From an uncultured bacterium (GTDB lineage Bacteria > Oederibacteriota > PGYV01 > CAWJRG01), in the NCBI GenBank assembly GCA_963845185.1, contig CAWJRG010000009.1, positions 256,001 to 320,000 of the forward strand: DNA of 64,000 bases, given 5' to 3'. The notes beneath the pieces are model-generated. The model was not told the origin of the DNA. It worked only from the letters and a program-made list of their open reading frames with translations, and did not search any database. The first letter of the stretch is position 1; each line of letters begins with the position of its first letter. A program made the translations under genes and the position numbers. This document shows, piece after piece, positions 1 to 64,000 of the stretch.

Positions 1-116
1 TGGTCGGGTATACAGGGTACCTTTATTTAAGATTAAAAAAGAAATCAGGGTTTGACCTGGAAGCAGAGCCCGGCCTGAAAATATAATACTAGGTTATTGT
101 AAAGAGGGAGGAAAAT

Positions 117-587
117 ATGAACTATATTGAGATTACGGTAAAGCTTTTGATTATCATGGTTTTAAGTGCACTGATTGGGTTTGACAGAGAAATGAGGCAT
201 AAGCCTGCAGGTATAAAGACACACATACTTGTAGGCATGGGTTCAGCTGTTTTTATGATGGTTTCAATCTATATGTATCAGGCGTTTGCAGGAAAAGTCC
301 AGGTGGACCCGGGCAGGATCGCTGCGCAGGTTGTTACAGGCATAGGATTCCTGGGTGCAGGTACTATAATCCAGTCACAGGGGTCTGTGCTTGGATTGAC
401 AACAGCGGCCAGCCTGTGGACGGTTTCCGGTATCGGCTTAGCCGTGGGCTGCGGAATGTATTATCTTGCAATTATTTCAACAGTGATTGTCATGATAGTT
501 TTTCTTGTGACCAACAGGCTTGCCTATTTTTTTGGACAGGAAGTTAACAAGGTACAGGAAGTAATAAAAAAAAGAAAGCGGAAATAA
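117..587 (+). CDS. MgtC/SapB family membrane protein (short form)
   Basis: Motifs DREMRHKPAGIKTH, DPGRIAAQVVTGIGFLGAG, GLTTAASLW; RBS GGAGG upstream. Confidence 0.9.
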   Translation: MNYIEITVKLLIIMVLSALIGFDREMRHKPAGIKTHILVGMGSAVFMMVSIYMYQAFAGKVQVDPGRIAAQVVTGIGFLGAGTIIQSQGSVLGLTTAASLWTVSGIGLAVGCGMYYLAIISTVIVMIVFLVTNRLAYFFGQEVNKVQEVIKKRKRK

Positions 588-765
588 ATTAATTGCGTTC
601 CGGATAGGGAGCATATTACTGCGTATCCGGCAGAGACTTTACTTGATTAAGTGGAAAAATTTTGATAATATAATCTCAGTTAAAATTAAAAGTACTTAGG
701 AAACAGTTTCTGTTAACTAAGTAACAATTCTAAAATATACTTATAAAAAATGAGCGAGGTGTAAA

Positions 766-1572
766 ATGAAAAAATCATCCGTTTTTATACTGGGTATAAC
801 GACATTCTTTTTATCAATTGCAATATTTTGCATGCCGAAAAATATAAATGCATACGCGCCTAATGGTCCGGCTTTGACTCCGGTTCCGCAGGAAACTTTT
901 GTTTCTAATGGTTCGACTTCGATTCCGGCTCTAATGGAAACTGCCGTACCTAATAGTACGACTTTGACTCCGGCTCCACAAGAGACTACTGCAGCTAATG
1001 GTTCGACTTTGACCGCCGCTAGCGTCAACCAAGTGGCAGTACCCGCCTTGAGTTTTGGCATGCTTTACGACGAATACGGGGTGGTTGATATAAAAGATTC
1101 TGCGACTCCTTCACAAATGACATCATATGAAGAACCTGGTATTCAATGGTTTACCGGCCTTTTGGGGGATTTTCAAGGCGGTTTGGATGTGTACGGGATA
1201 TTCATTGATGCTTCGCTACTGAAAGACACAGCAGAAAGCCATGTAGTTTGGGAAGACGATGTAATAAGCTTTGGCGGGAAAATTATTTTACGCTACTTTC
1301 CTGAAAACCCGACATTTGGCATCGGCGATAATATGAAAGTAAGATGCACAGCTTCGCTCCAAGCAGGCTGCGGGTGGTGGAACGTAATGCCAAATGTGGC
1401 AAACCCGATTGTTACAGCGACAGCCGGTTGTTTGTTCTCTTTGGGCACCAACAAGCCTACAGGGATATTGTTCGAGGCGTTTGCAACATATTTAAATTTT
1501 TCAAGGCAGCAGTTTCCTGTAGCGGATGAAACATTTGGAATCGGCCTCGGGTTTTTGTTTCCGACCTATTAG
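766..1572 (+). CDS. Hypothetical exported protein with N-terminal 15-aa Thr/Pro repeats and possible small beta-barrel C-terminus
   Basis: Signal-peptide-like N-terminus, GAGGT RBS, alternating hydrophobic C-terminal strands (GIGLGFLF). Confidence 0.6.
   Translation: MKKSSVFILGITTFFLSIAIFCMPKNINAYAPNGPALTPVPQETFVSNGSTSIPALMETAVPNSTTLTPAPQETTAANGSTLTAASVNQVAVPALSFGMLYDEYGVVDIKDSATPSQMTSYEEPGIQWFTGLLGDFQGGLDVYGIFIDASLLKDTAESHVVWEDDVISFGGKIILRYFPENPTFGIGDNMKVRCTASLQAGCGWWNVMPNVANPIVTATAGCLFSLGTNKPTGILFEAFATYLNFSRQQFPVADETFGIGLGFLFPTY
862..1023 (+). repeat. About 3.6 copies of a degenerate 45-bp (15-aa) coding tandem repeat
   Basis: NGPALTPVPQETFVS / NGSTSIPALMETAVP / NSTTLTPAPQETTAA / NGSTLTAAS. 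Confidence 0.8.
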
Positions 1573-1750
1573 TTAACTCCGTATTTAAGCAATTTTATTT
1601 TTGATTTTTTAATGAACGCAATTAATTGCAATATACCTCAATTAGTTAATATGAAATTAATTCCGCTTCGCAAAATTCCTAGCTGTCATTATGGTGGGGT
1701 TCCACACAAGTGAAGTGTGAAAAGACAAACATGTTTTGGGTGATTGACTT

Positions 1751-2731
1751 ATGACAACAAATACTTCAGATAATAATATAATAGAAAAAATACAAAAATT
1801 TCCTTTTATATTGGCTCCGCTTGCAGGATACAGCGATTATCCTTTCAGGATTTTATGTAAAGAGTATGGAGCGTCTTTGCTTTTTACGGAGATGATAAAT
1901 GTTCATTCACTTGTAAACCCTAAAGTAAGGAAAAAAATTAATAAATTTTTATATTATACGCCTGAAGAAAGGCCCATTGGAATCCAGCTTTTTGGGAATA
2001 ATCCGGATATGTTTTTTGAAGCTGCAAAAATCTCAAAAGACCTCGGCTATGATGTTATAGATATTAACTTTGGCTGCCCTGTGAGGAAAGTGGTGCATTC
2101 AAAAAGCGGTGCGTACCTTATGACAGAACCTTTGCTTGCGGGACAGATAATAAGTAAAACAGTCGAGGCGGCAGGCGATATGCCTGTTAGCATAAAAATA
2201 AGGAGTGGATGGGATGAAAACTCCATTAACTACCTTGAGTTCAACAGGATAGCCGAAGGCAATGGAGTTAAAATAATAACACTTCATTCACGTACAAGAG
2301 CCCAGGGTTTTTCGGGGGTTGCAAACCGGCAGCATATAGCCGAGTTAAAGAGAAATTCAAGTCTTTTTGTAATAGGGAACGGAGATGTTATTGACGCTGA
2401 AAGCGCCGGCAGAATGCAAAAAGAAACAGGCTGCGATGCAGTAATGATAGGCAGGGGAGCCATAGGCAATCCGTTTATTTTTAAGGCTATCAAAGACAAA
2501 GATTTTTCACCGCAGCTTCAGGATAGGATAAAGATATCTTTAAAACACTTTGATTTAATGATAGAATTCGAAGGTAAAAAAGCGGTTTTTAAGATGAGAA
2601 AATTTTTTACCAAATACATAAAGGATTTTGACGACGCGGCAAGGATAAGGAGAGAATTATTTACCATGGAGGATATAGATAAAATAAGGGAATATTTAAA
2701 CAATTTAAAGTTGCAGGTCAGCAAGGCATGA
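1751..2731 (+). CDS. dusB: tRNA-dihydrouridine synthase DusB
   Basis: LAPLAGYSD, IDINFGCP, KIRSGW, GNGDV, MIGRGAIGNP motifs. Confidence 0.92.
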   Translation: MTTNTSDNNIIEKIQKFPFILAPLAGYSDYPFRILCKEYGASLLFTEMINVHSLVNPKVRKKINKFLYYTPEERPIGIQLFGNNPDMFFEAAKISKDLGYDVIDINFGCPVRKVVHSKSGAYLMTEPLLAGQIISKTVEAAGDMPVSIKIRSGWDENSINYLEFNRIAEGNGVKIITLHSRTRAQGFSGVANRQHIAELKRNSSLFVIGNGDVIDAESAGRMQKETGCDAVMIGRGAIGNPFIFKAIKDKDFSPQLQDRIKISLKHFDLMIEFEGKKAVFKMRKFFTKYIKDFDDAARIRRELFTMEDIDKIREYLNNLKLQVSKA

Positions 2732-2742
2732 AGGAGTCATAA

Positions 2743-2840
2743 ATACCATTTGTCTTCGGCCTAACGGCCTTGGACTGGAGCGGATACAAGATAGCGTTTA
2801 TTTTGTCAAGCCTAAGGCGATGACAAAATATTGTGCTATC
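2743..2840. repeat. Dispersed two-hairpin palindromic repeat, copy 1 (second module inverted)
   Basis: Similar to 53921-54016 and 55221-55316; module 2 matches their reverse complement. Confidence 0.85.
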
Positions 2841-2867
2841 TTAGAAAATAGAGGTCGGGATAAGTTA

Positions 2868-4646
2868 ATGAAGTATTATACCGGGAATGAGTATCTTTCA
2901 CTTTTAAAAATAAAAGAGGATATGAGCATAAACGGCTTGAGCGCAATGAGCATGGATTTGAAAGGCAATCTTTTTATTGACTGTAATATGAAATTGAGGA
3001 TATTTATTGACGAAGAGGAGGTTGATTTAAGTAAAGCCGTTTTTGAACTAATAGATTACTGGATACCTTTTGCGAAAATAACCCATAAAGATATTGAATT
3101 GTCACTTACAATAATTGCTCCTAAAGAAACGAGGGGTTTTATTTATAACCTTCAAATAAACAACAAATCTACAAAAAACGTTACTGTAAGACTGGAGAAC
3201 GAATATTTAATAAACGATATGTCGATAGATATTAACGCATCGTATAAACTGAATGCTGAAAGAATAATTTATTACCATGATTGGTTTAACGGAGTAATTT
3301 TCAGTATAAGAAGCTATAAAAATATTTTTGCGCTGGCGTTTTTGGCAGATGAAAAATACAATTATGCGATAAAGGAAGACAAAACAAAGATAAATTTTGT
3401 AAATAACTTATCGGTCGGGGAAAACGAAAATAGAAGCTTCAACTATTATATAGGCGCTGGGCTCGAGGATGTTTCAGCTTTATATTCAAGCATTTATCTT
3501 AAAAGGCTGGGATTCACAAGCATGTTTGAATCGCTTAAGAAATGGCTTGAAAACAAGATCTGCAAGCTTAAAGATAAATACATGGAAAAAATATGCAACA
3601 TCAATTCTTTTTTTAATTATTTTTATGCTTTTGGCAGGGCTATTGATACAGAAATGCTTATTGCCTTGACTTCGCGGAGCCCGGAATATTATGTAAGCGG
3701 GGCGTACTGGGACAGGGACAGCCTGTTATGGAGTTTTCCCAACGTGCTTGCGATGGGCGAGATGCAAAGGGCAAGGGAAATACTTGAATATGTGTTTAAG
3801 ATACAGTCGAAAAATTCCGGAATCCATTCCAGGTTTATAAACGGCACAGTCCTGGAGCCCGGCTTTGAGCTGGATGAACTATGTGCGCCTTTTATAGCTC
3901 TTGAAAACTATGTAAAAGCAAGCGGAGACAGAAAATTTCTGCGTGAAGAATATGTGCATAATAAACTTCTTTCAACCGAAGAGGTATTTGAAAAATGGAA
4001 ACACGAAAACAGTTATTTGTATAAGACGGAGCTAAGGCCAAGCGACGACCCGGCCGATTACGAATATAATACCTACGACAATGTGCTTGTGTGGAAAGCG
4101 TTTGACTCGTTGCATTTTTTGCTTTCAGCCATCGGCAAAAAGGGGATTGCAAGACATTATTTAAACATGTCGAGGAAAGTTAAAACTGCAATCAAGAGGC
4201 ATGCGTTCATCAAAAAAGAAAAACTTATAGCATATGAATTTGACATGAAAGGGAACTACAGGTTTTATGAAGAACCGGCAGGGAGCCTGAGACTGCTTGC
4301 GTTTTACGGATTCATAGACGACGACATTAAAGAGTATTATGAAAACACCCTTAAATGGTCGTATTCCGGAAAGAACGAGAATTTTTTTGAAAAAACTTTT
4401 ATTAAAGAATCAGGAAGCTTTCACGCAAAGCATCCATGGACGCTTGCGGCTGCTAATTCCATGCTCACGCCTGGTTTTGAGAAATTCGGCGAAGAATTTT
4501 TTAAAAACAGTATCATGGATGATTATATTGCGTCTGAAAGCGTTGATGAAAATACAGGTATGGCAGCGACAGGAGCGGCATTTGCCACTTGCGCGGGTTT
4601 TGTAGCTTTTGCTATAAGCAACTATTACCGGAAAAACAGTAGTTAA
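2868..4646 (+). CDS. Glycoside hydrolase family 125-like (exo-alpha-mannosidase-type) protein
   Basis: YWDRDS, FELDELC and LRPSDD motifs resemble the GH125 WLRDS/YELDSL/FRPSDD motifs; start chosen after the GAGG RBS because the ORF extension to 2820 lies in a repeat. Confidence 0.7.
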   Translation: MKYYTGNEYLSLLKIKEDMSINGLSAMSMDLKGNLFIDCNMKLRIFIDEEEVDLSKAVFELIDYWIPFAKITHKDIELSLTIIAPKETRGFIYNLQINNKSTKNVTVRLENEYLINDMSIDINASYKLNAERIIYYHDWFNGVIFSIRSYKNIFALAFLADEKYNYAIKEDKTKINFVNNLSVGENENRSFNYYIGAGLEDVSALYSSIYLKRLGFTSMFESLKKWLENKICKLKDKYMEKICNINSFFNYFYAFGRAIDTEMLIALTSRSPEYYVSGAYWDRDSLLWSFPNVLAMGEMQRAREILEYVFKIQSKNSGIHSRFINGTVLEPGFELDELCAPFIALENYVKASGDRKFLREEYVHNKLLSTEEVFEKWKHENSYLYKTELRPSDDPADYEYNTYDNVLVWKAFDSLHFLLSAIGKKGIARHYLNMSRKVKTAIKRHAFIKKEKLIAYEFDMKGNYRFYEEPAGSLRLLAFYGFIDDDIKEYYENTLKWSYSGKNENFFEKTFIKESGSFHAKHPWTLAAANSMLTPGFEKFGEEFFKNSIMDDYIASESVDENTGMAATGAAFATCAGFVAFAISNYYRKNSS

Positions 4647-4654
4647 ATTATCTT

Positions 4655-4683
4655 TTGACTATAATCACGATACATATTATAAT
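4655..4683 (+). promoter_or_regulatory. sigma70-type promoter of murA
   Basis: TTGACT-17bp-TATAAT. Confidence 0.7.
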
Positions 4684-4807
4684 GGTTTTAAATTACTTTT
4701 AATCCCGCTTCGCGGAAATCCACGCAGGTAGAGGCGCGGATTGATTACACTCCGGGAGGGAGCATATTATTACATATTCAAAAGATGCTCCACAGTAAAG
4801 GAACGCA

Positions 4808-6073
4808 ATGCAAAAAATTGTTATAAGAGGCGGCAAAAGTTTAAAAGGTACGGTAAAAATTTCGGGCTCAAAAAACGCAACACTGCCCATAATGGCCGCC
4901 ACTATTTTATCGGATGATACTTCGACGGTAAAAAATGTTCCGATGGTAGCCGACATTAAAACAATGGCGAAATTACTGCATGTGCTTGGAGCAAAGACTG
5001 AAATTATTGACTATACACTTAATATATCGCCAGGATCAATTAATAATTATGAAGCTCCTTATGAGCTTGTTAAGACAATGAGGGCGTCGATTTATGTACT
5101 CGGGCCACTGCTCGCAAAATACAAAGAAGCAAAGGTTTCTTTGCCGGGCGGATGCGCTATTGGACAAAGGCCCATCAATCTTCATATAATGGGAATGCAA
5201 AAACTAGGCGCTAAAATAGAGGTTAAACACGGTTATGTCGTGGCAAAGGCAAAAAAATTAACAGGAACACGTATTGTTTTTGACAAGGTGAGCCTGGGGG
5301 CTACGGTTAACGTGATGCTTGCTTCAACCATGGCGGAAGGGGAAACAATAATTGAAAACGCCTCAAAGGAGCCTGAGGTTATTGACACAATTAATTTTTT
5401 AAATGCAATGGGAGCTAGAATTGAAGGGGCTGGTACCGATATACTGAAAATAACAGGTGTAAAAAAATTAAATGGCGTTAAAAATTATTCGGTTATACCA
5501 GACAGGATTGAGGCGGCGACTTTAATTACTGCGGCGGCCATTACAAACGGAAAAGTCACTGTTGAAAATTTTAATCCGGGGCAACTGGCTATTTTTTTTG
5601 AAAAACTTAAGGAAACAGGAGTTAATTTTTCAGTTAAAGACAACAGTGTCCAAATATTGCCGCATAAAGGCGGGCTTAAAAGCGTTGATATAATAACAGA
5701 GCCATACCCGGGGTTTCCAACGAATATCCAGGCGCAATGGATGGCTCTTATGTGCTGTGCACAGGGTCAAACAATAATAAAAGAAACGATATGGGAAAAT
5801 AGATTTATGCATGTGTTTGAGCTCGTGCGTATGGGAGCAAATATAAAAATTGACGGCAATACAGCGTTTGTGAGAGGCATCAAAAAAATGACAGGCGCAA
5901 ACGTCATGGCTTCGGATCTGCGCGCCAGTGCGGCTTTGATAATAGCGGCTCTCGCAGCTGATGGTTACAGCGAAATAAACAGGGTTTATCACCTTGACCG
6001 CGGTTACGAGGCTATGGATGAAAAGTTAAAAAAATTAGGAGCCGACATAAAAAGAGAAAGCGGTGGGATGTAA
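4808..6073 (+). CDS. murA: UDP-N-acetylglucosamine 1-carboxyvinyltransferase
   Basis: SGSKNATLP, LPGGCAIGQRP (catalytic Cys), DLRASAAL, HLDRGY. Confidence 0.96.
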   Translation: MQKIVIRGGKSLKGTVKISGSKNATLPIMAATILSDDTSTVKNVPMVADIKTMAKLLHVLGAKTEIIDYTLNISPGSINNYEAPYELVKTMRASIYVLGPLLAKYKEAKVSLPGGCAIGQRPINLHIMGMQKLGAKIEVKHGYVVAKAKKLTGTRIVFDKVSLGATVNVMLASTMAEGETIIENASKEPEVIDTINFLNAMGARIEGAGTDILKITGVKKLNGVKNYSVIPDRIEAATLITAAAITNGKVTVENFNPGQLAIFFEKLKETGVNFSVKDNSVQILPHKGGLKSVDIITEPYPGFPTNIQAQWMALMCCAQGQTIIKETIWENRFMHVFELVRMGANIKIDGNTAFVRGIKKMTGANVMASDLRASAALIIAALAADGYSEINRVYHLDRGYEAMDEKLKKLGADIKRESGGM

Positions 6074-7311
6074 TGCAATTGCCAATTTTATACTCTATTT
6101 GCGTGATTTTTGTTCTTGTATTTTCAACGGTTGTTTCCGTTATTTTTTTCCTTCTTGTTAAAGTTAATATTATTCTTACTTTTGCACTGGTACTGATAGG
6201 AAGTTCGGGCGTTTCTTTTGTAATAATATTTCTTTTTAGAAAATACTTTGAAAATGTCTTAAACACTGTTAATAAGGCTTTAAAAAACGAATTAAAGGAC
6301 ATGACTGTTTTGGAAGATGACAAATTATTTTTGGAAATCACAGAAACAATTAAAATGGAAAGGAAGAGACTATCAGCAAATATAACTTTAGAGACGAAAG
6401 ATTTTTTTGGATTTGCAAACGATTTGAAAGAAGTTAAAACCACATTTGACAGTGAGAGAGAAAACAACGACAGGATTCAAAAAGAAATCAGGGATATAAA
6501 AGAATACCTTTATGGCAATACGAAAATATTCGACAAAATAAAAGCTATAGGCATGGAAATAAAAAACACCTCGCAAAATATAGACAAAGAGACTCAGGAT
6601 GTGTTAAAAGACGCTAAAGAACAGACAGCCATGGCTTCATCGGGAGTAAAAACAATCGGTGATGAAATTAAAAATATTAATGAATTAAAAACTTCAATTA
6701 TGTCCTCGACCAAACTTATTGAAGAACTTATTGATATGTCCAAAAGAATAAAAAATTTTGTTGTAACAATTGCCGACATGACAAAAAAAACAAATCTGCT
6801 AGCGCTTAATGCAGGTATTGAGGCTGCACGTGCAGGAGAAGCGGGGAAAAGTTTTTCTGTAGTTGCCGAACAAATAAAAGTCCTGGCCGCAAATTCCAAT
6901 ATGGCAGCAGAAGAAATTACTCAAATACTTCAAAATATTCAGGTAAGAACCGCTGAGGTTATTGAGATAATAAAAATAACAGAAAAACTCGAAGCAAATA
7001 TTGCGACATTTTATAAAACAGGCGATATGTTTATTCAAATCGTAAAAGATGTAAAACACATTGAGAAAATTATAAATAATATATCGCTTTATACGGATGA
7101 ACATTTTACGGACAGTGAGCTTCTTTTTAAAATAATTAACGACACCTCGATGAATATAATGGATTATTTAAAGCTTGTAGACAAGATGAATCTTGATATA
7201 GAAGAAGTTATGAGGAATAATTTTAATATTTACAGCAAAATTGAAAAAACTATAGCTACTTTTGATAAAACTCTTAAGGAAAAAATGATTACAGAGAGAG
7301 GCATGATTTAA
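6073..7311 (+). CDS. Methyl-accepting chemotaxis protein-like, no periplasmic sensor domain
   Basis: TNLLALNAGIEAARAGEAGKSFSVVAEQIKVLA signalling hairpin; two closely spaced N-terminal TM helices. Confidence 0.85.
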   Translation: MQLPILYSICVIFVLVFSTVVSVIFFLLVKVNIILTFALVLIGSSGVSFVIIFLFRKYFENVLNTVNKALKNELKDMTVLEDDKLFLEITETIKMERKRLSANITLETKDFFGFANDLKEVKTTFDSERENNDRIQKEIRDIKEYLYGNTKIFDKIKAIGMEIKNTSQNIDKETQDVLKDAKEQTAMASSGVKTIGDEIKNINELKTSIMSSTKLIEELIDMSKRIKNFVVTIADMTKKTNLLALNAGIEAARAGEAGKSFSVVAEQIKVLAANSNMAAEEITQILQNIQVRTAEVIEIIKITEKLEANIATFYKTGDMFIQIVKDVKHIEKIINNISLYTDEHFTDSELLFKIINDTSMNIMDYLKLVDKMNLDIEEVMRNNFNIYSKIEKTIATFDKTLKEKMITERGMI

Positions 7312-7683
7312 ATGGATTATGAAAAAAAAATCACAGAAGCAGAACTTCAGATGGAGCGGTTAAGACGGTTAAAGGAAGAGAAGGAGTCAAATATAAAAAA
7401 AACTAATGAAGAAAAATTTATGACTACTAAGGTAGTTAAACAGGATTTAAAAAAGACACAAGAGCCGAAAAAATTTAAAATTGAAAAACGTGTTTTTGAT
7501 AAAATATATAAAATAGTAAAAAATATTAATAAAACGGGTAAAGGCGCAGGACTGCATATAAGTATGGATAAATTTGTCAATTTAATATTAAAGCGTGTAT
7601 TGGATTTAGACCTTGATTATAAAATGGCGATTGACAGAGATAAACTTGAACAGTTATTAGTCAAATTAAAAAAAGAGGAATAG
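7312..7683 (+). CDS. Hypothetical protein (coiled coil plus possible ribbon-helix-helix)
   Basis: ORF abutting the MCP stop with GAGG RBS; fold is inferred from the sequence pattern. Confidence 0.55.
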   Translation: MDYEKKITEAELQMERLRRLKEEKESNIKKTNEEKFMTTKVVKQDLKKTQEPKKFKIEKRVFDKIYKIVKNINKTGKGAGLHISMDKFVNLILKRVLDLDLDYKMAIDRDKLEQLLVKLKKEE

Positions 7684-7684
7684 T

Positions 7685-8059
7685 ATGGCATACGCCATTG
7701 AAGAATTATTGATTAAAAAAGGGAAAATTATAGCCACAATGTATAAATTAACCATAAAGCAAAATTATTGCTTGAAAAAAGGGGATACACGGAAAGTGTT
7801 ATTATATGACAAGAGAAAAACAGACTTGCTTAAGTTACTTGCGACAATTGAAGACAGACTTTTAAATAGTTCAAGTAAAAATCAAAGTCACTTAGAAAAT
7901 GCCGAAAATATAGTTAAAAATATAAATTTATTATTTAATGATTTAATAAAGGCAGAAAAAGAAAATGAAATATTAGTATCTCAGTATATAGATATGTATT
8001 CAGGCAGACATATTGATGAATACAAAAAAATTAACAGACAAGGAACAACTTGGAAATAG
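7685..8059 (+). CDS. Hypothetical helical protein, possibly an FlgN-like export chaperone
   Basis: Size, helical pattern (Q..CLKKGD...LL..DKRK..LL) and position next to flgB. Confidence 0.5.
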   Translation: MAYAIEELLIKKGKIIATMYKLTIKQNYCLKKGDTRKVLLYDKRKTDLLKLLATIEDRLLNSSSKNQSHLENAENIVKNINLLFNDLIKAEKENEILVSQYIDMYSGRHIDEYKKINRQGTTWK

Positions 8060-8174
8060 TAAATAAAAATAGCGAATTAAAGGCATTTAAATTAAATTTA
8101 TTTTTTGTTTAATGTTTCGATTAAATATAAAACAGAGTTTCAATAGTGATAATAAAAATATAATAAAAAATTTC

Positions 8175-8203
8175 TTGACAAAAAATATAAAATTAAGTAA
8201 TAT
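8175..8203 (+). promoter_or_regulatory. sigma70-type promoter of the flgB operon
   Basis: TTGACA-17bp-TAATAT. Confidence 0.6.
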
Positions 8204-8272
8204 AAAAACACTCTATTCTTTTGTAAATTTTTTACAGTAGAGAAATTTTTGAAAAAGAGGATATAATAATTT

Positions 8273-8692
8273 ATGATAGATGCTATTTTTTCAAGTGACA
8301 CGATGCAGATATTACAGAAATCTTTAAATGCCGCTAGCCTGCAGCATCAATTAATAACAAACAATATCGCAAATGTTGACACTCCGGGATTTAAGGCTTC
8401 CGAAGTTGTTTTTCAGAGCAAACTTCAGCAGGCGCTTGATAAAACACAAAATGATTATTTAAGATTAAAACTTACTAATAAGAACCATATACCAATAGTT
8501 CCGGAAATGACGATTAATAATGTAGAACCTGAAATAGTTACGCGTACCGAAACATCTTTAAGGACGGATGATAATAACGTGGATATTGATTCGGAAATGT
8601 CAAAGATGGCTGAGAATACCGTATATTATTCTACCGTAGCTGAATTAATGTCTTTGAAACTTGGAATGCTGAAGAACGTTATAACTACTTGA
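8273..8692 (+). CDS. flgB: Flagellar basal-body rod protein FlgB
   Basis: NNIANVDTPGFK; DNNVDIDSEM. Confidence 0.95.
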   Translation: MIDAIFSSDTMQILQKSLNAASLQHQLITNNIANVDTPGFKASEVVFQSKLQQALDKTQNDYLRLKLTNKNHIPIVPEMTINNVEPEIVTRTETSLRTDDNNVDIDSEMSKMAENTVYYSTVAELMSLKLGMLKNVITT

Positions 8693-8707
8693 AAGGAGAC
8701 TTAATTT

Positions 8708-9157
8708 ATGGGAATGTTTAATTCGTTTGATATAAGTGCATCAGGATTAACCGCACAAAGATTAAGAATGGATGTTATTTCAAATAACATAGCTAATGTT
8801 AATACAACAAGGACACCTGAAGGTGGTCCATATGTGAGACAAAGGGTTATATTTGAACCGAGGGGTGAAAAATTACAATTTTTGACTCCGTTTGCATTTG
8901 AACAGAATAAAAGAATAAACCAGTTTCAGGGGGTTAAGGTTACGTCAGTGACCACGGATCCAACACCGCCTAGATTAGTTTATGACCCTGGAAATCCCGA
9001 CGCTAATAAAGACGGTTATGTTGCAATGCCTAATGTAAACATAGTTAAGGAAATGATAGATATGATTTCAGCTACTCGCGCATATGAAGCAAACGTAACT
9101 GCGATTGATTCGGCAAAAACAATGGCCTCTAAAGCGCTCGATATAGGAAAAGTATAA
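8708..9157 (+). CDS. flgC: Flagellar basal-body rod protein FlgC
   Basis: SASGLTAQRLRMDVISNNIAN; YDPGNPDANKDGYVAMPNVN; ATRAYEAN. Confidence 0.97.
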   Translation: MGMFNSFDISASGLTAQRLRMDVISNNIANVNTTRTPEGGPYVRQRVIFEPRGEKLQFLTPFAFEQNKRINQFQGVKVTSVTTDPTPPRLVYDPGNPDANKDGYVAMPNVNIVKEMIDMISATRAYEANVTAIDSAKTMASKALDIGKV

Positions 9158-9190
9158 AAATAGGAAAATAGTTTAAGGAGGAGATTATAT

Positions 9191-9517
9191 ATGCAAGGTG
9201 GAATAAACGGAATAGAATCAATAACAGGCTCTATCGGCATTCCTGAAACAATATTACAGCCTACCGCTGATAAAGTACAGCCACAGCAGGCTGATAAAAT
9301 TGAATTTAAAAATTTAATGAGTATGGCAATGAATGCTCTAAACAATACGCAGGTTGATGCCGATGTTGCCATGCAGCAGCTTGCGGCAGGACAAAATATA
9401 GAACTGCATAATGTAATGCTTGCAGCAGAAAAAGCTTCTCTTACGTTGCAGCTTGCCTTGCAGGTAAAAAACAGAATTACAGAAGCTTATCAGCAATTAA
9501 TGAATATGCAAATCTAA
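9191..9517 (+). CDS. fliE: Hook-basal body protein FliE
   Basis: LHNVMLAAEKASLTLQLALQVKNRITEAYQQLMNMQI. Confidence 0.95.
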   Translation: MQGGINGIESITGSIGIPETILQPTADKVQPQQADKIEFKNLMSMAMNALNNTQVDADVAMQQLAAGQNIELHNVMLAAEKASLTLQLALQVKNRITEAYQQLMNMQI

Positions 9518-9543
9518 AACTTAAAAAATAGCGAGGTGTAGGG

Positions 9544-11154
9544 GTGAACGAATTTTTGCTGAGAATGTGGGAACGGCTTAGGACGTTCTGGTCAGGATTA
9601 AACAATAGCCAAAAAACTATCTGGGTGGCCGTACCGGCACTGGTGCTCTTGGGATTAATAGTATTAGGAGTATGGAGTTCCCAACCAAACTATTCGCCTT
9701 TATATTCAAATTTAAGCAGTGAAGACGCGGGTGTAATATTAAATGATTTGAAAGATAAAAAAATACCTTATAAGGTTACAAACGACGGCAAGGCAATACT
9801 TGTACCTTCAAAATATGTTTATGATACAAGACTTGATCTTGCGGCAAAAGGGCTTCCTAAAGGTGGGACGGTAGGTTTTGAAATTTTCGACAAGACTAAT
9901 CTGGGAGTGACAGACTTCACCCAGAGGGTTAATTATGTAAGGGCGCTTGAAGGCGAATTGAACAGGACTATTTCCAACCTTGATGTAATTGACGAAACAA
10001 GGGTTCATATAGTATTGCCGGAAAAGGAATTATATGAAGAAAAAGAGAAAGAACCTACTGCATCAGTACTTGTAAAATTAAAAGAAGGAATGAAACTTGA
10101 TTTTGGACAAACAAAAGCAATAGTACATCTCGTTTCTTCAAGTGTTGAAGGTCTTAAGCCGATAAATGTAACGATAGTCGATACCAAAGGGGAAGTTTTA
10201 AGTGATCTTATCAGGGACGACCTTCTTGATGAGGACGGGGCAAGCTATTCTTTGTCAAAACAGATTAAACTTACGGATCAGCAGATTTCACTCCAGAAAA
10301 ACATGGAGAAGGATATCCAGGCGCGTGTTGAGTCAATGCTTGTTACCGTGCTTGGCGAGCGCAGGGCAACCGTACGAGTTAAGGCTGAACTTGATTTTAA
10401 CCAGGTTGAGAAAAAAGACGAAGTATATGAGCCGGTAGTTGGAGGAAAGGGGATATTACGCAGCGAGCAGAAAAAATTAGAGAGTTACACAGGGGTTGGG
10501 GTTTATCCGGGCGGGGTGCCGGGCACGGATTCAAACATACCAGGATATAAGTCTGTAGTAAGCGGTAATTCGCAGTATACAAAAGCAGAAAGTACTGATA
10601 ACTATGAAATAACAAAAAAAGAGAATCATACAATTGAAGCGGTTGGAGCGATTAAAAGGCTGTCGGTCGCGGTTATAGTCGACAATCTTCAGCCACAGCA
10701 GGTACAGTCTATTAAAAACGCGGTGATTGCGGCAGCTGGGCTTGACTTGGGGCGTGGGGACCAGGTAGCTGTCGAAAATATATCTTTTGACAGAACAATC
10801 GAAAAGGCAGAACTGTTCCAGACTCAGGTTATGGCAAGAGAAAAATATATGACTACTCTTTTAAGCCTTGGCATAGTACTTGGCATACTTCTTTTTGCTT
10901 TACTTTTCCTCAGGGCGACCCTCAAGCCAAAGGCGATAAGGGAAAAACTTAGGAGGCAGATAGAGCGAGCAGCAAAAGAAGTAAAAGAAGAAGAGGAAGT
11001 CGAGGTGCCATTGGAAGCTGTTCCTTCGGCAGCGGAGCTTGCTGAAGCCCAAAAACGAGCTGAAATGAGAAGACAGGTAACAAAAATTGCCAGAGAAAAT
11101 CCAAAAGTTATTATACAATTGATTAAACGCTGGTTGACAGAAGAAAAGAGGTGA
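9544..11154 (+). CDS. fliF: Flagellar M-ring protein FliF
   Basis: GFEIFD, RALEGEL, RVHIVLP, SSVEGL; two TM segments. Confidence 0.96.
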   Translation: MNEFLLRMWERLRTFWSGLNNSQKTIWVAVPALVLLGLIVLGVWSSQPNYSPLYSNLSSEDAGVILNDLKDKKIPYKVTNDGKAILVPSKYVYDTRLDLAAKGLPKGGTVGFEIFDKTNLGVTDFTQRVNYVRALEGELNRTISNLDVIDETRVHIVLPEKELYEEKEKEPTASVLVKLKEGMKLDFGQTKAIVHLVSSSVEGLKPINVTIVDTKGEVLSDLIRDDLLDEDGASYSLSKQIKLTDQQISLQKNMEKDIQARVESMLVTVLGERRATVRVKAELDFNQVEKKDEVYEPVVGGKGILRSEQKKLESYTGVGVYPGGVPGTDSNIPGYKSVVSGNSQYTKAESTDNYEITKKENHTIEAVGAIKRLSVAVIVDNLQPQQVQSIKNAVIAAAGLDLGRGDQVAVENISFDRTIEKAELFQTQVMAREKYMTTLLSLGIVLGILLFALLFLRATLKPKAIREKLRRQIERAAKEVKEEEEVEVPLEAVPSAAELAEAQKRAEMRRQVTKIARENPKVIIQLIKRWLTEEKR

Positions 11155-11161
11155 GAATATA

Positions 11162-12160
11162 ATGCCACTATCAGGTGAACAAAAAGCAGCAATACTTTTA
11201 ATAACATTAGGACCGGACCTTTCATCAGAAATATTTAAAAATTTGAGTGATGAGATGGTTGAGCAGTTGACACTGCAAATCGCAAACACTAAGAAAGTTC
11301 AGCCCCCGGACAGAGATCAAGTACTTGAGGAAAGTTATCAGCTTGCGCTCGCTGAGGAATATATATCACAAGGCGGTATTGATTATGCAAGAGAGCTTCT
11401 TGAAAAAGCTCTCGGTGAGCAGAAAGCTGTTGAAATATTAAATAGATTGCAGGGCGCATTGCAAATGACGCCTTTTGATTTTATAAAAAGAACGGATCCG
11501 CAGCAGATACTAAATTTTATTCAGAATGAGCATCCGCAGACAATAGCGCTTGTTTTAGCGCATCTAACCGCTGACCATTCGTCCACAATATTATCATCCC
11601 TGCCGCCGGAAGTACAGGTTGATGTTGCCACACGAGTCGCAACAATGGACAGGGCAACGCCTGAGGTAATAATGGAAGTTGAGAAAGTGCTTGAAAGGAG
11701 AATAGCTTCCGTGTTCACCCAGGAATTTGCTTCAGCCGGTGGAGTCAGGGCTATTGCCGAAATATTAAACAGGGTCGACAGGTCAACGGAAAAAGCCATT
11801 ATGGAAAAACTTGAGGAACAGAACCCGGACCTTGCTGATGAAATAAAAAGATTGATGTTTGTGTTCGATGATATTTTGCTACTTGACGACAGGACTATAC
11901 AGCAGATACTGCGTGAAATAGACTCAAAAGACCTTGTTCTTGCGTTAAAGGGCGCTTCCGAAGAGTGCCGCAATAAAATACTAAAGAATATGTCAAGCAG
12001 AGCTCGACAGATGATACTTGAAGATATGGAAGTTATGGGACCGGTGAGACTGAAAACTACCGAAGAAGCTCAGCAGAAGATTGTTAATGTCATAAGGCAA
12101 CTTGAGGAAATGGGAGAAATTGTTGTAGCCCGCGGTGGGGAGGAAGAGATTTTTGTATAA
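11162..12160 (+). CDS. fliG: Flagellar motor switch protein FliG
   Basis: KAAILLITLG, GGIDYA, EHPQTIA, MFVFDDI. Confidence 0.97.
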   Translation: MPLSGEQKAAILLITLGPDLSSEIFKNLSDEMVEQLTLQIANTKKVQPPDRDQVLEESYQLALAEEYISQGGIDYARELLEKALGEQKAVEILNRLQGALQMTPFDFIKRTDPQQILNFIQNEHPQTIALVLAHLTADHSSTILSSLPPEVQVDVATRVATMDRATPEVIMEVEKVLERRIASVFTQEFASAGGVRAIAEILNRVDRSTEKAIMEKLEEQNPDLADEIKRLMFVFDDILLLDDRTIQQILREIDSKDLVLALKGASEECRNKILKNMSSRARQMILEDMEVMGPVRLKTTEEAQQKIVNVIRQLEEMGEIVVARGGEEEIFV

Positions 12161-12960
12161 AAATCTTTATAAACCTGAAGATTATAATATAAAAAATTCC
12201 CCGTACAAGTTACGGGGAGTTTTTCTTTCAAAACGTGATATCCTGAAAGAAGAAGTCAAAAAAAAAGCAGAGAATGTTGAAGAGAAGCTTGAACAGATTG
12301 AAGATACTATAAAAAAACTCGAGGCAGTTATTAAGGAAAAACAACAGGAGCTGAAGGCAACTGACGAAAAGTGTACGCAAATGCTAATAGATACTGAAGA
12401 AGAAATTAAACATAAAATTCAAACGGCAGAAAAAGGAATCGGAAAAATTAAAAGAAGAAAAGAGCAAGCAGGGCTATGAAGAAGGCTTTGGAAAAGGTTA
12501 TAATGAAGGGCTGGATAAAGCGAAAAATGAAGTTGAGCAAAAATATTCAAACCTTATTAATACTTTGACGGGCATAGTTGATTCCTCGCTGAAAGAAAAG
12601 CATAAAATAATTTCAAATACCGAAGAAGAAATAATAAATTTATCAATTGATATTTCAAAAAAGATAGTGCAGGAGGAGTTGAAAATAAATCGAGATGTAA
12701 TTATTAACCTTGTGAAAGAGGCAATAAAAAAACTTGAAGATAAAGAAAAAATAGTTATATATTGCAATCCCGACGATATAGAACTAATTAAGGGGCACAG
12801 GGAAGAGTTTATAAGGCTTGTTGATAATCCAGACATTCTACATATATTGCCTGATGATTTTATTGACAAGGGGGAATGTAGGCTGGAAACGAGAAATGAA
12901 ATTATCGATACGGATATTGCCTACCAGTTTGAGGAAATAAAGAAAAATCTTTCCAAATAA
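12135..12960 (+). CDS. fliH: Flagellar assembly protein FliH, split by an apparent 1-bp insertion in the A5 run at 12430-12434
   Basis: Removing one A gives AEKESEKLKEEKSKQGYEEGFGKGYNEG (GxxxG repeats), continuing into ORF 12565-12960; lies between fliG and fliI. Confidence 0.85.
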
Positions 12961-12974
12961 AAGGATTTAATTAA

Positions 12975-14297
12975 ATGGGAATTGACCTGAAAAAATACCA
13001 CGACAAACTCAAAAAAATCGACACTCTAAAAAGTAACGGCAAAGTTACGCAGATTGTGGGGCTTGTTGTTGAAACTGCCGGATTAAAAGCTGCGATAGGC
13101 GAACTTTGTAAAATAATATCAAGGAACGAAGAATTAATTATTGACGCTGAAATAGTGGGTTTTAAAGAAGATAAGGCTTTACTTATGCCACTTGGCGATT
13201 TACACGGCATAGGTCCAGGAAGCAAGGTTTTATCAACAGGGCAGGAGTTCAAAGTTTCTGTTGGCGATAATCTACTTGGCAGGGTACTTGACGGGTTGGG
13301 TAAGCCTATTGACGACAGGGGATCGCTAAAAATCAGAGAATCCGTTGCGGTTTACAACAATCCTCCTGATCCTTTGACAAGAAAAAAAGTAGGTTTACCT
13401 GTAGCAACAGGTATAAGGTCAATAGACGGTTGCCTGACGGTAGGCAAAGGCCAGAGAATAGGCATATTTTCAGGAAGTGGAGTGGGCAAAAGTGTGGCGT
13501 TGGGCATGATAGCACGAAATACGAACGCAGATGTAAATGTTATTGCTCTTATAGGAGAACGCGGAAGAGAAGTCAGGGATTTTATTGAAAAGGACCTAAA
13601 AAAGGAAGGATTGAAAAGATCAGTTGTAGTTGCCGCCACATCCGATCAACCGGCACTTGTCAGAAGAATGGGTGCCTTTGTGGCAACTTCGATTGCAGAA
13701 TATTTTAGGAATAAAGGTTGCAATGTAATGCTAATGATGGATTCGGTAACCCGCTTTGCTATGGCACAAAGGGAAATAGGACTTGCGATAGGAGAGCCGC
13801 CTACAACAAAAGGATATACGCCTTCTGTGTTTGCCATTCTTCCAAGGCTGCTTGAGCGCGCTGGAACAACGCCAGGGGAAGGTACAATAACTGGCCTTTA
13901 TACCGTGTTAGTTGAGGCTGACGACTTGAATGAGCCAATATCAGATTCTGTGCGTGCTATACTTGACGGGCATATAGTATTATCCCGTGCGCTCGCCGCT
14001 CAAAATCATTACCCACCTGTAGACATACTGGACAGCGTATCTAGATGCATGATAGATATAACCGAAGCAAAACACAAACAAGCGGCAAACCGAATGAGGG
14101 AAGCGCTTGCAACTTATAAAAACGCAGAAGATCTTATCAATATAGGAGCATATGTAAAAGGGAGCAACCCTCAAATTGATTATTCTATAGAAAAAATTGT
14201 GGAAATAAAAAAGTTTTTAATACAAGGCATTGATGAAAAAACAGAATTTGAGGATACTGTAAATAAACTTGAAGATATTTTTAGAGACGGAAAGTAA
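12975..14297 (+). CDS. fliI: Flagellar export ATPase FliI
   Basis: GSGVGKS Walker A, IGERGREV, MDSVTRFAMAQRE. Confidence 0.97.
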   Translation: MGIDLKKYHDKLKKIDTLKSNGKVTQIVGLVVETAGLKAAIGELCKIISRNEELIIDAEIVGFKEDKALLMPLGDLHGIGPGSKVLSTGQEFKVSVGDNLLGRVLDGLGKPIDDRGSLKIRESVAVYNNPPDPLTRKKVGLPVATGIRSIDGCLTVGKGQRIGIFSGSGVGKSVALGMIARNTNADVNVIALIGERGREVRDFIEKDLKKEGLKRSVVVAATSDQPALVRRMGAFVATSIAEYFRNKGCNVMLMMDSVTRFAMAQREIGLAIGEPPTTKGYTPSVFAILPRLLERAGTTPGEGTITGLYTVLVEADDLNEPISDSVRAILDGHIVLSRALAAQNHYPPVDILDSVSRCMIDITEAKHKQAANRMREALATYKNAEDLINIGAYVKGSNPQIDYSIEKIVEIKKFLIQGIDEKTEFEDTVNKLEDIFRDGK

Positions 14298-14300
14298 AAA

Positions 14301-14756
14301 ATGAAGAAATTTCAATTTAAATTTGAAACCGTCCTTAGGGTAAAAGGAAAAAAAGAAGAGGAGCTTAAAAAGGAATTGTTGAAATTAATAGCTTTGAAAA
14401 CCGAACAAGAGATGATGCTTAATAAAATTACCGCAGAAAGACAGAGGGCGGGGAAAGAAAAAGTTGAAAAAAACATGGAGACATCAAATATTCTAACTTT
14501 TATTTATTATGAAAATTATATCAATGCGCTAAGGGAGCAGATAAAGAACACTGAAAAAATGATTAAAGATTTTGAAAATCGCGCCGATGTTAAAAGAGTA
14601 GAAGTAATTGAGGCCAGTAAAGAAAAAAAGATATTTGAAAGGTTAAAAGACAAACATTATGAAAGTTTTAAAAAACTTGTCATACAAAATGAGCAGAAAG
14701 TGCTTGATGAAATAGCTATAGGCAAGTTCAATAGGAAAGAGCAAAGAAGCATATAA
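14301..14756 (+). CDS. fliJ: Flagellar export protein FliJ
   Basis: MKKFQFKFETVL...EQKVLDE pattern; follows fliI. Confidence 0.9.
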   Translation: MKKFQFKFETVLRVKGKKEEELKKELLKLIALKTEQEMMLNKITAERQRAGKEKVEKNMETSNILTFIYYENYINALREQIKNTEKMIKDFENRADVKRVEVIEASKEKKIFERLKDKHYESFKKLVIQNEQKVLDEIAIGKFNRKEQRSI

Positions 14757-14863
14757 ATAGTATAAAAATATGGAAATGGGCATTGAATATGCATGTTTTA
14801 ATATAGAAACAAAAGTCTAATAAAAGGAACGAATTAGCAGAATCAAAAAGGCTAAAAAAGTAC

Positions 14864-14892
14864 TTGACAAGTAAAGTTTAATTAAGTATAAT
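14864..14892 (+). promoter_or_regulatory. Consensus sigma70 promoter of the fliK-flgD-flgE unit
   Basis: Perfect TTGACA-17bp-TATAAT. Confidence 0.85.
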
Positions 14893-14930
14893 TTTAATAG
14901 AAGTAAAGGTAAAGTAGGTTAGTGAGATTT

Positions 14931-14994
14931 GCCAGCAAAATATGCCCGGACCGCAAGGGGGGCAAGCTGGCGCCGAGTAAAGTGGAAGGAGGCG
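14931..14994 (+). promoter_or_regulatory. Putative structured 5' leader RNA of fliK
   Basis: GC-rich nested hairpin GCCAGC..TGCCC[GGA]CC-GCAA-GG[G]GGGCA..GCTGGC in an AT-rich region, then CGCC..GGCG overlapping the RBS. Confidence 0.55.
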
Positions 14995-15000
14995 AGTTTT

Positions 15001-17337
15001 GTGGATATTGTAAGTGCTGCCGGCGCGGTTAATAATAATATTTTATTATTAATTCAAAATAATACGTTTATAAAAAACTCACAATTACCTTCCAATTTTA
15101 AAGAAATTATTTCTTGTTTATTCAATGAAAATCAAGGTTCAACAACAGATAAAGTAATTTTGGGGAATCAGATAATAAACAACGACAAATTAAAAGATGC
15201 TGTTTATAAAACAACAGCATTTTTTTATTTAATGGGGAATATAGGAAATATTGCCAGTCAAAATATTGCAAGTCTTGAGAATAACACAACAATTCAGGGC
15301 ATCGCTGATAGTTATGGTTTTACTCCAAACGAAAGATCAATTTTTGTGAATGGCCTTAAGACAGCAGCAATGGAAATAGCAACAAATAACACCGGATCGG
15401 ATGTTCAAACTGAAAATCAAGTTATCTCCGGCGCTATACAAAATATAAAAAACAGCATGGTTGTGAATTCGTCTTCTGTTCCAAATACACAGACTGCAAT
15501 TGCTAATGGGCAAAACGCGAACATTGCCGCAGGCACCCAACAAGAGATAAAAAGTCAAAATATAATTTCGGGGTTGAAAGATTTAAGCGCTTCATTGGGG
15601 AAAACGGCAGAAATTATTACAAAGTCAGGTAATATAGATAAAGATCAGATGCAAAAAATAAATATTGGGCTTGCTGACTTAGAAGATAAAATAAACAATG
15701 TTGTTTCAAAAGATTTAAATACTAATACAAACAATCAAATCAAGGAAGTTCAAAATACCGTAAAAAATATTATGGCCTCAATAAACACAACAAAAATTTC
15801 TTCCAATGTGCCAGTATCAAATGCTGTTGATGCAGATGGAGACTTAAATAATATAGTTGCAGTTCAGCCGAAAGCCGTTCCTGCGGTTTTATCTGTATCA
15901 AATAATGTTGCTGCCGATGGGGACGTAAATAATAAGACAACTGTGGCACAGCAAAAAGTTGTGCCTGCAGTTTTAACCGTATCAAACACTGTTTCTGCTG
16001 ATGAGGTAGTAAATAATAAGACGGTTGTGGCACAGCCAAAAGCCATGCCTGTAGTTTTAAATATTCCAAATAATGTTGTTATTGATGGAGATGTAAATAA
16101 CAACACAGATGCAACACAACCAAAAACCATGCCTACAATTTCAGGGGCATTAAATACTGTTGCTGCAGATGGGAACGTTAATGACAAGACAATTATAGTA
16201 CTATCCAATGTTACGCCTCCAGTTTTTACTACATCGAAAATTCCTTCTGCTAAAGAAGACAATATCATTAATGTTATTAAATCTGATGCGGGTTCGTCGG
16301 ATACGACAAATGATAACAATAATGTTTATAACCAGGAAAAAGGCGACAACAATGATTTGATAAATAAAATTTCCACGCTACTTGACAAATTAAACGGAAA
16401 AATAGAAATTGTGAGCAAACCAGGATATGTATTTACCGCAAAACTGGGAACGCTAGAAAATACGCAAAAGACAAATTTTGATGCACAAACACTTGCAAAC
16501 AATAATCAAGGAACTATTAATAATATAAAAAATACAATTAAGGAAGGGCAAGCAGAAACATTGCAGATTGATAATATAAAAGAGGAAGGCGCAGTTCTTC
16601 CTCAAATAGCTATTAATACTTCCGTTAATCTAAAGGCAACTACTGTAGAAGAATCGCAAGTGAAGACAAATGCGGCAGGTAGCCTTGATTATAATAAAGA
16701 AAATTTTGGCGATAATACAGGGAATAAAGTAAATGTTGTGGCAAAGGAACTGCTTGGTAAAAATGAAGATTACAAATATAATATTGAAAATAAATCCAGC
16801 AATGACATGAACTGGGTATTAAGCAATGTTGCAGCAATTGCGCAGAACACAACAATGACGCAGAATACAGAGCAGATTTTCCCGTCTGTTGCTGATTTTG
16901 CCGTAGATACCAAAAAAGATATAATAATAAAGCAGATTGTTGACGGCATCAATAATGTTAAGGACAGTATGCAGTTTGTGCCAAAAACCGAAATTAAAAT
17001 GGTTTTGAGACCGGAAAATCTTGGGCCGGTTATTGTAAGTATGGAACATAAAAACGGTATTTTGAAGGGTACAATACAGGTTGCGGATTCAGGAGTCAGA
17101 AATGTTCTGAAGGCAAATCTGGCTGACCTTAAGGGAGCTTTAAACAATATCGGGGTTCATACTCAGGATATAGACGTAGCTTTAAATCAAAATCTAAATA
17201 ATGGTTCACAATTTGAACAGGGCCAGAGCTATTATAAGGAATGGGAAGGCGCGGCTTTAAATAACAATAAAACAAACATTCCCATAGAGACTGCTATACC
17301 TTATTTTTGGGGCAGCAGCCTTAACTACTTGGCTTAA
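15001..17337 (+). CDS. fliK: Flagellar hook-length control protein FliK (778 aa from GTG)
   Basis: C-terminal LRPENLGPV..LKGAL T3S4 domain; long low-complexity N-terminus; precedes flgD; AGGAGG RBS before GTG at 15001. Confidence 0.88.
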   Translation: MDIVSAAGAVNNNILLLIQNNTFIKNSQLPSNFKEIISCLFNENQGSTTDKVILGNQIINNDKLKDAVYKTTAFFYLMGNIGNIASQNIASLENNTTIQGIADSYGFTPNERSIFVNGLKTAAMEIATNNTGSDVQTENQVISGAIQNIKNSMVVNSSSVPNTQTAIANGQNANIAAGTQQEIKSQNIISGLKDLSASLGKTAEIITKSGNIDKDQMQKINIGLADLEDKINNVVSKDLNTNTNNQIKEVQNTVKNIMASINTTKISSNVPVSNAVDADGDLNNIVAVQPKAVPAVLSVSNNVAADGDVNNKTTVAQQKVVPAVLTVSNTVSADEVVNNKTVVAQPKAMPVVLNIPNNVVIDGDVNNNTDATQPKTMPTISGALNTVAADGNVNDKTIIVLSNVTPPVFTTSKIPSAKEDNIINVIKSDAGSSDTTNDNNNVYNQEKGDNNDLINKISTLLDKLNGKIEIVSKPGYVFTAKLGTLENTQKTNFDAQTLANNNQGTINNIKNTIKEGQAETLQIDNIKEEGAVLPQIAINTSVNLKATTVEESQVKTNAAGSLDYNKENFGDNTGNKVNVVAKELLGKNEDYKYNIENKSSNDMNWVLSNVAAIAQNTTMTQNTEQIFPSVADFAVDTKKDIIIKQIVDGINNVKDSMQFVPKTEIKMVLRPENLGPVIVSMEHKNGILKGTIQVADSGVRNVLKANLADLKGALNNIGVHTQDIDVALNQNLNNGSQFEQGQSYYKEWEGAALNNNKTNIPIETAIPYFWGSSLNYLA
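15817..16233 (+). repeat. Five degenerate 81-84-bp (27-28 aa) tandem repeats within fliK
   Basis: Units starting SNAVDADGD, SNNVAADGD, SNTVSADEV, PNNVVIDGD, LNTVAADGN. Confidence 0.85.
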
Positions 17338-17360
17338 AAAAGAAAGGAGGTGAGTAAATT

Positions 17361-17831
17361 ATGTCAACTTCAGGCGTATCAGGTGCCAGCAATGGGTTTA
17401 CCTACAGCAACGCGTTTACATCTACGGTAAACAACCCAAATGGCGTGTTAAATGAAAGCTCTTTTTTACAGATGCTTTTGACCCAGCTCAAGGATCAGGA
17501 TCCCCTTGATGTACAGGATAGCAGCCAGTTTGCGAGCGACTTAGCGCAGTATTCTTCGCTTGCCGGGATAGACTCCCTTAATTCAACGACGTCCACGGAT
17601 ATGTCATCGATGAATGATACTATGACGGCGCTGTTGCTTATGGAAAACACGACGCAGGCAGCTTCTCTTATCGGCAAGACGGTCACTATCTCGATCAAGG
17701 ATTCGAGTGGGAACCAGACAGGCACGGTATCAGGGGCAGTAACTTCGGTTAAGTTTGAAAACGGCCAGCCGGAGATCATTGTTAACGGCACAGAGTATGG
17801 AATAGCAAGTGTAACAGAAATTTCGTCCTAA
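17361..17831 (+). CDS. flgD: Flagellar hook-capping protein FlgD
   Basis: FLQMLLTQLKDQDPL, LAQYSSL, SLIGKTV. Confidence 0.93.
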   Translation: MSTSGVSGASNGFTYSNAFTSTVNNPNGVLNESSFLQMLLTQLKDQDPLDVQDSSQFASDLAQYSSLAGIDSLNSTTSTDMSSMNDTMTALLLMENTTQAASLIGKTVTISIKDSSGNQTGTVSGAVTSVKFENGQPEIIVNGTEYGIASVTEISS

Positions 17832-17847
17832 AGGTGGTGATTCTTTT

Positions 17848-18249
17848 ATGACGCTTGATAAAATTAACACACAGTTACAAAATCTTTCACAGATACAGGA
17901 AGCGCAGAGAAAACAGCAGCAGAATGCTGCAAACACGGCGGACATAGAAGCACCATCCTTTAAGGACGTACTGAAACAGCAGTTGTCGGACAAGGGAGAA
18001 ATAAAGTTTTCCGCGCACGCAGAGAAAAGGCTGCAGTCAAGGAACATTCCGATCACGCCGGAACTGATGCAGCGGCTGCAGGATGCGGTAAGCAAGGTAA
18101 GGGAAAAAGGCGGCAAGGAAAGCCTGCTTGTTTTTGACAAGTTCTCGCTTATCGTAAGCGTGAAGAACAATACGGTTATCACCGCTATTGACAATGAAGG
18201 GATGAAAGACAATGTTTTTACGAATATTGACAGCGCTGCTTTCGCGTAA
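17848..18249 (+). CDS. Flagellar operon protein (TIGR02530-type)
   Basis: IKFSAHAEKRLQSRNI, KESL, IVSVKNNTVITA, NVFTNIDSA; located between flgD and flgE. Confidence 0.9.
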   Translation: MTLDKINTQLQNLSQIQEAQRKQQQNAANTADIEAPSFKDVLKQQLSDKGEIKFSAHAEKRLQSRNIPITPELMQRLQDAVSKVREKGGKESLLVFDKFSLIVSVKNNTVITAIDNEGMKDNVFTNIDSAAFA

Positions 18250-18261
18250 TGTCAATCAAAA

Positions 18262-18327
18262 GAGGCTGGACTTCTTTGGCCGCAGGGCTGAAGAAGGAGC
18301 CTCCAGAACCGCGTTGAATATGCGGTT
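18262..18327 (+). promoter_or_regulatory. Putative structured leader RNA of flgE
   Basis: GAGGCT[GGA]CTTCTTTGGCC-GCAG-GGCTGAAGAAG[G]AGCCTC hairpin, then AACCGC..GCGGTT hairpin before the RBS. Confidence 0.6.
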
Positions 18328-18352
18328 AACAAAATAAGGAGGTACACGTACC

Positions 18353-20296
18353 ATGATGTCTTCACTTTTTTCAGCAATATCAGGTTTACAAACCCACAAT
18401 GACTGGATGACGGTAATAGCAAACAACATCGCAAACGTTGACACTACTGCTTATAAGTCACAGAGGATAACGTTCAGGGACCAGATTTACCAGTCGCTTG
18501 GGTCGGCTTCAGGAGCAAATGAGCTAGAAAATCTCGGAGGAGTGAACCCTGAGGAACTCGGGCTCGGGGATGTTGTCGGCAGCATTGACACGCTAATGAC
18601 GCAGGGCGCTTTACAGACAACAGGGAACTCGCTTGACGTAGCCATAACAGGCAGCGGATTTTTTACCGTAAAGTCGGGCAATACTGTCGCATACACAAGG
18701 GCAGGCAATTTTGGCCAGGATGACCTTGGAAATGTTGTGACATCTTCAGGCGCAATTTTGCAGGGATGGGAAGGCACTTTTACAAGAACGACATCGGCAG
18801 GACCACAACAAACAGGCAGCCCAAACCCTCTTGCCCAGGTAATATCAGATACTTATGAGGTTAATTCCACTGACCCTTCAAAAATAGGAAATATCAATAT
18901 TCCAACCGACCTTGAAATGGCTGCTCAGATGACCAGCAAGATAGATTTTGCAGGAAATCTTGACGCAGAAACTCCGGTAAATGCAGCATGCTATGTCCCT
19001 ATTGTTGGTGGGCTTGTTGTAGCGAACAATGTAGCAACGGCTTTGCCTTCAAATTACGCGCCCGACCAATTGCCTGCAGCCGGTCAAGTTGTATCAATTG
19101 ACCAGGTTGATCAGGGGCTTACCCCAGTTACAGCTACTGCATGGCCACCTGTTGCGGCCAACACGAACTGCGCATATTTTCACGTGGGAGGCGCTGTGGG
19201 AGCAGCCATGGTGACGCCTGACGCGCAGACTACAATTACATGCTATGACTCGCTCGGAAATAAAAGAAGCATAACAGTATGGTATTTCCAGCACGGTGTC
19301 AATACTGACCCTGCTGCGCCTGCTGATGCCAGGCCTGTATGGGACTGGTATGCTTTTGATACAACCTATGTAGCGGGAAGTGCGAAATACACAGGCACGC
19401 CTGATTATTTTAACTGCATAGGAGGAACAAATATTCAAAGCGCGCCAGTGAATCCATTAACCAATGCGGTTGATACCAATTACAACACAGCTCCTGCGAC
19501 TTTTACTATTGATCCTGGAGATGTTTACTCACCAATTTGGTTCAACAATGACGGCTCCCTTGCGTCAAACGGCGGGACATGGCAATTTGCAGGCGCGGCA
19601 GGATTAAACGGCCGACAGGCACAGCCAACTTTGAATCTTGTCCAAAATCCGAGCGCATCGCAGGGATTAATGCCTGACGGCGCAATATCAATTCAGCAGA
19701 TTACAGCTAATTTTGGAACGGGAAATATTTGGCAAGGAGGAGCCGGACTACCGGATACCTTGAACGTAAATAACCCGATAGCTCCTTTTAATTCGCAGGT
19801 TGCAGTAGGTACTGCCAATGCGCTTGGCCAGAGGGACGGGCTGGTAGGAGATGTCATGGGCTCATTCCAGAATATAAACGGAGTGCAGACATATGTACCT
19901 GATTCAACTGCTTACGCGAAAGACCAGAACGGTTTTGGAGCAGGTACGCTTACCGGACTTTCTGTTGGCACAGACGGCACGGTTAACGGCCAGTTTTCAA
20001 ACCAGCAGACAATCGGCCTGGCAAAGATATCTCTTGCTGTGTTTGCCAACCCGGAGGGATTGCAGAAAGAGGGAAATTCGCTTTACAGCACAACATCAAA
20101 TTCCGGTGTTGCTAGAATGGTAACTGCGGCAAACGCAGGAGCAACATTAACAGGCGGAGCGCTTGAAGCTTCAAACGTAGATTTGTCTACCGAGCTCACA
20201 AATATGATAGTTGCGCAGGCGGGATTTAACGCCAATGCAAGGATAGTAACGGTTGACTCAGATATGCTTACGACTCTGACGCAACTTGGAAGATAA
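18353..20296 (+). CDS. flgE: Flagellar hook protein FlgE with large inserted domains
   Basis: NNIANVDT, YTRAGNF, GNLD, YDSLG, LEASNVDLSTEL. Confidence 0.95.
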   Translation: MMSSLFSAISGLQTHNDWMTVIANNIANVDTTAYKSQRITFRDQIYQSLGSASGANELENLGGVNPEELGLGDVVGSIDTLMTQGALQTTGNSLDVAITGSGFFTVKSGNTVAYTRAGNFGQDDLGNVVTSSGAILQGWEGTFTRTTSAGPQQTGSPNPLAQVISDTYEVNSTDPSKIGNINIPTDLEMAAQMTSKIDFAGNLDAETPVNAACYVPIVGGLVVANNVATALPSNYAPDQLPAAGQVVSIDQVDQGLTPVTATAWPPVAANTNCAYFHVGGAVGAAMVTPDAQTTITCYDSLGNKRSITVWYFQHGVNTDPAAPADARPVWDWYAFDTTYVAGSAKYTGTPDYFNCIGGTNIQSAPVNPLTNAVDTNYNTAPATFTIDPGDVYSPIWFNNDGSLASNGGTWQFAGAAGLNGRQAQPTLNLVQNPSASQGLMPDGAISIQQITANFGTGNIWQGGAGLPDTLNVNNPIAPFNSQVAVGTANALGQRDGLVGDVMGSFQNINGVQTYVPDSTAYAKDQNGFGAGTLTGLSVGTDGTVNGQFSNQQTIGLAKISLAVFANPEGLQKEGNSLYSTTSNSGVARMVTAANAGATLTGGALEASNVDLSTELTNMIVAQAGFNANARIVTVDSDMLTTLTQLGR

Positions 20297-20312
20297 GCTT
20301 AGATTTTTAAGC

Positions 20313-20349
20313 AAAGAGGGCGGGATTTTTCCCGCCCTCTTTTATTTTC
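20313..20349 (+). terminator. Intrinsic terminator after flgE
   Basis: AAAGAGGGCGGGA-TTTT-TCCCGCCCTCTTT followed by a T-rich tract. Confidence 0.9.
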
Positions 20350-20564
20350 TTAAAAACTGTCATTTTGTTATTTACAATAAAAAGCCATATATCAATTTTT
20401 TGAGAGAATTTAAACGAAAATGGGATTAAAACCAAATTATTTTATACAAAATCAATTATTTTGTATAATTAAGCTTAAAAATCCTAAAAATGGTAATTAT
20501 ATAATAGGAAAACAAAGCAATTAAAACAAATATTTAAAGCGTGAAACAAAAAATAATTTTCTTA

Positions 20565-20593
20565 TTGACAAGAGATTTCAAAAATTGTAGAAT
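20565..20593 (+). promoter_or_regulatory. sigma70-type promoter of the flbD-mot-fli-flh operon
   Basis: TTGACA-17bp-TAGAAT. Confidence 0.75.
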
Positions 20594-20622
20594 ACCTTTG
20601 CAATTTTTTAAGGAGAAAAACA

Positions 20623-20832
20623 GTGATTTTTGTTACGCGTTTTGACGGTAAAAAAATAGTAATTAATGCCGAACTTATTGAAATGATAGAAGAAACACCG
20701 GAGACAATGATAAGTATGACTACCGGGAAAAAGATAACAATAAAAGAAAAAATCGAAGAGGTGATTGAAAAAGTGAAACAATTTAAAATAGAAACAAATT
20801 ATCCTGTTGTTAAAAAAAATGAAAACTCTTAA
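20623..20832 (+). CDS. flbD: Flagellar FlbD/SwrD family protein
   Basis: MIFVTRFDG..VINAELIEMIEETPETMISMTTGKK. Confidence 0.9.
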   Translation: MIFVTRFDGKKIVINAELIEMIEETPETMISMTTGKKITIKEKIEEVIEKVKQFKIETNYPVVKKNENS

Positions 20833-20847
20833 ACCGGGGGTGCCAAA

Positions 20848-21690
20848 GTGAAATTAGATTCATCAACAATAATAGGATTAGTAATTGCCTGGGGTTCTTT
20901 GTTTATCGCTCTCCTTTTAGAGGGCGGCATTCAATCTGTTACTAGCTTTTTACAATTATCTGCATTTTTTATAGTATTTGGAGGCACCGTGGGAGCAGGT
21001 ATTATCAGTTATCCGTGGGATGTTTTTACCAATATTTTTACAATAACAAGAAACGCGTTCATACAGAGGAAGATGAACCCCAACGACGTCATAAACACAC
21101 TTGTTGGATTTGCGACCAAAGCGAGAAGGGAAGGGCTTCTGGGATTAGAAGATGAAATAGCGAATGTAGACGATAATTTTCTGAAAAAAGGTATCCAGCT
21201 TGTTGTAGACGGCACGGACATAGAACTTGTCAGAAACATACTTGAGACAGACCTTTCATTCTTGGAGACAAGGCACAAAATGGGTGAAGGAGTGTTCACG
21301 ACCATGGGCGGTTTTTCACCTACACTGGGAATCATAGGAACGGTTATGGGGCTTGTCCATGCTCTGGCCACAATTGAAAGCGCGACAAAAGTGGCACAAG
21401 CTATAGCAGTCGCGTTTATCGCCACTTTCTACGGGATATCTTTTGCAAACCTTATTTTTCTTCCGATTGCTAATAAGCTAAAAGCAAAAACAGCCGAAGA
21501 GGTGCTGTTGCGAGAGGTTATGATAGAAGGCATTTTATCAATATCCGCAGGCGACAACCCGCGAATAGTTGAAGAAAAACTAAAAGCATTCTTGTCTCCA
21601 AAAGAACAGGCAGCCAAAGAAGAAGCTGCCGGCGGCACCCAAAGGGCAGCAGGCGGCGGTGGTGCGGCAGCGGGTGGAGGCGCAGCATAA
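20848..21690 (+). CDS. motA: Flagellar stator MotA
   Basis: ARREGLLGLE, PTLGIIGTVMGL, ATFYG. Confidence 0.95.
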   Translation: MKLDSSTIIGLVIAWGSLFIALLLEGGIQSVTSFLQLSAFFIVFGGTVGAGIISYPWDVFTNIFTITRNAFIQRKMNPNDVINTLVGFATKARREGLLGLEDEIANVDDNFLKKGIQLVVDGTDIELVRNILETDLSFLETRHKMGEGVFTTMGGFSPTLGIIGTVMGLVHALATIESATKVAQAIAVAFIATFYGISFANLIFLPIANKLKAKTAEEVLLREVMIEGILSISAGDNPRIVEEKLKAFLSPKEQAAKEEAAGGTQRAAGGGGAAAGGGAA

Positions 21691-22515
21691 ATGGCAAAGA
21701 GGAAGCAATTTGGAATAGGAGAGGGCGGAGAAATAGAAACCGCAGGCATGATGCGGTGGCTTTTGACATATGCCGACATGCTTACATTGCTTTTTGCTTT
21801 GTTTGTTATTATGTATGCTGTATCAGCAGTTGATGTGACAAAACTAAAAGCTCTTGCTACAGCTCTTGGACAGGCATTCGGTGCTTCAGGGCAGACATCG
21901 GTTTTGCAATCAGGCGCAACCACTGATACGAAACCGGTAATTATGGAGGTATCCCAGGTCCAGCTTACAACTACAAGGGAAAAGGTCCAAAAATGGATAT
22001 TGCAGCAGAAACTTGAAAAAGAAATAAAGTTGAGGCTTGATGAAAGAGGCCTTGTAATAAGTTTAATGACGGATAGGATACTTTTTCAGCCCGGCAACTC
22101 GATTTTGCTTCCCAGGACAAAAATAATACTTTCTGACATAGCAGAATTAATAAAGGAAACCACAAATCCCATAGTAGTTGAGGGATACACAGACGATATG
22201 CCTATAGTGAAAAACACAAGATTCAAGGATAATTGGGATTTATCAGCTTCAAGGTCGGTGAATGTGGTAAAGTATCTTATACTAAAAGGTCTGTCTCCGG
22301 ACAGAATGTCTTCAGCAGCATACGCTCAATATAAACCAATTGTGCCGAATATTGACGACATTACGAGAGCCAAAAACAGGAGAATTGATATTGTTTTATT
22401 AAAGGCAAATTTAATAGACGATAAGGTAAAAGAATCGAGGGAAATGCCTTTGCCGTCTGACCTTAGGATAAAGAAAAAGATTGAGCAGGAGAATTTGAAA
22501 AATATAACCTACTAA
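21691..22515 (+). CDS. motB: Flagellar stator MotB
   Basis: WLLTYADMLTLL TM motif; OmpA-like domain (EGYTD, NWDLS, NRRIDI). Confidence 0.95.
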   Translation: MAKRKQFGIGEGGEIETAGMMRWLLTYADMLTLLFALFVIMYAVSAVDVTKLKALATALGQAFGASGQTSVLQSGATTDTKPVIMEVSQVQLTTTREKVQKWILQQKLEKEIKLRLDERGLVISLMTDRILFQPGNSILLPRTKIILSDIAELIKETTNPIVVEGYTDDMPIVKNTRFKDNWDLSASRSVNVVKYLILKGLSPDRMSSAAYAQYKPIVPNIDDITRAKNRRIDIVLLKANLIDDKVKESREMPLPSDLRIKKKIEQENLKNITY

Positions 22516-22539
22516 ATACACCCATGAGGAGGTAATTTT

Positions 22540-23004
22540 ATGGCGGGAGAAGAAAGAAGGACTTTGCAATTATTAATTATTCTGGTAAGTGCTGTGCTGA
22601 TACTGAGTTTAATTTCCGCGGGAGCCACTTTTTTTGTTTTAATTTCGAAGGTTACTCCTGCAACAAAAAAGGTCATAGTAGAAAAGCCGGAACTCGGGCC
22701 AATACAGTCGCTTGGAGAATTCACTGTAAATCTGGCAGACCCGACCGAAACGCATTATTTGAGAACGAACGTGGTTCTGGAACTTGATTACGGCAGCAAT
22801 TTAAAACTTTCCGATGAAGTTGACAAGAGAACCCCGCAGATAAAGGATATAGTTATATCCGCTTTAAGCAGCAAGACTTCAATTCAGCTTGCGGACCCAG
22901 AAAATAGAGAAGCATTAAAACAAGAAATAAAAGATAAAATAAATGCGATTTTAAACAGGGGCCAGATTACAAAGGTTTATTTCACAACGTTCGCGATACA
23001 ATAA
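22540..23004 (+). CDS. fliL: Flagellar protein FliL
   Basis: N-terminal TM, FTVNLAD, KVYFTTFAIQ. Confidence 0.93.
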   Translation: MAGEERRTLQLLIILVSAVLILSLISAGATFFVLISKVTPATKKVIVEKPELGPIQSLGEFTVNLADPTETHYLRTNVVLELDYGSNLKLSDEVDKRTPQIKDIVISALSSKTSIQLADPENREALKQEIKDKINAILNRGQITKVYFTTFAIQ

Positions 23005-23027
23005 ATTGATTAACGGGGTGTTTAATA

Positions 23028-24089
23028 ATGCCGGACGATATACTATCGGATAGTGAACTAAACGCCCTTCTTGCCGGAATGCAGGGAGGGGCAAAAAAAG
23101 AGGATAAAGAAGAAGAGGAAACCGAAGCTGGGTCTTCGAAGGGCGCGCCTGCTAAGAAGAAGGGTAGCATAAAAAGTTATGACTTCAGAAGGCCTGATAA
23201 ATTTTCAAAAGACCAAATAAGAACTATTGAAATGATGCATGAAAGTTTTGCAAGGCATTTTGGCGCGGATCTTTCGGGATATATTAGGACTATAGCAGAA
23301 GTAAGTGTTACATCAGTGCGGCAGATGACATACAACGAATATATTGAAAAAATACCGAATCCAACAAGTATAGCAATATTCAGCCTTGAACCCTTGAAAG
23401 GCATGGCTATTTATGAGATAAACCCCAGTATTATTTTCCCGATAATCGACAGGGTGCTTGGCGGCCGCGGTGCGGCAATGACCAAACCAAGGGAACTGAC
23501 AGACCTTGAGCAGGCTATTGTAGCTAAAATAATAGAAAAAGCATTTGTTAATTTAAAGGACTCGTGGCACAGGATTATCGCTTTTGAACCTGAAATAAAG
23601 GCAAGAGAAACAAATCCGCAGTTTGTTCAGATTGTGGCGCCAAATGAAATGGTATTAAACTTAAATTTTGAAATAAAAATTAAAGAACATGTCGGAGCCA
23701 TGTCAATGGCATTGCCGTATATGGTTATTGAACCTATTCTTTTTAAATTAAGTGCAAGACAATGGTTCACATTAACAAAAGAAGAAGTTTCCCCGGAAAC
23801 AAGGGAGATACTGGACAAGAAAGTTAAAAATACGTGGATACCTATACTTATTGAATTGGGTGGTACGATTTTAACGGTAGATCAGATAATAAATTTAAAA
23901 CCTGGCGATATAGTAAAGCTTGAAACAAATGTGAAAGACGATATTCTTATACTCGCGGAAAGCAAACCAATGTTTTACGGGAAATTAGGTGTAAAGGGTA
24001 AAAAGAAAGCTGTAAAAATAACAAGAATTATCAAAAAAACAGATACTTCATACGAAAAAAAGTTTTTAACTAAATTAGGAGGTGGCTAA
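23028..24089 (+). CDS. fliM: Flagellar motor switch protein FliM
   Basis: ILSDSELNALL CheY-binding motif, YDFRRPDKFSKDQIR, ETNPQF. Confidence 0.96.
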   Translation: MPDDILSDSELNALLAGMQGGAKKEDKEEEETEAGSSKGAPAKKKGSIKSYDFRRPDKFSKDQIRTIEMMHESFARHFGADLSGYIRTIAEVSVTSVRQMTYNEYIEKIPNPTSIAIFSLEPLKGMAIYEINPSIIFPIIDRVLGGRGAAMTKPRELTDLEQAIVAKIIEKAFVNLKDSWHRIIAFEPEIKARETNPQFVQIVAPNEMVLNLNFEIKIKEHVGAMSMALPYMVIEPILFKLSARQWFTLTKEEVSPETREILDKKVKNTWIPILIELGGTILTVDQIINLKPGDIVKLETNVKDDILILAESKPMFYGKLGVKGKKKAVKITRIIKKTDTSYEKKFLTKLGGG

Positions 24090-24090
24090 A

Positions 24091-25041
24091 TTGGCTTTAA
24101 ATGGTGACGAAAAAAAATCAGCAACAGAGATACTATCACAGGCAATACCAAGCGGCGAAAAAATGCTTTCTGAATTGCTCGGAAGAGCAACTACTATATC
24201 AATAGTTGATGTGAAAGCCATGTCAGCGCAGGAATTAGGAGGTCTTATTAAAGGCCGATGCCTTATTGCGCCGGTGGAAATAGGAGATGGTGGAGGGAAT
24301 TCGGTTTTTCTTGCTGAGGAAAACCAGGCCGCTATCATGGCTGACCTCATGATAGGCCAAGATGGCACAAATCCTCCTACAACTCTTGAAGATCTTCATT
24401 TAAGCGCAGTGGCCGAGCTTACAAATCAAGTAGTTGATGCAATTGTTAGTAATATATCAACGCAGGTTGTCAGGCCAATGATGACAACACCTTCCGAGAT
24501 TACGATGGTAAATCTTAAATCCGGAGTTGTGCCCGGCGTAAATGGAGAAGCTGTTGTAGTTGATGCAGAACTTAAAATTGGCGATTTCAACCCGGGCAAG
24601 GTTGCATTTGTATTTTCCGGTGAAGTGGCAGACCTTTTGAAAAGCGGTCCAAAGGCACCGGCTTCTTCGGAAGGTTTTATAAGCGACGTTACCGCAGGCG
24701 GGGAAGCGAAAACCAGTGCACCTGCTACAGCGCAGAAAGTCCAGGCAGCCGAGCTGCAGGAAGAAAGGACAACACCAATAATGGACCATAATTTACAACT
24801 TATTCTTGATGTACCTTTACAGGTTACAGTTGAGCTTGGCAGAACAGAAAAACTTGTGAGAGACGTATTGGATTTATCCCCGGGGTCTGTTATAGAGCTT
24901 GATAAATTAGCCGGCGAGCCGGTTGACATTTTGGTAAACCAGAAATATATCGCAAAAGGCGAGGTCGTAGTCATAGACGAAAACTTTGGTATCAGGATAA
25001 CAGATATTATCAGGCCGGTGGATAGAATACCAAAATTGTAA
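24091..25041 (+). CDS. fliY: FliY/FliN switch protein (CheC-like N-terminus plus SPOA domain)
   Basis: MADLMIG, LSAVAELTNQ, ILDVPLQVTVELG, GEVVVIDENFGIRI; TTG start after GGAGGT (GTG at 24082 is an alternative). Confidence 0.88.
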   Translation: MALNGDEKKSATEILSQAIPSGEKMLSELLGRATTISIVDVKAMSAQELGGLIKGRCLIAPVEIGDGGGNSVFLAEENQAAIMADLMIGQDGTNPPTTLEDLHLSAVAELTNQVVDAIVSNISTQVVRPMMTTPSEITMVNLKSGVVPGVNGEAVVVDAELKIGDFNPGKVAFVFSGEVADLLKSGPKAPASSEGFISDVTAGGEAKTSAPATAQKVQAAELQEERTTPIMDHNLQLILDVPLQVTVELGRTEKLVRDVLDLSPGSVIELDKLAGEPVDILVNQKYIAKGEVVVIDENFGIRITDIIRPVDRIPKL

Positions 25042-25688
25042 TGCACATGAAAAAAAATTCTCACATATTTCTTTTTTTTTTAATATTGTTTTTTTTGTTC
25101 TGTAATGCGGGTCTTGCAGTTGATACGCAAACAAACGTTACAAAAACCGGAACAGCTGTTGTTGCTAAGGAACTTGGGGGAGAAAAAGGTTACTTAGCCA
25201 ACGAAATTAAAAATATTGAAAATCCGGCAGCTATAAAAAGTCCAAGCGTGGTGGGGACAACAATAAATTTAATCTTGTCGCTATTATTTGTCATTGGTCT
25301 TATATACCTTGTAATGGTAGCTCTGAAGTTTTTCTACGTCAGAACATCCATTCCTTTACGGACAGGCGGGATAATAACCATATTAGCAAAAGAACACATT
25401 GACAGTAAAAGCGTTCTTTATGTTGTTGAGTTTGTTGACAGGATTTTACTATTGGGTCATGCAGGGGGGACAATAAACGCACTTTCCGAAATTAAGGATC
25501 CTGAAATAATAATCCAGATAAAAGAAAAAGCCGATGAATATATTTCGAAATATAGAATGAAGAATGAGTCGAAATTTTCCGAAGAGCTTAAAGCAAGCTA
25601 TTTAAAACAAGGACAAAAAATTATTGATGTTGGAAATAAAACTGTAAAAGAAATTCTGAATAAATTTAAAAAGAGCGATAAAAAATGA
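25041..25688 (+). CDS. fliO: Flagellar biosynthesis protein FliO/FliZ
   Basis: Position between fliY and fliP; TM followed by a beta-rich LYVVEF..RILLLG segment. Confidence 0.8.
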   Translation: MHMKKNSHIFLFFLILFFLFCNAGLAVDTQTNVTKTGTAVVAKELGGEKGYLANEIKNIENPAAIKSPSVVGTTINLILSLLFVIGLIYLVMVALKFFYVRTSIPLRTGGIITILAKEHIDSKSVLYVVEFVDRILLLGHAGGTINALSEIKDPEIIIQIKEKADEYISKYRMKNESKFSEELKASYLKQGQKIIDVGNKTVKEILNKFKKSDKK

Positions 25689-26461
25689 GAAAAAGCGGAA
25701 AAAACTGGCTAAAGAGATTAATTTTTATATGCGTCACATTATTTTTGGTTGTTTTTGCGTGCAAAGTTTTATTTGCTGCAGAAGCACTTACTATACCAAA
25801 AATTGATTTGAATATATCTCCTTCAAAAAGCCCCAAAGATGTGGCTACCACAATTCAAATTTTTATACTTCTGACTGTCCTTACGCTCGCTCCGGCTATT
25901 TTAATAATGATGACATCATTTACTAGGATTGTTATAGTGCTTTCTTTTTTGCGCCAGGCACTCGGCAGTCAGCAGATACCATCCAATCAGATACTTATTG
26001 GACTGGCGCTTTTTATGACATTTTTTATAATGAAACCTACTGGCGATGAAATTTACAATAAAGCTTGGCTTCCTTACGTTGATAATAAATTGACACTGGA
26101 GCAGTCTATACAGGAGGGGATAAAGCCTATAAGAAAATTTATGTTCAAACAAACAAGGGAAAAGGATCTGGCTCTTTTTATATTTCTTTCAAAAACAAAG
26201 AGGCCAAAGAATCAGGATGACGTACCAACAAGTACATTGATACCGGCTTTTATAATTAGCGAACTAAAAACTGCGTTCACGGTTGGGTTTTTAATATACG
26301 TTCCTTTCCTAATCATAGATATTGTTGTTGCAAGCACTTTAATGTCAATGGGTATGCTCATGCTGCCGCCTGTAATGATATCGCTTCCTTTTAAAATATT
26401 GCTTTTTATACTTGTAGACGGGTGGCACCTGCTGGCCAGGGCTCTTGCTGTAAGTTTTTAG
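25685..26461 (+). CDS. fliP: Flagellar export protein FliP
   Basis: MMTSFTRIVIVL, PAFIISELKTAF, MGMLMLPP. Confidence 0.97.
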   Translation: MRKSGKNWLKRLIFICVTLFLVVFACKVLFAAEALTIPKIDLNISPSKSPKDVATTIQIFILLTVLTLAPAILIMMTSFTRIVIVLSFLRQALGSQQIPSNQILIGLALFMTFFIMKPTGDEIYNKAWLPYVDNKLTLEQSIQEGIKPIRKFMFKQTREKDLALFIFLSKTKRPKNQDDVPTSTLIPAFIISELKTAFTVGFLIYVPFLIIDIVVASTLMSMGMLMLPPVMISLPFKILLFILVDGWHLLARALAVSF

Positions 26462-26470
26462 GTGAAATAA

Positions 26471-26743
26471 ATGAGCATTGAATTTATTACAAGCTTTGCA
26501 AGAGAGGCGCTTATTCTTACTTTGCTTCTTTCGGCACCTCTTCTTGGTTTTGCACTGATTGTGGGAGTGCTAATAAGTATTTTTCAAGCTGTAACTCAAA
26601 TACAAGAAATGACCCTTACTTTTGTACCTAAAATAATTGTTACTTTGCTCGCCACAATTGTTTTTGGGCCTTGGATATTACGACTACTGTTAAATTTTAC
26701 GTCGGCTCTTTTTTTGAGTTTGCCGACATATATGAAAATGTAA
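26471..26743 (+). CDS. fliQ: Flagellar export protein FliQ
   Basis: FQAVTQIQEMTLTFVPK. Confidence 0.97.
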   Translation: MSIEFITSFAREALILTLLLSAPLLGFALIVGVLISIFQAVTQIQEMTLTFVPKIIVTLLATIVFGPWILRLLLNFTSALFLSLPTYMKM

Positions 26744-26749
26744 AGGGAC

Positions 26750-27529
26750 ATGGATTTATTCAACATTGCCATTAGAGAAGGCCAAATATTTTTACTAATT
26801 GTATTTAGAGTGACAGCAGTATTTTTAACAGCCCCACTGTTTGGAAGTGGGAATATACCTGCGCAGGTAAAAATAGGTTTTGCTTTTATAATATGTTTTA
26901 TTATTTATCCGGTTATTGATAAAAGTTTTAATATGCCGACTGACACTATACTTTTTGCCTTGCTTATTTTAAAACAAGTTTTTATAGGTGCTTTAATAGG
27001 TTATGCAACATATCTTGTTTTTGCGGGGATACAGCTATCAGGCCAGATAATAGACCTGCAGATGGGATTTGGAATAGTAAACGTAATTGACCCGATGTCA
27101 AATATGCAAGTTTCTATAATAGGGCAATTTGAATTTCTAATTGGTGTGTTAATATTTCTTGCAATAAATGGACACCATCTGCTTATACAGGCAGTGGTTG
27201 ACAGTTTTAAACTTGCACCAATTATGAGCGTAGGTATTACTAATATTACGGTAGAGAAACTGGCGGATATTTTTTTTAACATGTTTTTAATAGCTTTAAA
27301 GATTGCAGGGCCGGCTACAGTAGCCCTGTTTCTTACTAATGTAGCGCTGGGTTTTATCGCAAGGACAATACCGCAAATGAACGTATTTATTGTAGGGCTG
27401 CCAGTCAATATACTTATTGGTATAGCAACTTTATTAATATCATTACCAATATTGGTTAATATGTTTAATGGACTGTTGAACTCCATGTGGAGTGATATTT
27501 ATATACTTATTAAAAGCATGAGAGTGTAA
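26750..27529 (+). CDS. fliR: Flagellar export protein FliR
   Basis: GQIIDLQMGF, NGHH, PQMNVFIVGLP. Confidence 0.96.
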   Translation: MDLFNIAIREGQIFLLIVFRVTAVFLTAPLFGSGNIPAQVKIGFAFIICFIIYPVIDKSFNMPTDTILFALLILKQVFIGALIGYATYLVFAGIQLSGQIIDLQMGFGIVNVIDPMSNMQVSIIGQFEFLIGVLIFLAINGHHLLIQAVVDSFKLAPIMSVGITNITVEKLADIFFNMFLIALKIAGPATVALFLTNVALGFIARTIPQMNVFIVGLPVNILIGIATLLISLPILVNMFNGLLNSMWSDIYILIKSMRV

Positions 27530-27577
27530 CTTAAATAGGCAGTTGATATAAAATTATTAGAAACGAGGCTGTAAAGA

Positions 27578-28708
27578 ATGCCAGAACCAGATAGGACAGA
27601 AACTGCAACTCCTAAAAAGCGCGAGGACGTACGAAAAAAAGGCCAAGTGGCTCGAAGTGTAGAGATCAACTCTGTTCTCAATCTGTTGATTGTATTCATT
27701 ACTCTCAAGGTTTTCGGCGGCTATATTATAAATAAACTAAGTGGAATATCAGTTTATTTCTGGAGCAACTTATTTACATTTAATTTAACCCCGGACAATA
27801 TAGGCGGATTTACTTTTGAAATACTTATTAAGATTTTATTTATATTATTGCCTATATTTCTTGCTGCACTTTTAATCGGTATAATTTCAAATATACTGCA
27901 AGTAGGCTTTAATATTTCTTTTGAGCCATTAAAGCCGAACTTAGATAATATCAATCCCACAAAGGGGCTTCAAAGGATATTTTCAAAAAGAATGCTTATT
28001 GAGCTTGCGAAGGCTTTTTTAAAAATTTTGATCATAGGTTATATTTTCTACGGCAGTGTAAAAAAAATATTCAATGACATATTCATGACACCGCTCATGG
28101 ATATTAATACGCTTCTTGTGTTTGTATCGACGGCAACATTTAATCTTGCCATGAAAATAGTCGTGGCATTTATTGTTTTTGCCTTTATTGATTTTCTTTA
28201 CCAGCGATGGGAATTTGAACAAAATATAAAAATGACCAAGCAGGAAATAAAAGATGAAATGAAACAGTTGGAAGGAGACCCTTTAATAAAGGCAAGAATC
28301 AGGAATATTCAAAGAGAAATGGCAAGGCGCAGGATGATATCCGAAATCCCGAGGGCAGACGTTGTTATTACAAATCCAACACACATAGCTGTAGCTTTGC
28401 TTTACGACGAAAAAGAAAGTCCTGCACCAAGGGTAGTGGCAAGAGGTTTTAATTTTATGGCTGAAAAAATAAAAAAAATAGCAAAGGAAAACTATGTACC
28501 TATTATAGAAAACCGTTATCTGGCAAGATTACTTTCGGAGGTTGACATAGGAAGGGAAATACCTTATGAACTTTTTCAGGCAGTGGCTGAAATACTTGCT
28601 TATGTATACCAGATAAAAGGAAAAATAAAACTTGATGGAATAGCAAAAAAAGTGGATAATAATATTTTAGATAGACAAGGAATACAACCGGACGCAGGAG
28701 GTAGTTAA
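27578..28708 (+). CDS. flhB: Flagellar export protein FlhB
   Basis: RTETATPKK, EGDP, NPTH autocleavage motif. Confidence 0.97.
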   Translation: MPEPDRTETATPKKREDVRKKGQVARSVEINSVLNLLIVFITLKVFGGYIINKLSGISVYFWSNLFTFNLTPDNIGGFTFEILIKILFILLPIFLAALLIGIISNILQVGFNISFEPLKPNLDNINPTKGLQRIFSKRMLIELAKAFLKILIIGYIFYGSVKKIFNDIFMTPLMDINTLLVFVSTATFNLAMKIVVAFIVFAFIDFLYQRWEFEQNIKMTKQEIKDEMKQLEGDPLIKARIRNIQREMARRRMISEIPRADVVITNPTHIAVALLYDEKESPAPRVVARGFNFMAEKIKKIAKENYVPIIENRYLARLLSEVDIGREIPYELFQAVAEILAYVYQIKGKIKLDGIAKKVDNNILDRQGIQPDAGGS

Positions 28709-28710
28709 TT

Positions 28711-30798
28711 ATGGCTAACGGAGCCAAGGCAACAGGTTTTTTTGGATCAATGAGGCGTTCTATAGATGCATTAATTGCATTTTCTATTTTTATTATAGTA
28801 GTTATGATAGTAGTGCCAATACCACCGGCTTTTCTTGACCTCCTGCTCACTCTTAATATAGGCATGGCACTTACCATATTTCTTATTACAATGTATACAA
28901 TGGAGCCTTTACAGTTTTCGACTTTTCCATCTTTGCTTTTAATAACTACAGTTTTTAGGCTTGCTCTTAATATATCTGCCACCAGACTTGTCCTGGCCGA
29001 TGCATACGCAGGAGAGGTAATAAAGACTTTTGGCAATTTTGTTGTAGGATCGGCAAGTATATCAGGAATTGTAATCGGGTTGGTTATTTTTTCGATCATA
29101 ATAGTAGTACAGTTTGTTGTTATCACCTCGGGTGCGCAGCGAGTAGCTGAAGTAGCGGCAAGATTTACATTGGATGCTATGCCCGGGAAACAGATGGCAA
29201 TCGATGCCGATTTAAACGCTGGATTAATTAATGACGATGATGCAAGGAAAAGAAGGCGTGATATCGAAAGAGAAGCTGATTTTTACGGAGCCATGGATGG
29301 TGCTTCGAAATTCGTAAGGGGAGACGCTATTGCTGCCATTGTTATTGTTATAGTAAATATTGTTGCGGGTTTCTTTATCGGAATCATAGCAAAAGGAATG
29401 ACGCTTGGTGTAGCGGCAACCACATATACTATATTGACAATCGGCGAGGGGCTAGTTACGCAGATACCAGCTTTATTACTTTCTGTCGGAACAGGTATTA
29501 TAGTAACCCGTGCGGCTTCAGAGGCAAACCTCGGCGAGGATTTTGCGCAACAGTTGTTTTCACAACCCAGGGCAATAGGCATAGGCGGAGTAATACTTTT
29601 TATCATGGGACTTGTTTTCCCAACATGGCTTGTAAAGATTCCGTTCTTTTTCCTCGCGATAGTATGCTGGGCAATGGCTTATACTTTGAGTTTATCTATA
29701 AGGCGAGGAACAGCTGAGGTTACGGCAAAGAAGGAAAAAGAAGAGCAGGTAAAAAGAGAACCTGAAAATGTAATGCCTTTAATACAGGTGGACACAATGG
29801 AACTTGAAATAGGGTTTTCTCTTATTCCCCTTGTCGATCCGGCCCAAGGCGGAGACTTGCTTGATAGGGTAACAATGTTAAGGAGACAAGTGGCTATAGA
29901 TCTCGGGCTTGTTGTCCCGCCTATAAGGATAAGGGACAATATGCAACTTAACCCCAATGAATATGTTATTAAAATAAAAGGGTCAGAGGTAGGCAGGGGC
30001 AAAGTGGAAATAGGTTATTTCCTTGTAATGAAACCGGGAAGTATGGCGGAAGATATTGAAGGGATTGAAACACGGGATCCGGCATTTAATCTTCCTGCAA
30101 AATGGATAAAGGATGAAGAAAAGAAAACAGCGGAATTGAAGGGTTATACTGTTGTTGATGTACCGTCTGTTATTTCAACCCATCTCTCGGAAGTTATTAA
30201 AGCCAATGCTGATGAACTTTTAACAAGGACGGATGTCCAGAAATTGGTTGATGCCTTGAGACAGACAAATGCCGCTACAGTAGACGAACTAATACCGACT
30301 TCAATGACACTTGGCGAGGTTCAGAAAGTGCTTCAAAATTTGTTAAGGGAAAAAATATCCATCAGAGACTTGGTAACAATATTTGAGACCCTTGCTGATT
30401 ATGCAAAAACTACAAAAGATACCGACGTTTTAACTGAATTTGTAAGGCAGGCAATGGCCAGGTATTTTACCAATAAATATGCCAAAAATTCGATAATATA
30501 TGTAATTACAATAGAGCCCGAACTTGAACAAAAAATACTTGATTCTATCAAGCATACTGAAAAAATCAGCTATGCAGGCCTTGATCCAAGAACAATTCAA
30601 CAAATATATAATAGTACTATAAACGAATTTAAGAAAAACGTAGGGAAGGATTATGATGTAGTTGTGCTTTGTTCGCCGCTTATAAGAAGTTATTTCAGAA
30701 AAATTATAGAAAAAATTTTACCAAACATGGCTGTGCTTTCATACAATGAAATATTGCCGAAAGTTGAGGTCCGGTCGGCCGGGATGGTGAAGATTTAA
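28711..30798 (+). CDS. flhA: Flagellar export protein FlhA
   Basis: RVAEVAARFTLDAMPGKQMAIDADL, FYGAMDGASKFV. Confidence 0.98.
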   Translation: MANGAKATGFFGSMRRSIDALIAFSIFIIVVMIVVPIPPAFLDLLLTLNIGMALTIFLITMYTMEPLQFSTFPSLLLITTVFRLALNISATRLVLADAYAGEVIKTFGNFVVGSASISGIVIGLVIFSIIIVVQFVVITSGAQRVAEVAARFTLDAMPGKQMAIDADLNAGLINDDDARKRRRDIEREADFYGAMDGASKFVRGDAIAAIVIVIVNIVAGFFIGIIAKGMTLGVAATTYTILTIGEGLVTQIPALLLSVGTGIIVTRAASEANLGEDFAQQLFSQPRAIGIGGVILFIMGLVFPTWLVKIPFFFLAIVCWAMAYTLSLSIRRGTAEVTAKKEKEEQVKREPENVMPLIQVDTMELEIGFSLIPLVDPAQGGDLLDRVTMLRRQVAIDLGLVVPPIRIRDNMQLNPNEYVIKIKGSEVGRGKVEIGYFLVMKPGSMAEDIEGIETRDPAFNLPAKWIKDEEKKTAELKGYTVVDVPSVISTHLSEVIKANADELLTRTDVQKLVDALRQTNAATVDELIPTSMTLGEVQKVLQNLLREKISIRDLVTIFETLADYAKTTKDTDVLTEFVRQAMARYFTNKYAKNSIIYVITIEPELEQKILDSIKHTEKISYAGLDPRTIQQIYNSTINEFKKNVGKDYDVVVLCSPLIRSYFRKIIEKILPNMAVLSYNEILPKVEVRSAGMVKI

Positions 30799-30801
30799 TA
30801 T

Positions 30802-32028
30802 ATGAGGATTAAAAAATTTGAAGGGGAAACGTTGCAGGGTGCGCTGGCTAAAGTTAAAAAGGATTTTGGTCCCGATGCGGTAATACTGCATACTAAAACA
30901 TATAAACGGGGTGGTTTATTTGGGCTTTTCGGAAGAAACGTGACTGAAGTAACCGCAGGCATCGATATAAACATTACTTCAAAAACTGCATCTTTGCAAA
31001 CAGCTACTGCGACAAAACCGCCTGTGGTTGAAATAGGGAAAGCTAATGCGAATATTAATGAACCAGAAAAAAATATTTTTTCATCATACCAAAGAGTCGA
31101 GGATATAAGTTTTAAAAATGAGTCACTTTTAAGGGAATTAAATGAGGGAAAAATATCTTTAAATACGGCATTCAGACCGGTCAAAGAAATAGGGACAAGT
31201 AATATCACCCTGAAAAATGGGTTAGGCCGATTACAGAAACTTTTGATAGAAAATGGTGTAGAAGAGAATCTTGTTTATAGGACACTGCAAAGCATAAATT
31301 CGCAACTTAATGAACAACAAATAAATACAAAAGGAGTGGCTGAACAATATCTTTTTGAATATGTGGCAAGCATGGTTAAAACTTCGGGACCGATAAAAAC
31401 CTCACCTGGCGCAGTTAAACTTATTACTTTTATAGGACCAACTGGTGTTGGGAAAACTACTACAATAGCAAAGCTTGCAGCAAAATATGCTTTAATAGAA
31501 AATAAAAAAGTAGTATTAATTAGCGCAGATACATACAGAATTGCAGCTGATTTACAGCTCAAAAAATATGGTGAAATAATGGGGATTCCGGTTGAGATAG
31601 TACTTACGCCTAATGATCTGCAAAAGGTAATCAATAAATATATAGATAAAGATTTTATTTTTTTAGATACGGCGGGAAGGAGCCCGCGCAACAAGAAGCA
31701 TCTTGTCGAACTTAAGGAATTCCTGGAAGTTTATTCACCTGTTGAAATACACCTGGTCATTAGCGCTGTAACTAAATATTATGATGCGCTTAGCATAATA
31801 AATAATTTTGGACTTGTCCCCATTCACAGGATATTATTTACCAAACTTGATGAAACTAAAAATTATGGCATTCTCTTAAATTTATCTGTAAGTTCAGGAG
31901 GAATACCGATTTCTTATATAACTATAGGACAAACTGTTCCGGACGATATTGAGGTAGCGGAACCGAAAGTACTTTCACGACTAATAATAAAAGGAGATTT
32001 TGAAACGTGGATCAGGCAGAGAGACTGA
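30802..32028 (+). CDS. flhF: Flagellar SRP-family GTPase FlhF
   Basis: GPTGVGKTTT, DTYRIAA, DTAGRS, TKLDET. Confidence 0.96.
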   Translation: MRIKKFEGETLQGALAKVKKDFGPDAVILHTKTYKRGGLFGLFGRNVTEVTAGIDINITSKTASLQTATATKPPVVEIGKANANINEPEKNIFSSYQRVEDISFKNESLLRELNEGKISLNTAFRPVKEIGTSNITLKNGLGRLQKLLIENGVEENLVYRTLQSINSQLNEQQINTKGVAEQYLFEYVASMVKTSGPIKTSPGAVKLITFIGPTGVGKTTTIAKLAAKYALIENKKVVLISADTYRIAADLQLKKYGEIMGIPVEIVLTPNDLQKVINKYIDKDFIFLDTAGRSPRNKKHLVELKEFLEVYSPVEIHLVISAVTKYYDALSIINNFGLVPIHRILFTKLDETKNYGILLNLSVSSGGIPISYITIGQTVPDDIEVAEPKVLSRLIIKGDFETWIRQRD

Positions 32029-32963
32029 GGGAACTTGTAAAAGCCAAAAGGGTGGAGTCGGGTTCAGAGATTGAATTTGAACCTGATGAAAGAGGAGAAG
32101 AAACAGTTTATGCCCATCCGCAGAATGTAAAAAAAGTGATAGCAGTAGCAAGTGGTAAGGGTGGGGTTGGCAAGAGCAATTTTACTGTAAACCTTGCGAT
32201 AGAACTAAGCAATCTGGGCAACAGGGTAATGATACTTGATGCGGATTTAGGACTGGCAAATGTCGATATTATACTTGGAATAAATCCGAAATATAATCTT
32301 GCGCACGTTATAACCGAAGAAAAAGACATTAAGGACATAGTGACAGAGACAGAATATGGAGTTAAGGTAATAGCAAGCGGATCCGGAGTTAAAGAACTTG
32401 TTAATTTAAGTAATCAGCAAAGAGAGAGATTTGTCAGTAAAATATCCGAACTTGAAGATCTGGTAGACATATTGCTTATAGATACAGGAGCTGGCATAAG
32501 CAAAAATACTTTAAGCTTTATATATGCTTCTGATTATTCTATTGTAATTACGACACCAGAGCCTACAGCGCTTATGGATGCTTATGGCCTCATAAAAGTT
32601 GTTTCTTTAAGCAAAAAAAATATTCCACTTAAACTTATAGTTAATATGGTTTCATCTAAAGAAGAAGCAAAAGAAATAGCATCCAGAGTTATACTTCTAT
32701 CGAGAAGATTTTTAAACATATTTGTCGAATATTACGGATTAATATTCAGGGACAAAAATGTACTAAACAGCGTTATGTCACAAAGACCGTTTTCTGTTTT
32801 GTATCCAGCAACAAAAGCTACTGAATGTGTTAAAGAAATAGCACAAAAGATATCTTTAAAGATAACAAAAGAAAATGAAAAATTGAAGGACACAGTGTCG
32901 AATATTCCCACTACGGTTACGACTGGTATTTTTAAAAGATTATTTGAAATATTCAGGCAATAG
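32007..32963 (+). CDS. flhG: MinD/ParA-family flagellar number regulator FlhG
   Basis: MDQAERLR N-terminus, SGKGGVGKS, DADLGLAN, TPEPTA. Confidence 0.93.
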   Translation: MDQAERLRELVKAKRVESGSEIEFEPDERGEETVYAHPQNVKKVIAVASGKGGVGKSNFTVNLAIELSNLGNRVMILDADLGLANVDIILGINPKYNLAHVITEEKDIKDIVTETEYGVKVIASGSGVKELVNLSNQQRERFVSKISELEDLVDILLIDTGAGISKNTLSFIYASDYSIVITTPEPTALMDAYGLIKVVSLSKKNIPLKLIVNMVSSKEEAKEIASRVILLSRRFLNIFVEYYGLIFRDKNVLNSVMSQRPFSVLYPATKATECVKEIAQKISLKITKENEKLKDTVSNIPTTVTTGIFKRLFEIFRQ

Positions 32964-32977
32964 AAAGGAGAATTTTT

Positions 32978-33355
32978 ATGGAAAAAAGAAGATTTGTAAG
33001 ATTAAATAAAATGATAGAAGTTGCATGCAAAGAGATTATTGATAAATATGCTAATCCAGTTATACCACCTTCAGTACTTTATACTCAAAATATAAGCGGT
33101 GGGGGTTTATTGCTGTTTAGCCCGAAATACATGGAAAAAGACACCAAACTTGAATTTACGATTGTATTACCTGATAATAAACGTGGTATCGACGCGGTAG
33201 GAAAGGTACTAGGCAGCTCAGAATATAATGTTGAAGGCATAAAACAATATCAGATTAAAGTAAATTTTACTGAAATAAATGAAAATGATAGAGATAGGTT
33301 GATAAAGTATATTTTAAGAGAAGATATAAGAGCAAATAAGAAAAAAAAGGAGTAG
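32978..33355 (+). CDS. PilZ domain protein
   Basis: RRFVR (RxxxR) and NISGGG motifs. Confidence 0.85.
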   Translation: MEKRRFVRLNKMIEVACKEIIDKYANPVIPPSVLYTQNISGGGLLLFSPKYMEKDTKLEFTIVLPDNKRGIDAVGKVLGSSEYNVEGIKQYQIKVNFTEINENDRDRLIKYILREDIRANKKKKE

Positions 33356-33359
33356 TTTT

Positions 33360-33653
33360 ATGAGGGGTTTTTTTAATGATAATTTTAAGATTGAAATAGC
33401 AATGCTTGTTGGAATATTTGCATTTTTTTTGGGAGGAATGATTGGTTTAAAAAATAATATAACAACAATAATAATATATGCAGCAATAACAGGAATTTTT
33501 GGTTTTTTTCTGGCATATTTTATAATAGAAGCAACAATTTCAAAAAAAGTGAATAAAATTAATGATAGTGATAAAACTGAAAATATAAAAAATACAATTA
33601 ATAAAGGCAAAAAAATAGATATAACAGTTGATAATAAGAACGAAAATATGTGA
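33360..33653 (+). CDS. Small two-TM hypothetical membrane protein
   Basis: Two hydrophobic helices; AGGAG RBS; within the operon. Confidence 0.6.
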   Translation: MRGFFNDNFKIEIAMLVGIFAFFLGGMIGLKNNITTIIIYAAITGIFGFFLAYFIIEATISKKVNKINDSDKTENIKNTINKGKKIDITVDNKNENM

Positions 33654-33762
33654 AAAGAATTGACGAGTGACGTAAAATATAAAGGCAGTTTTATAGTTTG
33701 AAAACATATCAGTATTATTTGCCTTTAAGAAGAAGGAAAGTGGCGCAAAAAAGTAATTTAAT

Positions 33763-34527
33763 ATGGAAAAGATAAATGAATTATGGCAGGAATATAAAAA
33801 GACACATGATGAAAAAATACATGAACAACTTGTAAAAAACTATTTACCACTTGTTAAATACTTGGTGGATAATATTTTGTATCATTTACCTTTAAACGTA
33901 AAAAACAACGAAAAGGAAGATTTATTTATAGAGGGGATAATAGGCCTGATGGATGCAATGGAGAGATTTGATCTTCAAAAAAATGTAAAGTTTGAAACTT
34001 ATGCAAGTAAACGTATAAGGGGCTCGGTATTAGATGTTCTTAGACATGAAGATATACTGCCTAAAAATGTACGTGAGACAGCGAAAAAGATAGAACAGGC
34101 ATACATAGATTTTGAAAGCAAGACAGGCAGGACTGCGTCAGATGATGAAATTACAAAAGAATTAAGGATGACAAAAGAGGAATTTTATGTTATACTCGAT
34201 AAAGTAAAAGGGATTTCGCTTTTATCGATGGAATCTGAGATATTTAATAAAAATGGCGAAAAGTTTTTTGTTCAAGATATAATTGGTGAGGATAATCGAA
34301 CTCTTTTTGAATTTGAGAAAGAAGAAATTGTTAAATATTTGGCGCAATTCATTGACGAACTTGAGGCCGAAGAAAGGATTGTTCTTGAGATGTATTACTG
34401 GGATGAACTTACATTGAAGGAAATCGGAGTGGCTCTCAAGGTATCTGAATCGAGAATATGTCAGATACATACTAAGATAATACTTAGGTTAAGAAGCAGG
34501 TTTAAAAAATTGGAAAAAGCGAGGTGA
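33763..34527 (+). CDS. fliA: RNA polymerase sigma28 (FliA/WhiG)
   Basis: KFETYASKRIRGSVLD, LTLKEIGVALKVSESRICQIH. Confidence 0.93.
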   Translation: MEKINELWQEYKKTHDEKIHEQLVKNYLPLVKYLVDNILYHLPLNVKNNEKEDLFIEGIIGLMDAMERFDLQKNVKFETYASKRIRGSVLDVLRHEDILPKNVRETAKKIEQAYIDFESKTGRTASDDEITKELRMTKEEFYVILDKVKGISLLSMESEIFNKNGEKFFVQDIIGEDNRTLFEFEKEEIVKYLAQFIDELEAEERIVLEMYYWDELTLKEIGVALKVSESRICQIHTKIILRLRSRFKKLEKAR

Positions 34528-34531
34528 TGTT

Positions 34532-36185
34532 ATGGTCGATATGGATGGGTATCCAACTATAACAACAGAATCTGATGGCGTTTATTTGACGGTATATCCG
34601 CCTAAAGGAAAAGGCAAAGCTGTAGATTTGAACTCAATAAAAAAGGAAATTGATAAATATAGTATTAAAAATATAAACATGGACGCTGTTGAGCGTGCTG
34701 TTAAAGAAGCGACCGGAAAACAGGTCTTAATAGTCGAGGAAAAAATAGCTATAAAAGACGGTCAAGTCTTTATTAATTTAACCCCTGATGAAATGACAGC
34801 ACAATTAACTGTTGTACCGCCTCAAGGAGGCGGTAAAGAAGTTGAAATGGATGATGTGCAGATGGCGTTAAAACAGCACAATGTTATATTTGGTGTAAAA
34901 GAAGACAAGATAAAAGTACTTTTGGATAAAAGCAAGAAAGCAAAAGATGATCCGACTATTTTTCTCGAACCGATTGAAGATGTAATTGCCGAAGGTCAAA
35001 ATGTTCAAAACGGAGAGAATGCAAAACTCGAATTTTTATTTGAGCAGGAAGCTGCAAAACAGGAAAAATCGCCTGAACAGGAAGCGGACCAGGGTGGATT
35101 ATAGAGATGTAAAAAGCATACAGAATGTCAAGAAAGGTCAGGCACTTGCGAAAAAGATGCCGGCGACAAACGGCGTACCTGGAATGACGGTTACCGGGAA
35201 AGAAATCGCTGCCGAACCAGGTAAAGAAGTAAAGTTTATATTTGGCAAAGGTGTTGAGTCAGCCGTAGGAAATCCCGAGTTATATGTTGCCGCAAACGAT
35301 GGGCAGGTTATATACAAAGAAAACAAGTTGCAGGTGCTGGCTATATATGAGATTCCCGGAGACTTGGATATGTCAATTGGGAATATTGATTTTGTAGGGA
35401 GCTTGATAATTCACGGAAACGTAGGTGAATTTAAAGTTTATGCAGGCGAGGATATTATTATTGACGGAGTTGCCGATGGGACTGAAATCAAAGCTGGCGG
35501 AAAAGTAACGGTAAAAGGTGGCATTATTGGGAAGAAAGCTCATGTAGTTGCACAAGGTGAAGTGACCACCAAGTATATAAGAAATGCGTATGTAGAAACT
35601 GAAGCTAATATAATAGTAAGCGAAGCCGCAATGCATTCTACTTTAATAGCTGGCGGAAAAATAGCTGTTGTGGGTGCAAAGGGGTTGATAGTTGGAGGAA
35701 CTATTGTAGCTGGACATGAAATATCTGCAAGGACAATTGGTTCAAACCTTGCAACTCCGACAGATTTGGAAGTAGGTGAAACACCAAAAATGAGGGAAGA
35801 AATGCAGAAAGCTGCTTCTGAGCTTAAAAATTTGGAAGACCAACTTGATAAAACTAAAAAAGGAATAATGTTTTTAAAAGATTTAAGTTCCAAGTCTGGC
35901 GGAAATCTTCAACCAGACAAAAGAGATCTCTTAGCAAAGTTAACAAGGACACAGTTTAAACTCTTGACTGAACAAAAGAAATGGGAAGAAGTTAAAAATA
36001 AGATAGAATTAAAAGCAAAAGAAATGCAAACAACAAAAAGAGGCAAAGTTAGTTGTATGGGTTTGGTTTATACAGGTGTCAAAATAACAATAAACAAAGT
36101 AAGCAGGTCAATAACGGACGAAATGAAATATTCATCATTTGTTGAAAAAAATCACGAAATACAAGTCATACCTTATTCAGGGTAG
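34532..36185 (+). CDS. FapA/DUF342 family protein, split by an apparent 1-bp insertion near 35085-35095
   Basis: ORF 34532-35104 (N-terminal domains) continues in the +1 frame as RVDYRD...GNIDFVGS...GLIVGG; deleting one base joins them. Confidence 0.85.
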
Positions 36186-36330
36186 CATTTTATAAGCTCT
36201 TTAGACAAAAAAACGATAGTTTCTGTCTAGTAATTAATTTATAGATTTGTGTTCTTGCGATAAAATGGTATCTTTTACTTGGCAAGCAACTAATTTCATT
36301 AGTTAATTCGCATATGGAGATGAAGAATAT

Positions 36331-36657
36331 TTGATAAGGTTGTATGATATTCAGGTAATAATCAGTAGTGCAACCAGTGCTGAACGGTTTCAAAATATCG
36401 CTCAGTATCAGGCGCAATTAGCCCAAGCCCGCACGGCTATTCAGTTACAAAATGAAACAATCCAGAAACACGATCAGGTACAACCATCCGAGCAGGAAAC
36501 AAATACAAAAGCAATTGATAATACAAACGCGCGTTTACATCAATGGAAAAAAGAAAAATTTTTGGAAAGAGAAAAACATAGTAAAGAAGACGATGCGGGA
36601 CAACAAGTGCAAGACCGGGCTTTGGAAATAAGCCATATAATAGATATCATCATTTAA
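36331..36657 (+). CDS. Hypothetical protein of the flagellar cluster
   Basis: TTG start after GGAGA; IRLYDIQV N-terminus and HIIDI C-terminus. Confidence 0.6.
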   Translation: MIRLYDIQVIISSATSAERFQNIAQYQAQLAQARTAIQLQNETIQKHDQVQPSEQETNTKAIDNTNARLHQWKKEKFLEREKHSKEDDAGQQVQDRALEISHIIDIII

Positions 36658-36666
36658 AGTGACAAA

Positions 36667-37248
36667 ATGACCACAATACTAATAATTATAAATGTTGTTC
36701 TAATAATTATAGTTATAATATTGTTAACCAGCCAGAAGGAGGGTAAGGCAAATAATATATTTACAAAAATGGAAGATTTTGAATTACTTGAATTTCAAGA
36801 TAATTTAAAATCCCTTATAACCGAACTTAATAAGGTGTCTTCAACAAGTGTGAGAGATATGGAAACAAAAAAATATGAAGTTGAAAAGTTACTAGGAGAA
36901 GCAGAATTCAAAATAAGGGAAATGAAATACCTGATAGAAAGAGTACAACTTTTGAAAAAGCCTTCAATCAAACCTGAACCGCAGAAAAACGAAACAGGCA
37001 TCTTAAAATTTGCACCGAAAGATATACGAGAAGAAAACAGTATCCCTAATGAAAATATAAATGAACTCTCGAAAAAATCCAATACAAAATTTATCATTGA
37101 TGATACTGAGGTTGCAAGAAACAAGGAAAAATATAAATATGACAATATTGAAAATTTATTAAAGCAAGGAATGCCTATAAATGAAATTGCAAAAATAACA
37201 AATCTTACAATCGGAGAGATTGAACTAATAAGGAATCTTAAAAAATAG
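36667..37248 (+). CDS. Membrane-anchored coiled-coil protein with C-terminal HTH-like motif (DUF2802/DUF6115-like)
   Basis: N-terminal TM; LLKQGMPINEIAKITNLTIGEIELI. Confidence 0.7.
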   Translation: MTTILIIINVVLIIIVIILLTSQKEGKANNIFTKMEDFELLEFQDNLKSLITELNKVSSTSVRDMETKKYEVEKLLGEAEFKIREMKYLIERVQLLKKPSIKPEPQKNETGILKFAPKDIREENSIPNENINELSKKSNTKFIIDDTEVARNKEKYKYDNIENLLKQGMPINEIAKITNLTIGEIELIRNLKK

Positions 37249-37314
37249 GATTTTAAGAAATAAATGATTAAGAAATAATGGAAAACAATAAAACGGGATT
37301 AATTTAAAATCAAG

Positions 37315-37341
37315 TAAAGAAAACTAATCTATTTCCGATAT
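37315..37341 (+). promoter_or_regulatory. sigma28-type promoter
   Basis: TAAA-15bp-TCCGATAT. Confidence 0.75.
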
Positions 37342-37383
37342 ATAATAGTAGAAGTTTATTATATTATAAAATAAGGTGATTAT

Positions 37384-40017
37384 ATGGAGATAATGGGCAT
37401 ACAAGGAAATCTATTACAACTTTTTGCATCAGCGGATAAAAAAGTTGAAGATTTTCTGTTGTCTTTGAAACAAGGAGATATATTAAAAGGAAAGGTACTT
37501 GAAATATTTGCAAATGATAACCGTGCCTTAATTAATTTTAAAGGATATAATGTAGTATCACAGTTACCTCAAACCAACCTGATACAAAAAGGGGATATTA
37601 TAAACGTTGTTGTAAGTCAGATGGGTGATAAAGTACTAATGAAACTCATAAATGAAAGTACGGCTGGAATTTCTACAACACCGCAGGATTTAAATGGTGA
37701 ATCAGGTATAACTGGAAAACAATTATTATCTTTTTTGGAGTCAATCCAAGTACCTGTAAATGAGCAAAATGTTTTTATTGCTCAACGGATGATTGATTAT
37801 CAAGTACCTATAACAAAAGAAAATCTTAATTCAATAAATATGGCACTAGCAAGATATGTAACAAATAACAGCGTTTATGAAACGCAGAATCCATTATCTA
37901 AAAAGCAGGAAATCCTGCTTGCTTTGATTTCGGCTGCTAAACAAAGCGGAAGTATCACAAATAGTGAAGAAGCAAATAATGTTAGTTCAAACAAACAAAA
38001 TGAAGTCAGTACAAATAACAACGGCAATAATATGCCTAACATATTTAATAAAATAAATTCAGATGAGATTTCATTGAGCGCAGCCAGCGGGAATCTTATT
38101 TTGAATTTAAAAAATATCGACGATAATTTTATTAAAAATTTAATTTTTCAGGCGGTTACAGATAATATTATAACACAAAGCGAAGGTGAAAATTTAGTCA
38201 ATACACTTACTGCAACTGGATCTGCAAATTTATCCGATATTCAGTTTACAACAGGAACGTCAGGTCTGCAGCATACATTTAATACAGCATTGACTGAAAA
38301 TACTATCCCTATACCCGCAGTAAATAAAAATATCAATGAAGCTGAGTTTGTAACAAATAAAACGGCTATTGAGGAAAATACGAACATTATACAAGCAAAT
38401 CTTGATAATACGATAATCAACAAACAACCGCCAAACATTACAGAAATTAACACTGCAAACAATAAATTGATAATAGAAAACGACATAACATTATTGCAAA
38501 GAAATCCTTCTGCTTTTACAACAAATAGACCAACGGCAAATATAGCAGATATGCAGATTGTAAGAGATAAAGCAAGTTTACAGTTTATTTTTAGCAATAA
38601 TAGTAAAATTACAAACAATTCGGTTATTATGACCAGTAATGAAAAAGAACTTGTTTCGCAAATACAAAGTGATTTTGATAATATTGAAAATAACATGCAC
38701 TTATTTAATAATACAAATATAAAGGAAATGCTGCCGATTTTGAATAGATTAAATGAAGAGATAAACACTTTGAGTAATAAACTTTCAGTCTTAACTAATT
38801 CAACCAATTATACTGAGGACATTAATAAAGTCTCAACAATGATTAATAAAAATATAATTGACATTCAAAACGGATCTGCTTCATCAGAGTCGGGCAAGAT
38901 AAAGCAGTTTATTACAGATTTTATAAATTTTACAAGAAATACAACGCTGTTTAAAACACTTTCCAATACAAATATTAGCTTACAAAGCATTAAAGATGGC
39001 GCACAGCAATATGCGCAATCGAGTGTTGACATAGAATCAGCAATTGAGTCACTAGTATTTCTGAAATCAAGAAACATTCCTATTGAAAACGATAAATTTA
39101 TAGATACTATGGCAAAATATTTCAGAGACGATATGAAATTAAATCAAGGGCTTGAAAAAATTAATGATCTTATAAATAAATTTAATAATTTAGGTAAAAC
39201 GCCAAACGACGAATTTACAAATAATATTAATAAGATTAATGATGCAATTAAAAACCTAATAAATGAAGCATCAATTAAACTTCAAGACGACAATTTAAAG
39301 CAAGAAAATGTTACGCAACAAATAAGAAATTTTATTGATAAAAGCGGGCTTAATATTGAAAACAAATTAAAAGAAGCTTTATTAAATATATCCGGAAACG
39401 AAGAAAAACCCGGCGATATAAGAAATACATTTTCTCCCGATACCAAAGAAAACCTAAAATCTATGCTTATTAAACTTTTAGACGAGCTCAACAATACGAA
39501 TGACCAAAAACAGCTTTCCGTGCCACAAAAAGACACACTTAACCAGATAAAAGATGCATCAACCAATATACTAAATAACATGAATGCCATTCAGCTTATT
39601 AATCAAAAACCGGCAGCTTTTGATATGATTTATACTCAGATACCTATATTTTCCGGTAGTAGGTTATTTAATGGTGAAATTCAGGTGTGGTACAGGAAGG
39701 GCAGCATAAAAGAAAATTTTAAAAATTCATCCGCACCTGTAAATATAGTATTCCTTCTTAATACCTCGGGATTGGGAAATGTAAAAATATCTCTAAACAT
39801 ATTAAAAAATGATGTCCAATGTTCTATTAAAACTGAAAGCGAAAAAGCAAAACAGGTATTGTCCGGAGGGAAAAATAATTTTATTGATAACCTTAAAGAC
39901 ATTAATTTCAATGTAAAAGGTTTTAATATTAATATTGATAAAGACGACAAAGCAGAAATAAAACCGCTATCCAATGATAATTATATTCAGAGCGGAATGA
40001 TAAATTTTAAGGCATAA
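37384..40017 (+). CDS. Second FliK-like protein (YlqG-like)
   Basis: Asn-rich 877 aa; C-terminal FLLNTSGLGNVKI FliK_C-like domain; directly upstream of a stand-alone FlhB-C gene. Confidence 0.7.
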   Translation: MEIMGIQGNLLQLFASADKKVEDFLLSLKQGDILKGKVLEIFANDNRALINFKGYNVVSQLPQTNLIQKGDIINVVVSQMGDKVLMKLINESTAGISTTPQDLNGESGITGKQLLSFLESIQVPVNEQNVFIAQRMIDYQVPITKENLNSINMALARYVTNNSVYETQNPLSKKQEILLALISAAKQSGSITNSEEANNVSSNKQNEVSTNNNGNNMPNIFNKINSDEISLSAASGNLILNLKNIDDNFIKNLIFQAVTDNIITQSEGENLVNTLTATGSANLSDIQFTTGTSGLQHTFNTALTENTIPIPAVNKNINEAEFVTNKTAIEENTNIIQANLDNTIINKQPPNITEINTANNKLIIENDITLLQRNPSAFTTNRPTANIADMQIVRDKASLQFIFSNNSKITNNSVIMTSNEKELVSQIQSDFDNIENNMHLFNNTNIKEMLPILNRLNEEINTLSNKLSVLTNSTNYTEDINKVSTMINKNIIDIQNGSASSESGKIKQFITDFINFTRNTTLFKTLSNTNISLQSIKDGAQQYAQSSVDIESAIESLVFLKSRNIPIENDKFIDTMAKYFRDDMKLNQGLEKINDLINKFNNLGKTPNDEFTNNINKINDAIKNLINEASIKLQDDNLKQENVTQQIRNFIDKSGLNIENKLKEALLNISGNEEKPGDIRNTFSPDTKENLKSMLIKLLDELNNTNDQKQLSVPQKDTLNQIKDASTNILNNMNAIQLINQKPAAFDMIYTQIPIFSGSRLFNGEIQVWYRKGSIKENFKNSSAPVNIVFLLNTSGLGNVKISLNILKNDVQCSIKTESEKAKQVLSGGKNNFIDNLKDINFNVKGFNINIDKDDKAEIKPLSNDNYIQSGMINFKA

Positions 40018-40029
40018 GGCAACAGTTCC

Positions 40030-40320
40030 ATGGCAATTATAAAACCCAGAAAACAAAAAAAATCGGCAATAGCACTTCATTATGAAAAAGAAACCCAGGA
40101 TGCACCCCAGATTGTGGCAAAAGGCAAAGGCGCAATAGCGGAAAAAATAATAGCCTTGGCAAAAGAACACAATATACCATTATATGAGGATCCTGATTTA
40201 ATAGAAGTACTTTCAAAACTCGACCTTGGGCAGGAAATTCCTCCGGAAATGTACAAATTAATAGCTGAAGTGCTTATATACGTTTATAAAGCCAACAACA
40301 AAGTAAGCAAGATAATATAA
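40030..40320 (+). CDS. Stand-alone FlhB C-terminal (EscU/YscU switch, YlqH-like) protein
   Basis: AIALHY...APQIVAKGKG..AEKII..A...IP...IPPEMYKLIAEVL. Confidence 0.92.
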   Translation: MAIIKPRKQKKSAIALHYEKETQDAPQIVAKGKGAIAEKIIALAKEHNIPLYEDPDLIEVLSKLDLGQEIPPEMYKLIAEVLIYVYKANNKVSKII

Positions 40321-40737
40321 TTATTGATTATCCTTTGGTTTATTCTCAAAGTTTAGTTCGGTTTCCTTTATATCGGGCAGTGGTTCAACAGGTTTATGTT
40401 GACCTCCTGTTAATAGTTCCTTATCAATCAATCCTATCAAACCTTCAATTCTGCTCCTTATTGCGGCCATCTGCTCGTCAAGCTGTTCGGATGGGACATG
40501 TTCCTTTAATAGTTTTCTACACTCAAATAATTCATCAGTAATATTGATTCCAGCAAGAATAGCTATTTTTTTTGCGTCTTTAAGGCCAGTTGTTTCCTGG
40601 ACTTCATTCATCTTGCCGTTCAAGTAATTTGCAAGAGAAATGATATATTCGGGCTTTGCAACACCCTTAATAGTGTATTCATTGCCGAATATATTTACTG
40701 TTATAATTGATTTATCCATATTATTCATCTTCATCAA
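40321..40737 (-). CDS. zapA: Cell division protein ZapA
   Basis: ITVNIFGNEYTIK, AILAGINITDEL; exact start uncertain. Confidence 0.88.
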   Translation of the reverse strand: MMKMNNMDKSIITVNIFGNEYTIKGVAKPEYIISLANYLNGKMNEVQETTGLKDAKKIAILAGINITDELFECRKLLKEHVPSEQLDEQMAAIRSRIEGLIGLIDKELLTGGQHKPVEPLPDIKETELNFENKPKDNQ

Positions 40738-41017
40738 TGTAGCTTGCTGTAGCCTTATTTATTATATTGTCGAGTTTCCCAATAATGGCATAAACCCTGT
40801 TGTAAGCAAGCTTTTTTTGGTTTTTAAGTTTTAAAACTTCCTGACGCAGTGTTTCGAGCTCATAAAGCATTTGAGGCGATATGGTTTGCTCCCCAGATAT
40901 ACCAGGCTTTATTTCAAGTTGGTTTTTTAAAATCATATTCTCATCTTTCAGATGCTGCATTGTCAAAATTAATTCTTTAACCTTATTTTCGAGAATATCA
41001 AGGGCTATTAAGGGCAT
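40721..41017 (-). CDS. Coiled-coil protein, ZapB-like
   Basis: LDILENKV..L..LKDEN heptads; located between pheT and zapA. Confidence 0.65.
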   Translation of the reverse strand: MPLIALDILENKVKELILTMQHLKDENMILKNQLEIKPGISGEQTISPQMLYELETLRQEVLKLKNQKKLAYNRVYAIIGKLDNIINKATASYIDEDE

Positions 41018-41018
41018 A

Positions 41019-43430
41019 CTATGACCTCAATTCCGCGTTTATTTCACTTTTAAGGTTGGTTATAATACGTTCCATGACTTTGTTTATTTCAATCTCCGAA
41101 AGTGTCTTTTTATCGGACTGAAAAATTATGCTGTAAGTCAAGCTTTTACAACCGGCAGGAACCTGTTCTGCTTTATATAAATCATACAATCTTAATGATT
41201 TTATTAATTGTTTATGTTCTTTGTTAATTATATGTTCGACGTTTATTTGCGGTATATCGTCCTTTACTATCAATGACAAATCCCTTTTGATAACAGGGAA
41301 GGATGATATTTTTTTGTATTTTATGTTTTTTTCAATAAATTTTTTTAATAAATCAAGTTTTATTTCGAAAAGAAAAGCTTTGTCTTTGAATTTGTTTGCA
41401 TACAGGATTTCCTGGCTTAGCTGGCCAATAACACCGATATTTGTGTCACCGATTATGATATCCGATGAATATTCAAAATACCTTGGGATTTCACGTGATA
41501 CATCAAATCTTATATACCTGTCGGTTTTTATATAGTTATAGATTGCGTCAATGACGGATTTTAAATAAAAGAAATCAGTTTTTAACTGGTTATGGTTAAA
41601 CGCTGGCTCAACCAGAAAACCGTAGGATATTGCAGCAAGCATAGGGGACTGGGAATAACCGCTATTTGACTTATTAAATATATTGGCTATTTCAAATAAG
41701 TGAATGTTCTCATTTTCGTTGTTATAATTCGTTACCAAGCTCCTGATTAAATCGGGAATTAGTGTTGTTTTCATGTGTGTTTCTTCATCGTTGAACGGGT
41801 TTTTAAGGGGTATGGCATCTTTACTCAAATAAGTAGGATCAAAATTTATGGATTTTAAAAATTTATTATTAAGAAAACTGTAATTTACTATACTGTTAAA
41901 ACCGCAGCCGGCCATTATATTTGATATATTATTGTTAAATATATTTTCAGGCGTGTCCGAGCCTACGCTTATTTTAGAACACGGGAGAGTAGTTGTTATA
42001 TTATTATAACCGTAAATTTCGGCAACATCCTCTATAACGTCAATCTCCTGTGACATGTCGGGCCTGTAGCCAGGGATTATTATTTCCATGCCGTTAATGG
42101 TTTCCTTGTTTATTTTGAAATGCAGGGCTTCGATAATGGACTTTATTTTGCCGTTTTCAAGGTTAAGGCCGAGTATCTTATTAAGGCGGTCATACCTGAA
42201 AGTTATGGTCCTGGGTTCGTGTTTGCCGGGATAAACATCTATATAATTCGATGAGACTTTGCCGCCGCATATTTCAGCTATAAGCTGGCTTGCCCTGTTA
42301 AGTGCAATATCCACGGAATCCATGTCTATACCGCGCTCGAACCGGTATGATGACTCAGACATCAAACCCAGCGTACGGGAAGTCTTTCTTATGGATGCAG
42401 GGTTAAAGTAAGCGGATTCAAGCACCACGGCAACGGTATCGGGGGATATGGAGAAATTTTCGCCGCCCATTACTCCGGCTATTGCTATAGGGCCGCCATC
42501 ATCGGCTATTACAAGGTCAGCGGTATCGAGTTCGTACAGCTTGCCGTCCAGAGCCTTAATTTTCTCCTTTGCCGCAGCAGTTCTGACCGTAATCTTTGAG
42601 CCCTTTATTTTTGAATAATCAAAAGCATGCAAAGGCTGGTTCAGCTCAAGCATGACATAATTGGTTATGTCGACTATGTTATTTACAGGCCTTATATTTG
42701 AAGCTGTAAGGCGATCTTTAAGCCAACCGGGGGATTCCGAAACTTTTAACCCGGCAATAATTCTTGCCGTGTACCTGGGGCATTTTTTAGAGGAAAGGAT
42801 TTCAACCTTTAAATTTTTGTTTATATCATACTTGGCATCTATATTTAAAGTTTTTACCGCGCAGTCAGGCATTGAAAAGGGAATATTTAATATGCTTGAG
42901 ATAAACCTGGCAATACCGGTCATGCATAAAAGGTCTGGGCGGTTTGGAGTTATTTCGAGATTAAGGATTGTATCGGGCTCTGATGCCTTGAATTCCTGGC
43001 CGGGTATATATTTTTTTTCGTCAAGCACTAAAATGCCGGACGCATCATTACCTAGGCCGAGTTCAACCGAGGAGCAAATCATGCCGTTTGATTCAATACC
43101 GCGTATTTTTGACTGTTTTATATTAATTCCGCATGGAAGTTCGGCGCCTGCAAGGGCCAAAGGAACGGTTTGCCCCTGCTTTACGTTTGGAGCGCCGCAT
43201 ACTACCTTTAAAATCTCTTTGCCGTTGTCTACTTCGCATAAAGAAAGATTGTCGGCATTGGGATGTTTGTCTACTTTCAATACTTTAGCGACTACAACAC
43301 CGGTAAATTCAGGTTTTTTTTCTATTATTTCGGCTACAGCGAGTCCGGCCATGTTTAACTTATCAGCCAGCATTGAAGGAGAGAGGTCTATTTTGATATA
43401 TTCTTTTAGCCAATTGCAACTCATGAACAT
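41019..43430 (-). CDS. pheT: Phenylalanine--tRNA ligase beta subunit
   Basis: HPNADNL, VCGAPN, EITPNRPD, NNIVDITNYVM, RFERG, RDLS. Confidence 0.97.
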   Translation of the reverse strand: MFMSCNWLKEYIKIDLSPSMLADKLNMAGLAVAEIIEKKPEFTGVVVAKVLKVDKHPNADNLSLCEVDNGKEILKVVCGAPNVKQGQTVPLALAGAELPCGINIKQSKIRGIESNGMICSSVELGLGNDASGILVLDEKKYIPGQEFKASEPDTILNLEITPNRPDLLCMTGIARFISSILNIPFSMPDCAVKTLNIDAKYDINKNLKVEILSSKKCPRYTARIIAGLKVSESPGWLKDRLTASNIRPVNNIVDITNYVMLELNQPLHAFDYSKIKGSKITVRTAAAKEKIKALDGKLYELDTADLVIADDGGPIAIAGVMGGENFSISPDTVAVVLESAYFNPASIRKTSRTLGLMSESSYRFERGIDMDSVDIALNRASQLIAEICGGKVSSNYIDVYPGKHEPRTITFRYDRLNKILGLNLENGKIKSIIEALHFKINKETINGMEIIIPGYRPDMSQEIDVIEDVAEIYGYNNITTTLPCSKISVGSDTPENIFNNNISNIMAGCGFNSIVNYSFLNNKFLKSINFDPTYLSKDAIPLKNPFNDEETHMKTTLIPDLIRSLVTNYNNENENIHLFEIANIFNKSNSGYSQSPMLAAISYGFLVEPAFNHNQLKTDFFYLKSVIDAIYNYIKTDRYIRFDVSREIPRYFEYSSDIIIGDTNIGVIGQLSQEILYANKFKDKAFLFEIKLDLLKKFIEKNIKYKKISSFPVIKRDLSLIVKDDIPQINVEHIINKEHKQLIKSLRLYDLYKAEQVPAGCKSLTYSIIFQSDKKTLSEIEINKVMERIITNLKSEINAELRS

Positions 43431-43725
43431 TATTTAAAAATCCTCCGTATGCATGATAATAAGCCTATTTGTAGCGTAATTATTGCATAAAAGTCAATAT
43501 GTGTCAATCTTTAAAGTCCTGCTTAAATAAATCGTCAATTATTGAATATGCAAGGCAATTATGAGGTTTTTGAATGAAAGAGCATTAAAATTAATATAAT
43601 GCCTTTGAAATAAAGGGATTTTTGCTGGTAAAGGCGGGTAAAAATGGCATAAAGTCGTCGTTTGGTTAAGATTAGTATTTTTCCAGGCAATAGTCGAATT
43701 TACAAGAAATGCGTTCATGAGAACA

Positions 43726-44011
43726 CAAGCTTCCGGCAACGATGGCTTTAGCTGCTTTAGCAGAGAAGGTTAGCCTTGGCCAAGTAAAAGCAAGCTAAAA
43801 TCAAACCTATAACCTAGTTTGGAGGTACCAAATGTCTCCAGACATTTGGTATAAGTGCAGGACGATGAAACCGCAGGGCTACAGGGCAATGGCTGTGTGG
43901 GTTTCCATATAGGCCAAACTTATTAAAAATAGTATTTTATGGTTATAACTCATGCCTTATAAAAAAGTTAATCCGGAAAGAAATCCCACAACTTCAGTTG
44001 GTGGGATGAAT
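43726..44011 (+). mobile_element. Probable non-autonomous IS200/IS605(IS607)-derived remnant with TnpB omegaRNA-like 3' end
   Basis: Terminal hairpin ATCCCACAAC-TTCA-GTTGGTGGGAT (43983-44007) preceded by AAGA, and upstream AACCGCAGGGCTACAGGG..ATGGCTGT, resemble tnpB right ends; no transposase or nuclease ORF; left boundary uncertain. Confidence 0.5.
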
Positions 44012-44015
44012 TATA

Positions 44016-44150
44016 TCCGCTCGACTTCGCTCGGGACTATAGCCTTTCCGGAGGGAACTCTTTATAACCTCCGGTGGGTTTTAGAGGAGTCCCTCATACG
44101 AAGCCTTCGGGATAATAACCTTCGACTCCTGTCGGCGGGGTTCCGCTCTG
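44016..44150. repeat. Cluster of GC-rich REP-like palindromes
   Basis: CTCGACTTCGCTCGGGA; CCGGAGG..CCTCCGG; AGGAGTC..GACTCCT hairpins. Confidence 0.5.
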
Positions 44151-44277
44151 CTGCAAAAGAAATATTAAAAATTTTTTATGCCGTTGTTACGCATGCAGCA
44201 AAAAAAATAAAAATTCCTTGTAAAAAATAAAAAAATATATTACTATTTTACACGAATTAAGGCAAGGAGGAATAAAA

Positions 44278-45403
44278 ATGGAAATAAAAGAGATAAAACA
44301 TAATATGAAGGAAGTAAAGGACAGGATATTAAAGCTTGAGGTGTATCTTTGACATCAAGAACAATATGGCTTTAAAGGAAGAGCTGGTCAAGAAAAGCCA
44401 GGAACCGGATTTTTGGAAGGATACTGCAAAAGCAAAAGAAATTCAGTCACATATAAAGCGCATAGAGGCGGACATAAGCAGAATGAATGCTATAAAAAAC
44501 CAGGCGGGCGAGCTGGAAGCGATGATTCAGCTACTGGAGACTGAAAACGACCCGGCTTTGGAAAAAGAACTTTCTATAAAATACCCAGATTTGGTCAAGG
44601 ACATTGACGCTGAAGAGTTCAACCTGATGCTCGGAGGCAAGTACGACAGGAATAACGCTATTGTTACCCTGCATTCCGGTGCCGGAGGCACGGAAGCATG
44701 CGATTGGGTTTCAATGCTATTAAGGATGTACATGATGTGGACAGAGAAAAAGGGATTCAAGACAACCATAACAGATATTCAGCCCGGCGATGAGGCAGGC
44801 ATAAAAAGCGTGACATTTGAAGTGTGCGGCGATTATGCTTACGGCCTTTTTAGGGCGGAAAAAGGCGTGCACAGGCTTGTCCGGATATCGCCTTTTGATT
44901 CAAATAAAAGGCGCCATACTTCATTTGCTTCTGTTGAGATTATACCTGAAATAGACGAAGAAATTGACGTTGAGGTAAAGGAAGAGGATATAAAAATCGA
45001 CACTTACAGGGCATCCGGGGCGGGCGGGCAGCATGTAAACAAGACTGAATCCGCGGTAAGGATAACCCATTTGCCCACCAACATAATAGTCCAATGCCAA
45101 AGCGACAGGTCGCAGATAAAGAACAGGGAAACATGTATGAAGATCTTAAAATCCAAGCTTTTTGTACATTATGAAGAGCAAAAAAAGCAGGAGCTTGTTG
45201 AAATAGCCGGCGAGAAAAAAAGCATAGGATGGAGTAGTCAGATAAGGTCGTATGTATTTCACCCGTACAAAATGATAAAGGACTTAAGAACCGATTATGA
45301 AAGAGGAGACGTGGATAACGTAATGAACGGAGACATAGATGATTATATTCATACGTTTTTAAAAATGGAAGCAGGGGAGAAGAGGCACAAAGACAATGCA
45401 TAA
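44278..45403 (+). CDS. prfB: Peptide chain release factor 2 with programmed +1 frameshift at 44347-44353
   Basis: ATG 44278 frame ends CTT TGA C with internal SD GAGGTG just upstream; the +1 frame has SPF and GGQ motifs. Confidence 0.97.
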
Positions 45404-46130
45404 AATAAAATTTCAGCTTGAATTTGCGACTTTACTGCCTGCCTTTATAGAGCAGTTTTTAATGACCGATTACGTTGACAACAAGAGTTTTACAAGCATG
45501 GAACTTGAGGATTTAAGGGATGTATTGAAGAAAATAGACGACCCTGCGCTATCGTCCATAAAGGAATTCCTAGCAATTGAGCCGGTTAAGGAGCAGGAAA
45601 AAGAGCCGGAAGAGGAGGAGGAAAAGGAAGAACACGACCATGAAACCGACGGCGAAGACGAGGAAGAAAATATGTATAATTTAGACGGCACTAAAAAGGG
45701 CCTGCTTGACGATGTGGAAGAAGAGTTGGACGAAGTTGATGATTTTAACTTTAACCGCTATACAGCGGAGGAGCTTAAATATATATTTTCACAGGTAATC
45801 GAAAATATAGATGAATTAAGCGGCATTTACAGAAAAAAAAGCGGTCTGGATCTGGCAATTACAATAGGTTTCCAGCTTAATACAAATAAAATGAGCAAGA
45901 AAAGGGAAAAACGAAAAAATTATGAGGCAAGCATGGTTGTTGAATTCGTAAAAATAAAGGATAAGTTCGAGCCTGCGGAGGATTCTTTCCTGCTTCCTAT
46001 AAAGAAGCCGAACGTAAGCGACAGCATAAAGTCAAATGTTTATTTTATTTACAATAAGAAATACGAAAAAAAATACATGGAGTTTTTTGACAAGATAGCT
46101 GAAGTCATGAATATGAAAGACGTGCATTAA
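45396..46130 (+). CDS. Hypothetical acidic protein
   Basis: Overlaps the prfB end; Glu/Asp-rich central tract; no family recognised. Confidence 0.7.
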   Translation: MHKIKFQLEFATLLPAFIEQFLMTDYVDNKSFTSMELEDLRDVLKKIDDPALSSIKEFLAIEPVKEQEKEPEEEEEKEEHDHETDGEDEEENMYNLDGTKKGLLDDVEEELDEVDDFNFNRYTAEELKYIFSQVIENIDELSGIYRKKSGLDLAITIGFQLNTNKMSKKREKRKNYEASMVVEFVKIKDKFEPAEDSFLLPIKKPNVSDSIKSNVYFIYNKKYEKKYMEFFDKIAEVMNMKDVH

Positions 46131-46265
46131 TTTATTACATGTCTGCATAAAAAGCCATCCGGGCATTATCCCTGGGTATGACCGCCGCAGGCTATGTATT
46201 TTTTCGACAAGGGATGTTATAATAATTAAGTTCAGTAAATTTCAGCTAAAACCAGGAGGGTTAAA

Positions 46266-48710
46266 ATGAGAAAAAAAATAATCCTGCTCGCGGCACTTTC
46301 TACCCTTGGGGCTTGTTTTTGTTTTGCTTCACCCGGGGATATCCTTAATTTCTGCGTAACCGACGGCCCTGTCGTGAATATGACGGCTACGGCAAATACC
46401 ATCTACTTATGCGGAAACTTTTTTAACATTGGCGAGAGGACAGGCAAAGGAACCGAGGTTGATTTGACCACTGCGCACAGCACCAGGCAGCTGCCAATGA
46501 TAAATAACGTTATAAATGCGGTCGCTTCAGACGGCCAGGGCGGATGGTTTGTAGGCGGGAGTTTCAACCAGGCAGGACAGGTTAGCAAACATAATCTGGC
46601 GCACATTAAAAACGACGGTACATTAGATATTCTCTGGGCCCCAAACCCGAATGGTCAGGTGAACTGCATTGATGCTGTCGGAAATACTGTTTTTGTGGGA
46701 GGAGCTTTCAGTACAATAGGCGGCGGAAACAGCAACGGACTTGCGGCCCTTGACAAGACCACAGGGCTTCTTTTTAATTCAAATCCTCAAATAGAAGGCA
46801 GCGGAGTCTATGCTATAGAAGCAGTTGGCAATACTTTATATATCGGCGGAAATTTTCCGGGCATAAACGGCGTGACAAGAAGCAACATAGCAGCGCTGAA
46901 TATAAATGATTTGAGTTTGCAGTCGTGGGATCCCGAGGCTTTAGGCGGCGAGGTATACGGCATAGACGTCAATGGAAACACTGTCTTTGCGGCAGGGAGT
47001 TTCTTGAGCATAGGAGGCCAGCCAATAGGCTGTTTGGCTGCCCTTGACAGGAATACCGACACAAATAATGCTTTCACGTGGAATCCGGGGTTGAGTAATC
47101 TGGGTAACGGCGTATCCGCATTGTCGGTAGATGTGCAGGGTAATACTATTTTTGTAGCCGGCTCTTATCAGAATGCGAGCTTAATGATGACTGGCTATAT
47201 CGAAGCATTTGCCCTTGATTCAGGCACACTTCTTCCTTGGAACCCGTCACCAAACGGCATAGTCAATAAAATAAAGATAAACGGTGCAAATATTTATGCC
47301 GGAGGATATTTTACCAGCATGAATGGCCAGCAAAGGACATACATTGCCTCTTTTGATACATCCGCTGGCAATATGACAAATTTTGCACCTGATATAATCG
47401 CTCCTATCGGCAGCGGAAATATACTGGATTTTGATTTTTATGCAAATACTATTTATTATGGAGGCAGTATTATCTGCGGTGATGCGGCGTCCAGGTCGTT
47501 TGTGGCTGCAGTGGATGCTGTCACAGGAAGTGTGTCAAACTGGAATCCGTTGCCGGATAATCCTGTTACTTGCCTTGGCATTCAAGGGAACAACGTCATA
47601 GCCGGTGGAAAGTTCAGCAACATAGGCGGTCAGAGCAGGCAATATCTCGCGGCTATTGATATGATTTCGGGCACTGTAACGGCATGGAGTCCGGCATTAT
47701 ATGGCAATGTTACAGCACTGGAAATATACGGTAATACTATTTTTGCGGCAGGCAATTTTCCCCAAGGAGTTGTTGCAATAGACGCGCAATCAGGGCAGAC
47801 ACTTACATGGAACCCGGGCATGACGCCCGCGACTTATAACTGCTTAAAGCTTAATGGAGATACTTTGTATATCGGCGGAGAATTCCAGACAAGCACTACT
47901 AATTGGACCCGCAATTATTTAGCTGCTGTTGATAAAAATACGGGCAATATGCTTGCCTGGAACCCTTCAGTAAATGATTATATAAATTCAGTGGATGTTT
48001 ACGGAAACACGGTTTTTGCCGCGGGAAATTTCACCGTGGCAGGAGGACAGGTAAGAAACGGACTGGCGGCAATCGACGCAGGCTCAGGCGCAGTTACCGC
48101 ATGGGATCCGGGGCTGGAAGCAAACGGGACAACAGTAACAGTCCGTTCCGTAAAAGTATTCGGCAACATGCTGTATATCGGCGGGGGTTTTAATACTTTC
48201 ATGGGCAATTATCTCCAGAACTTCGTTGGTTTTGAAATTGACAACCAATCTATCATGCCGAATACGCCGTCTTTTCAAAACGGCGTTTGCGACAGCCTGC
48301 TTCCTGTGAATACCAGCCTGTATGTTGGAGGGCATTTTACCGGGGCTAATAACAACGCAGATAGCGAGTTCGTAGACCAGGTACAGATAGAACCGATTCC
48401 ACAGCCCACTGCCACGCCTGGGCCAGCGCCGGTGAAAAAATTCCTCATGCAGAAAAATATGGTTGACTTATCAAGAGGAGAGACGGCGTTTATAAGGTTC
48501 CCGGATAGCGAAGCCGGACTCAAAGCAACCATAACAATATATAACAGGAACGTCAAACTGGTCAAAAAAATAGAAACAACCCTTTCGGGCAGCAGTTTTG
48601 AATGGGACGGGAAAGACAGTTCAGGCGCAACCGTGGGAGCGGGAGTTTATGTCATATTCATTGAAACGCCTGATTTCAAGGAAATACTCAAGGTTGTTAT
48701 AATAAAATAA
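46266..48710 (+). CDS. Secreted beta-propeller repeat protein with Pro/Thr linker and C-terminal FlgD-Ig/T9SS-CTD-like domain
   Basis: Signal peptide; repeated GNTVFxGGxF..LAAxD..G....WNP units; PQPTATPGP; WDGKDSSGATVGAGVY. Confidence 0.8.
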   Translation: MRKKIILLAALSTLGACFCFASPGDILNFCVTDGPVVNMTATANTIYLCGNFFNIGERTGKGTEVDLTTAHSTRQLPMINNVINAVASDGQGGWFVGGSFNQAGQVSKHNLAHIKNDGTLDILWAPNPNGQVNCIDAVGNTVFVGGAFSTIGGGNSNGLAALDKTTGLLFNSNPQIEGSGVYAIEAVGNTLYIGGNFPGINGVTRSNIAALNINDLSLQSWDPEALGGEVYGIDVNGNTVFAAGSFLSIGGQPIGCLAALDRNTDTNNAFTWNPGLSNLGNGVSALSVDVQGNTIFVAGSYQNASLMMTGYIEAFALDSGTLLPWNPSPNGIVNKIKINGANIYAGGYFTSMNGQQRTYIASFDTSAGNMTNFAPDIIAPIGSGNILDFDFYANTIYYGGSIICGDAASRSFVAAVDAVTGSVSNWNPLPDNPVTCLGIQGNNVIAGGKFSNIGGQSRQYLAAIDMISGTVTAWSPALYGNVTALEIYGNTIFAAGNFPQGVVAIDAQSGQTLTWNPGMTPATYNCLKLNGDTLYIGGEFQTSTTNWTRNYLAAVDKNTGNMLAWNPSVNDYINSVDVYGNTVFAAGNFTVAGGQVRNGLAAIDAGSGAVTAWDPGLEANGTTVTVRSVKVFGNMLYIGGGFNTFMGNYLQNFVGFEIDNQSIMPNTPSFQNGVCDSLLPVNTSLYVGGHFTGANNNADSEFVDQVQIEPIPQPTATPGPAPVKKFLMQKNMVDLSRGETAFIRFPDSEAGLKATITIYNRNVKLVKKIETTLSGSSFEWDGKDSSGATVGAGVYVIFIETPDFKEILKVVIIK

Positions 48711-48712
48711 TG

Positions 48713-48791
48713 CAACCCCTCTTCGTGGGGATTGTGCGATAAGGCAACCCCCCTTTGCTTTCCCCCTTGTTAAAGGGGATAATAGGGGTTT
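48713..48791. repeat. Two GC-rich intergenic hairpins (REP-like or terminator-like)
   Basis: CAACCCC..GGGGATTG; AACCCC..TCCCC..GGGGAT..GGGGTT. Confidence 0.5.
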
Positions 48792-48840
48792 TTATGGCAG
48801 TTAAAATAAAGCGTAATAAACGAAATTTAAGGAGGTCACT

Positions 48841-49749
48841 ATGAAAAAAGCAATATCAACTGCTTTGCTTTTATTATTCCTTGTCTGTTCCGCATTCGGA
48901 GCAAGCAAGGAAGGAGGGCTTATCCTGGATACAAATTCCGGTGCAAAGCCCGCCAGCCTTGCAGGCGCTTTTACAGCCAGCCAGGGCGATGCGGAATCAA
49001 TCTGGTACAACCCGGCAGGCTTGGCAGGGATTGGGAAGATCGACGTGAAAGCCACATATTTTGCCGATATTACTGGCATGATGAATACGTTTATTAGCGC
49101 AAGCATCCCGCTGAATGTGACTGACAATGTGGGAGTTGGAGCGGCGTACAGTAGCGCGGGTGAAATAAACAATGCTGTCGAGGGCGGGTCTGTGCAGGCG
49201 TATGATATGGCTTTTGTGCTTGGTTACAGCCGTATATTAACAAATGAATTTAAAGCAGGGCTTAACCTGAAATACCTATATTCGAAATTGGGAGATTACA
49301 ACGCTGCAAGCTTAAGCGCGGATTTGGGAATGATTTATGTTCCTATTGATTTTATTTCGGTTGGTTTAGCAATCAGGAATTTTTTGGGCGGGTTAAAATA
49401 CGATACCACAACAACGCCTTTGCCGTTTACACTGGACCTGGGGCTAAGCGTGAAGGCATTAAACATAAACGATAATGTAGTCTCAATAAATCTTGACGGC
49501 AAATACAATGTTGTGGATGCGGATGCTACAGAAGGCATAGGTATTGAATATACTTATGCAAAAGAATTGTTTTTAAGGCTTGGTTATATATTTGAAAATA
49601 ATTCGGCAAATGGAATAACGCTTGGCGCAGGCATGAAAATGGCCATGCCGTGGGGCGCTTTGAACATTGATTACGCGTTTTTGCCTGCCTTTATGACAAG
49701 CGATATGCAGGAGAACAGGAATATCGTGACGCTGGGCGTGGATTTTTAA
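48841..49749 (+). CDS. PorV/PorQ-family (FadL-like) outer-membrane beta-barrel
   Basis: GAKPASLAGAFTA...SIWYNPAGLA; LRLGY; terminal Phe. Confidence 0.8.
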   Translation: MKKAISTALLLLFLVCSAFGASKEGGLILDTNSGAKPASLAGAFTASQGDAESIWYNPAGLAGIGKIDVKATYFADITGMMNTFISASIPLNVTDNVGVGAAYSSAGEINNAVEGGSVQAYDMAFVLGYSRILTNEFKAGLNLKYLYSKLGDYNAASLSADLGMIYVPIDFISVGLAIRNFLGGLKYDTTTTPLPFTLDLGLSVKALNINDNVVSINLDGKYNVVDADATEGIGIEYTYAKELFLRLGYIFENNSANGITLGAGMKMAMPWGALNIDYAFLPAFMTSDMQENRNIVTLGVDF

Positions 49750-50058
49750 TAATTCTTCGCAAAAACCAATCCGTTAGAGGCAGAGCGTAATACGGCATTT
49801 ATTAATATGTTAAATTCAAAAGTTTGTATACGCAGTGCAATCATTAACCTCTTATTTTTGTTCAAATATGCCCATAATGGTTAAAAATTTTGGATCCCGG
49901 AATAGGCGTTAAGTTCATTATAAACTTTAAAAACCGTTTAAAGATGGGAGAAGTATGGTGGCCAGTGTAATCAAATATGCGTGATTGCAGAGAGTTTAAA
50001 ACCACCGTGTGAATGCAAGGATTACCTGAAGTTTACAGGAGTTCAGGAGGAAAATTAT

Positions 50059-51486
50059 ATGCCGCGTATAGTATTAATCGAGGTTTTAAACAAACTTGAC
50101 GAAGTATCGCCTTCTGTATCGCTGGGATATCTGGCTTCGTATCTTTTGAAATATCTTGGGGAAGTCGAGATAAAAATAGAAAGATCCACGGGAAAAATAC
50201 CGATAAAACTGCTTCCCGACGACCTTGTAGGGATTTCTGTTGTAACACAAAATTATAATTTCGCATTAGAACTCGCAAAGAATATAAAAAGCAAATTTAA
50301 ATCGATACCCGTAATAATAGGGGGACATCATATAAGCCCGCTTCCCGAGAGCATGAGCGAAGACATGAATATCGCGGTCCTTTATGAAGGCCATGAGACT
50401 TTCCTGGAGCTTGTTAAATTATATTTCAGTTCGGGATTCAACAAACAAAAATTGCTCAGCGTTATGGGAATAGCTTTCATAGATAAAGGCAAACTCATCA
50501 GGACGCCTGCAAGGCCGTATGTCAAGAATCTGGACGATATACCTCCACCCGCAAGGCACCTTACAATTAAAAGCAAACCGGTAAAAACGCTTGAGATTAT
50601 TACATCCATGGGATGCCCTTATCAATGTGTTTTCTGCGGTTGTTCGGCGTATTGGGGAAAGATACGGTATCACTCACCGGAATATGTAAATGACGAAATT
50701 GACCAGGTCATGTCTGAATATCAGCCGACCCGTTTGAATTTTTTGGATGACCTTATTATAGCCGATAAGGACAGATTTTACAAAATCATAAGCCATTTCA
50801 GGGAAAAGAATTATCACAAGACAACAGACCTGTATTTTACCGGGCATGTAAATTTTATAGACAAGGATTTATGCGAAATGATAAAAGGCATTAAATGCTC
50901 TATTTGGTTTGGATTTGAATCAGGAAGCGATAATATATTGAAAAAGTTCAAAACAGGGAACGTAACCGTTGAAAAAAATCAGAAAATCCTGGATCTATTG
51001 ACCAAATATCCCGATGTGCTGGTTGGAGGTTTTTTTATGTGCGGGCTTCCGGGTGAAACAGTAGAAGACCTTGAAAAAACCTATAAATTTATCTCATCAA
51101 ATAAAAGACTTGACCATTTTGGGATGAGCGTTGTAACGCCTTTCCCAGGCACATATCTATGGAAATATGCGTTTGACAAAGGCCTTGTAAGCGCGCATAT
51201 GGACTGGAACAAGCTTAGGTTTAATTCAAAGACGTCTCTTGCCGGCAAAGTACTGATAAATGACGTAATTACACGCAAAGAATTTGAAAGGATGATGCAT
51301 AAGATTAATAATTACGGATATGGGCTTATCGCGAAAGCATATTCATTTGGGGATATAGTCAGGCTTTTCCGGGTAGACGCACTTTATGTATTGAAAAATA
51401 TCATTGGGAATCCGACCAAATTTTTTAATATACTTTATCAACTGATGGCAACAAAAATCAAACTATTACTGGGAAGTAAAAGATAA
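50059..51486 (+). CDS. B12-binding domain radical SAM protein
   Basis: SLGYLAS, IIGGHH, CPYQCVFC, GFESGS, GLPGET, PFPGT; ATG after AGGAGG. Confidence 0.9.
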   Translation: MPRIVLIEVLNKLDEVSPSVSLGYLASYLLKYLGEVEIKIERSTGKIPIKLLPDDLVGISVVTQNYNFALELAKNIKSKFKSIPVIIGGHHISPLPESMSEDMNIAVLYEGHETFLELVKLYFSSGFNKQKLLSVMGIAFIDKGKLIRTPARPYVKNLDDIPPPARHLTIKSKPVKTLEIITSMGCPYQCVFCGCSAYWGKIRYHSPEYVNDEIDQVMSEYQPTRLNFLDDLIIADKDRFYKIISHFREKNYHKTTDLYFTGHVNFIDKDLCEMIKGIKCSIWFGFESGSDNILKKFKTGNVTVEKNQKILDLLTKYPDVLVGGFFMCGLPGETVEDLEKTYKFISSNKRLDHFGMSVVTPFPGTYLWKYAFDKGLVSAHMDWNKLRFNSKTSLAGKVLINDVITRKEFERMMHKINNYGYGLIAKAYSFGDIVRLFRVDALYVLKNIIGNPTKFFNILYQLMATKIKLLLGSKR

Positions 51487-51893
51487 GGATTTTTTCAAAA
51501 ATCCGGGTGATTGGGAACAGAACAATTGACGGGCTCAATATACTGCTTTGCCGGTATGTAAATAAAACGGAATTCCCGAATAATTATAAATAGCGGAGGT
51601 TTGGTAAAAAAGATAGCATAATAATTATAAATCAAGAATTTTTAATAAAAACTATCAAACGTAAATTAAGAGCAAATAAAATCTGGCTTGATTTTTTAAA
51701 TGGCTTGCCGGATAATCTGCAATATAATATTGTAAAGGCAATAGAACAGGAAAAACGTGAAGTAACCTATGGCTCGTTTTTTTGGCGTTTATGAATTTCT
51801 TTGCGCCAAAGGCACTCGATAAGATGTTTTATAAGGCGATGGTAAAGAAAAAGTAAATTTTGCAATAAAATATTAAAAGGATAAGATATAGTA

Positions 51894-53819
51894 ATGAAAA
51901 AAGAAAATCTTTTTGTAATTGTTTGTCTTGCAGTCTTTATTCTGTCCGCGTTTCTTATCCGCATGCCCATGATAAATTACGGCCTGCCATACCTTTTCCA
52001 CCCGGATGAATATGCAATCAGCAATGAAACTACGGAAAATATAAAATTTATGAGGCTGGACACGCATTATTACCTTTATCCTATTTATTCTGTTTATTTT
52101 TATACGGCTGTCGATTATGCATTCTGGAAAGCAGGCAGTTATTTTTGGCCTGACCAGATTCCCAAAAGCAGAAAAAATCTTGAGCCGAAAGTTTTTTATC
52201 AGGTCAACAGGACTGTTTCTGTTTTATTGGCTGTTTTATGCGTAATTGCTGTTTTTGTTTTGGGGAAAGTTTATTCAAATATTTACACAGGGCTGGCTTC
52301 TGCGGCGCTCTTATGCTTTTCGCCTGCCCATTTGCAAAATTCATGGATTATCAAACCGGACTCAGGAATGCTTCTTTTTTCAATAATTGCGCTTATATTT
52401 TATTATAAGTCGCTTAAGATACCTTCTCTTTTGAATCTGACATTTTCCTTCCTTTTAACAGCTGCAGCGATTCTGTTTAAACTAAACGCGTTTTGTCTAA
52501 TTATACCTGCTTTTTTTCTTGCCGGTTTTCTATGGGAAGAGAGCAGAGCCAACATAATAAAAGCATTACTCATTACTTTTGCTGTTGTAGCCGTAACAAT
52601 TCTGCCGGTTATTGGAAAAATTGGGACGATGATCAGCAAGCCGTTAAAGGCTTATATAAGTTATCAGACGGCTGAAGGAAGCAAATTTCCCAATCTTTAT
52701 TTTTTTAAGTATTATTTTGCCGGCGGGTTGGGCATTATTACTGCAACAGCTTGTTTCGGGGCTCTTTTATACGGAACGATAAAAATAGACAGAAGAAATA
52801 TTTTTATTTATTGGTATGTATGGGCTTATCTTATTGTTTTGCTGTTTGTAAAGAGAGATTTGGACCAGCATGCATTACTGATAGTCCCAGCGCTGTATTT
52901 GATATGCGCCGATACCCTGCAGGCATTGACTGTAAAGATTAAATATCTATTTCCGGTCTTGATTGGCATATTTGTCATTTCCGGCGCGCCTTTGTTGGCA
53001 GATTATATAAACATTCACATGATGAAAGATTCCAGAATATCTGCAAGAGAATGGGTTGAAAAAAGCATCAAGCCGGATGAGCCAGTTTTGTACGAGGTTA
53101 ATGGGCCGCCGATGTGTGATTTTGACCCTCCGCTGGATGGAAACCCGTCACTTGTATTAAAGAACATGAACATAACGTATATGAACAGGATGATAGATAA
53201 AAATGATATCATTGGTTGTGAATATTATATATTATCAAGATATACAAAATATGAGGGAGAACTTTCCAGCGAAGGCATTGTTGTTAAAAAATTTGAGGCA
53301 AAGGGGCTGGGCCCGGAGATAAAGATTTACAAAAAAAAATATGTTTTCAGACCTGAATTTTCAGACAAGACAATTGTGCCTTTCGGCGATACTTCTAAAA
53401 AATGGTACTATATTAACAGAGTAAGACCCATTTATCCGGCTATTGAATATGAAAATAACGGGATATTAATGAGTTTCGTTGACACTGAGAGAAAAGATGC
53501 TTATCATTATTTTCTTCAGCAATCTGATTTAAATACTTTTTTCGGATGGGAAAAACTCATAGATGATGACAGCTTTTTAATTACCAGACTGAAATGGGAC
53601 TCTAACGCGAGATTGTCTATTTGTACAATCGGAGAAAACGGGAATACAATATTAATTGAAGGCAAACGCGGCCTTGACAGGGAAACCGAACTTATATTAC
53701 ATGTTCCAAAGGGAAAGATATCAGGATTTATGTTCTATTTAAGTACTCCACATATGCTGCAGGAAACAAACAAGCGTATTTTTCTGCATATATATAAATC
53801 ATATATAGGAAAGTTATAA
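51894..53819 (+). CDS. GT-C fold glycosyltransferase (family 39/ArnT-like)
   Basis: YGLPYLFHPDE motif after the first TM; multiple TM helices; DSRISAREWV. Confidence 0.8.
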   Translation: MKKENLFVIVCLAVFILSAFLIRMPMINYGLPYLFHPDEYAISNETTENIKFMRLDTHYYLYPIYSVYFYTAVDYAFWKAGSYFWPDQIPKSRKNLEPKVFYQVNRTVSVLLAVLCVIAVFVLGKVYSNIYTGLASAALLCFSPAHLQNSWIIKPDSGMLLFSIIALIFYYKSLKIPSLLNLTFSFLLTAAAILFKLNAFCLIIPAFFLAGFLWEESRANIIKALLITFAVVAVTILPVIGKIGTMISKPLKAYISYQTAEGSKFPNLYFFKYYFAGGLGIITATACFGALLYGTIKIDRRNIFIYWYVWAYLIVLLFVKRDLDQHALLIVPALYLICADTLQALTVKIKYLFPVLIGIFVISGAPLLADYINIHMMKDSRISAREWVEKSIKPDEPVLYEVNGPPMCDFDPPLDGNPSLVLKNMNITYMNRMIDKNDIIGCEYYILSRYTKYEGELSSEGIVVKKFEAKGLGPEIKIYKKKYVFRPEFSDKTIVPFGDTSKKWYYINRVRPIYPAIEYENNGILMSFVDTERKDAYHYFLQQSDLNTFFGWEKLIDDDSFLITRLKWDSNARLSICTIGENGNTILIEGKRGLDRETELILHVPKGKISGFMFYLSTPHMLQETNKRIFLHIYKSYIGKL

Positions 53820-53920
53820 ATTTATACGATGGTAATTTATTATTGCTTAAAAAGATAGTCATGATAAAATAATTAAAAATAAATAATATTGTATTACTTT
53901 CGACTTGAAAAAGCGAACTG

Positions 53921-54024
53921 ATACCGCTTGTCCGGACCTTGCGGTCCGGACTGGAGCGGGTACATGATAGCGTAATATTTTGTCGGCGCCTTCGGCTTGA
54001 CAAAATAAACGCTATCAAGGGAGA
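53921..54024 (+). repeat. Dispersed two-hairpin palindromic repeat, copy 2 (ends in RBS AAGGGAGA)
   Basis: Near-identical to 55221-55324 except for the apical stem-loop. Confidence 0.9.
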
Positions 54025-54027
54025 AAA

Positions 54028-55083
54028 ATGAAACAATTAAAAGTAGGCATAATCGGCTGCGGGATAATATTCCCAATGCACGCCGAGTCGATAAAACGCG
54101 ATAAATTTGGCGTATTAAAAGCTGTGTGCGATATAGAGCCGGGCATTGCGAAAAAAGCAGGCAATAAATACCGCGTCCCTTATTATACGGATTATAAAAC
54201 CATGGCCAAAATGGAAGAGCTCGACGTAGTACATGTTTGCACGCCGCATTATCTGCACAAAGAAATGTCCGTATACTGCTTGGATGCAGGCATAAATGTC
54301 CTGCAGGAAAAACCAATGGCAATGAGCGTCAAAGAAGCCCTTGAAATTACGCGCAAAGCAAAGGCTGTAAAAGTAAAATACGGCGTGATTTTCCAGAACA
54401 GGTATACTCCTGCGGCAATACTCTCCAGGAAAACAATCAATTCTGGCAGACTGGGGAAAATATGCTCGGCAAAACTCATCCTTACATGGCATAAACCCGA
54501 CAAGTATTATTTGAAAAGCAGATGGAGGGGTACTTTTGACAAGGAAGGCGGCGGGGTTATAATTGACCAGGCCATACACTCGCTTGATTTATTAAGATGG
54601 CTGTTTAATTCCGAAGTTGAGTATGTGGACGCTTCTACATTTAACAGGCTGCACGATATTGTGGAAGTAGAGGATGAAGCGATTGGCGTCATAATGTTTA
54701 AGTCCGGCGCGTATATAAGCTTCTATACCATGAATCATTATTCCTACGATGACGATGTGTTTATGGAAATACACGGCAAAAACGGAAGGATAAAGATAAT
54801 TAAAGACAGCGCGGATGTTTATTATAAAACAGGCAAAGCGGAAAGAGCTGCGCCGAAATCGGGAGATTATATTGACTACGGCAATGGGGTAAAGGATTAC
54901 TGGGGCATATGCCATTCCATTCAAATAAACAAGTTTTACGGGGCAATATTGAAAAACAAGCCTTTTGAAATCAACGCTGACGAGGGACTTAAAACCCAGT
55001 GGCTCGTCAATGCCATATATGAATCAAGCCGGCTTAAAAAGCGGCTTTATATGGACGAGTTCAAGGAAAACTTGCGCAGATAA
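54028..55083 (+). CDS. Gfo/Idh/MocA family oxidoreductase
   Basis: VGIIGCG, CTPHYLH, EKPMA, GGGVIIDQAIHSLD. Confidence 0.93.
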   Translation: MKQLKVGIIGCGIIFPMHAESIKRDKFGVLKAVCDIEPGIAKKAGNKYRVPYYTDYKTMAKMEELDVVHVCTPHYLHKEMSVYCLDAGINVLQEKPMAMSVKEALEITRKAKAVKVKYGVIFQNRYTPAAILSRKTINSGRLGKICSAKLILTWHKPDKYYLKSRWRGTFDKEGGGVIIDQAIHSLDLLRWLFNSEVEYVDASTFNRLHDIVEVEDEAIGVIMFKSGAYISFYTMNHYSYDDDVFMEIHGKNGRIKIIKDSADVYYKTGKAERAAPKSGDYIDYGNGVKDYWGICHSIQINKFYGAILKNKPFEINADEGLKTQWLVNAIYESSRLKKRLYMDEFKENLRR

Positions 55084-55220
55084 ATCCGGGCATAAGTATT
55101 ACATTCGGATTTCGCCCACCAATTGACACCAATTTTTATTTATGTTATTATTCATATGTTATATTTTACCTGGCATACAATCCATCCTTGGGCTGATGAA
55201 GCTTGAAGGGCACACAATAA

Positions 55221-55324
55221 ATACCGCTTGTCCTCGGCTGAAGCCTCGGACTTGAGCGGGTACATGATAGCGTAATATTTTGCCGGCGCCTTCGGCTTGA
55301 CAAAATAAACGCTATCAAGGGAGA
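55221..55324 (+). repeat. Dispersed two-hairpin palindromic repeat, copy 3 (ends in RBS AAGGGAGA)
   Basis: Same length and architecture as copy 2. Confidence 0.9.
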
Positions 55325-55329
55325 CAGCA

Positions 55330-56583
55330 ATGGATTATTTTTCTTTTAAAGACAATGTATTATTCGCAGAGGATGTGGACGTAAACAAGCTGGCTAAAAA
55401 ATACGGGACACCCCTATATATTTACAGCCACAGAACCTTTGTCGAGCATTTCAGGAAAATAAAAAATGCCTTTGCCGACATGGACACCCTTATATGCTAT
55501 TCGGCAAAAGCCTGCTCGAATCTTACCGTAATGAAAGAGCTTGAAAAAGAGGGAGCGGGATTTGACATAGTGTCCGGGGGCGAGCTTTACCGCGCCATTA
55601 AAATAGGGGCAGACCCGAAAAAAATAGTTTATGCCGGTGTCGGCAAAACAAAAGAAGAAATGGAATATTCCATTGAGTCGGGCATACTTATGTTCAACGT
55701 GGAAAGCGTAAATGAGCTTAAAGCAATTGACCACATGGCAAGAGCCATGAAGAAAAAAATAAGCGTAGCGCTGAGGATAAACCCGGATGTGGATTCGCCG
55801 ACGCACGAGTACATAACAACAGGGAAAAAAGAAAACAAATTCGGAATTGACATAGTGCTGGCATACGAGCTTTTCAGGAACAGCAAAAAGTATAAAAATA
55901 TCAGCATTAAAGGCATACACATGCATATAGGGTCGCAGATAACCATTGCTCAGCCCTACATAGAGGCAATAAGCAAGATAGGCAAATTCATTAAAGACCT
56001 GAAAAACGAGGGCATAACAATAGAGTACTTTAATATAGGCGGAGGCCTTGGCATCATTTACAACGAGGAAAGGCCGTCGACTGCAGATTCTTTTGCCCTG
56101 GCAATAAAACCATACCTTGCAGGGCTTGATATAAAACTTATCCTGGAGCCCGGCAGGTTTATAGTCGGCAATGCAGGCATACTTGTGACGAGTGTAATTT
56201 ACAACAAAAAGGGAATAAAGAAAAATTTCCTGATTGTTGACGCAGGCATGAACGACCTGATAAGGCCGAGCCTTTACCACGCATATCACAAAATAATACC
56301 GGTAAATCCGGCTAAAGGCACACTTGAGTTTTATGACGTGGTGGGACCGATATGCGAAAGCGCGGATTTTCTTGGCAAGGACAGGCACCTGCCTCCTATA
56401 AAAGAAGGCGATTTACTCGCAGTAAGGAGCGCAGGGGCTTACGGCTTTTCGATGTCGTCAAATTACAACTCAAGGCCGAGGGCAGCGGAAGTGCTTGTGA
56501 AAGGCGGAAAAGATTACCTTATCCGCGCAAGGGAAAGTTTCGAGGACCTTGTCAACAACGAAAAAATAGTGAATATAAAATAA
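55330..56583 (+). CDS. lysA: Diaminopimelate decarboxylase
   Basis: YSAKA (PLP Lys), HIGSQI, EPGRF, GPICESAD, NYNSRPR. Confidence 0.97.
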   Translation: MDYFSFKDNVLFAEDVDVNKLAKKYGTPLYIYSHRTFVEHFRKIKNAFADMDTLICYSAKACSNLTVMKELEKEGAGFDIVSGGELYRAIKIGADPKKIVYAGVGKTKEEMEYSIESGILMFNVESVNELKAIDHMARAMKKKISVALRINPDVDSPTHEYITTGKKENKFGIDIVLAYELFRNSKKYKNISIKGIHMHIGSQITIAQPYIEAISKIGKFIKDLKNEGITIEYFNIGGGLGIIYNEERPSTADSFALAIKPYLAGLDIKLILEPGRFIVGNAGILVTSVIYNKKGIKKNFLIVDAGMNDLIRPSLYHAYHKIIPVNPAKGTLEFYDVVGPICESADFLGKDRHLPPIKEGDLLAVRSAGAYGFSMSSNYNSRPRAAEVLVKGGKDYLIRARESFEDLVNNEKIVNIK

Positions 56584-56654
56584 ACCCAATTCAGGCAGCA
56601 AGTGTTTTGCAGGGGTAATCGAAGCGTAAATTTGCCAATGAAAGGATGATATAT

Positions 56655-57494
56655 ATGAAAGAACTGCATTTTATGAAAATGTCCGGAGCGGGCAATGATT
56701 TTATCATGATTGACAACTATGACGGCAAAATAAAAATCACCCCGAAGGAAATAGAAAAGATATGTGACAGGCACCACGCGCTGGGCGCGGACGGGGTTCT
56801 TATTGTCGAAGAGCCGCCTTCGGATGAATATGATTTTTACATGAGGTATTACAATTCCGACGGCTCTGAAGCAGAGATGTGCGGCAACGGCGCAAGGTGC
56901 ATTGCAAGGTTTGCCTATATCAAACAACACGCAGCGGATAAAATGAGATTCCTCGCCAAAGACGGCGAGCATTACGCTGAAGTAAAAAAAGACGGCAGCG
57001 TGAAAGTCGGCATGATTGAGCCGTATGACATACGGAAAAACGTTACTGTAAACTCGATAAAAGGAGCCTTTATAAATACGGGCGTGCCTCATTTCGTGAC
57101 AGAAGTAAAGGACATAACAAAAGTTGACGTTAAAAATATCGGCAGGGAAATAAGGTTCCACAAAAATTTTGCGCCAAAAGGCACGAATGTGGATTTTGTG
57201 CAGGCAAAAGGCACGAACGTGAATTTTGTTCAGGCAAAAGGCCATGGGCTGCTTATACGGACATACGAGAGGGGCGTTGAGGATGAAACTCTTGCCTGTG
57301 GCACAGGCGCAGTAGCGGCGGCTGTCATAATGCATTTGACAAAAAATATAAAAAAGCCGGTTATTGTATTTGCTTGCGGAGGCGAATTGAAAGTTCATTT
57401 TGACGCCAAGGCGGATAAAATAAGCAATGTGTTTTTGGAAGGAAGCGCAAAAAAAATCGCGGAAGGCGAAATAATGCCGGAAGTTTTCAGGTAA
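56655..57494 (+). CDS. dapF: Diaminopimelate epimerase
   Basis: GAGNDF, EMCGNGARC, ERGVEDETLACGTG. Confidence 0.96.
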   Translation: MKELHFMKMSGAGNDFIMIDNYDGKIKITPKEIEKICDRHHALGADGVLIVEEPPSDEYDFYMRYYNSDGSEAEMCGNGARCIARFAYIKQHAADKMRFLAKDGEHYAEVKKDGSVKVGMIEPYDIRKNVTVNSIKGAFINTGVPHFVTEVKDITKVDVKNIGREIRFHKNFAPKGTNVDFVQAKGTNVNFVQAKGHGLLIRTYERGVEDETLACGTGAVAAAVIMHLTKNIKKPVIVFACGGELKVHFDAKADKISNVFLEGSAKKIAEGEIMPEVFR

Positions 57495-57517
57495 ATCCGG
57501 GGAAAAGGAGAAAAACC

Positions 57518-58393
57518 ATGTTCAAAGGTTCCTATGTAGCGATAGTAACGCCGTTTAAAGACGGGAAAATAGACGAAGATTCATACAAAACCCTTATTGA
57601 GATGCACGCGAACGCGGGCACCGACGGCATTGTGCCGTGCGGTACCACAGGAGAATCGCCGACACTTTCACCCGAGGAGCATGAGTACATGATTGACCTG
57701 ACGGTAAAACTTGTGAATAAAAGGATGAAAGTAGTCGCAGGTACAGGCTCAAATTCGACACAAGAGGCAATAGAGTATACAAAAGCAGCTGAAAAATCAG
57801 GAGCTGACGCGGCGCTTTTGGTAAGCCCGTATTACAACAAACCTACGCAAAAAGGGCTGTATGCGCATTTTAAAGCAGTGGCAGACGCGGTAAAAATACC
57901 TATTATCGTGTATAACATACAATCACGTACAGGCGTAAATATTACAACGCCTATTATGGCGCAGCTTTCGAAAATCCCGAACATAAGGGGCGTAAAAGAG
58001 GCAAGCGGAGACCTGGCTCAGATGAGCGAGGTTATCAACACGTGCGGTTCTGATTTTGACGTTTTGTCGGGTGACGACGCTTTAACCCTGCCATTGCTTG
58101 CGATAGGCGGCAAAGGTATAATATCAGTTATCGCGAATATCATACCAAAGGATGTTAAGGACATGGTTTCTGCCTTTTTTAAAGGCGACATTAAAAAAGC
58201 GCAGGATTTACACCACAGGATGTTCCCGCTTGTTAAAGCAATGTTTATCGAGACCAATCCGATACCGGTAAAAGCCGCATGCAGCCTGATGGGGCTTACA
58301 GGGCCTGAGATAAGGCTGCCCATGACTTATATCGAGGGTGACAATTTGCAAAAACTAAAAAAAGCAATGCAGGATTATGGACTGAAAGTATAA
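57518..58393 (+). CDS. dapA: 4-hydroxy-tetrahydrodipicolinate synthase
   Basis: GTTGES, PYYNKP, GVKEASG, ETNPIPVK. Confidence 0.97.
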   Translation: MFKGSYVAIVTPFKDGKIDEDSYKTLIEMHANAGTDGIVPCGTTGESPTLSPEEHEYMIDLTVKLVNKRMKVVAGTGSNSTQEAIEYTKAAEKSGADAALLVSPYYNKPTQKGLYAHFKAVADAVKIPIIVYNIQSRTGVNITTPIMAQLSKIPNIRGVKEASGDLAQMSEVINTCGSDFDVLSGDDALTLPLLAIGGKGIISVIANIIPKDVKDMVSAFFKGDIKKAQDLHHRMFPLVKAMFIETNPIPVKAACSLMGLTGPEIRLPMTYIEGDNLQKLKKAMQDYGLKV

Positions 58394-58468
58394 AGTAGAG
58401 TGATAAGTGGTAAGTGAGAAGTGGTAAGGGAAAAACTGGAAACCTGAAACTGTAAACTGGAAACTCAA
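58394..58468 (+). repeat. Degenerate heptamer tandem repeats
   Basis: AAGTGGT/AAGTGAG units followed by AAACTGG/AAACCTG/AAACTGT units. Confidence 0.7.
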
Positions 58469-58485
58469 TTGAGGAGATGATAAAT

Positions 58486-59262
58486 ATGATTAAGGTTGGA
58501 ATTACAGGCGTTGGCGGACGCGTGGGGTCTATAATAGCAGAGCTTGTGTCAAAAACAGAGGATATTAAACTCGTTGCCTGCCTGGAGAAAAAAGGGCACA
58601 GCATCGTCGGCAGGGAAATTGGGGGCTGCAAAGTCATTGACAACATAAAAGACGGGATATCCGGCATAGAAGTGTTTATTGATTTTACAATGCCTGAAGC
58701 AACCTTAAGTAATTTAAAAGCAGTTGTTGACGGCGGCAAGGCCATGGTGATAGGCACAACAGGGTTCAAGGAAAACGAATTAAAGGAAATCGACAATGCT
58801 GCAAAAAAAATACCAATTGTTTTATCGTCAAATTACAGTGTGGGCGTAAATGTCATGTGGAAGCTCGCCAAAGAGGCGACAAAAATCTTAAAACAGGACT
58901 ATGATATAGATATTATCGAAGCGCATCACAGGATGAAAAAAGACGCGCCATCAGGCACTGCCATGACAGCCGCGAAAATAATCATAGATGAGAAAAACGG
59001 GGATTTAAACAGGGATATTGTTTTTGGCAGGCAGGGCAGGGACAATGAAAGGCCCCGGGCTCAAATAGGCATGCTGTCTGTGCGCGCAGGAGGCATAGTG
59101 GGCGAGCACACCATAATATTCGCCAGCATGGGTGACAAGCTCGAGATATCCCATACTGCTTTTTCACGTGAGACTTTCGCGGAAGGTGCCTTAAAAGCTG
59201 TACGGTTCATAGCAGGCAAGAAACCCGGACTTTATTCAATGTCTGATGTGCTTGGCATATAG
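58486..59262 (+). CDS. dapB: 4-hydroxy-tetrahydrodipicolinate reductase
   Basis: IDFT, GTTG, EAHHRMKKDAPSGTA, GEHT. Confidence 0.97.
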   Translation: MIKVGITGVGGRVGSIIAELVSKTEDIKLVACLEKKGHSIVGREIGGCKVIDNIKDGISGIEVFIDFTMPEATLSNLKAVVDGGKAMVIGTTGFKENELKEIDNAAKKIPIVLSSNYSVGVNVMWKLAKEATKILKQDYDIDIIEAHHRMKKDAPSGTAMTAAKIIIDEKNGDLNRDIVFGRQGRDNERPRAQIGMLSVRAGGIVGEHTIIFASMGDKLEISHTAFSRETFAEGALKAVRFIAGKKPGLYSMSDVLGI

Positions 59263-59288
59263 ATTTTAAGATACGGCAACGGAAAAAA

Positions 59289-59972
59289 ATGACCAAATTC
59301 GTCAGATACATGCAAGCCGGCGGTAAGCCTAAGTGGGGAATGGTAAATAACAACAATGAGTTTCTGGAACTTGCAGGCGATGTATTTACCAATTACGACA
59401 TTACGAAAAAAATAGTGAAAGCCGAAGATGTTAAAATTTTGCCTCCGGCAATGCCGTCAAAAATAATCGCGGCAGGCCTGAATTACAGGAAGCACTCTGA
59501 TGAAATGAACATGAAACTGCCTGACGAGCCGGTTATTTTTTTGAAGCCTGGCACTGCAGTCATAGGACATTTGGATAAAATAATTTATCCCGAAGGGGCA
59601 ACGAGGGTGGATTATGAAGCTGAACTGGCAATAGTAATAAAAGAAAAATGCAGGAACTTAAGCGAGGATGAAATTGACAAATATATCCTGGGCTATACCT
59701 GTTTGAACGACGTGACCGAGCGCGACATGCAGAAAAAAGACGGGCAATGGACAAGGGCAAAGTCATTCGATACTTTCGCGCCAATGGGGCCGTATATTGT
59801 ACAGGGGATAGACCCGGACAACCAGGATGTCAGGCTGTATTTGAACGGCGAAATAAAACAGGACTCAAACACGGCAAATTTTATTTTTAATACAAAAAAG
59901 CTGGTGAGTTTTATATCAAAAGTAATGACTTTGTTACCCGGAGACGTGATTTCAACAGGCACTGCCATCTAG
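59289..59972 (+). pseudogene. Fumarylacetoacetate hydrolase family protein, 5' part (interrupted; 3' part at 63560-63643)
   Basis: GLNY, FLKP, DYEAEL, NDVTERD, KSFDTF and TLLPGDVISTGT, then a premature stop; the expected EGVGPM..GDKVEVEV..IGRLIN tail lies 3.6 kb downstream. Confidence 0.9.
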
Positions 59973-59994
59973 AGCACACAATGCAGATCGTCCA

Positions 59995-60252
59995 ATGAAT
60001 ATGTATGATTATATCGGACAATATCAGTCTATTTTTCCAAACCTGGATTTTGTGGAAGTAATATCTGAAATTCAGCATGAATCACGGGGTGATGCATCTT
60101 TAGTTACTTATGAGCCCAGAGTACATGATTATAGCTGGGGTATTCTTCAGGTGCGTGGACAAACATTAAGATATATGGGATATACAGGTTCGTTCAAAAA
60201 TATGCTTAATTTAAACCCGCATCCGTTATATCAAATTCATAAAAGAGAATGA
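59995..60252 (+). pseudogene. Lytic transglycosylase/SLT-like (endolysin-type) gene truncated by the IS
   Basis: IQHESRGD and SWGILQV resemble SLT motifs I and II; runs into the IS left end at 60216. Confidence 0.6.
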
Positions 60253-61892
60253 AAAAGGGCTAAAAGTATTATATAATAAGGTAAATAAAAGTTTTTGAGC
60301 TGTAAAAAGGAGGACACCTAATGGGTGAAGCGAAAAAACACTGTTTTAAATTCAGTTTTACTGACAAAGTAAAAGCATATTTTAAGGGTTCTGAAATTAC
60401 GTCGGACGGTGGATTAATTGCTATTCGAGAACTTGATGAAAAAATGGGTCTGACTATTTTGGCTGAAAAACACCTGACTGATAAAAGAAACGGAAGAAAT
60501 ATTCAACATGACTTAACCGAACTTTTACGACAATCCATATATAGCCGTTTGGCGGGCTACGAAGATGTAAATGATGCCAAGCAACTAAGGAACGACCCTT
60601 CTTTAAGGGCAGTACTTGGTGACCGGGCATTACAGAGAAATGGCAGCAGTGAGGCCACTGTTGGAAAATTCGAAACAGAAATACTCACCGAAGGAAATAA
60701 CCTGGAAAAACTCGATGAGATGTTAATGAATTGGATAGGCAAAGCGGATAAGATTAGGGGCGTTAAAAAAATAGTGCTTGATTTGGATTCGTCCGAAAGC
60801 CCGGTATATGGTGAACAGGAAGGAAGCGCTTATAACGGTTATTTCGGATCAAAATGTTATCACCCCCTTTTCTGTTTCAATCAATTTGGAGATTGTCTTA
60901 AGGCAAAATTAAGACCGGGTAATGTCCATAGCGCCGATGCGTGGTTGGAGTTTATCGAACCCGTTTTAAGAAATTATATCAGCAAAGGGTTTAAAGTCAC
61001 CTTCCGTGCAGACGCGGCTTTTGGGATACCGGAATTATATGAACTCTGCGAAGAACTTGGCGTAGAATACGTCATTAGGCTAAGAGAGAATAATTGCCTT
61101 GCAGAAGAGATATCCGGCTTACTGAAAAAGCCCGTCAAAAAAACCGACAAAAAGTTCATCACGCTGTATAAAGATTTTATGTATCGAGCCAAGTCGTGGA
61201 ATAAAAAAAGAAGAGTGATTGCAAAAATAGAATATCACCATGGCGAATTGTTTCCGCGGGTGGGATTTATTATAACAAGTTTAAACTGGCTCGATAAAAA
61301 AGCAGTAAAATTTTATAACAAACGTGGTACTTGCGAACAATGGATCAAGGAGGGAAAACACACGCTGAATTGGACGAAGCTATCCTGCAAGAGATTTAAG
61401 GAGAATGAAGCGAGATTGAAATTATTTATTTTGGCATATAATTCAGGAAATTTCTTACGGACCTGGTTTTACCAAAGAAGATAAAACACTGGTCGTTAAA
61501 AACGATACAGTTAAAGTTGATAAAAATAGGTGGCAGATTAATAAAACATGCCAGGTATTACTGGTTGTTATTGGCCGAGGTTTCTATTACAGCAAAGATA
61601 TTTTCCGGTTTAATGCATAATATTCGGAAATTACGCCCGGCAAGCGGCTGATAGAATTGGCTTGGTAACATGTAACATATTTATAGAGGAGCAAACAAAA
61701 ATGATTGGACAGGCTTGTCTAAAAATATGGAATTGGGAAAGATTAGACCGAAAAATCGGGTAATCGGTATAGTTTGGAGGAAAATATTTCATTGAACCAA
61801 CAGAATAAAAACATTTCTCTTGATTTTGACATCATTTGGAGTAAAATTAATGATGAAAATAGGCTGGTTGATTTTGATATGACGGATACCAG
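60216..61892 (+). mobile_element. IS1380-family insertion sequence
   Basis: Imperfect terminal inverted repeats CCCGCATCCGTTATATCAAATTCA / TGATTTTGATATGACGGATACCAG around an IS1380-type transposase. Confidence 0.88.
60321..61651 (+). CDS. IS1380-family DDE transposase (1-bp frameshift near 61460; C-terminus continues to 61651)
   Basis: ITSDGGL, GYED.ND, LDLDS, RADAAF, FYNKRGTCEQWIKE; shifted frame LPKKIKHWSLKTIQLKLIKIGGRLIKHARY. Confidence 0.9.
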
Positions 61893-62375
61893 ACAAATAC
61901 TCCAATAGTAGCGGATACATTTACTTTTACGAAAACTCCCACTTATACTCCGACTCGTGGAAGCCTATTCACCCATACTAATACTCCTACAAATTCTTCG
62001 ACGGCGACTGATACGCCATCTTTTACCGCTTCATCTACATTTACTGCTACTCCAATTTTTACCGCTACTCCGACAGTGAACGTTACTCCTCAGTATTTTT
62101 ACAATGACGCAGCCATTATATTTAATAACAACATATTTATTACGTCCGTTACTGGAATGTGGACTATTCCAAATCTATATGGATCAGCCACAGTCGGAAT
62201 GGCTTTTCTTAGAAATGGTCCCAGTGGTTCTTTTGAGGCAACATTAGCTATAGATTCCATGACGGTAACTGTTACCGTGCAAGCTGTGGATGGATCGCCA
62301 ATTAATTGCAGTGGATATCCAGCTGAAGTAGGATTGACGCTCTATAAAGGAAATTCTTTAGCTCCATGGCAATAA
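61893..62375 (+). pseudogene. 5'-truncated gene with Thr/Pro-rich linker and beta-rich C-terminal domain
   Basis: Open frame from the IS right end (TNTPIVADTFTFTKTPTYTPT...TATPT) in frame with ORF 62076-62375. Confidence 0.65.
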
Positions 62376-62376
62376 A

Positions 62377-62405
62377 TGGACAAATTAAGAAGAAAACAGT
62401 ATAAT
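62377..62405 (+). promoter_or_regulatory. sigma70-type promoter of the tail-collar gene
   Basis: TGGACA-17bp-TATAAT; RBS AGGAGG at 62428-62433. Confidence 0.65.
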
Positions 62406-62440
62406 ATAATACTAGACATTAACTTTTAGGAGGAATAATT

Positions 62441-63643
62441 ATGGCGCAAATAAAACCGCTTTTTCAGGATGGAACATACGTAAAAACAAATGATCTTAAC
62501 GCAATTACCACTTATATTGATACAATAGGTGCAATATTGGGAAACTTATTCCAGCCTGGTATTATTGGAGGATTACAGCTTACTGGTGCACCTTACTCGG
62601 GAAGAGTAAATGGGACTATAAGCTGCACTGCTGGGTTTGCAATGTTGAATTCCGGGAAACTGGTGCAATTTAATGCCGGAGATTTATATGTTCAAGCTGT
62701 AACATTTTATAACAACATAAGTTCTTCTGCAGTACCTGTATATGCAATACAAACGGGCACTATAGCCACAGCACAACGCCCAAATCTTGTTGGCCAAATA
62801 CAGACTGTTCAATTTGAAGATGTATTTACATTACAGTTTGGAGGACCTCCTCCAACTACTACTTTGAATTATTTTTTATGGATTACCATTGGCCAGAAAA
62901 TAAGCGGAAGTTTCATAAACCAAAGCGCGCTGCCTTCAACATTTGTGCTTGGATATAATTATGCCTTGAACAGTTTACAACATTTAGGCGGCATACCATC
63001 AACTACTTCACGATATACAGGTCCTTTGCTAGATGGAACAAACGCTATTGTTCCTGGTTCCATTACAAATCAATCACTTGGAGCGGCTTGTGTTACAACT
63101 GCGAATATTGCCCCCCTTGCAGTAACTGCAGCACAGATCGCTAATACTACTTTAACTCCATCTCAAATTGCAGCCGGTTATGGATTGATTCCAACTGGCA
63201 CAATTTTACCTTATGCAGGACTAAATAGCGGTATAAATAGCGGTACAATGTTTGGTCAATTTGTTACAAATGCTGGGTTTGTTTTGTGTGATGGTTCAAC
63301 ATATTCAATAGGAAATCCTGGAGATAAATACTATAATTTATCGCAGGTACTTTTGGGTACAAAGTGGAATCACACAGCTTATTCAGGAGGAAGTCCTCTA
63401 AGTTCTCCAGGAAGTGGTTCTTTTAGAGTTCCGGATCTACGTGGTTTATTTTTGCGTGGAGAAGATATGCTTAGTGGCAGTCCAGCATCAACAAGTGGAC
63501 GCGATTCTATAACTAATGGTGAGATTCCAGGAACATACCATGCAGATGAGATAGCCTCCGAGGGCGTAGGCCCGATGAATCGCGGAGATAAGGTAGAGGT
63601 TGAAGTAGGAGAAATAGGAAGATTGATTAATATAGTGGAATGA
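62441..63643 (+). CDS. Phage tail fibre/tail-collar domain protein fused in frame to the FAH C-terminus
   Basis: IPTGTILPYAG, GFVLCDGS and FRVPDLRGLFLRG collar motifs; last 27 aa are FAH-like. Confidence 0.85.
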   Translation: MAQIKPLFQDGTYVKTNDLNAITTYIDTIGAILGNLFQPGIIGGLQLTGAPYSGRVNGTISCTAGFAMLNSGKLVQFNAGDLYVQAVTFYNNISSSAVPVYAIQTGTIATAQRPNLVGQIQTVQFEDVFTLQFGGPPPTTTLNYFLWITIGQKISGSFINQSALPSTFVLGYNYALNSLQHLGGIPSTTSRYTGPLLDGTNAIVPGSITNQSLGAACVTTANIAPLAVTAAQIANTTLTPSQIAAGYGLIPTGTILPYAGLNSGINSGTMFGQFVTNAGFVLCDGSTYSIGNPGDKYYNLSQVLLGTKWNHTAYSGGSPLSSPGSGSFRVPDLRGLFLRGEDMLSGSPASTSGRDSITNGEIPGTYHADEIASEGVGPMNRGDKVEVEVGEIGRLINIVE

Positions 63644-63665
63644 TTTAAGGCGAGATATAGCCAAT

Positions 63666-63843
63666 CCGCCGACAAAGTTGGCGGTATCCTCTCCCTTGAC
63701 GGGAGAGGATAAAGGTGAGGGTGAAGCAGCAGCAAAACGGCATTAATGGTATAGATGTAAAGTGCCGCTACATCACCCTCATCCCGACCTTCCCCCGTCG
63801 AGGGGGAAGGGGTGTTCTTAAAGCCGCTGATAAAGTTGGCGGT
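63666..63843. repeat. Symmetric cluster of REP-like palindromes
   Basis: CCGCCGAC-AAA-GTTGGCGG at both ends; inverted pair CCTCTCCC..GGGAGAGG..GGTGAGGGTGA / TCACCCTCA..CCTTCCCCC..GGGGGAAGG. Confidence 0.75.
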
Positions 63844-63864
63844 AATTTATTAGGAGGAATGAAA

Positions 63865-64000
63865 ATGAAATATAACGACAGGATTTACAAACTACCGCCG
63901 TATATTTTTATTGAAATGGATAAAAAGAAAAAAGCAGCGCGGGAGGCAGGAAAGGATTTAATTGACCTTGGCATCGGCGATCCTGACAGGCCGACGCCTG
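63865..64000 (+). CDS. dapL: LL-diaminopimelate aminotransferase (5' part, runs off the window)
   Basis: MKYNDRIYKLPPYIF...DLIDLGIGDPDRPTP class I aminotransferase N-terminus; lysine operon context; AGGAGG RBS. Confidence 0.75.
   Translation, partial: MKYNDRIYKLPPYIFIEMDKKKKAAREAGKDLIDLGIGDPDRPTP

Follow-up and report, generated by a model that had tools for sequence, protein, structure and literature searches.

A GGA-bulged RNA motif with covarying stems upstream of flagellar hook and rod genes in two or more bacterial phyla

We describe here a cis-acting RNA motif that, as judged by sequence comparison, precedes genes of the flagellar hook and rod in bacteria of at least two phyla. Two hairpins in the window (the whole 64-kb stretch of DNA that was analysed), one in the leader of fliK and one in the leader of flgE, are by the same comparison two copies of this one conserved motif, which is apparently undescribed. 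We rate the chances as evenly balanced that it is an operator through which a trans-acting protein controls the translation of early-export axial genes and/or the fate of their mRNAs. Being short, sharply defined and kept across phyla, the RNA element offers a directly testable handle on hook-subunit dosage. The relevant features of the window are the following.

14864..14892, + strand: sigma-70-type promoter of the fliK-flgD-TIGR02530-flgE unit (TTGACA-17-TATAAT; 12/12 consensus)
14931..14971, + strand: fliK-leader element, basal stem 14931-14936/14966-14971 around hairpin A (local MFE -19.8 kcal/mol, z -1.99)
14943..14964, + strand: hairpin A, fliK copy (UGCC-C-[GGA]-CC-GCAA-GG-[G]-G-GGCA)
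14986..15003, + strand: fliK Shine-Dalgarno sequence AAGGAGG (14986-14992) and GTG start (15001), in the frame of the ORF 14929-17337
15001..17337, + strand: fliK, hook-length ruler (PF02120, Flg_hook domain, E 3.8e-12)
17361..17831, + strand: flgD, hook cap (PF03963, PF13861)
17848..18249, + strand: TIGR02530 / PF12611 'flagellar operon protein', candidate RNA partner (TIGR02530 112.6 bits, cut-off 83.2)
18262..18303, + strand: hairpin A, flgE copy (GAGGC-U-[GGA]-11-bp stem-GCAG loop-[G]-A-GCCUC; model R1 62.4 bits, E 1.2e-24)
18307..18327, + strand: hairpin B, flgE copy (8-bp stem, UGAAU loop; the stem covaries)
18336..18355, + strand: flgE Shine-Dalgarno sequence AAGGAGG (18336-18342) and ATG (18353), from the sequence and the ORF list
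18353..20296, + strand: flgE, hook subunit (PF06429, PF22692, PF00460, PF07559)
20313..20342, + strand: intrinsic terminator closing the unit (13-bp stem, 8 G-C pairs, T-run)

Both hairpins are present as originally predicted, at 14943-14964 (TGCCC-GGA-CC-GCAA-GG-G-GGGCA) and at 18262-18303 (GAGGCT-GGA-CTTCTTTGGCC-GCAG-GGCTGAAGAAG-G-AGCCTC). They also lie, as had been proposed, within one promoter-to-terminator unit, the scan finding the promoter at 14864-14892 (12/12) and the terminator at 20313-20342. A TTGACA-17-TATAmT promoter follows fliJ and precedes fliK in 19 of 20 leader sequences from relatives, the sole leader without an equivalent being a second copy in G021 at a contig end. The minimum free energy structure of the flgE leader consists of exactly hairpin A and the second hairpin at 18307-18327 (z = -5.05, none of 200 shuffles as good), and the local 73-nt fold reaches z = -6.05. 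The fold of the fliK leader is weaker than that of flgE: over 112 nt the optimal structure lacks hairpin A (z = -1.03), and in an alternative optimum its 5' strand pairs with the Shine-Dalgarno and start region at 14986..15003. In the local 44-nt context the optimum uses hairpin A inside the basal stem, with 9 of 200 shuffles as good, and analogous basal stems of differing sequence occur in the fliK leaders of six relatives (G008, G012, G011, G004, G018 and G016). The second flgE hairpin, which had been placed beside or over the ribosome binding site, does not cover that site and ends 8 nt upstream of it. For a terminator or attenuator reading we see no T-run after either hairpin, and the terminator scan lists none there.

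The motif consists of two modules. In hairpin A the outer stem is rich in G+C and is followed by a covarying Y-R pair and by the GGA bulge, which faces a single purine; beyond the bulge come an invariant C-G pair and an apical inner stem-loop that is free in length and sequence. In every aligned copy GGA forms a 3-nt bulge between two helices, and it stays fixed together with its closing pairs while the stems vary, as is expected of a recognition site. In a kink-turn of the L7Ae type, tandem sheared G.A/A.G pairs come after a 3-nt bulge; we rejected this reading because the bulge of hairpin A is followed by the invariant C-G Watson-Crick pair and faces only one purine on the opposite strand. 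From the original prediction of a shared GGA/G loop with a CC-GCAR-GG apex the loop stands, while the apex is invariant only in fliK leaders and varies among relatives in the flgE leader, so that its sharing is coincidental for the latter gene. Hairpin B is a covarying stem with a YGAWU-type loop. The modules are ordered B-A upstream of fliK and A-B upstream of flgE, the A-to-B linker ranges from 0 to more than 15 nt, and hairpin B is absent from 3 of 20 fliK leaders, among them that of the window. The distance to the Shine-Dalgarno sequence is 3-25 nt in fliK leaders and about 30 nt or more, across an A-rich linker, in flgE leaders; thus, there is no uniform geometry for its occlusion. A possible pseudoknot, in which the loop of hairpin B would pair with fliK codons 2-4, was discarded, since the relatives' fliK leader sequences show no covariation for it.

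Comparison of orthologous leaders bore out the expectation that the element would be conserved. In 22 of the 24 genomes of the class the flgE copy (38-73 bits) sits between the TIGR02530 gene and flgE, the two genomes without a match being 61% and 83% complete; in other classes of the phylum it is present in seven of the eight loci that we examined. Alignment A4, which comprises 29 sequences of the own-phylum flgE copy, has 91% of its cells paired and double changes at 12 of 16 pairs; its covariation score exceeds that of 500/500 shuffles and of every slid control, and all three modelled pairs of the hairpin B stem covary. The stems of the flgE copy covary strongly, and the GGA/R loop is kept.

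The fliK copy has a narrower range. Its 20-nt core is matched almost letter for letter in 20 of the 24 class genomes, with no match for the reversed control, and the Y-R pair appears as UG (9), CG (7) or UA (5). Searches of 75 genomes from other classes of the phylum gave no match, and the element is absent from the fliK leader of G036, the only one that we inspected outside the class. Models trained on flgE copies, among them R2, a hairpin-A-only model, score 10-17 bits on the fliK copies and return no fliK match at E<=10 genome-wide. With scores this low, the assignment of fliK and flgE copies to the same motif rests on the shared internal loop, hairpin B and the genomic context.

Outside the phylum, the spacer between TIGR02530 and flgE in a Clostridia-type phylum opens with a GC-Y-GGA-CC...GG-R-R-GC hairpin, which overlaps the stop codon of the upstream gene and is followed by a hairpin B with a 12-nt YGAAUGAYNGAN loop. 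In this set 11 of 14 pairs covary, including 7/7 in hairpin B. Searched against 30 Clostridia-type loci, the own-phylum model R1 gave 13 matches at E<=1, ten of them at the right place. Model R3 matches 79 of 151 sampled Clostridia-type genomes, and its best 30 loci comprise 28 between TIGR02530 and flgE, one with TIGR02530 at a contig end and one between flgF and flgG. We checked five loci of this phylum with the motif in the flgF-flgG spacer, which in some genomes is a second copy. Conversely, R3 scores 11.7-17.6 bits at flgE leaders of the own phylum and leaves that of the window unmatched; given such weak scores, the likeness across phyla and genes is seen by eye and in the shared invariants, and weakly by models. 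A scan of genome contigs with the 20-nt fliK-type pattern, which hits at least 120 loci and has six with flagellar neighbours among the 120 matches listed, says little on range because it is swamped by chance matches in high-G+C genomes. The distribution is best explained if the flgE leader directly after the TIGR02530 gene is the ancestral site, from which the motif gained further copies at flgG (some Clostridia-type genomes) and at fliK (the class of the window). These genes are related in function, and the spread resembles that of a regulon.

What might such an element do? In large fla operons about 100 hook subunits are needed beside a handful of copies of the neighbouring proteins. If the motif is an operator, a trans-acting protein, whose binding we infer, would recognise it in the leaders of hook, distal rod and ruler genes and would control translation and/or mRNA stability of these genes, in whichever direction. 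Such control would uncouple hook, rod and ruler output from that of the neighbouring low-copy genes, and might be tied to the state of assembly. The more specific original idea that the motif sets the ratio of FliK to FlgE cannot be its general function, since the fliK copy is limited to one class, whereas the flgE copy is far wider and elsewhere paired with flgG. To our knowledge, post-transcriptional flagellar control is well worked out for flagellin (CsrA-FliW, FlbT) and hardly for the hook. Work by Lee and Hughes from 2006 is said to have described post-transcriptional control of flgE in Salmonella. The target gene is the same, and in both cases hook-protein synthesis would be controlled after transcription; however, Salmonella has another gene order and lacks the TIGR02530 gene (0 of 14 control genomes match), and we know of no RNA element common to the two.

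Co-occurrence and a weak likeness of predicted fold make the TIGR02530 protein, encoded at 17848 beside the flgE copy, the best candidate partner. The gene is present in 78 of the 79 motif-positive sampled genomes outside the own phylum. Among FlhA-positive genomes the motif occurs in 77 of 104 with TIGR02530 versus 1 of 18 without it (Fisher p = 3.6e-8, uncorrected for phylogeny), and 27 of 105 TIGR02530-positive genomes have no R3 match at E<=0.001. The flgG copies do not adjoin TIGR02530, and the co-occurrence may merely reflect the place of the motif in the spacer after that gene. The AlphaFold2 model covers residues 50-133 at pLDDT of about 85-90 and predicts a beta-alpha-alpha-beta-beta-beta core. 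In VIA-align the top 14 structural matches are all toxins of the RelE/ParE superfamily (Z 4.7-6.7, a range described by the tool as common; rmsd about 3 A over 65-76 residues), and the best Foldseek match has E 0.13. At the sequence level there is a weak match to DUF4258 (E 0.2), which reaches 12.4 bits where the cut-off is 25, spans residues 54-69 only and recurs in 5 of 16 TIGR02530 relatives (best E 0.098); no DUF4258 protein was found in the own genome. DUF4258 appears in the relevant part of one source as a BECR-fold family of unknown function (PMC11980606). A search of the ESM Atlas with residues 46-133 gave no usable match, and a sequence profile search of the PDB with A3 nothing relevant. 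The predicted fold weakly resembles that of the RelE/ParE (BECR-fold) toxins, and the DUF4258 match is N-terminal and weak; TIGR02530 differs from these toxins in having no antitoxin context and in being a fixed member of flagellar operons. Tentatively, and with the balance of our judgement against it, hairpins A and B might form the operator of a widespread but hitherto unrecognised flagellar checkpoint, in which TIGR02530 as a domesticated RelE/ParE-fold protein would bind or cleave RNA at the flgE, flgG and fliK leaders and so tune or gate hook and rod synthesis. If true, this would give TIGR02530 a function and reveal a new regulatory pair of protein and RNA, which roughly half of the sampled Clostridia-type genomes would possess. 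For TIGR02530/PF12611, a fixed member of many flagellar operons that is given as 'function unknown' in the relevant part of a 2026 survey (PMC13277936), the motif provides a first functional lead.

An operator with a dedicated regulator has to be weighed against RNA processing or stability, which would do without such a regulator and according to which hairpins A and B are an endonuclease site or a protective structure that lets the flgE (or flgG, fliK) segment outaccumulate its neighbours. The position of the flgE copy at an operon junction, where a high-copy subunit follows low-copy genes, is in line with this, as are the very stable structure (z -5 to -6) and the overlap of hairpin A with the upstream stop codon outside the phylum; the neighbouring TIGR02530 protein with its predicted RNase-toxin-like fold could itself be the processing enzyme. 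However, a generic stabiliser would not require that the GGA/R loop and its closing pairs stay invariant from phylum to phylum, and the fliK copy is found 50-100 nt behind its own promoter, neither at a junction nor at a 5' end, so that we regard this explanation as rather unlikely. Improbable in our view is that the motif is a targeting signal, which would mark the messages for early rod/hook-type substrates so that they are translated locally, or coupled to export, at the type III export gate of the flagellum. All three carrier gene classes, flgE, flgG and fliK, do encode early export substrates, and under this reading a conserved flagellar protein would be the partner, fitting a motif kept across phyla, but other early substrates in the window (flgB, flgC, fliE and flgD) have no copy.

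A pair of modules that combine covarying stems with conserved unpaired nucleotides and occur in either order would also suit a ligand-sensing or self-contained tertiary RNA, in which the loop of hairpin B docks riboswitch-like on the internal loop of hairpin A. We saw no covariation between the two loops, though, and neither an expression platform such as a terminator nor uniform pairing with the Shine-Dalgarno sequence is present; with hairpin B missing from some fliK leaders and the linker varying, this reading is distinctly improbable.

CsrA, named in the original prediction for binding tests, was a candidate because a hairpin presents GGA near a GGA-containing Shine-Dalgarno sequence in a flagellar leader. 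A CsrA site exposes GGA in the apical loop of a short hairpin, with an A(N)GGA-type consensus, and the flagellin leaders bound by CsrA/RsmA, such as hag of B. subtilis and flaA of C. jejuni, belong to the CsrA-FliW network. The leaders described here share with these the flagellar context, the GGA hairpin upstream of a GGA-containing Shine-Dalgarno sequence and the expectation of post-transcriptional control. They differ in that GGA is part of a 3x1 internal loop between the invariant C-G and the Y-R pairs, not of an apical loop, and in that the targets are hook, rod and ruler genes, not flagellin. Moreover, a six-frame search with PF02599 gave 0 matches in the own genome (99.4% complete) and found the family in 4 of 24 class genomes and 13 of 99 in the phylum, the positive controls E. 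coli, B. subtilis and T. maritima all matching. Repression by CsrA through GGA motifs, as described in part of one source (PMC4894983), is thus very improbable here: as the own genome and 20 of the 24 class genomes yielded no csrA, CsrA is excluded as common partner and close to refuted as general mechanism.

Chance resemblance or a dispersed repeat, for which one could point to 320 instances of the loosely defined GGA-bulged hairpin shape in the own genome, is refuted by the comparative data, orthologous sites in different families having kept both copies. We counted the strict shared core (C, the Y-R pair, GGA opposite R, the C-G pair and both stems) 11 times in 7 Mb, both strands taken together, or about 3e-4 per 250-nt leader, and two of these are the flagellar copies; of the nine others, eight lie within ORFs of at least 100 aa on either strand and one just downstream of an ORF. 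A hairpin with this core at G000:C10:694752, behind a 106-aa ORF and without flagellar context, was treated as chance. R1 finds a single copy in the own genome at 62.4 bits (next 16.4) and R2 one at 45.3 (next 18.1); the fliK-type core occurs once, so that one flgE-type and one fliK-type copy are present and the element is no generic repeat. Secondary R1 matches in class genomes (<=26 bits) were treated as noise, as none of 11 inspected has a flagellar neighbour; eight lie inside long ORFs, two overlap smaller ORFs and one overlaps none.

That the motif belongs to no described family held up against Rfam 15: no family reached its gathering threshold in the window, neither leader had a match at E<=10, and 18 outside-phylum loci had none at E<=1. 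A literature search covering few subscription journals found no description of such a motif in flgE or fliK leaders. RNA motifs upstream of flagellar genes, Termite-flg (RF01729) and flg-Rhizobiales (RF01736), are presented in the relevant part of Weinberg et al. 2010 (PMC2864571). Neither family has a match at E<=10 on the two leaders of the window (for Termite-flg, on 14700-18400) or at E<=1 on the 18 outside-phylum loci. Like these two, the motif is a putative orphan cis-regulatory RNA from comparative genomics, located 5' of flagellar genes. Termite-flg differs in being multi-stem and about 105 nt long, and its seed sequences, as given in that part of the source (PMC2864571), lack the GGC-Y-GGAC hairpin. 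The motif is a candidate for a new Rfam family.

Flagellar hook and rod genes are preceded by a conserved, apparently undescribed leader RNA motif, which has an additional copy before fliK in the class of the window's genome. The window carries a large flagellar gene cluster (Pfam), and hairpins with a bulged GGA are present in its fliK and flgE leaders where they had been predicted (14943-14964 and 18262-18303). Both lie within one unit bounded by a promoter and a terminator, in agreement with the original prediction:

First block, fliJ ending at 14756: flgB, flgC, fliE, fliF, fliG, fliH, fliI, fliJ, in this order (Pfam)
14864-14892: perfect sigma-70-type promoter
15001-17337: fliK, GTG start
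17361-17831: flgD
17848-18249: TIGR02530/PF12611 'flagellar operon protein' gene
18353-20296: flgE
20313-20342: strong terminator
3' of flgE: flbD, motA, motB, fliL-fliR, flhB, flhA, flhF, a MinD-like gene, a PilZ gene, a sigma factor gene and FapA, in this order

Further near-perfect sigma-70-type promoters are found at 11134-11163 (12/12, just before fliG) and 20565-20593 (11/12, before flbD), hence the flagellar cluster may be split into several units. FliH is apparently encoded in two ORFs separated by 85 nt, one for a 114-aa coiled-coil protein (12135-12479) and one for a 131-aa protein with the FliH domain (12565-12960).

In the flgE leader, the predicted hairpin and a second one at 18307-18327 together form the minimum free energy (MFE) structure (z -5.05, locally z -6.05). 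The fliK hairpin is small and is not the MFE structure in a 112-nt context (z -1.03); in the local 44 nt it is, enclosed by a basal stem 14931-14936/14966-14971 (z -1.99). When the fliK Shine-Dalgarno (SD) sequence is included, an alternative fold pairs the 5' strand of the hairpin with the SD region. Shape by itself would make a weak case, because a loose definition yields 320 GGA-bulged hairpins genome-wide. A strict definition (C, Y-R pair, GGA facing a purine, C-G pair, with both stems) leaves 11 matches in 7 Mb. Two of them are the flagellar copies; eight of the other nine lie inside ORFs of at least 100 aa on either strand, and the ninth comes shortly after an ORF. A hairpin elsewhere in the genome (L223:4753-4777, G000:C10:694752; GUCC-GGA-CCUU-GGAAA-AAGG-A-GGAC) has an internal-loop core identical to that of the flagellar GGA hairpin, hereafter hairpin A. 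The preceding 106-aa ORF, which belongs to no known family, ends 20 nt before it; a terminator follows, an ECF sigma/anti-sigma pair lies beside it, and it is probably a chance occurrence.

Conservation is most evident before flgE. The spacer between the TIGR02530 gene and flgE measures 102-154 nt in all 14 relatives first examined, and in each GGC-Y-GGAC ... G-R-R-GCC encloses an inner stem that varies in sequence and length. A companion, hairpin B, follows, whose loop is for example UGAAU, CGAAU or CUAAU. Compensatory changes occur in 13 of 17 pairs of these leaders (RNAalifold), and a pair count on their alignment (A2) gives 87.7% paired compared to 76.3% in shuffles, none of 500 reaching the observed value. 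A covariance model built from the flgE leaders of these relatives (R1) detects a single copy in the window's own genome, at 62.4 bits with the next match at 16.4, so that the motif is not a many-copy repeat. This class, which coincides with its order, comprises 24 species genomes within a phylum of 99. R1 copies are present in 22 of the 24, and the two genomes without a match have a completeness of 61% and 83%. Weaker copies occur in other classes of the phylum, where the arrangement TIGR02530, hairpin A, hairpin B, flgE was confirmed in seven of eight such loci. In a 29-sequence model alignment, 91% of cells are paired and double changes are seen at 12 of 16 pairs; none of the 500 shuffles and none of the slid controls reaches the observed covariation score.

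The motif extends beyond the phylum. We centred an outside sample on a genome (G099) labelled as an uncultured Lachnospiraceae bacterium, which holds a locus of the scan with the fliK-type pattern; TIGR02530 is present in 40 of 61 sampled genomes of its order. Among 31 loci with both TIGR02530 and flgE (29 from this order, two from a further MAG, G101), 30 have Y-GGA-C in the roughly 90 nt that follow the stop codon of TIGR02530, and in one GGG replaces GGA. In 25 of these loci the hairpin begins at or overlaps the stop codon (UAG-C-Y-GGA-CC ... GG-R-R-G-CUA); folding was used to inspect the hairpin in 23 of the 31. Hairpin B begins 0-2 nt after hairpin A, and its loop is 12 nt long (YGAAUGAYNGAN). 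Covariation is found in 11 of 14 pairs, including all seven of hairpin B. R1, trained within the window's phylum only, places 10 of its 13 matches at E ≤ 1 over 30 loci in these spacers (best 19.1 bits). A model of the Clostridia-type form (R3) matches 79 of 151 genomes sampled evenly across that phylum, and its best 30 loci comprise 28 TIGR02530-flgE spacers, one TIGR02530 gene at a contig end and one flgF-flgG locus. Eleven second copies were inspected: four lie in a further TIGR02530-flgE locus, five between two FlgE/FlgG-type genes, and two have no flagellar neighbour. All five checked loci between FlgE/FlgG-type genes are flgF-flgG (L285 from the best 30; L288, L290, L292 and L295 from the second copies). 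Around two R3 matches, L286 (42.6 bits) and L293 (29.8 bits), no flagellar gene lies closer than about 2 kb.

The fliK copy is confined to the class. With R1 the fliK leader does not rise above noise (6.2 bits, E 8), and direct reading of the fliJ-fliK spacers of relatives reveals GGCC-Y-GGA-CC-GCAA-GG-R-R-GGCC nearly unchanged. A 20-nt pattern describing it is found in 20 of the 24 class genomes, single-copy in all but one, and its reversed control has no match in the class. None of the 75 genomes of other classes contains it (one match for the reversed control), and in one other class that was checked no leader separates fliK from the gene before it. The relative G021 (L177 / L218, G021:C26:46824) has a second, slightly diverged leader with a GUAA instead of a GCAA loop, in front of another fliK-like gene at the end of a contig, which could reflect a duplication or a two-strain assembly. 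A TTGACA-17-TATAmT promoter precedes the leader in 19 of 20 sequences of relatives, the exception being this second copy at the contig end. Hairpin A is invariant save for its Y-R pair (UG 9, CG 7, UA 5). Upstream of it, 17 of 20 genomes have a hairpin B with a CGAUU, CGAAU or UGAUU loop, in which all five pairs covary; the fliK leaders of the window and of two relatives (G008, G012) have no counterpart. At 14780-14792, upstream of the fliK promoter and not in the leader, a weak hairpin (GCAU-UGAAU-AUGC) has the loop of the flgE-leader hairpin B; its fold (-3.2 kcal/mol) is not better than expected by chance (z 0). The class hairpin B is downstream of the promoter in the 17 genomes.

The two leaders thus have in common the internal loop and the pairs that close it, as well as the companion hairpin and the transcription unit. 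The module order is B-A before fliK and A-B before flgE. A CC-GCAR-GG apex had also been proposed as common to both; it is conserved in the fliK leaders, but only there. A model of hairpin A alone, trained on flgE copies (R2), scores the fliK copies at only 10-17 bits because a G-C pair of the outer stem is flipped between the two. As anticipated, no described family matches: Rfam 15 returned no gathering match in the 64-kb window, none at E ≤ 10 on either leader and none at E ≤ 1 on 18 loci outside the phylum. Termite-flg, a described flagellar RNA motif, is a different, multi-stem RNA (seed alignment in the supplement of PMC2864571). No account of the present motif turned up in our literature search, which covered TIGR02530, PF12611 and leader motifs of flgE and fliK.

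Invariant unpaired nucleotides, fixed closing pairs, freely varying stems and the spread to functionally related genes make the motif look like a protein operator. A putative protein-bound operator acting on translation or mRNA fate ranks first, with about an even chance of being correct, and TIGR02530 is the lead candidate partner. Its gene is the constant neighbour of the motif. In the outside sample, TIGR02530 is present in 78 of 79 motif genomes, and FlhA-positive genomes carry the motif in 77 of 104 cases when they have TIGR02530 and in one of 18 when they lack it (Fisher p 3.6e-8, uncorrected for kinship), a co-occurrence that is partly trivial because the motif sits in the spacer after the TIGR02530 gene. 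The AlphaFold model of TIGR02530 is confident at residues 50-133, with a beta-alpha-alpha-beta-beta-beta core, and the 14 structures that it matches best are all RelE/ParE-type toxins, at modest scores (Z 4.7-6.7, Foldseek E at least 0.13). A conserved FSxHAxxRLxxRxI stretch gives a sub-threshold match to DUF4258, a family with the BECR fold whose function is given as unknown in PMC11980606. We regard TIGR02530 specifically as a tentative assignment, less likely than not. A processing or stability element ranks second and is rather unlikely, an export-targeting tag third and quite unlikely, and a ligand or tertiary sensor fourth and very unlikely. CsrA is the obvious candidate for GGA binding. 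Its binding ranks fifth and is highly improbable, the gene being missing from the window's own flagellated genome and from 20 of the 24 class genomes in a search that finds csrA in control genomes. The confirmed observation is much broader than the sequence-only prediction could show; the motif belongs to hook and rod gene leaders and has a concrete candidate partner. The proposed setting of the ruler-to-hook ratio can hold only for the window's class, since fliK carries a copy only there.

A second FliK-like gene is located in the 37384-40320 region of the window (877 aa, C-terminal Flg_hook domain), and its leader has no hairpin A. The 96-aa ORF after it matches FlhB in the C-terminal part only (PF01312 positions 261-335). 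Near the window end, a DDE transposase gene is found at 60321-61484 (PF13701, E 3.5e-111).
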